Positions 1 to 32,000 of a stretch of DNA of 32,000 nucleotides are shown here, one piece after another. Made by a program: the position numbers and the translations under genes. The DNA comes from Geobacter metallireducens GS-15. GTDB taxonomy: Bacteria; Desulfobacterota; Desulfuromonadia; Geobacterales; Geobacteraceae. The notes under the pieces are model-generated. The model did no database searches, had not been told where the DNA came from, and saw only the letters and a program-made list of their open reading frames with translations. Positions within the stretch are counted from its first letter, which is position 1, and each line of letters starts with the position of its first letter. The stretch covers positions 3,660,001 through 3,692,000 of the forward strand of contig NC_007517.1 of NCBI RefSeq assembly GCF_000012925.1, given 5' to 3'.

Positions 1-1647
1 GACAAGAAACAGGCCTGGCAGGACACTGTCGTGGCCAAGAGCATCGCCAGATCCCCGGAGCGGAAGCCCGAATTCCGCACCACTTCCAATATCGAGATGG
101 AGCGCTGCTTCACTCCCGGCTTCGACGACTATCCGGGCTACGAAGAGGAGCTCGGCTTCCCGGGCCAGTACCCCTTCACCCGCGGCGTCCAGCCCACCAT
201 GTACCGGGGCCGCTTCTGGACCATGCGCCAGTACGCCGGTTTCGGCACGGCCAAGGAATCCAACGAGCGCTACAAATATCTGCTTCAGGCGGGTCAGACC
301 GGCCTTTCCGTCGCCTTCGACCTCCCCACCCAGATGGGGTACGACTCCGACGCCGCCATGGCCCAGGGCGAAGTTGGTAAAGTAGGGGTCGCCATCGACT
401 CCCTGGCCGACATGGAGATCCTCTTCGACGGCATCCCCCTGGACAAGGTCTCCACCTCCATGACCATCAACTCCACCGCCGCTATCCTCCTAGCCATGTA
501 CATCGCCGTGGCCGAGAAGCAGGGTGTCTCGCCGGAGAAGATTTCCGGCACCATCCAAAACGACATCCTCAAAGAATACATGGCCCGGGGGACTTACATC
601 TACCCCCCCCAGGAGTCGATGCGGATCATCACCGACATCTTCGCCTACTGCAAAGACAACGTCCCCAAGTGGAACACCATCTCCATCTCCGGCTACCACA
701 TCCGCGAGGCGGGCTCCAGCGCCGTGCAGGAAGTGGCCTTCACCCTGGCCGACGGCATCGCCTACGTGGAAGCCGCCATCAAGGCTGGCCTCAACGTGGA
801 TGAATTCGCCCCCCGGCTCGCCTTCTTCTTCAACGCCCACAACAACCTCTTGGAGGAAGTCGCCAAGTTCCGGGCCGCCCGCCGCATGTGGGCCACCATC
901 ATGAAAGAGCGGTTCGGGGCCAAGGATCCCAAGTCCCTCATGCTCCGCTTCCACACCCAGACCGCCGGCTGCACCCTCACCGCCCAGCAGCCCGACAACA
1001 ACATCATGCGGGTCACCATCCAGGCCCTGGCCGCCGTTCTCGGCGGCACCCAGTCGCTCCACACCAACTCCCGCGACGAGGCCCTGGCGCTCCCCACCGA
1101 AGACTCGGTCCGGATAGCGCTCCGCACCCAGCAGGTCATCGCCTACGAATCGGGCGTGGCCGACTCCATCGACCCCCTGGCCGGCAGCTTCCTCGTGGAA
1201 TCCCTCACCGACCAGATCGAAATGGCCGCCACCGAGTACATCAACAAGATCGACTCCCTCGGCGGCGCCGTCGAAGCCATCTCCCGCGGCTTCCAGCAGA
1301 AGGAAATCCAGGACTCCGCCTACGCCTACCAGCGGGCCATCGAAACCGACGACCTGATCATCGTCGGGGTCAACAAGTTCACCGTCACCGGCGAGCCGGC
1401 CCCCGAGCTTCTCAAGATCAAGGAAGAGGTCGAAATCGCCCAGAAGAAGTCCCTCGGCGACATGAAGGCCAAACGCGACGACGCAAGGGTCAAGGAAACC
1501 CTCGCCGCCCTCGCCGCCGCCGCCAAGGGAACCGACAACCTCATGCCGCCGATCCTCAACGCTGTCAAGGCCTACGCCACCCTCGGCGAAATCGCCAACG
1601 TCCTCCGCGACGTCTTCGGTGTCCACCGGGAGACGGTGGTGCTGTAA
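1..1647 (+). CDS. Methylmalonyl-CoA mutase, catalytic (large/N-terminal) subunit; the 5' end is probably outside the window
   Basis: ORF track 31..1647 (538 aa) has mutase-family blocks ([53 protein letters not shown]). The frame stays open back to base 1 ([10 protein letters not shown]...) and the track start is only a GTG, so the true start is likely upstream. The protein ends after the barrel domain and no B12-binding domain follows. Confidence 0.85.
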
Positions 1648-1651
1648 TTTT

Positions 1652-2062
1652 ATGGGAATAACACGGAGAGACGGAGAAACGGAGAAAAAGCTCTTAGAAT
1701 CAGAATTGACCGACCTGATTATTGGCAAAGCCATTGTTGTCCACAGTACGCTCGGTCCAGGGCTTCTCGAATCAGTTTATGAAGCCTGCCTTGCCTATGA
1801 ATTATCAGAAGCCGGCTTACACGTAGAACGTCAAAAGGTTTTGCCGGTACGATACAAGAACATCAACCTTGATGATGGACTCCGCATGGATCTGGTTGTC
1901 GAAAACAGGATCATTCTCGAATTGAAGTGCGTTGACACCATTCTCCCGGTCCACGAAGCACAGCTTCAGACCTATTTGAAGCTTTCAGGATTGAGAGTTG
2001 GGCTTCTCATGAACTTTTATACGAAATACCTGAAAGAGGGAATCAAACGGATAATATTCTGA
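1652..2062 (+). CDS. GxxExxY family protein (PD-(D/E)XK nuclease-like fold)
   Basis: The translation IIGKAIVVHSTLGPGLLESVYEACLAYEL...RMDLVVENRIILELKCV...HEAQLQTYLKLSGLRVGLLMNF...GIKRIIF matches the family pattern, including the G-x-x-E-x-x-Y motif (GLLESVY) and the D...ExK-like DLVV..ELK. The track ORF (1619) overlaps the mutase, so the first ATG at 1652 was chosen. The start is uncertain because the N-terminus is encoded by the left repeat arm. Confidence 0.8.
   Translation: MGITRRDGETEKKLLESELTDLIIGKAIVVHSTLGPGLLESVYEACLAYELSEAGLHVERQKVLPVRYKNINLDDGLRMDLVVENRIILELKCVDTILPVHEAQLQTYLKLSGLRVGLLMNFYTKYLKEGIKRIIF
1656..1688. repeat. Left inverted-repeat arm of the GxxExxY cassette (three ACGGAGA heptads)
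   Basis: GAATAACACGGAGAGACGGAGAAACGGAGAAAA. The heptads start at 1663, 1671 and 1679. It pairs with 2063..2096. Confidence 0.8.
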
Positions 2063-2096
2063 TTTTCTCCGTGCTCTCCGTATCTCCGTGTTATTC
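2063..2096. repeat. Right inverted-repeat arm of the GxxExxY cassette (three TCTCCGT heptads)
   Basis: TTTTCTCCGTGCTCTCCGTATCTCCGTGTTATTC. Its reverse complement, GAATAACACGGAGATACGGAGAGCACGGAGAAAA, matches the left arm at about 30 of 34 positions by hand alignment. The arm starts one base after the ORF stop codon. Confidence 0.8.
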
Positions 2097-2110
2097 AGAA
2101 AGGTTTTCCC

Positions 2111-2515
2111 ATGCTCACCAAAATCAACCATATCGGCATCGCCGTCCAATCCCTCGCCGACGCCGTTCCCTTCTACCGCGACAACCTCGGCATGGCCTTC
2201 ATGGGCACCGAGGAAGTTCCGGAGCAGAAGGTCACCGTGGCCTTTTTCCAGATCGGTGAATCGAAGATCGAGCTCCTGGAGCCCACATCCGACGACAGCC
2301 CGGTGGCGAAGTTCATCGAGAAGAACGGCGCCGGCATCCACCACATCGCCTACGAGGTGGAGGACATCGAAGCGGCCATCGCCAGGCTCGTGGCCGACGG
2401 CGCCCGGATGATCGACAGCGTGCCGCGAAACGGCGCCCACGGCGCCCGCATCGCGTTCATCCACCCTAAAACAAGTCGTGGGGTCCTGACCGAACTCTGC
2501 CAGATGGGGCACTGA
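2111..2515 (+). CDS. mce: Methylmalonyl-CoA epimerase (VOC/glyoxalase fold)
   Basis: 134 aa. INHIGIAV...IELLEP...GIHHIAYEV.DI...IAFIHPK...GVLTEL is the typical epimerase pattern. It lies next to the mutase, and a GAAAGG RBS sits upstream of the ATG. Confidence 0.9.
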   Translation: MLTKINHIGIAVQSLADAVPFYRDNLGMAFMGTEEVPEQKVTVAFFQIGESKIELLEPTSDDSPVAKFIEKNGAGIHHIAYEVEDIEAAIARLVADGARMIDSVPRNGAHGARIAFIHPKTSRGVLTELCQMGH

Positions 2516-2559
2516 CTGCATAAAGCCTCCCCAGGCCTTGATTTATCGGGATTTTTTTC

Positions 2560-2587
2560 TTGACATTGCTTTTAATCTCTTTATAGT
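2560..2587 (+). promoter_or_regulatory. Sigma-70-type promoter P1 (TTGACA-16-TATAGT)
   Basis: TTGACA at 2560-2565, a 16-nt spacer, TATAGT at 2582-2587, preceded by a T-tract. It lies in the AT-rich gap upstream of the porin gene. Confidence 0.5.
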
Positions 2588-2716
2588 GTCCCTGAATTTT
2601 AGAACGCTATTTTGCAATTTAACGTTATTGCGATAAAAATGTAACATATTCGTGACATTAACCAGGCATTATCCACGTTTTCACACTGATGACGCAGTGC
2701 CCCATGCAGTTTGCGA

Positions 2717-2744
2717 TTGACAGAACCTGATTGTTAAGTAGAAT
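2717..2744 (+). promoter_or_regulatory. Sigma-70-type promoter P2 (TTGACA-16-TAGAAT)
   Basis: TTGACA at 2717-2722, a 16-nt spacer, TAGAAT at 2739-2744. Confidence 0.5.
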
Positions 2745-2859
2745 CTCATCCCTGATATGAACGCACAGGTGCCGATGTCTACACGTCCTTATCACAATTT
2801 TGCTTGCATGTTCGCAACCGGCGGGGTCTCCCGCAGGTTTGGCGCATTGACTGAACGAC

Positions 2860-2905
2860 CCCTTTTCCCCCTTCCCTGAGAAGGGCGAAAAGGGTTTTTG
2901 TTTTT
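2860..2905 (+). terminator. Intrinsic terminator inside the porin leader
   Basis: 15-bp stem CCCTTTTCCCCCTTC / GAAGGGCGAAAAGGG (one mismatch), loop CCTGA, then TTTTTGTTTTT. The U-tract is on the plus strand only. Confidence 0.7.
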
Positions 2906-3041
2906 GGAGGGGGTACTTAAGCCAGTTACGTCTGGACATTTCTCTCGGGAAAGGTGGTGATCGGCGAAACAGCACAACAAACCACGGCTTTTAGCACCAC
3001 AACTCTCATATGCAGTTATTATCACCAATGAAGGAGGCAAC

Positions 3042-4460
3042 ATGAAAAAGAAAGTATTGGCAGTATCCGCAGCCTGTGCGCTGACCGCTGCGACGGCAGT
3101 TCCGGCCCTGGCGCTGGAAAACGAGTTCCACGGGATGTTCCGGGTGTTCGGGACGATGTCAAACTTCAACGACGGTGGTTCCGGGCGCCTTCTGCCTACA
3201 GACGCAACCACGGGAAGAGACCCCAAGACCAGGAGCTTCGTCGAGCAGCGGGCCCGCCTCATGTACATCGCCAAGGCCAACGACGATCTCAAACTGGTTA
3301 CCCACTTCGAGATCGACTCCCGCTGGGGTGACAACTCCTATGCCAACGGCCGCAACTCCGGCGGCGCCATCGGCGCCGACACCGTGAACCTGGAAACCAA
3401 GAACGTCTACCTCGACTTCAACATCCCCTCCACCCCCATGAACTTCAAGGTCGGTATCCAGCCGCTCGTCGACTCCTACAAGGGGGTCTTCTTCAACACC
3501 GACGTGGCCGCAGCCCTTGCCACCGCCAAGCTCGGCAACGGTTCCGTGGTGGTCGGCTTCGCCCGGTTGGACGACGCCGACACCTTTACCCTTGGTTCAG
3601 CAGCTGGCAGATCAACGTCCACCCCCGGTAAGGCCAAGCGCGACCTCTACATCGTGGACGGCAAGTACAACATCACCAAGGACGTGAAGGTTGGGGCCTC
3701 CTACTACCTCCTCAACGTCGATCAGAAGGCCGGGGATAACTTCGTCCCCACATCAACCACCCAAACTTATGACTACATGCGCCACACCTTCGGCGTGAAC
3801 GCTGAAGCAAAGTTCGCACCTCTCACCCTGGACGGCTTCCTCCTCTATCAGACCGCCCGCACCAACGGGCCGGACAAGATCGACCAGAAGGGCTGGGCCG
3901 CCAACCTTACCGGCAAGGGGAAGCTGGGCCCTGGCACCCTGAAGGCGTCGTTCCTCTATGCCTCCGGCGACAGCAAGAGAGGCACGGTAAGAGATGACAA
4001 CACCTATTACGGGATCACCAACGAGACCTCTGGAGCCAACGGCGAGCACAGCTTCTATGAGTCCGACATGATGATCCTGTTCCGGAACAAGTACAACATT
4101 ACCGGCGACCGGGCCATCGTGTACAACGTGACCAACGTCATCGGCGGCTTTGTGGGCTACAACGCCAACATTACTCCCAAGGCCTTCGCCAACGTCAATG
4201 CCGGTTTCGTGGCTGCCGCCACGGGGAACGACGACTTCGGTTCCGCGCGCGTCACGATTGGCGGCCACAAGAGTGATTACCTCGGCACCGAGATCAACGG
4301 CGAAATCGGCTATAAGGTGTTCGACAACCTGACCGCCAGCCTCCAGGGCGCCTATGTGTTCCTTGGCGACTACTACAAGGATACTGTCGGCACGGCAGCC
4401 AATCCTCAAACCCCGCGCGACCCGTACGAGGGCCGCATCATGCTGAACTACGCATTCTAA
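3042..4460 (+). CDS. ompJ: Outer-membrane porin, Geobacter OmpJ-like
   Basis: 472 aa. Signal peptide MKKKVLAVSAACALTAATAVPALA|LE, alternating beta-strand pattern, C-terminal ...IMLNYAF, and a strong RBS GAAGGAGG. The size (about 50 kDa) and the mce ... hisZ-purA neighbourhood match my recollection of G. sulfurreducens ompJ. The symbol rests on memory, not a search. Confidence 0.8.
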   Translation: MKKKVLAVSAACALTAATAVPALALENEFHGMFRVFGTMSNFNDGGSGRLLPTDATTGRDPKTRSFVEQRARLMYIAKANDDLKLVTHFEIDSRWGDNSYANGRNSGGAIGADTVNLETKNVYLDFNIPSTPMNFKVGIQPLVDSYKGVFFNTDVAAALATAKLGNGSVVVGFARLDDADTFTLGSAAGRSTSTPGKAKRDLYIVDGKYNITKDVKVGASYYLLNVDQKAGDNFVPTSTTQTYDYMRHTFGVNAEAKFAPLTLDGFLLYQTARTNGPDKIDQKGWAANLTGKGKLGPGTLKASFLYASGDSKRGTVRDDNTYYGITNETSGANGEHSFYESDMMILFRNKYNITGDRAIVYNVTNVIGGFVGYNANITPKAFANVNAGFVAAATGNDDFGSARVTIGGHKSDYLGTEINGEIGYKVFDNLTASLQGAYVFLGDYYKDTVGTAANPQTPRDPYEGRIMLNYAF

Positions 4461-4473
4461 GTAATGCTCGACG

Positions 4474-4505
4474 CCGGGGGGAAGCGCTGCTTCCCCCCGG
4501 TTTTT
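4474..4505 (+). terminator. Intrinsic terminator after the porin gene
   Basis: CCGGGGGGAAGC GC TGCTTCCCCCCGG followed by TTTTT. Confidence 0.8.
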
Positions 4506-4589
4506 CTTTACGCTGTGCCGTTTGACTTTACCGCGCTGTCTGGTTAACTAAATGAACAGGAAGTTCAACTATCCACTTGGAGGTCAACC

Positions 4590-4871
4590 ATGAAGAAGAT
4601 GGCTGTATTGTTGATGGCGGCATTTATGATGTCGGCTACCGTACCGGTTTTCGCTGCTGAGATGACCAAGGAAGAGAAGGACCAGTGCCTCCTGGCTTCC
4701 AAGAACTGCGGTATGGAGGTCGACACTCTGCAGAAGAAGATCAAGAAGCTCAACTCCGAGATCAAGAAGGGGAAGAAAGTCTACTCCGCCGACGAGATCA
4801 AGAAGCTCCAGCAGAAGCTTGACGAGGCCAACGCCCTGCTCGACGACATCCTCAAGGGTGGCGGCAATTAA
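4590..4871 (+). CDS. Small secreted coiled-coil protein (hypothetical)
   Basis: 93 aa. Signal peptide MKKMAVLLMAAFMMSATVPVFA|AE, a Lys/Glu-rich heptad-like region, RBS GGAGG 7 nt upstream, and its own terminator downstream. Confidence 0.7.
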   Translation: MKKMAVLLMAAFMMSATVPVFAAEMTKEEKDQCLLASKNCGMEVDTLQKKIKKLNSEIKKGKKVYSADEIKKLQQKLDEANALLDDILKGGGN

Positions 4872-4895
4872 CCCGTCCCGCACCGGCACCATCCC

Positions 4896-4925
4896 GAGGG
4901 GAGAGGCAACTCTCCCCTCTTTTTG
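4896..4925 (+). terminator. Intrinsic terminator
   Basis: GAGGGGAGAG GCAA CTCTCCCCTC followed by TTTTTGTTT. Confidence 0.8.
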
Positions 4926-4967
4926 TTTCAGTGTGCCGCAGTGGTGATTCAGCCGACGACTAATGCT

Positions 4968-4996
4968 TTGACATGGTAAAGGCGGTTTGCAATAAT
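4968..4996 (+). promoter_or_regulatory. Sigma-70-type promoter (TTGACA-17-AATAAT)
   Basis: TTGACA at 4968-4973, a 17-nt spacer, AATAAT at 4991-4996. It lies inside the track's extended ORF, which supports the downstream start at 5060. Confidence 0.55.
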
Positions 4997-5059
4997 CGGC
5001 CTGCGCAACCTAGTAACTCAGCAACAATCAAGAAGGTAACACCTCTTCCAGGAGCAACA

Positions 5060-6592
5060 ATGAAAAGACTTTCCCTTCTCTGCGCAGTTCTGTTCGTGGC
5101 CCTCACGGCCGCCTCCACCCTGTTCGCGGCCCAGATCAGGGTTTACGTGTCGGAGTTCGCGGTGACGGGCGCCGCCAACAAGGATGAACTGAAGTCGACG
5201 CTGCAGACGCTGTTTGCATCGCGCCTGAGCAATGATTCGGTGCTGTCGGTGGACTCACCGGTGGGGGCCGATGTGCTGGTGAAGGGGAGCTATATCGCCT
5301 TCGGCAAGGTCTTCAGCCTCGACGCGGTGGCCAAGGATACGAGCGGCCGGGTCATTGCCCGGTCGTTCCAGCAGGGGGAGAGCCAGGACGAGCTGATCCC
5401 CGCCGCCGGCAAGCTGGGGCAGAGCCTGGCGGCCGAGATCGCGGCCAAGGTGAAGCCGGGCGTGGTGATGGTGCCGCAGCCGGTTGTCCAACCGGTCGCC
5501 GCGCCGGTACCGGTTCCCGTCTCCGACGTGGTGCGCCCATCCGCTCCCCAGCCGGCCGCGGATGTGGTGAAGGCGTCCACCACCAGTGATATTGTGAAGC
5601 CCCAGGATCTTACCCGCACCGCCTCGGGCGGTTGGATGAGCCAGCGGCTCACGGGTACCCTCATCGGCATTGCCCCGGGCAAGGCGGCGGCCGACGGGAC
5701 ACGGGATTTCTACGTGGCCGACGAGCAGGCCCTGCGCCTCTATCGCAAGAGGGAGGGGCTGAAGCTGGTGGCCGAGGTATCGTTCTCTCCCGGCGACCGG
5801 GTGATTGCTGTCGATTCCGCCGATCTGGACGGCGACGGGACCCCCGAAGCCTACCTGACCGTCCTCAACGGCGATTCGCTCGCTTCCCAGGTATGGGTGG
5901 CGGAAAAGGATTCCCTCAAGCGGGTCGCGGCCAAGCTCCCCTATTACTTCCGCGGAATCGCCCTGAACGGCAAAGAGTATAAGATGTACGCCCAGCAGAT
6001 GAGCACCGACAAGGATTTCTACGGCGACGTTTACGAGGTGGTCAAAGCCGGTGACCGCTTTGAGCTGAAAAATCCCATAAAGCTCCCCCGCTTCGGCTAC
6101 CTGTACAACTTCAACCAGTTCCGTGACGCGGCGGGTAACAGCTGCACCGCGGTGCTGAACGACGACGGGTACCTCATCGTCTATTCCGCCGCCGGCGAGG
6201 AACTGTGGCGGAGCAGCGACAAGTTCGGCGGTTCGGAGACCTACTTCAAGCGCGAGGATCTGGCCAATGTCCAGAGGACCGGCGACCCCTTCCGCTGGGT
6301 CTTCCTGGAGCAACGGATTACGGTTTCCCCATCGGGCGAGGTGATCGTGCCGAAAAACGAGGGGATGTTCGTCATCGGCAACAACCGCGCCTACAAAAAG
6401 AGCAGCATCTATGCCTTTACCTGGAACGGATCATCCCTGGACGAGGTCTGGCACACCAAGCAGAGCCAGAGCTACCTGGCCGATTACCTCTATGACGGTG
6501 CCCGCAAGGAGCTTGTGGCCTTGGAGGTGGTGAAGAAGGAAGGGCTCCTGGACAAGGGAGCCAGCGTGGTGGTGGTGAAGAGGGTGGAGTAA
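5060..6592 (+). CDS. Secreted protein: N-terminal alpha/beta domain, Pro/Val-rich linker, FG-GAP/VCBS-like C-terminal region
   Basis: The start was moved to MKRLSLLCAVLFVALTAASTLFA|AQ (signal peptide, AGGAG RBS). The linker is PQPVVQPVAAPVPVPV. DSADLDGDGTPE is a DxDxDG calcium-loop motif typical of FG-GAP repeats. Confidence 0.8.
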   Translation: MKRLSLLCAVLFVALTAASTLFAAQIRVYVSEFAVTGAANKDELKSTLQTLFASRLSNDSVLSVDSPVGADVLVKGSYIAFGKVFSLDAVAKDTSGRVIARSFQQGESQDELIPAAGKLGQSLAAEIAAKVKPGVVMVPQPVVQPVAAPVPVPVSDVVRPSAPQPAADVVKASTTSDIVKPQDLTRTASGGWMSQRLTGTLIGIAPGKAAADGTRDFYVADEQALRLYRKREGLKLVAEVSFSPGDRVIAVDSADLDGDGTPEAYLTVLNGDSLASQVWVAEKDSLKRVAAKLPYYFRGIALNGKEYKMYAQQMSTDKDFYGDVYEVVKAGDRFELKNPIKLPRFGYLYNFNQFRDAAGNSCTAVLNDDGYLIVYSAAGEELWRSSDKFGGSETYFKREDLANVQRTGDPFRWVFLEQRITVSPSGEVIVPKNEGMFVIGNNRAYKKSSIYAFTWNGSSLDEVWHTKQSQSYLADYLYDGARKELVALEVVKKEGLLDKGASVVVVKRVE

Positions 6593-6605
6593 AGGTACCG
6601 AGCCT

Positions 6606-7016
6606 GTGAACGATGCCATGACCGAAACAATCCGGGCGTTTTTCGCCGGCGACGAGGCGGTGACGGCAGTCTACCTCTTCGGCTCACAGGCCACGGGGAA
6701 GGCCACGGCGAAGAGCGATATCGATTTGGCGGTCCTTCTCCGGGAAAAGCCCGCGTACGACTACCGCCTGAGGGCAATGTCCGACCTTGCGAGCCTCTTG
6801 AAAACGGAGGTGGATGTACTGGTGCTGGACCAGTGCGGAATTCTCATGCAGCGGCAGGTGCTGAAGCACGGCATCGTCCTTTATGAACGTGACAGGAGAG
6901 CGCGCCTGGCATTCGAAATCCGTTCCCGCAAGATGTATTTCGATTTTCTCCCGGCCCACCATCTCTTCGTAAGCAAGAGGGAGGAAAGGCTTTTGCAGGG
7001 AGACGGCAATGGTTGA
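6606..7016 (+). CDS. mntA: MNT-type nucleotidyltransferase (antitoxin of an MNT/HepT module)
   Basis: VYLFGSQATGKATAKSDIDLAVLL carries the GS-x(n)-DxD polymerase-beta nucleotidyltransferase signature. The gene overlaps the downstream HEPN gene by 8 nt. The start is GTG 6606 or ATG 6618. Confidence 0.85.
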   Translation: MNDAMTETIRAFFAGDEAVTAVYLFGSQATGKATAKSDIDLAVLLREKPAYDYRLRAMSDLASLLKTEVDVLVLDQCGILMQRQVLKHGIVLYERDRRARLAFEIRSRKMYFDFLPAHHLFVSKREERLLQGDGNG

Positions 7017-7428
7017 CAGGGAAGTGGCGGAGAGACTCATCGGGCTGCTGGAAGGATATGTCAATGACCTCCGATCGGTTCAGTCCATGAGCTTTGCCGA
7101 GTATTCAGCCGACCTCCGGACCAAGAGGTTCGTTGAACGGACCTTGCAGATAGCCATAGAGGCCTGCCTTGACCTGGGTTATCACATTATAGCGGATGAA
7201 GGACTGCGGGAGCCCGAGGACAACAGGGATGTATTCAAAGTCCTTGCCGAAGGGGGAATTATTAATGCGAAGCTCCTGGAAGCCCTCCAACCGATGGCCT
7301 CGTTTCGGAATCTGATCGTCCACGATTACGGCAAAATCGACGACGAAATAGTCTTCGGCATTCTGCAGCGAAGACTTGGAGACTTTACGGAGTACTCAAG
7401 AATGATTGTTCGTCATATGCGCTGCTGA
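7009..7428 (+). CDS. hepT: HepT (DUF86, HEPN-domain) toxin
   Basis: 139 aa. [13 protein letters not shown] contains the HEPN R-x4-H motif. It is paired with an upstream MNT gene, and a GGAGA RBS sits before the ATG. Confidence 0.85.
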
Positions 7429-7460
7429 ACCGATGTCTCTTCGCAGCGGTTTGCCGCAAA

Positions 7461-7482
7461 GCGGTCTTCGGGCCGCTTTTTT
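7461..7482 (+). terminator. Intrinsic terminator after hepT
   Basis: GCGGTC TTCG GGCCGC followed by TTTTTT. Confidence 0.6.
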
Positions 7483-7518
7483 CTTTGTTTTTCAGCAATT
7501 TCGAGGGGATATATTTCG

Positions 7519-7547
7519 TTGACATCGAACCCGTATGCTGCTACGAT
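7519..7547 (+). promoter_or_regulatory. Sigma-70-type promoter (TTGACA-17-TACGAT)
   Basis: TTGACA at 7519-7524, a 17-nt spacer, TACGAT at 7542-7547. It lies inside the track's extended hisZ ORF. Confidence 0.55.
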
Positions 7548-7601
7548 TTTTCCCGTTTTGCTTACGGTTTAGCACTTTTTTTCACTTCACAGGACACGCG
7601 T

Positions 7602-10212
<2,611 letters not shown>

Positions 10213-10238
10213 AAAATTGAGCGTTTGGAAATTTTTTC

Positions 10239-10267
10239 TTGACGCATCGCAATAGGTTTGATAAAAG
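10239..10267 (+). promoter_or_regulatory. Candidate promoter for the tRNA pair (TTGACG-17-TAAAAG)
   Basis: TTGACG at 10239-10244, a 17-nt spacer, TAAAAG at 10262-10267, preceded by a T-tract as at 2560. It lies about 15 nt upstream of tRNA-Lys. Confidence 0.4.
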
Positions 10268-10282
10268 ATGTTTTCTCTTTGA

Positions 10283-10358
10283 GAGCCGCTAGCTCAGCTG
10301 GTAGAGCACCTGACTTTTAATCAGGTGGTCGTTGGTTCGATCCCAACGCGGCTCACCA
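10283..10358 (+). tRNA. tRNA-Lys (anticodon UUU)
   Basis: Hand-folded cloverleaf: acceptor GAGCCGC/GCGGCTC, D stem GCTC/GAGC, anticodon stem CCTGA/TCAGG with loop CTTTTAA, T arm GTTGG TTCGATC CCAAC, encoded CCA. Confidence 0.95.
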
Positions 10359-10370
10359 TTCACAATCGAA

Positions 10371-10402
10371 CGACCCGGTCGGATATCCGACCGGGTCGTT
10401 TT
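10371..10402 (+). terminator. Terminator-like hairpin between the two tRNAs
   Basis: CGACCCGGTCGG ATAT CCGACCGGGTCG (12-bp perfect stem) followed by TTTT. tRNA-Glu starts 7 nt later. Confidence 0.55.
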
Positions 10403-10408
10403 CCCTTC

Positions 10409-10486
10409 GTCCCCTTCGTCTAGCCCGGCCCAGGACACCGCCCTTTCACGGCGGCGACGCCGGTTCAAATCCGGCAGGGGACGCCA
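10409..10486 (+). tRNA. tRNA-Glu (anticodon UUC)
   Basis: GTCCCCTTCGTCTAGCCCGGCCCAGGACACCGCCCTTTCACGGCGG... closely parallels E. coli tRNA-Glu. Acceptor GTCCCCT/AGGGGAC, anticodon loop CTTTCAC, encoded GCCA end. Confidence 0.95.
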
Positions 10487-10493
10487 ATCGAAG

Positions 10494-10525
10494 GCCCTTC
10501 CGTAAGATGCGGAAGGGCTTTTTTT
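10494..10525 (+). terminator. Intrinsic terminator after tRNA-Glu
   Basis: GCCCTTCCG TAAGATG CGGAAGGGC followed by TTTTTTT. Confidence 0.75.
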
Positions 10526-10632
10526 GTTGCTACGCTTTATCGCCTGCTTCTCCAAACCCTTTCCCCCTCCAGACTATCCTCCCTCCTGTGATGGTCCAGC
10601 TCGCATGTCCTCACCGCGACAGAGCTACCGCT

Positions 10633-11427
10633 TCAAGTCGATTTGCGCACAAACGGCTGAACGAGAAGACGGGAAAGGGTCAGCTGTGCCGGATCACGGA
10701 ACTCCTTAAGCCCGATCGTCATTTCCCCATGGCCGCCTTCGGGCTGTGGACGATAGGTGCCTGCCAGGCGGTCCCACCAGGGGAGATTAAAGCCGAAGTT
10801 GCTGTTAGTTTCCCGAAGAATAATTGAATGGTGGACACGGTGCATGTCCGGCGTCACGACGACGAGCCGCAACCACCTGTCAAAGGTGAGAGGAAGCCGA
10901 ATGTTGCCATGATTGAACATTGAGGTAGCATTCAGTGCCACCTCGAAGGCAACCACCGCCACAACGGGCGCTCCGAGCAGCGCAACCGCCCCAAGCTTGA
11001 TCCCGGCCGAGAGAAAAATCTCGACCGGGTGAAAGCGGTTGCCGGTCGTAACGTCGATGTCAAGGTCGGTGTGGTGCATCCGGTGGAGACGCCAGAGCAC
11101 CGGAAGAAAGTGAAAAAGGACATGCTGCAGGTAAATAATCAGATCGAGGGCGATGAAGGCCAGAAGAATCCCGGCCGATGGCGGAAGGACGACGGTGTTC
11201 ATGAGTCCCCAGCCGTGTTCGCGCGCCTGTACCGCCATGTCAGCGGGGAGGACGGTAAGGGTCAGGCGTACCACCGCGGTGTCGATGGCTACTAGGGAGA
11301 GATTGGTGTACCAACGCCGTGCCTTGCTGTCAGTGAGCCGTCGGCGCGGAGCCGCCACCTCCCAGATGGCAACCGCCGCCAGCACGCCGAAGAAAAAAGC
11401 GAGCCTGATCAGCGCTTCGTCGTGCAT
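10633..11427 (-). CDS. Fatty acid hydroxylase / sterol desaturase family membrane protein
   Basis: 264 aa with several hydrophobic segments and the di-iron histidine boxes HVLFH, HRMHH and HRVHH. Confidence 0.8.
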   Translation of the reverse strand: MHDEALIRLAFFFGVLAAVAIWEVAAPRRRLTDSKARRWYTNLSLVAIDTAVVRLTLTVLPADMAVQAREHGWGLMNTVVLPPSAGILLAFIALDLIIYLQHVLFHFLPVLWRLHRMHHTDLDIDVTTGNRFHPVEIFLSAGIKLGAVALLGAPVVAVVAFEVALNATSMFNHGNIRLPLTFDRWLRLVVVTPDMHRVHHSIILRETNSNFGFNLPWWDRLAGTYRPQPEGGHGEMTIGLKEFRDPAQLTLSRLLVQPFVRKST

Positions 11428-11490
11428 GCCCTTATCCCCTCCCCTGTCCTGCCCAAAAGCGATGCTGCGCTACGGAGAATGTTTACCACG

Positions 11491-11522
11491 AAAAAGGCCC
11501 CCTCGCATCACGCGAAAGGGCC
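11491..11522 (-). terminator. Intrinsic terminator (minus strand) after the transglycosylase gene
   Basis: The minus-strand RNA reads GGCCCTTTCGC GTGAT GCGAGGGGGCC, then TTTTT. The 11-bp stem includes two G-U pairs. Confidence 0.7.
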
Positions 11523-11553
11523 GTTGACGACCGACGGGGATCAAGTGGCGCCA

Positions 11554-12333
11554 TCAGGCGTACTGATTGTAGTAATCTTTCACCTTGGCAAGATATTCGC
11601 GGGTTTCCCGGGGAAGGAGATGGGGCTTGCGATCGACATTGCCCGGCCCCCAATTGTAGGCGGCAAGGGCCTTGTCCACATTCCCGCCGTAACGGGCCAG
11701 GAGATCCTTGAGAAACTTTGTGCCGGCCATGACATTCTGCTCGGGATCGAAGGAGTTGGTGACCCCGAGTCCCTTGGCGGTGGCAGGCATGAGCTGCATG
11801 AGCCCCTGGGCGCCCACCGGGGAGACGGCGTTGGGATTGAAGTTGCTTTCGGCCTTGATGACTGCCTTGATGAGTCCAACCTCGACGCCATGGCGGCGTG
11901 AAGCACGATTGACGACGTCGTCGAGCCAGTTGCCACTGCCCTTTGCGGGCAGAGGCTCGGGAGCGGCAGAAGCAACCGGGGCAGCAGAAGATCCCCCGGC
12001 AGCCACGGGAGATGCCGGATCAACAGGTTCCCGGCTGTTTTCGGCAAAGCTCTTGAGCATGAATTCCACGGCACGCCCCATTGCCGGCGGATTCCCCCCA
12101 CCTTCGGAGTCGCCAAGAGTGAAGGCGCTCCGCATCATGTCGAGCCGCATCAATTCCGCAGCAGCGGCAGCGGAGGCACGTGCTCCCGGCTGCACGTCGA
12201 TACCGGTACCGGCAGCCAGGAACTCGTCGAAGACGAGGCCTGCACCGGCCTCTCGAACAGTGGGGCGGTCAGTCTGGGGTTTGGATTCGGATGGAGTGGA
12301 ACGATTGATAAGAGTATCGATGATCATACCCAC
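11554..12333 (-). CDS. Lytic transglycosylase (SLT domain) with an Ala/Pro-rich N-terminal region
   Basis: The C-terminal LIKAVIKAESNFNPNAVSPVGAQGLMQLMPATA...AYNWGPGNV is the SLT catalytic-Glu signature. The start is GTG 12333 or ATG 12327, 3 nt after the upstream regulator's stop. Confidence 0.8.
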   Translation of the reverse strand: MGMIIDTLINRSTPSESKPQTDRPTVREAGAGLVFDEFLAAGTGIDVQPGARASAAAAAELMRLDMMRSAFTLGDSEGGGNPPAMGRAVEFMLKSFAENSREPVDPASPVAAGGSSAAPVASAAPEPLPAKGSGNWLDDVVNRASRRHGVEVGLIKAVIKAESNFNPNAVSPVGAQGLMQLMPATAKGLGVTNSFDPEQNVMAGTKFLKDLLARYGGNVDKALAAYNWGPGNVDRKPHLLPRETREYLAKVKDYYNQYA

Positions 12334-12336
12334 GTC

Positions 12337-13731
12337 TTATGCAAAAGACGTGGCAATTGTATCGAGTCTCCGCTTTTTTAATTTCTCGATGAGGGTGGTT
12401 CGCTTGAGGTTCAGAAGAAGAGCGGCCTCCTTCTTGTTGCCGCCGGTCTTCTTGAGGGCCTGGAGGATGAGGTTGTTTTCGAACTCCTCCACCACGGTAT
12501 TGAGGCAGATGCCCGAATCGGGAAGGGTCATGCTTTCGGAAGGGGGGGAAATGGTGACGCCGGAGAACTTTTCGGGCAGATCATTGACACCAATGGCGCC
12601 GAACCCCTTGAGGATCACGAGGCGCTCCACGAGGTTCTCCAGTTCGCGCACGTTGCCGGGCCAGTCGTAGTGGACGAGAAGGTCCATGGCGTCGGAGTCG
12701 ATCCCCTTCACCTTGCTCTTCTTGTTGCGGTTGAAACGCTCAAGGAAAGAGTTGACCAGGAGCGGGATATCTTCCTTGCGCTCCCGCAGGGGCGGAATGA
12801 AGATGGGAATGACAGAGAGCCGGTAGTAGAGGTCTTCGCGGAACTGTTTCGTGGCGACCAGCTTTTCCAGGTTCTGGTTGGTGGCGGCAATGATCCGCAC
12901 GTCGATCTTCTTGGAGCGGGTGGCACCCACCGGCTCCAGCTCGCGGTTCTGCAGCACCCGCAAGAGCTTCACCTGGAGGTTCGGTTTCATGTCGCCGATT
13001 TCGTCGAGAAACAGGGTGCCGCGGTCGGCCATCTCGAAACGGCCGATGCGGTTCGCCACGGCGCCGGTGAAGGAACCTTTCACGTGGCCGAAGAGCTCGC
13101 TTTCAAGGAGCTCGTCGGGGATGGCGGCGCAGTTGACCGGCACGAAGTTGCGAGTCTTGCGATTGCTCAGGTCATGGACCGCCCGGGCGACCAGTTCCTT
13201 GCCGGTCCCCGACTCACCCTGAATGAGGACGGTGGAATCGGACTCGGCAACCTTTTCGATCAGCTCGAAGAGGGAGAGCATCTTGGAGCTCTCGCCGATG
13301 ATATTCGGCATGAGGGCCCGGTTCTTGAGGGCCGGCTTGGCCCGGTAGGTCTGGCTCTGGAGGGACTGGTGCTCGAACCCGCGCTTCACGTGCGTTTCAA
13401 GCTCGTCCAGATTGAAGGGCTTTTCCAGATAGAAAAAGACCCCTGCCTTGAGGAGGTTGGAGGCCATTTCGTAGTTGCCGAAGGCGCTGTAGGCAATGAT
13501 GACGGTGCCCGGACGCATGGTCTTCAGCTTCTTGACGAATTCGAGGCCGTTCACCCGGGGCATCATCAGGTCGGTGATGACAAGGTGAACCTCTTCGGTT
13601 TCCAGCTTGTCGAGGGCGTCCTGACCGTCACAGGCCTGGACCACGTCGTACCCTTTGTACTTGAGAAAAGCGGCTACAAAGTCTCGGGTTTTTTTGTCGT
13701 CGTCGGCAATGAGCAGTCGCGGCGTATCCAT
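12337..13731 (-). CDS. Sigma-54-dependent response regulator (REC - AAA+ - Fis-type HTH)
   Basis: REC: LLIADDD...ITDLMMP. AAA+: GESGTGKE, GSFTGA (GAFTGA variant), ESELFGH. HTH: GNKKEAALLLNLKRTTLIEKL. The start was set to MDTPRLL (GAGGA RBS 5 nt upstream) rather than the track's 13746. Confidence 0.9.
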   Translation of the reverse strand: MDTPRLLIADDDKKTRDFVAAFLKYKGYDVVQACDGQDALDKLETEEVHLVITDLMMPRVNGLEFVKKLKTMRPGTVIIAYSAFGNYEMASNLLKAGVFFYLEKPFNLDELETHVKRGFEHQSLQSQTYRAKPALKNRALMPNIIGESSKMLSLFELIEKVAESDSTVLIQGESGTGKELVARAVHDLSNRKTRNFVPVNCAAIPDELLESELFGHVKGSFTGAVANRIGRFEMADRGTLFLDEIGDMKPNLQVKLLRVLQNRELEPVGATRSKKIDVRIIAATNQNLEKLVATKQFREDLYYRLSVIPIFIPPLRERKEDIPLLVNSFLERFNRNKKSKVKGIDSDAMDLLVHYDWPGNVRELENLVERLVILKGFGAIGVNDLPEKFSGVTISPPSESMTLPDSGICLNTVVEEFENNLILQALKKTGGNKKEAALLLNLKRTTLIEKLKKRRLDTIATSFA

Positions 13732-13784
13732 GGTTTCCTCGAACAAACTGGGTATCTGGAGCGGGTCATCTCGATGCGGACGTC

Positions 13785-13813
13785 AGTGTAGTCATAATCC
13801 TGACAAAAGTCAA
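13785..13813 (-). promoter_or_regulatory. Candidate sigma-70 promoter for the regulator operon (TTGACT-17-TACACT, minus strand)
   Basis: On the minus strand, TTGACT (13813-13808), a 17-nt spacer, TACACT (13790-13785). Confidence 0.4.
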
Positions 13814-13994
13814 CAAAATGACGACCAGTGATAAATATTTTTTACGGGAACCTCTTGAAACAACTTTTGTATTCGTCCGACTCCCTCGCCAGCCCGATGC
13901 GGCCGGCGGCGCCCATTTCAGATTTTCTGTCGCACGGCGTGTCAATTTTTATCAAAGACCCAAAACCTACCGAGAAACCGTCGAAAAAAATTGT

Positions 13995-14021
13995 TAAAAT
14001 TTTCACCGGCTGCGCCGATAA
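13995..14021 (+). promoter_or_regulatory. Sigma-28 (FliA)-type promoter: TAAA-N15-GCCGATAA
   Basis: TAAA at 13995-13998, exactly 15 nt, GCCGATAA at 14014-14021. This is a full match to the enterobacterial FliA consensus, about 165 nt upstream of cheW. Confidence 0.65.
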
Positions 14022-14186
14022 ATATAAATGCACAGCCTTCACTGCGAAAAAGTCCTCTATCCGCCAGATTCATTCTGAATCGAGCGGCATGAGAACACTC
14101 TTTGCATCGAGCAGTGAAGTGTTTCCTTGCAAGCGACCAGGGCGATGAATTCCGATCAGTCGGAACGGATAAGGAGGAAGAGGGCG

Positions 14187-14681
14187 ATGGAAACTGCGCT
14201 GCAGACCAAAGTAGAGGAATCGAGAAGCGAACTGATCCAACTCGTGAGCTTCAAGCTGGAGCAGGAGGAGTATGGGGTAAACGTCCTGAAGGTGCGCGAG
14301 ATCATCCGGATGCCGAGCATCACCCGCGTTCCCAATACCCCCCACTATATCGAGGGGGTGATCAACCTGCGGGGCAAGGTAATCCCCATCATCTCCATGC
14401 GCAAGCGTTTCAGCCTCCCCGAGGGGGAGACAAGCAGCCAGACGAGGATCATGGTCATCGACATGGAAGGGGAGCTGATGGGATTCGTGGTTGATGCGGT
14501 CTCAGAGGTGATCCGGATCTCCGAGAGCGAGATCCAGCCTCCGCCGGCCGTGGTCAACAGCGCCGTGGAGCAGGAGTGCCTCGCGGGGGTCATCAACCAG
14601 ACCGACCGTCTCCTCTTCTTCCTCAACCTGGAGAAACTCATCTCCCGGGACGAGCGAAGCCTGTTCAGCGGCATGATGTGA
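14187..14681 (+). CDS. cheW: Chemotaxis coupling protein CheW
   Basis: FKLEQEEYGVNVLKVREIIRM..IT.VPN.P.YIEGVINLRG.VIPII is a CheW domain. The start was set at METALQ, preceded by AAGGAGGA. Confidence 0.9.
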   Translation: METALQTKVEESRSELIQLVSFKLEQEEYGVNVLKVREIIRMPSITRVPNTPHYIEGVINLRGKVIPIISMRKRFSLPEGETSSQTRIMVIDMEGELMGFVVDAVSEVIRISESEIQPPPAVVNSAVEQECLAGVINQTDRLLFFLNLEKLISRDERSLFSGMM

Positions 14682-14718
14682 CACAATAAATATCTTTCAC
14701 ATTCGTGAGGAATAGCAG

Positions 14719-16542
14719 ATGGCGATTGAGTGCGAAGACCAGGAACTCCTGGATGGATTTTTGACCGAAACGGCGGAACTGCTCGAGAAGCTTGACGACG
14801 ATCTGGTTGCCCTGGAAAAGACCCCATCGGACGCGGAGCTCATGAACGGCATTTTCCGGTCGATCCATACGGTGAAAGGGGCCTCCAGCTTTCTCGGTTT
14901 TGAGCTTCTCGTGAAGGTCACCCACAAGACCGAGGACGTCCTGAACCGCATGCGGCGGGGAGAGCTGGAGGTAACCCCGGAGGTCATGGACGTGATCCTG
15001 GAGGCGGTGGACCTGGTGAAACTCCTGGTGAGCGACATCAAGGGGGGAGACATCGTCGAGCGTGAAATCGACGGGACCGTCGGCAAACTCCTCCCCTTCC
15101 TCTCGGAAAACGCCAAGGAAGCGACGGTTCTCAAGCCGTCGGCGACCACCGTGACGCCTTCAGCGCCGGCCGAAGCGGCTCCGACGCCCCAAGCGACGGA
15201 AACGGAAACCCACCCCTCTGCCGAACTTTCTCCGGCCCCGGAGGCAGCGCCGGTCAAGGCACCCGAGCCCGCTCCCCGCGTCCAGGCGCCCCCGCCCCCT
15301 GCCCCCCGTGACGACAAAAAGGGGGATGACCTGGCGGACAACACCACGGTCCGGGTGGATGTGAAACGGCTCGACGACCTCATGAACCAGGTGGGGGAGC
15401 TGGTTCTTGAGCGCAACCGGATGATGCAGCTCAACACCGATTTCAACGACGGCGGAGACGACACCTTCGGCGAAGAGTTCGGCAAGCTCTCCAAGCGGAT
15501 CAGCTTCGTTACCTCGGAACTCCAGATGCAGGTCCTCAAGATGCGGATGATCCCGGTGGAAAAGGTCTTCAAGAAGTTCCCCCGCATCGTGCGCAACCTG
15601 GCCCGGGACCTGGGCAAGGAAGTGGATCTCCTCGTCTTCGGCGAAGAGACCGAACTGGATCGCTCAGTGGTGGATGAAATCGGCGACCCGCTGATCCACC
15701 TGATCCGTAACGCCATGGACCACGGCCTGGAGACCCCCGACGAACGGATGGCGGCCGGCAAGCCCCGCAAGGGGACCCTGATCCTCTCGGCGGCCCATGA
15801 GGGGAACCAGATCGTCATCAGCATCAAGGACGACGGCAAAGGGATTGATCCCGAGAGAATCGCGAGAAAAGCGAAGGAAAAAGGGCTGGTAACCGACGAG
15901 CAACTGGCCGCCATGGGACAGCGTGAGATCCTGGACCTGATCTTTCTCCCCGGCTTCTCCACCAAGGAGAAGGCCACGGACCTCTCGGGACGCGGCGTCG
16001 GCATGGACGTGGTCAGAACCAACATCAAAAAGCTGAACGGCATCATCGATATCCGCAGCGAACTGGGGCAGGGGTCCGAGTTCATCCTGAAGCTCCCCCT
16101 TACCCTCGCCATCATCCAGTCGCTCCTGGTGGAGGTGGAGGACGAGACCTACTCGATCCCCCTGGCGGCGGTCCTGGAGACGCTCCGGGTGGAGGAACGG
16201 GAATTCCACACCATCGGCGGCCAGGAGGTGCTCAAGCTTCGAGATTCGGTGCTCCCCCTCATGCGGCTGCAGAAGATTTTCAACGTCGCCCCGAGCGAGC
16301 GGAGCCGTGTCGCCTGCTACGTGGTTGTCGTGGGGGTTGCCGAGAAGCGGGTCGGGCTTGTGGTTTCGCGGCTTCTGGGGCAGCAGGAGGTGGCCATCAA
16401 GTCCCTCGGCAAGTACCTGGCAAACCTCCCCGGCATTGCCGGCTCCACCATCCTCGGTGACGGACGGGTCACCCTCATCATCGACCCCGCGGGGCTCATG
16501 GAGAACAGCGACGGAAGCGGCGGCGGCCGCATTGCCGCCTGA
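14719..16542 (+). CDS. cheA: Chemotaxis histidine kinase CheA (P1-linker-P3-P4-P5; no recognisable P2)
   Basis: Hpt: FRSIHTVKGAS. Dimerisation: VRVDVKRLDDLMNQVGELV. ATPase: HLIRNAMDHG, DDGKGID, GRGVGMDVV. C-terminal CheW-like domain. Confidence 0.95.
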   Translation: MAIECEDQELLDGFLTETAELLEKLDDDLVALEKTPSDAELMNGIFRSIHTVKGASSFLGFELLVKVTHKTEDVLNRMRRGELEVTPEVMDVILEAVDLVKLLVSDIKGGDIVEREIDGTVGKLLPFLSENAKEATVLKPSATTVTPSAPAEAAPTPQATETETHPSAELSPAPEAAPVKAPEPAPRVQAPPPPAPRDDKKGDDLADNTTVRVDVKRLDDLMNQVGELVLERNRMMQLNTDFNDGGDDTFGEEFGKLSKRISFVTSELQMQVLKMRMIPVEKVFKKFPRIVRNLARDLGKEVDLLVFGEETELDRSVVDEIGDPLIHLIRNAMDHGLETPDERMAAGKPRKGTLILSAAHEGNQIVISIKDDGKGIDPERIARKAKEKGLVTDEQLAAMGQREILDLIFLPGFSTKEKATDLSGRGVGMDVVRTNIKKLNGIIDIRSELGQGSEFILKLPLTLAIIQSLLVEVEDETYSIPLAAVLETLRVEEREFHTIGGQEVLKLRDSVLPLMRLQKIFNVAPSERSRVACYVVVVGVAEKRVGLVVSRLLGQQEVAIKSLGKYLANLPGIAGSTILGDGRVTLIIDPAGLMENSDGSGGGRIAA

Positions 16543-16586
16543 CCCGCCGGCCGAAAGCACGATACTCAACCGAAGAAGGGACGCCA

Positions 16587-17420
16587 GTGACACTCTCTGA
16601 CAAGGATTTCGAGGTCCTCAGGGACTTCATCTACAATCACTGCGGGATATATTTCCACACGAGCAAGAAGTATTTCCTGGAGAGCCGCATTACTCGGCGG
16701 ATCGAGGCAACCAGCTCACCGAACCTCATGACCTACATGGGGCTCTTGAAAAGTGGCCCCGGCAAATCCGATGAACTGCTGAAACTCCTGACCGAAATAA
16801 CCACGAACGAAACCTGCTTTTTCCGCAATCCTCCCCAGTTGAAGGCTCTGGAAAACGTCTTTCTTCCCGAGATCGTGGCGGCCAAGGGGAAAATCGGCTT
16901 CCGCAAGCTCAGGATCTGGAGCGCAGGCTCCTCTTCCGGCGAAGAGGCCTACACCATGGCCATGCTCCTCCTGGAGAAGCGGGCCACGATCCTCAAGGAC
17001 TGGATCATCGAGATCGTAGGGACCGACATCAGCGAGACGGTCCTAGCCCAGGCCCGGGAAGGGGTCTACAACGCCTACTCCGTGCGCAACACTCCCGATT
17101 ATTACAAGAAGAAATACTTTCGTCAGGAACCGGGGGAACGCTATGTCCTCTCCCCCGACGTGAAGAAGCTGGTGAGCTTCAATCACCTAAACCTCTACGA
17201 AGACGCGAAGATGGTCTTCATGAAGAGCTTCGATTTCATCTTCTGCGCCAACGTCCTGATCTACTTCGACCTGGCATCCAAGACCAAGGTAGTGCAGCAC
17301 TACTACAACAACCTCCAGCCCTACGGCTACTTCTTCGTGGGGCAATCGGAATCCCTGCACGGCGTGAATGACAAGTTCAAAACGGTCCACTTCCCCGGCG
17401 GATTTGCCTACAAAAAGTGA
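16587..17420 (+). CDS. cheR: Chemotaxis protein methyltransferase CheR
   Basis: ETCFFRNP.Q, RIWSAGSSSGEEAYTMAMLL, FDFIFCANVLIYFD. GTG start with an AAGGGA RBS. Confidence 0.9.
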   Translation: MTLSDKDFEVLRDFIYNHCGIYFHTSKKYFLESRITRRIEATSSPNLMTYMGLLKSGPGKSDELLKLLTEITTNETCFFRNPPQLKALENVFLPEIVAAKGKIGFRKLRIWSAGSSSGEEAYTMAMLLLEKRATILKDWIIEIVGTDISETVLAQAREGVYNAYSVRNTPDYYKKKYFRQEPGERYVLSPDVKKLVSFNHLNLYEDAKMVFMKSFDFIFCANVLIYFDLASKTKVVQHYYNNLQPYGYFFVGQSESLHGVNDKFKTVHFPGGFAYKK

Positions 17421-18331
17421 AAGGTGGAACGGATAGCGTGGAACAATTGAGCAAAATGGAAAAAGCCGCGGCTCTGATCCGCGGCATGACTGATCTCCCC
17501 ACCATCCCCGCCGTGGCCACCCAGGTCCTGTCGCTCCTGGACCAACCCGACGTGGAGATCGACCAGGTGGCCGAGCTTCTCCTCACCGACCAGGTCATGG
17601 CGGCCCGGGTCCTGAAGATGGTCAACTCTCCCCTCTACCGGCCAGCCACGGTCATCACCTCCCTCAAGGGGGCGCTGGTCTATCTGGGGTTGCGGCACAT
17701 CAGGGAGTTCATCCTCACCTGCTCCTTCATCCAGAGCTTCGAGGGAAAAGAGGGAGTGCTCGGGGTAAAGCCCTTCTGGGAGCACTCCTTCGGCGTCGGC
17801 ATCGTAGCGCGGCTCATCGCCGCGAAGGTTGGATACCACGATACGGAGAAGGCCTACATCGGCGGCCTCATCCACGACATCGGCGAGGTCTTCCTGAGCT
17901 ATTACCTGAAGGACAAATTCCAAAAGGTGGTAGACGCCATCAGGGAGAGCCCGGTGCAACTGGTGGAGGCCGAGGAACGCATTCTCGGCACGACCCACTG
18001 CGAGGTGGGACTCTGCCTGGCCCGGGAGTGGCATTTCCCCGATGACTACTGTGAGATTGTCGCCTGCCACCACGCCCCCCGCGAGGCCACAAACGCGCCG
18101 CGGCTCGTCGCCATCGTGAACCTGGCGGACCTCTTCTGCACCGTCCGGAACCTGGATTACGGCGGGAAGGAGTGGACCAGCTTTTCCCTGGCCGATGAGC
18201 CGGCCTGGGCCATGATTCAGGAACAGGGGAAGAAGCTTGCGGAGTTTGACGTGGAACGGTTTTGCTACGAACTGGACGACCAGGTGGAGGAGATCCGGGA
18301 ACTGGTCACGAACATCTTCAAGGACAGGTGA
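17417..18331 (+). CDS. HDOD domain protein
   Basis: LPTIPAVATQVL.LL.....I..VAELLLTDQVMAARVLKMVNSPLY, HSFGVG, GLIHDIGEVFL, HCEVG. The GTG start overlaps the cheR stop (GTGA). Alternative starts are at 17438 and 17456. Confidence 0.8.
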   Translation: MKGGTDSVEQLSKMEKAAALIRGMTDLPTIPAVATQVLSLLDQPDVEIDQVAELLLTDQVMAARVLKMVNSPLYRPATVITSLKGALVYLGLRHIREFILTCSFIQSFEGKEGVLGVKPFWEHSFGVGIVARLIAAKVGYHDTEKAYIGGLIHDIGEVFLSYYLKDKFQKVVDAIRESPVQLVEAEERILGTTHCEVGLCLAREWHFPDDYCEIVACHHAPREATNAPRLVAIVNLADLFCTVRNLDYGGKEWTSFSLADEPAWAMIQEQGKKLAEFDVERFCYELDDQVEEIRELVTNIFKDR

Positions 18332-18337
18332 CAAAGC

Positions 18338-24454: not shown

Positions 24455-26120
24455 GGGCTCCCTCCTGCTGTCGCTGCCCTATGGCGCCGACGGCCCCGTC
24501 GCAGGCCGCGCCGAGGCGCCCCCCCTTGGCAGCCAGCTCCGAAAGAAGGGGAAGCGTTGCCGTATCACCAATTTGGCCGAGGGCGGCGGCGGCAAGGCAG
24601 CGCAGTTCCTCTCCCCGCCGCCGGGAAAACCAGTGCCGACTCCCCAACAGCGCCACAAGGGCGGGAACGGCCCGCCGGTCGCCGATCTTGCCGAGGGCGG
24701 CAAGAGCAACCTTCTTGAGGGAGAACGTGCTTGCAAAGAGATCCCTCCTGGCCACGACGGCAAGGAGCGGCTCCACCGCCCGGCCGCTCCGGAGCGCCCC
24801 AAGGGAGACTGCTGCAAGGCGTCGTAGGGCCGGATCGCGGGACGAGTCGAGACAGGCAATGATCGCCTCCTCCGCTTCGGGACCGCCGATGCGCACAAGG
24901 CTTCTGAGGACCTCGCGGCGCACCCCCTCAGCGGGATGGCCAAGGCATTGCCGCAGTTCCGCCAAGCAGCCACCCGCGCCGATCTCGCCGAGAATCTCCG
25001 CCGCCGTCTGAACCACGGGATCGCTCCCGTCGGCAAGAAGTTCAAGCACGGGCTCGACCGCCTCGTCTCCCACGGCCAAAAGCCCCAAAGCAAGATTCCT
25101 GAGGGGACGGACCCCTTCGGCGCAGCGAAGCCGCGCCGCCAGGGGAGCCGCTGCCCGGGAGCCCAATTCGGCGAAGAAGGGGAGAAGGCGGTCCCCCTCC
25201 GTGGCCCCGTGTTCCTCCAGGTGCCGCACGAGAAAACCGACCATCCCCGTCCCCACCGTCTGGTCGAAGGCGAGGAGGGCGCTGCCGCGCCGGGCGAGTC
25301 CCATCTCCCCGTCATTGGCCTGCTGCAGTAGACGCTCAAGGAGCGGAAAGAGCCGCTCGAATTCGCTGTCGTCCTGAAGGCGGAGGCACTCTTTCACGAA
25401 AGCCCGACTGAGCTCGCGATAGCGTTCGTCATCGGGCTCCCGCGCCATGAGTTCGATGAGCTCTTCAGGAGTCGTCGTTTGCTGCTCCCAGGCACCGTCG
25501 GCATGGAACTCCGCCGCAGGGATCACGGAAAGCGCCGTATCGATCTCTGCCTCCTCAATTTCTTTCAGAAACGCCTCGCCAGGCTGCCATTCCCCGACAG
25601 ATGGTCCCTGCCCCGCCGCGGCAAAGGAGTCCTGAATTTCCTGCCGCTTGCGGCCGATGGCGGACAGATCGATCTCATTGGCCCAGATGGTGGTGATCCC
25701 CCGTTGCGCCATGAGCGCCTCCATGCCGCCGGCAGAGGGAATGCTCCGATAATCGAGGGAAAGAAGGGAAAGAAAGGACTCCAGGTCTGTCAGGGTGAGG
25801 TCTGCCAGAAACGCGATGCGGCGAACCCTCCGGATAAAGAGCTCCCGGGCGAGGGCCTGGGCCATGGGATTATCCTCCACGGCCGCTTCCCCGTCGGGAA
25901 CGGCAAAGCCCCCCTTGCCCACCGCCAGCAGAAGATGCTCCTCCCCCACGGCCTCGCGAAGGGCGCCGAAGGCAAGACGGAGGCTTTCCGCCCGGAGCGG
26001 ATGCCCCGCAGGGTAGAATCCCATGGCCTTGAGGGCCTTGTGGAGTTCGGCCAAGGCAGCACCGCGACGACGTGAGGCGGCATTATCACGTCGGTTGTGC
26101 TGCTCCTCCCGAGTAACCAT
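24447..26120 (-). CDS. HEAT-repeat protein whose N-terminal module is paralogous to that of the HD-GYP protein
   Basis: The C-terminal two thirds are HEAT/PBS-lyase repeats (VQTAAEILGEIG, VRREVLRSLVRIG, LRRLAAVSLGAL, ...ALAALGKIGD, LAAAALGQIGD). The start was set to MVTREEQ (AAGGAGA RBS) rather than the track's 26258. Confidence 0.8.
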   Translation of the reverse strand: MVTREEQHNRRDNAASRRRGAALAELHKALKAMGFYPAGHPLRAESLRLAFGALREAVGEEHLLLAVGKGGFAVPDGEAAVEDNPMAQALARELFIRRVRRIAFLADLTLTDLESFLSLLSLDYRSIPSAGGMEALMAQRGITTIWANEIDLSAIGRKRQEIQDSFAAAGQGPSVGEWQPGEAFLKEIEEAEIDTALSVIPAAEFHADGAWEQQTTTPEELIELMAREPDDERYRELSRAFVKECLRLQDDSEFERLFPLLERLLQQANDGEMGLARRGSALLAFDQTVGTGMVGFLVRHLEEHGATEGDRLLPFFAELGSRAAAPLAARLRCAEGVRPLRNLALGLLAVGDEAVEPVLELLADGSDPVVQTAAEILGEIGAGGCLAELRQCLGHPAEGVRREVLRSLVRIGGPEAEEAIIACLDSSRDPALRRLAAVSLGALRSGRAVEPLLAVVARRDLFASTFSLKKVALAALGKIGDRRAVPALVALLGSRHWFSRRRGEELRCLAAAALGQIGDTATLPLLSELAAKGGRLGAACDGAVGAIGQRQQEGAHD

Positions 26121-26214
26121 CTCTGTCTCCTTTATGGTCGGGACAACGCCCACGCACCTGTCAAAGGGAGCACGCCGGCGACAACTTCCTGACACGGGTT
26201 GTCCTGTGGCTCCG

Positions 26215-26243
26215 TTGACAGACACTCCGAATCGGTTTAGAAC
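26215..26243 (+). promoter_or_regulatory. Sigma-70-type promoter (TTGACA-17-TAGAAC)
   Basis: TTGACA at 26215-26220, a 17-nt spacer, TAGAAC at 26238-26243, upstream of radA. Confidence 0.5.
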
Positions 26244-26297
26244 TGAGCATTGCGCCACCCCTCGAACCCGTTGCGGAGGATAATCCGTTTGAAAACC

Positions 26298-27638
26298 ATG
26301 ACATTGTATGTCTGCCAGAACTGCGGATACCAGTCGGCCAAGTGGCTCGGTAAGTGCCCCGACTGCTCCGCCTGGAACAGCCTCGTGGAAGAGGTGCGGG
26401 GCAAGGGGAAAGGCCCCTCCGCCCCCCTCTCCGGCGTGGCGCCGGTCCCCATCTGCGACGTGGCGGGGGAGGCGGAAGAACGGCTCCCCTGCGGCATATC
26501 CGAGTTCGACCGGGTCCTGGGCGGAGGGTTAGTGGCCGGCTCCGTCATCCTTATCGGCGGCGATCCCGGCATCGGAAAATCAACCCTTCTCTTGCAAGTG
26601 ATGGACCACTTGGCGCGCACCGTCGGACCGGTCCTCTACGTTTCCGGCGAAGAGTCGGCCCGGCAGGCGAGGCTGAGGGGAGAGCGGCTCGGTATCCGGG
26701 CAAAGGAGCTTCTCATCCTGGCCGAAACTGCCCTCGAAACAGTGCTGGCCCAGATCGGCGCCGTGGCCCCCCGGGCCGTGGTCATCGACTCCATCCAGAC
26801 CATGTACGCCCCGGGGCTCGAATCGGCCCCCGGAAGCGTGAGCCAGGTGCGGGAGTGCGCGGGGCGCCTCATGGTGGCGGCGAAACGGAGCGCCATCCCC
26901 ACCTTCATTGTAGGGCACGTCACCAAGGACGGCTCCATCGCCGGCCCCCGGGTCCTGGAGCACATGGTCGACACGGTCCTCTACTTCGAGGGGGACCGGG
27001 GGCACGCCTTCCGGATCCTGCGGGCGGTCAAAAACCGCTTCGGCTCCACCAACGAGATCGGCGTTTTCGAGATGAAGGAGGGGGGACTCTGCGAGGTCCG
27101 CAACCCCTCGGAAATATTCCTTTCGGAGCGCCCCCTGGGGGTGTCCGGCTCCGCCGTGGTCACCACCATCGAGGGAAGCCGTCCGCTCCTGGTGGAGCTC
27201 CAGGCCCTGGTCACCCCTTCCTCCCTGGGGGTTCCCCGCCGCACCACCCTGGGGGTCGACGCCAACCGTCTTGCCCTCCTGGTGGCCGTCCTCGACAAGA
27301 AGGTGGGACTCCACATGGCGGGGCAGGACATCTTCCTGAATGCCGCCGGCGGGGCGAGGGTAAGCGAACCGGCCGCCGACCTCGGTATGGTGGCCGCCCT
27401 CGCCTCCAGCCATCTGGACAAGGTCATCGATCCCCAGACGGTGGTTGTGGGCGAGGTGGGACTGGCCGGAGAGGTGCGGGCCATAACCCAGCCGGAAACC
27501 CGGGTACGGGAGGCGGCCAAGCTCGGCTTTACCCGGGCCGTCATCCCCGCCGGCAGCCTCAAGCAGGTGACCGCCGTGGAGGGGATGGAAGTAATCGGGG
27601 TCAAATCGGTTGAAGAGGCCCTGGACCGGCTCCTGTGA
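26298..27638 (+). CDS. radA: DNA repair protein RadA/Sms
   Basis: MTLYVCQNCGYQSAKWLGKCPDCSAWNS (zinc finger), GGDPGIGKSTLLLQ (Walker A), KNRFG motif (VKNRFGSTNEIGVFEM), and a Lon-like C-terminal domain. Confidence 0.95.
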   Translation: MTLYVCQNCGYQSAKWLGKCPDCSAWNSLVEEVRGKGKGPSAPLSGVAPVPICDVAGEAEERLPCGISEFDRVLGGGLVAGSVILIGGDPGIGKSTLLLQVMDHLARTVGPVLYVSGEESARQARLRGERLGIRAKELLILAETALETVLAQIGAVAPRAVVIDSIQTMYAPGLESAPGSVSQVRECAGRLMVAAKRSAIPTFIVGHVTKDGSIAGPRVLEHMVDTVLYFEGDRGHAFRILRAVKNRFGSTNEIGVFEMKEGGLCEVRNPSEIFLSERPLGVSGSAVVTTIEGSRPLLVELQALVTPSSLGVPRRTTLGVDANRLALLVAVLDKKVGLHMAGQDIFLNAAGGARVSEPAADLGMVAALASSHLDKVIDPQTVVVGEVGLAGEVRAITQPETRVREAAKLGFTRAVIPAGSLKQVTAVEGMEVIGVKSVEEALDRLL

Positions 27639-27673
27639 GCCTCTCCCCATTACCGGCGTCACATACTTTTTAC

Positions 27674-27702
27674 TTTACTTGACCGCACAATCCCTTTATT
27701 AT
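27674..27702 (+). promoter_or_regulatory. Candidate promoter (TTTACT-17-TATTAT)
   Basis: TTTACT at 27674-27679, a 17-nt spacer, TATTAT at 27697-27702, upstream of dksA. Confidence 0.35.
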
Positions 27703-27739
27703 CTGTACGATTAAGCGTCATAAAGGGGAGACACGCGGC

Positions 27740-28096
27740 ATGGACAAGGAGAAGCTCGAATATTTCAGATCGATCCTCAACGATGAGATCCGATCGCTCC
27801 AGGAAGAGGCGGGAAAAACCGTCTCGGAAATGACCGTCGACTCCACCAGCTTCCCCGACCCCACCGACCGGGCAACCCAGGAGTCAGACCGCAACTTCGA
27901 GCTCCGCATCAGGGATCGGGAGCGCAAGCTCATCAACAAGATCCGGGAGGCCCTCGAACGGATCGAGGACGGCAGCTTCGGCACCTGCGAGGTCTGTGGA
28001 GAGGATATCAGCGAGGCGCGCCTCAAGGCCCGTCCGGTCACCACCCTCTGCATTGACTGCAAAATGGAGCAGGAGCGGAAAGAAAAACACCCGTAA
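27740..28096 (+). CDS. dksA: DksA/TraR-family C4 zinc-finger RNA polymerase-binding protein
   Basis: 118 aa. The coiled-coil tip is DPTDRATQESD. The zinc finger is CEVCGEDI...LCIDC. The RBS is AGGGGAG. Confidence 0.85.
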   Translation: MDKEKLEYFRSILNDEIRSLQEEAGKTVSEMTVDSTSFPDPTDRATQESDRNFELRIRDRERKLINKIREALERIEDGSFGTCEVCGEDISEARLKARPVTTLCIDCKMEQERKEKHP

Positions 28097-28153
28097 TCTT
28101 ATCCTTTCGTCCCGCTTACTCCCCGTAGCATCTACCCGTGCCCCGGAGTCCGG

Positions 28154-29980
28154 ATGGCTGCTCAGAATCAATTCAAGATAGCCAGCAATGCGATTCGGAT
28201 AGCCAACTCCACCGAACACCCTCACCATGTCCGGCTGAAAGCCTTCGCGCACCTCATTACCGAAGCCTTCCACTGCTCATCGGCGACCATCTACCTGGCC
28301 GACGAGAGAGACCACCTGCTCCACCGAAAGATATCCACTCTCCTCCCCGACGAAATCAGCGATTGCATTATCCCCTTCGGCAAGGGAGTTGCAGGACGAT
28401 GCGCGGCGCATGCCAGACCAATCTACCGCGGAATCTCGTCATTGCACCCCCACGAGCCCTCCCTGGGCACCGAACACCAAGTACATGCCCACCCCATCAT
28501 CGACGGAGAGCGACTGCTGGGGGTCCTGACCATCGGCCTCCCCGACACCACCCTTCTCGACGGGGAGGATCTCGAACTTCTGCAGGTCCTCTTGATCGAG
28601 GCCGCCGGCATTATCCGCCGCAAGCGCTCCCGCGATGACATGAACAAGCGGCTTGAGGAGTTTTCTTTCCTCTACCGCATCAGCAACGCGATGCTCTCCA
28701 CCATCAAGCTGAACCGACTCGTGCACCTGATTCTTTCAGCCATCACGTCGGGGACCCCCCCTGTTTTCGACCGTGCCATGCTCTTTCTGGCCAACGAACG
28801 GACCGAGATCCTCCAGGGAATGACCGGCATCGCCCGGGCCGGGGGACCTGAACCGCCGGCGGACCTGCCACCCGCCCCCACGCCGGATTCCCTGAACGTA
28901 TCAGACGAAGAGATTGCCCTCCTACAGCAAACCGAATTTTGCAGACTTGTCAAGGCGACGCGGCTTCCCCTGGACAGCACCCAGAACCACATCTCCAAGG
29001 CAGTGCTCGACAGGCAGCTGGTCCTTGTCCGCGCCCCCCGTCGCGAATCCCCCATTGACCGATCCTTCAACCGGAAGTTCGGCGGTACCCCATTCGCCAT
29101 CGCCCCACTCATCGCCCACAATCAGGTCATCGGCGCCATCGTCGTCGACAACTGCACCAGCGGACGCCCCATCACCCCCGATGAACTCAATCTGCTGCAA
29201 CTGTTCACCAACCAGGCGGGAATGGCGGCGGAAAACTCCATCCTCTACAACCGGCTCGAAGAAACCAACCGCAATCTCCACGAGACCCAGGAGCGCCTCC
29301 TGCAGGGGGAGAAACTGGCTGCCATCGGCCAGATGGCCGCCGGAATCGCCCACGAGATCAAGAACCCTCTCGTTTCGGTAGGGGGCTTTGCGGGACGGCT
29401 GAAAAGGAGATTCCCCGCCGATACCGAGGAATGGCAATACGCGGATCTCATCACCCGTGAAGTCCAGCATCTGGAAACCATGCTGACCGACATCCTCTTC
29501 TTCTCGAAGAAGACGACCATCTGCTACAGCCGGTGCAGCATTAACCAGATTATCGAAGACGCCCTCTCGGTGGTCGCTCTCCCCATCGAGGAAAAAGGAA
29601 TTAAGGTTGAAAAAATCCTGGCATCGCGCCTCCCCTCGGTCCTGGGCGACTACCAGCAGATCCGCCACGTTTTCATCAACCTGTTCAGCAACGCCAATGA
29701 CGTCATGGAGCCTGGGGGCGTCCTGGAAATCGAGTCCCTCCCCGCCCAGATCGACGGAAGCCGAGCCGTCTCAGTCAAGGTTTCCGACACAGGAGCAGGG
29801 ATTCTCCTTGAACATATCCATACCCTCTTCAGCCCCTTCTTCACCACGAAGGAAAAAGGGACCGGCCTCGGTCTGGCTATCGCCCACAAGATCATAACGG
29901 CCCATGGAGGCACCATCACGGTTAAAAACCGCGAGACCGGAGGAGCTGAATTCACCGTCGTCATCCCGGTATCCCCCTAA
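28154..29980 (+). CDS. Sensor histidine kinase with two GAF-like domains (cytoplasmic)
   Basis: HisKA: AAGIAHEIKNPL. HATPase: NLFSNANDVM, DTGAGI, TTKEKGTGLGLAI. The two N-terminal regions of about 150 aa are GAF-like (GVAGRCAAH..., FAIAPLIAHNQVIGAIVVDN). No TM segments. Confidence 0.9.
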   Translation: MAAQNQFKIASNAIRIANSTEHPHHVRLKAFAHLITEAFHCSSATIYLADERDHLLHRKISTLLPDEISDCIIPFGKGVAGRCAAHARPIYRGISSLHPHEPSLGTEHQVHAHPIIDGERLLGVLTIGLPDTTLLDGEDLELLQVLLIEAAGIIRRKRSRDDMNKRLEEFSFLYRISNAMLSTIKLNRLVHLILSAITSGTPPVFDRAMLFLANERTEILQGMTGIARAGGPEPPADLPPAPTPDSLNVSDEEIALLQQTEFCRLVKATRLPLDSTQNHISKAVLDRQLVLVRAPRRESPIDRSFNRKFGGTPFAIAPLIAHNQVIGAIVVDNCTSGRPITPDELNLLQLFTNQAGMAAENSILYNRLEETNRNLHETQERLLQGEKLAAIGQMAAGIAHEIKNPLVSVGGFAGRLKRRFPADTEEWQYADLITREVQHLETMLTDILFFSKKTTICYSRCSINQIIEDALSVVALPIEEKGIKVEKILASRLPSVLGDYQQIRHVFINLFSNANDVMEPGGVLEIESLPAQIDGSRAVSVKVSDTGAGILLEHIHTLFSPFFTTKEKGTGLGLAIAHKIITAHGGTITVKNRETGGAEFTVVIPVSP

Positions 29981-30063
29981 CTTTGCCCTTTTCAAGAGAA
30001 TCAGTTTACGGTATAAACACGATGTTGTGTTTGTCTAAACAGGAGCATTTACAATTCAATAAC

Positions 30064-30139
30064 GGGGATGTAGCTCAGCTGGGAGAGCGATGCGTTCGCA
30101 ACGCATAGGTCGACGGTTCGATCCCGTTCATCTCCACCA
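30064..30139 (+). tRNA. tRNA-Ala (anticodon CGC)
   Basis: Acceptor GGGGATG/CATCTCC with the G3:U70 alanine identity pair, D stem GCTC/GAGC, anticodon stem ATGCG/CGCAT with loop TTCGCAA, T loop TTCGATC, encoded CCA. Confidence 0.95.
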
Positions 30140-30148
30140 ATAATAACA

Positions 30149-30186
30149 AGGGCTTACAGCTAATGCTGTAGGCCCTTTGTTCTTTT
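30149..30186 (+). terminator. Intrinsic terminator after tRNA-Ala
   Basis: AGGGCTTACAGC TAAT GCTGTAGGCCCT (12-bp stem with one G-U pair), then TTGTTCTTTT. Confidence 0.7.
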
Positions 30187-30482
30187 CTGGCAACAACTGT
30201 TGCCGCTTCGTTGCCTTCTGTGACGTAGATAAGGAAGGAATAGGATGAAATAAAATGGATGGCAACCCAGAAAAAAACAAAAGCCTCGTGTCTGGCCGGC
30301 ACGGGGCTTTTAACAGGCCGTTGTAAAACTCCTTCATTTCCAGGGCAATCCCCTTCAAGGAGATCATTTTAGGCCGATAGTTGCATTGATCTCGCCCTAT
30401 TCGTTCTTTGAAACTTTGCTTTTTACCTTGATTTGGCCTTTTCGGGCGGGCTTTGCGACCAAGAGTCGCATTATTCCCCTGA

Positions 30483-30556
30483 TTATGCCGTTTTCGTCCC
30501 GAGATTGCGCAGCCGGACCAGATTGTATGCCGCAATGGCCATGGTGAAGTACCAGT
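30483..30556 (-). pseudogene. C-terminal tail remnant of a DDE transposase (IS4/IS5/IS1380-like), truncated by the IS21 insertion
   Basis: The minus-strand frame reads ...NWYFTMAIAAYNLVRLRNLGTKTA*. The hydrophobic-A-x-N-L-x-R-L tail is typical of the extreme C-terminus of those transposase families. The reading frame is cut where the IS21 terminus begins. This call rests on motif memory only. Confidence 0.35.
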
Positions 30557-30562
30557 TGTCAA

Positions 30563-30619
30563 CGGCAATCGAAAATTGACCCACTTTACCGGTTGATCGG
30601 CAATTGAAAAATGACCCAC
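30563..30619. repeat. Subterminal direct repeats of the IS21-family element
   Basis: CGGCAATCGAAAATTGACCCAC (30563-30584) and CGGCAATTGAAAAATGACCCAC (30598-30619) are identical at 20 of 22 positions and lie 35 bp apart. IS21-family ends carry multiple such transposase-binding repeats. Confidence 0.6.
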
Positions 30620-30628
30620 CTTCCTGGG

Positions 30629-32000
<1,372 letters not shown>

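Follow-up and report, generated by a model that had tools for sequence, protein, structure and literature searches.

A GxxExxY nuclease gene and its matched repeat arms in a Geobacter metallireducens operon belong to a cross-phylum class that looks like selfish mobile DNA

The window analysed here, a 32,000-nucleotide stretch of the Geobacter metallireducens GS-15 genome (NC_007517.1, positions 3,660,001 to 3,692,000), carries near its left edge the genes of a methylmalonyl-CoA mutase N-terminal domain and of a methylmalonyl-CoA epimerase, and the spacer between them is filled by a cassette made of one GxxExxY (PDDEXK_3) nuclease gene and two inverted repeat arms (Table 1). The cassette lies between two protein-coding genes and not within an rRNA helix. 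It sits in the host operon without a promoter-like site of its own: none was found upstream of it on the + strand, and terminator-like matches at the cassette were at chance level only. An earlier note, made from the letters alone, had described a low-GC gene filling the mutase-epimerase spacer (43% GC inside the gene and 65% in the mutase 3' end, in 60-nt samples) and arms that bracket exactly this ORF and match at about 30 of 34 positions by hand. The computed values agree with that description: 31 of 34 alignment columns are identical between 1656-1688 and the inverted 2063-2096 (one 1-nt indel), each arm has a tip and three heptad-type units, the two arms enclose the single ORF, and the GC content of the whole ORF is 0.45 compared to 0.63 in the flanking genes.

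Table 1 Features of the cassette, its host genes and the related gene-less element (positions in the window).
Feature	Position	Strand	Details
Methylmalonyl-CoA mutase N-terminal-domain gene (upstream host gene)	1-1647	+	5' end beyond window edge; stop 1645-1647; 552 aa in relatives
Junction TAAttttATG	1645-1654	+	4 nt between mutase stop and cassette start codon
GxxExxY / PDDEXK_3 nuclease gene	1652-2062	+	ATG 1652, TGA 2060-2062; 136 aa; ABB33465.2 / WP_004512690.1 (exact-sequence look-up)
Left arm	1656-1688	+	GAATAACACGGAGAGACGGAGAAACGGAGAAAA; tip GAATAAC and three CACGGAGA-type units; doubles as ORF codons 2-13
Right arm	2063-2096	+	Reverse complement = GAATAACACGGAGATACGGAGAGCACGGAGAAAA; begins directly after ORF stop 2060-2062
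Native epimerase ribosome-binding region (AGAAAGG) and ATG	2097-2113	+	Just outside right arm; GAAAGG...ATG also at empty G. pickeringii site and in the alignment with relatives
Methylmalonyl-CoA epimerase gene (downstream host gene)	2111-2515	+	TIGR03081 E 3.5e-52; ABB33466.1
Gene-less, partly decayed element of the cassette's family	22352-22435	.	Left arm 22352-22375 GAATGATCACGGAGAGACGGAGAA; decayed right arm 22407-22435; between divergent genes

The match between the arms is far beyond chance (alignment score 50, compared to a mean of 18.5, a standard deviation of 2.1 and a maximum of 31 in 500 dinucleotide-preserving shuffles of the region 1500-2300). Each arm is built of three CACGGAGA-type units of 8-9 nt each, and the double-unit pattern ACGGAGANACGGAGA is present four times in the window, against 0.19 expected. 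The arms are more conserved than the ORF: in the alignment, the left arm is near-invariant in three relatives (L125, L135, L217) and the right arm is likewise kept. Three read assemblies (L001-L003) terminate within the right arm, 48 nt upstream of the epimerase ATG. Shine-Dalgarno or anti-Shine-Dalgarno mimicry by the units (GGAG/CUCC) was considered and rejected, the commonest unit in the family being CACAGAG and not CACGGAG.

The ORF product covers the whole profiles of PF13366 PDDEXK_3 (E 1.6e-43, 148.2 bits, cut-off 22) and TIGR04256 GxxExxY (E 3.8e-44, 149.8 bits, cut-off 35), above the curated cut-offs of both, in agreement with the family call of the earlier note. The name-giving motif reads G37-L-L-E40-S-V-Y43; among 68 family sequences E40, D80 and K92 never vary, E90 hardly does, and Q104xxxY108 is conserved. 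PF13366 is the sole domain of the protein, DDE, HUH, serine and tyrosine recombinase domains being absent from it, and no integrase or second protein is encoded in the cassette. The AlphaFold2 model (pLDDT 90.8, residues 1-12 disordered) had as top Foldseek match the Cas4 protein SSO0001 (4ic1; E 3.8e-4, probability 1.00, TM 0.51), followed by lambda exonuclease (E 2e-3), and 3r3p was a weak structural match; a TM to 4ic1 no higher than about 0.5 is explained by the query being a bare nuclease core. At the sequence level the match to Cas4 is marginal (E 0.003): the PADLOC defence models gave marginal Cas4 matches alone (E 0.003-0.012), and searches of the PDB sequences and of PHROGs gave no match. 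The protein is a predicted nuclease of Cas4/lambda-exonuclease-like PD-(D/E)XK fold with its catalytic residues intact. Its gene is under strong purifying selection (dN/dS 0.05-0.08, as low as in the housekeeping neighbours), and the conserved residues, the modelled fold and the dN/dS together support a predicted catalytic activity.

The cassette start codon lies at or overlaps the mutase stop codon in all four filled lineages, the two overlapping as TAATG in relatives, and this junction is likely to be a point of translational coupling. RNA folding of 1640-2115 pairs the arms at long range over about 36 bp, and this stem is predicted in the minimum-energy structure and in the centroid alike, with a z-score of -4.5 against shuffles, in line with the stem of about 33 bp which had been anticipated in the mRNA. 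The arm mismatches of the family cassettes (53 sense-compatible G-U changes, 77 antisense-compatible changes and 126 transversions) have no bias toward G-U-compatible transitions on the sense strand, and selection at the RNA level is therefore not claimed: RNA pairing is not demonstrably the property that selection maintains in the arms. Searching Rfam at permissive thresholds with the cassette and the gene-less element at 22.4 kb gave noise only.

Occupancy of the orthologous site is polymorphic. G. sulfurreducens and G. pickeringii have an empty mutase-epimerase spacer, G. hydrogenophilus carries another insert there (mutase 98% identical), and the cassette fills the site in L125, L129, L135 and L217; relatives lacking it have an unrelated GC-rich hairpin in its place. 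The site is occupied in relatives down to 86% mutase identity, and the look-up of the identical protein (P0019) in other contexts gave this same site only. The cassette is old here and largely vertically inherited, and not a recent arrival. Compared to L217 the window diverges uniformly, whereas compared to L135 the identity, otherwise about 0.9, is about 0.65 over exactly the stretch 1640-2120: L135 holds a non-orthologous cassette, and the breakpoints of the swap are at the arms and not in the flanking genes. The earlier suggestion of a self-contained insertion is upheld by the two empty spacers and by this exchanged cassette; no target-site duplication was seen where filled and empty sites were compared, in the mutase-epimerase spacer (the one well-resolved junction) and at 22.4 kb, nor around the within-genome copies inspected. 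No recent near-identical copies were seen at different sites, and the within-genome copies have diverged interiors.

The arms had already been catalogued, a point of which the earlier note was unaware. They are the pair Gmet_I219A/B in the series Gmet_I201-I222, the class 2 "predicted global regulator binding sites" that Aklujkar et al. (2009, PMC2700814) annotated in G. metallireducens, described as three tandem TCTCCGTS[Y] repeats in opposite-strand pairs of variable spacing, with 21 pairs in GS-15. In that catalogue Gmet_I219A/B adjoin Gmet_3252 and Gmet_3253, and an unpaired site, Gmet_I220A, lies between Gmet_3273 and Gmet_3274; the sites were read as IHF/HU-type regulator sites unique to G. 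metallireducens, and neither the PDDEXK_3 gene nor other phyla nor mobility was brought into connection with them (PMC2700814). The "vestigial unpaired" Gmet_I220A is the element at 22352-22435, which has a copy with a longer interior in L223 and is absent in L224 and L225. As an inverted repeat this element is not significant by DNA identity alone, and it is counted as a member of the family because each of its arms matches a cassette arm, because the literature lists it and because L223 has an orthologue. The same class 2 sequences are found here to be widely distributed and tightly associated with one gene; new are the arm-gene association, the gene-less hairpins across phyla, the site polymorphism, and the fold of the nuclease and the selection acting on it.

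Across the family, 68 of 78 diverse GxxExxY loci (about 87%) have a significant inverted arm pair of tandem C-R-C-N-G-A-G units. The unit sequence varies from cassette to cassette, and the two arms of one cassette are matched: a left arm scores 42 against its own right arm and 21.7 against the right arm of another cassette, and in 24 cases the own partner was the single best match among 63 candidates. Gene and arms therefore form one unit. In 35 of 41 loci the cassette has the same direction as its two neighbours. Its composition is foreign-like, the GC content of the ORF being below that of the flanks in 45 of 45 loci. The PF13366/TIGR04256 family comprises 34,904 clusters at 50% identity, consistent with the statement of the earlier note that it is multi-copy and scattered in many genomes. 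The literature on "GxxExxY" or "PDDEXK_3" consisted of passing mentions with the function stated as unknown; no mobility mechanism for the family was described in the literature searched, as had been supposed, and CACGGAGACACGGAGA was in no paper found.

Gene-less derivatives of the cassettes also exist. A scan for three ACGGAGA units gave at least 120 stretches in many phyla, where about one would be expected by chance (a simple arithmetic estimate), and for at least 56 of the stretches listed an inverted partner lies no more than about 210 nt away. The gene-less hairpins with cassette-type arms are internally deleted forms 80-200 nt long and lie in transcribed intergenic spacers of many phyla; in L087 a GxxExxY gene is kept up to residue 44, after which come a stop codon and the right arm. 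The only recognisable cargo among the arm pairs listed was GxxExxY (two intact genes and one truncated), and two longer interiors (L020, L029) had no ORF. "Inside-out" arrangements, with the tips inward, occur with and without the gene, and suit a requirement for pairing better than oriented transposon ends. With transposons and MITEs the cassettes have in common terminal inverted repeats that are the same in gene-bearing and gene-less copies, and insertion polymorphism; target-site duplication and a recognised transposase or integrase were not found.

The cassette hence belongs to a very large, cross-phylum and essentially unstudied class, whose members look like selfish mobile DNA. The reading that we favour, to which we give about an even chance, is that of a selfish nuclease cassette mobilised by recombination and accompanied by non-autonomous derivatives, by a mechanism that we infer as follows. 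At the DNA level, the arms would be cis-acting ends, serving as recognition sites and as homology handles of about 33 bp; the nuclease would break DNA at or near the arm pair or its hairpin, and host recombination would then copy or exchange the cassette, much as happens with homing endonuclease genes, the gene-less copies being non-autonomous. At the RNA level, the cassette would be expressed by read-through from the mutase promoter, with its translation coupled to the mutase stop codon, and the arm stem of about 36 bp, which RNase III could plausibly cut, would loop the cassette out and mask its first codons. This would keep down both the amount of nuclease made and the damage to the operon. 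Some features count against a mobile cassette: there is no target-site duplication and there are no recent near-identical copies, the cassette is old at its site, the arms may be inside-out, and no known transposase consists of a bare PD-(D/E)XK nuclease. A bolder proposal, which we put forward tentatively and consider rather unlikely, is that GxxExxY cassettes are an unrecognised kind of mobile element, whose defining parts are a minimal Cas4/lambda-exonuclease-like nuclease and two arms that need only to pair. The nuclease would act on the hairpin or cruciform of the arm pair, the arms of about 33 bp would provide the homology for copying the gene into any gene-less hairpin of its own flavour, so that the cassette would home into miniature versions of itself, and the arms would also loop the cassette out of host transcripts, which, if true, would account for its persistence inside essential operons in many phyla.

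Part of these observations could also be produced by an RNA-level element serving the host, whose arms would form an intercistronic or 3' mRNA hairpin (similar to REP/BIME or to rRNA intervening sequences) that sets transcript stability or is cut by RNase III, with the nuclease gene as a tolerated or domesticated passenger of the loop. The stable long-range stem and the other hairpins at the same place in the empty sites of relatives fit such an element, and so do the co-orientation of the cassettes with their neighbours and the distribution of the GS-15 pairs (16 in co-directional, 5 in convergent and 0 in divergent spacers, from the tables of PMC2700814); both arm topologies occur, and pairing is therefore the common feature. 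We nevertheless regard this explanation as unlikely: it leaves unexplained why most of the nuclease genes keep arms and why the nuclease is under such strong purifying selection, the unit pattern is conserved across phyla beyond the needs of pairing alone, the arm mismatches lack the sense-strand G-U bias, and no Rfam family matched. The depressed GC of the ORF, the dispersal of gene-less derivatives within single genomes and the thousands of related cassettes that stand in unrelated contexts, every one having matched arms of its own, are in turn difficult to reconcile with a resident host gene (e.g. a repair or defence nuclease) whose arms would serve for translational control only, and whose patchiness would come from gene loss and from homologous recombination between conserved flanking genes, the cassette itself being immobile. 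Occupancy of the site across lineages, a dN/dS like that of the housekeeping neighbours and the conserved start codon at the mutase stop are all as such a gene would have them, but the replacement breakpoints in L135 are at the arms and known defence systems are unmatched beyond the weak Cas4 similarity; a resident gene is accordingly improbable in our view.

Very improbable indeed is the original interpretation as paired sites bound by a global regulator or a nucleoid protein of the host (IHF/HU), with the gene between them by coincidence. It was proposed for the class 1-3 sites (PMC2700814), and tandem short units are typical of protein-binding arrays; the sites, however, are in many phyla and tied to one gene family instead of being unique to G. 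metallireducens, their presence differs between close relatives, the paired sites avoid divergent promoter regions, and the unit sequence differs between cassettes in the same environments while the arms of each are still matched.

The cassette has partial counterparts among known systems. REPIN-RAYT systems reportedly consist of REP doublets and an associated transposase-like gene. Like these, the cassette class has one small gene flanked by inverted repeats, many gene-less hairpin-forming doublets in transcribed spacers, and long-term vertical inheritance with turnover; in contrast, the RAYT protein is an HUH Y1 relative of the IS200/IS605 transposases while the cassette protein is a PD-(D/E)XK nuclease, and each REP is palindromic while a cassette arm is a tandem array that gives a hairpin only together with the other arm. 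The Correia elements of Neisseria, an example of bacterial MITEs, come with TA target duplications, and no cognate gene is known for them. The gene-less cassette derivatives resemble the Correia elements in being short, with terminal inverted repeats, co-transcribed with their neighbours and able to form long hairpins, but the cassette class has a gene-bearing form and no target duplication. Free-standing PD-(D/E)XK homing endonuclease genes (e.g. I-Ssp6803I, I-Bth0305I) are found in introns or phage genes. They are selfish genes for a small nuclease of the superfamily to which the cassette protein also belongs, and it is by analogy to them that a spread based on break repair is proposed for the cassette; unlike the cassette, those known have neither repeat-built arms nor gene-less derivatives. 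With Cas4, RecB and lambda exonuclease the cassette nuclease has in common the E...D...ExK and QxxxY motifs, on a core of about 118 aa without the Fe-S cluster module, toroid-forming extensions or CRISPR context. ORF-bearing intervening sequences of 23S rRNA are similar to the cassette in being segments of about 400 nt that encode about 120 aa and whose complementary ends form a stem in the host transcript, and differ in lying in rRNA helices and encoding the four-helix-bundle S23p, whereas the cassette lies in an mRNA spacer and encodes a predicted nuclease. One of them, that of Coxiella, is termed a selfish element in the abstract of PMC4990558.

The packaging of the gene between arms, the gene-less hairpins and the exchange at orthologous sites provide testable biology for PF13366/TIGR04256, a family without an assigned function. 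If the nuclease does mobilise the arms, a nuclease-only, hairpin-based system would join the short list that includes REPIN-RAYT, and would supply bacterial operons with structured elements on a wide scale. With these results the 21 "class 2 global regulator sites" of GS-15 receive another interpretation, and from the stated relatedness of class 1 to class 2 it is probable that the 24 class 1 pairs, too, are ends and remnants of mobile elements; class 1 units (GTTGCTYN) were at chance level only in the window. Table S4 of PMC2700814 puts Gmet_I219A 3' of Gmet_3252, and the left arm is located here at the 5' end of the gene.

The arms enclosing the GxxExxY (PDDEXK_3) nuclease gene of the window (Gmet_3252) match in 31 of 34 columns of an inverted-repeat alignment with one indel, and their alignment score (50) is far above those of 500 dinucleotide-preserving shuffles (18.5 ± 2.1, maximum 31). 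The GC content of the ORF is 0.45, compared to 0.63 in the flanking genes; its product is identical to ABB33465.2/WP_004512690.1 of Geobacter metallireducens GS-15, the source of the window, and that of the epimerase gene to ABB33466.1. The cassette is real, and an earlier note on this DNA, which had described inverted repeats of triple heptads matching at about 30 of 34 positions, bracketing exactly one ORF of lower GC than its neighbour and lying between mutase and epimerase, is borne out on each point that it observed and was largely right in its interpretation.

Coordinates of the cassette, its neighbouring genes and the second element
Feature	Position in the window	Strand	Description
Methylmalonyl-CoA mutase N-domain gene	stop 1645-1647	+	upstream neighbour of the cassette
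GxxExxY nuclease ORF	ATG 1652 to TGA 2062	+	sole ORF enclosed by the arms
Left arm	1656-1688	+	tip GAATAAC, then three CACGGAGA-type units, 8-9 nt spacing
Right arm	2063-2096	+	inverted copy of the left arm, GAATAAC tip and three units
Methylmalonyl-CoA epimerase gene	ATG 2111	+	downstream neighbour of the cassette
Second element, gene-less, partly decayed	22352-22435		arm match

The profile search that the note had proposed matched the ORF to PF13366 (E 1.6e-43) and TIGR04256 (E 3.8e-44), in both cases over the whole profile. Across alignments with 20 and with 68 members of the family, E40, D80 and K92 never vary, E90 hardly varies and Q104xxxY108 is conserved; these residues make up the E...D...ExK core and QxxxY motif of RecB-like nucleases. 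The AlphaFold2 model (pLDDT 90.8) is confident apart from residues 1-12, which the left arm encodes, and the solved structures that it resembles most are those of Cas4 SSO0001 (4ic1, E 3.8e-4) and lambda exonuclease; searches of PDB sequences, PHROGs and PADLOC with the nuclease gave nothing useful. Compared with its two closest orthologues, the window's nuclease has a dN/dS of 0.05-0.08, equally low in the housekeeping neighbours, and at synonymous sites the cassette has diverged 2-3.5 times as much as its flanks. The family comprises 34,904 clusters at 50% identity (E <= 1e-3), agreeing with its earlier description as multi-copy and scattered. Its highest-scoring representatives (proteins P0380-P0394, 263-295 aa) have two GxxExxY domains each and could be tandem or fused cassettes.

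The arm survey, scoring the best inverted repeat between the regions around ORF start and ORF end, covered 80 diverse metagenomic loci (47-61% identity to the query), 78 of them distinct and testable, and found a clear arm pair in 68 of the 78. Nearly all these pairs consist of a tip (e.g. TTCACC) followed by 2-4 tandem C-R-C-N-G-A-G units, whose flavour (ACGGAG, ACAGAG, GCAGAG, GCGGAG, GCCGAG, ACGAAG, ATGAAG, AGTGAG) varies from cassette to cassette and is common to both arms of any one cassette. The mean score of a left arm against its own right arm is 42, compared to 21.7 between different cassettes; ranked against 63 candidates, the own partner came out as the single best 24 times and within the top three 41 times. 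The N-termini of homologues (GITRRDGETEKK, GITRSNGATEKK, TQSNRATEK, EPRRHGGTEK, KHRGTETQR) are arm units in translation. Judged from these sequences, the arms belong to the GxxExxY family and not specially to the mutase-epimerase locus. ORF GC was below flank GC in all 45 loci tested (mean gap 9 points); a deficit of this kind is characteristic of genes that are selfish or move horizontally.

Arm pairs also occur without the gene. A scan for three ACGGAGA units in one genome per species (596 Gb) gave at least 120 stretches, against about 1 expected by chance (our own arithmetic), the matches listed spanning Planctomycetota, Acidobacteriota, Verrucomicrobiota, Cyanobacteria, Chloroflexota, Bacteroidota, Proteobacteria and Geobacteraceae. 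Of the 120 stretches listed, at least 56 have an inverted partner 1-210 nt downstream, forming short hairpins without an ORF; some of the remainder are plain tandem arrays unrelated to cassette arms, and an intact GxxExxY gene lies between the arms in two loci among the matches listed (L096, L113). Locus L087 encodes only the first 44 GxxExxY residues, with the GPGVLETVY motif among them, before a stop and then the right arm; it is an internal-deletion intermediate linking gene-bearing and gene-less forms. Two copies in one genome (L038, L055) have almost identical arms and diverged interiors. L223 also has the gene-less element found at 22.4 kb of the window, its interior longer by 61 bases, and L224 and L225 lack it. 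A Phycisphaerales locus (L114) holds two tandem hairpin-element arrays (1644-2018 and 4374-4781; period 154 nt, 2.4-2.6 copies, 92-95% matches).

The history of the mutase-epimerase site includes both filled and empty spacers. The cassette is present in L125 and L129/L130 (proteins 90% identical to the window's), in L135 (65%) and in L217-L222 (71%, with a mutase only 86% identical). The empty sites that the note had suggested looking for were found in G. sulfurreducens (58-nt spacer, L132:2443-2500) and G. pickeringii (53-nt spacer, L134:2448-2500, with the GAAAGG...ATG ribosome-binding context of the window), each with its own unrelated GC-rich hairpin. G. hydrogenophilus, the closest relative by mutase (98%), also lacks the cassette and has an unrelated 170-nt insert instead. 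Since the empty spacers hold stem-loops of their own, some hairpin is always present at this position. The G. sulfurreducens and G. pickeringii stem-loops follow the mutase stop and precede the epimerase ribosome-binding site; the G. hydrogenophilus insert (L131:2331-2500) contains G/C-run palindromes (GACCCCCCTCAGTCCCCCCTACCTTGTAGGGGGG...) and small inverted tips (AGAATGA...TCATTCT), with no CACGGAGA units, and the spacer looks like a place where hairpin-forming elements repeatedly land or are replaced. No target-site duplication, which the note had also suggested looking for, was visible at the filled/empty junctions of this spacer or of the 22.4-kb site.

Compared with L135, the window shows about 0.9 identity in either flanking gene and falls to about 0.65 over exactly 1640-2120; identity to the distant L217 is uniform (about 0.65-0.85). 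The L135 cassette is therefore a non-orthologous replacement whose breakpoints lie at the arms. The arms are nearly invariant in every filled lineage, and the left arm is identical in L135 and L217 despite mutases only 84% identical. The left arm of L129/L130 carries three uncompensated G-to-A changes; it now reads ACAGAGC/ACAGAGC/ACTGAG (L129:4001-4040) with the right arm still TCTCCGT, leaving G-U pairs possible only in antisense RNA. In an unrelated organism (L196:650-1450), an inside-out GxxExxY cassette immediately follows the methylmalonyl-CoA mutase large-subunit gene and precedes the B12-binding subunit gene; this second mutase-operon location could be either coincidence or site preference.

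Among the 41 metagenomic loci where neighbours on both sides could be scored, 35 have the cassette co-oriented with both. No promoter-like site was found upstream of the cassette ORF in the window, and its ATG lies 4 nt past the mutase stop, overlapping it as TAATG in three other lineages, suggesting read-through transcription and coupled translation. Folding of 1640-2115 as RNA pairs the arms in the predicted stem (about 36 bp, z-score -4.5), as the note had anticipated, making it a physically plausible candidate RNase III substrate. In the predicted fold, AUGGGAA (1652-1658) would also pair with UUCCCAU (2106-2112), overlapping the epimerase start codon, lengthening the stem by 7 bp and masking both start codons; L125, L129 and L135 do not share this pairing. 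Downstream of the epimerase gene, 2516-3041 is AT-rich (GC about 0.39-0.51) with no convincing ORF, and a near-consensus promoter-like site (2560-2587; TTGACA, 16 nt, TATAGT) precedes a 472-aa ORF (3042-4460); some relatives carry additional genes near the epimerase, a HicA/HicB pair some 2.5 kb downstream in L125 and a TumE-family gene directly 3' of it in L135.

Of the 256 arm-arm mismatches in 63 cassettes, 53 would permit G-U pairs in sense RNA, 77 would do so in antisense RNA and 126 are transversions; they give no sign that sense-strand RNA pairing is the object of selection. Inside-out arrangements, with tips inward and units outward, are found both in gene-bearing cassettes (L196; compound cases L160, L180, L190) and in gene-less pairs (L067, L118); the common denominator of the arms is therefore pairing as such, not oriented ends. 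Reversed gene-less pairs with abutting tips (L118:330-420; L067, about 1970-2050; L090) have a TCTCCGT-type arm, 7-15 nt and an ACGGAGA-type arm, two copies lying within one Planctomycetaceae genome.

These data are best fitted by a selfish nuclease cassette whose internally deleted derivatives are non-autonomous and which persists for long in operon spacers, being now and then lost, replaced or exchanged at its arms; the self-contained insertion cassette of the earlier note gains support from the empty sites in relatives and from the L135 replacement bounded by arms. The nuclease itself may drive turnover by breaking arm pairs or hairpins, host recombination would then use the arms (about 33 bp) as homology, and the mRNA stem may limit expression and polarity. 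Part of the data would also be explained by an RNA hairpin serving the host, by a resident host nuclease undergoing ordinary gain and loss, or by arms acting as regulator-binding sites, but each leaves unexplained the tight, cassette-specific association of gene and arms together with the dispersed gene-less copies. The nearest known analogue in logic is REPIN-RAYT, ruled out as a family assignment since both enzyme class and repeat anatomy differ.

The cassette is not wholly new, because its arms were catalogued in 2009 among 21 pairs of class 2 sites (PMC2700814), and Pfam and NCBIfam already define the gene family. That paper proposes IHF/HU binding and states that such elements occur only in the genome of G. 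metallireducens; in its Table S4, Gmet_I219A/B, adjoining Gmet_3252 and Gmet_3253, are the arms of the window's cassette, and the unpaired Gmet_I220A, between Gmet_3273 and Gmet_3274, matches the divergent spacer with the 22.4-kb element. By our own count of that table, 16 of the spacers with paired sites are co-directional, 5 are convergent and none is divergent. The paper does not link the sites to the PDDEXK_3 gene or to mobility, and our literature search found no other that does, nor any mobility mechanism for the family, as the note had stated; the gene-arm link, cross-phylum breadth and turnover evidence are apparently undescribed before. An evolutionary relationship is reported between class 2 sites and 24 class 1 pairs (four GTTGCTYN units), and IS110-family elements (ISGme8 and ISGme9, Table S4) are inserted at a constant distance from the class 1 sites (PMC2700814). 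These class 1 sites look similar to the arms of ACGGAGCA flavour in L135 and L217, which suggests that ISGme8 and ISGme9 target the repeat family.
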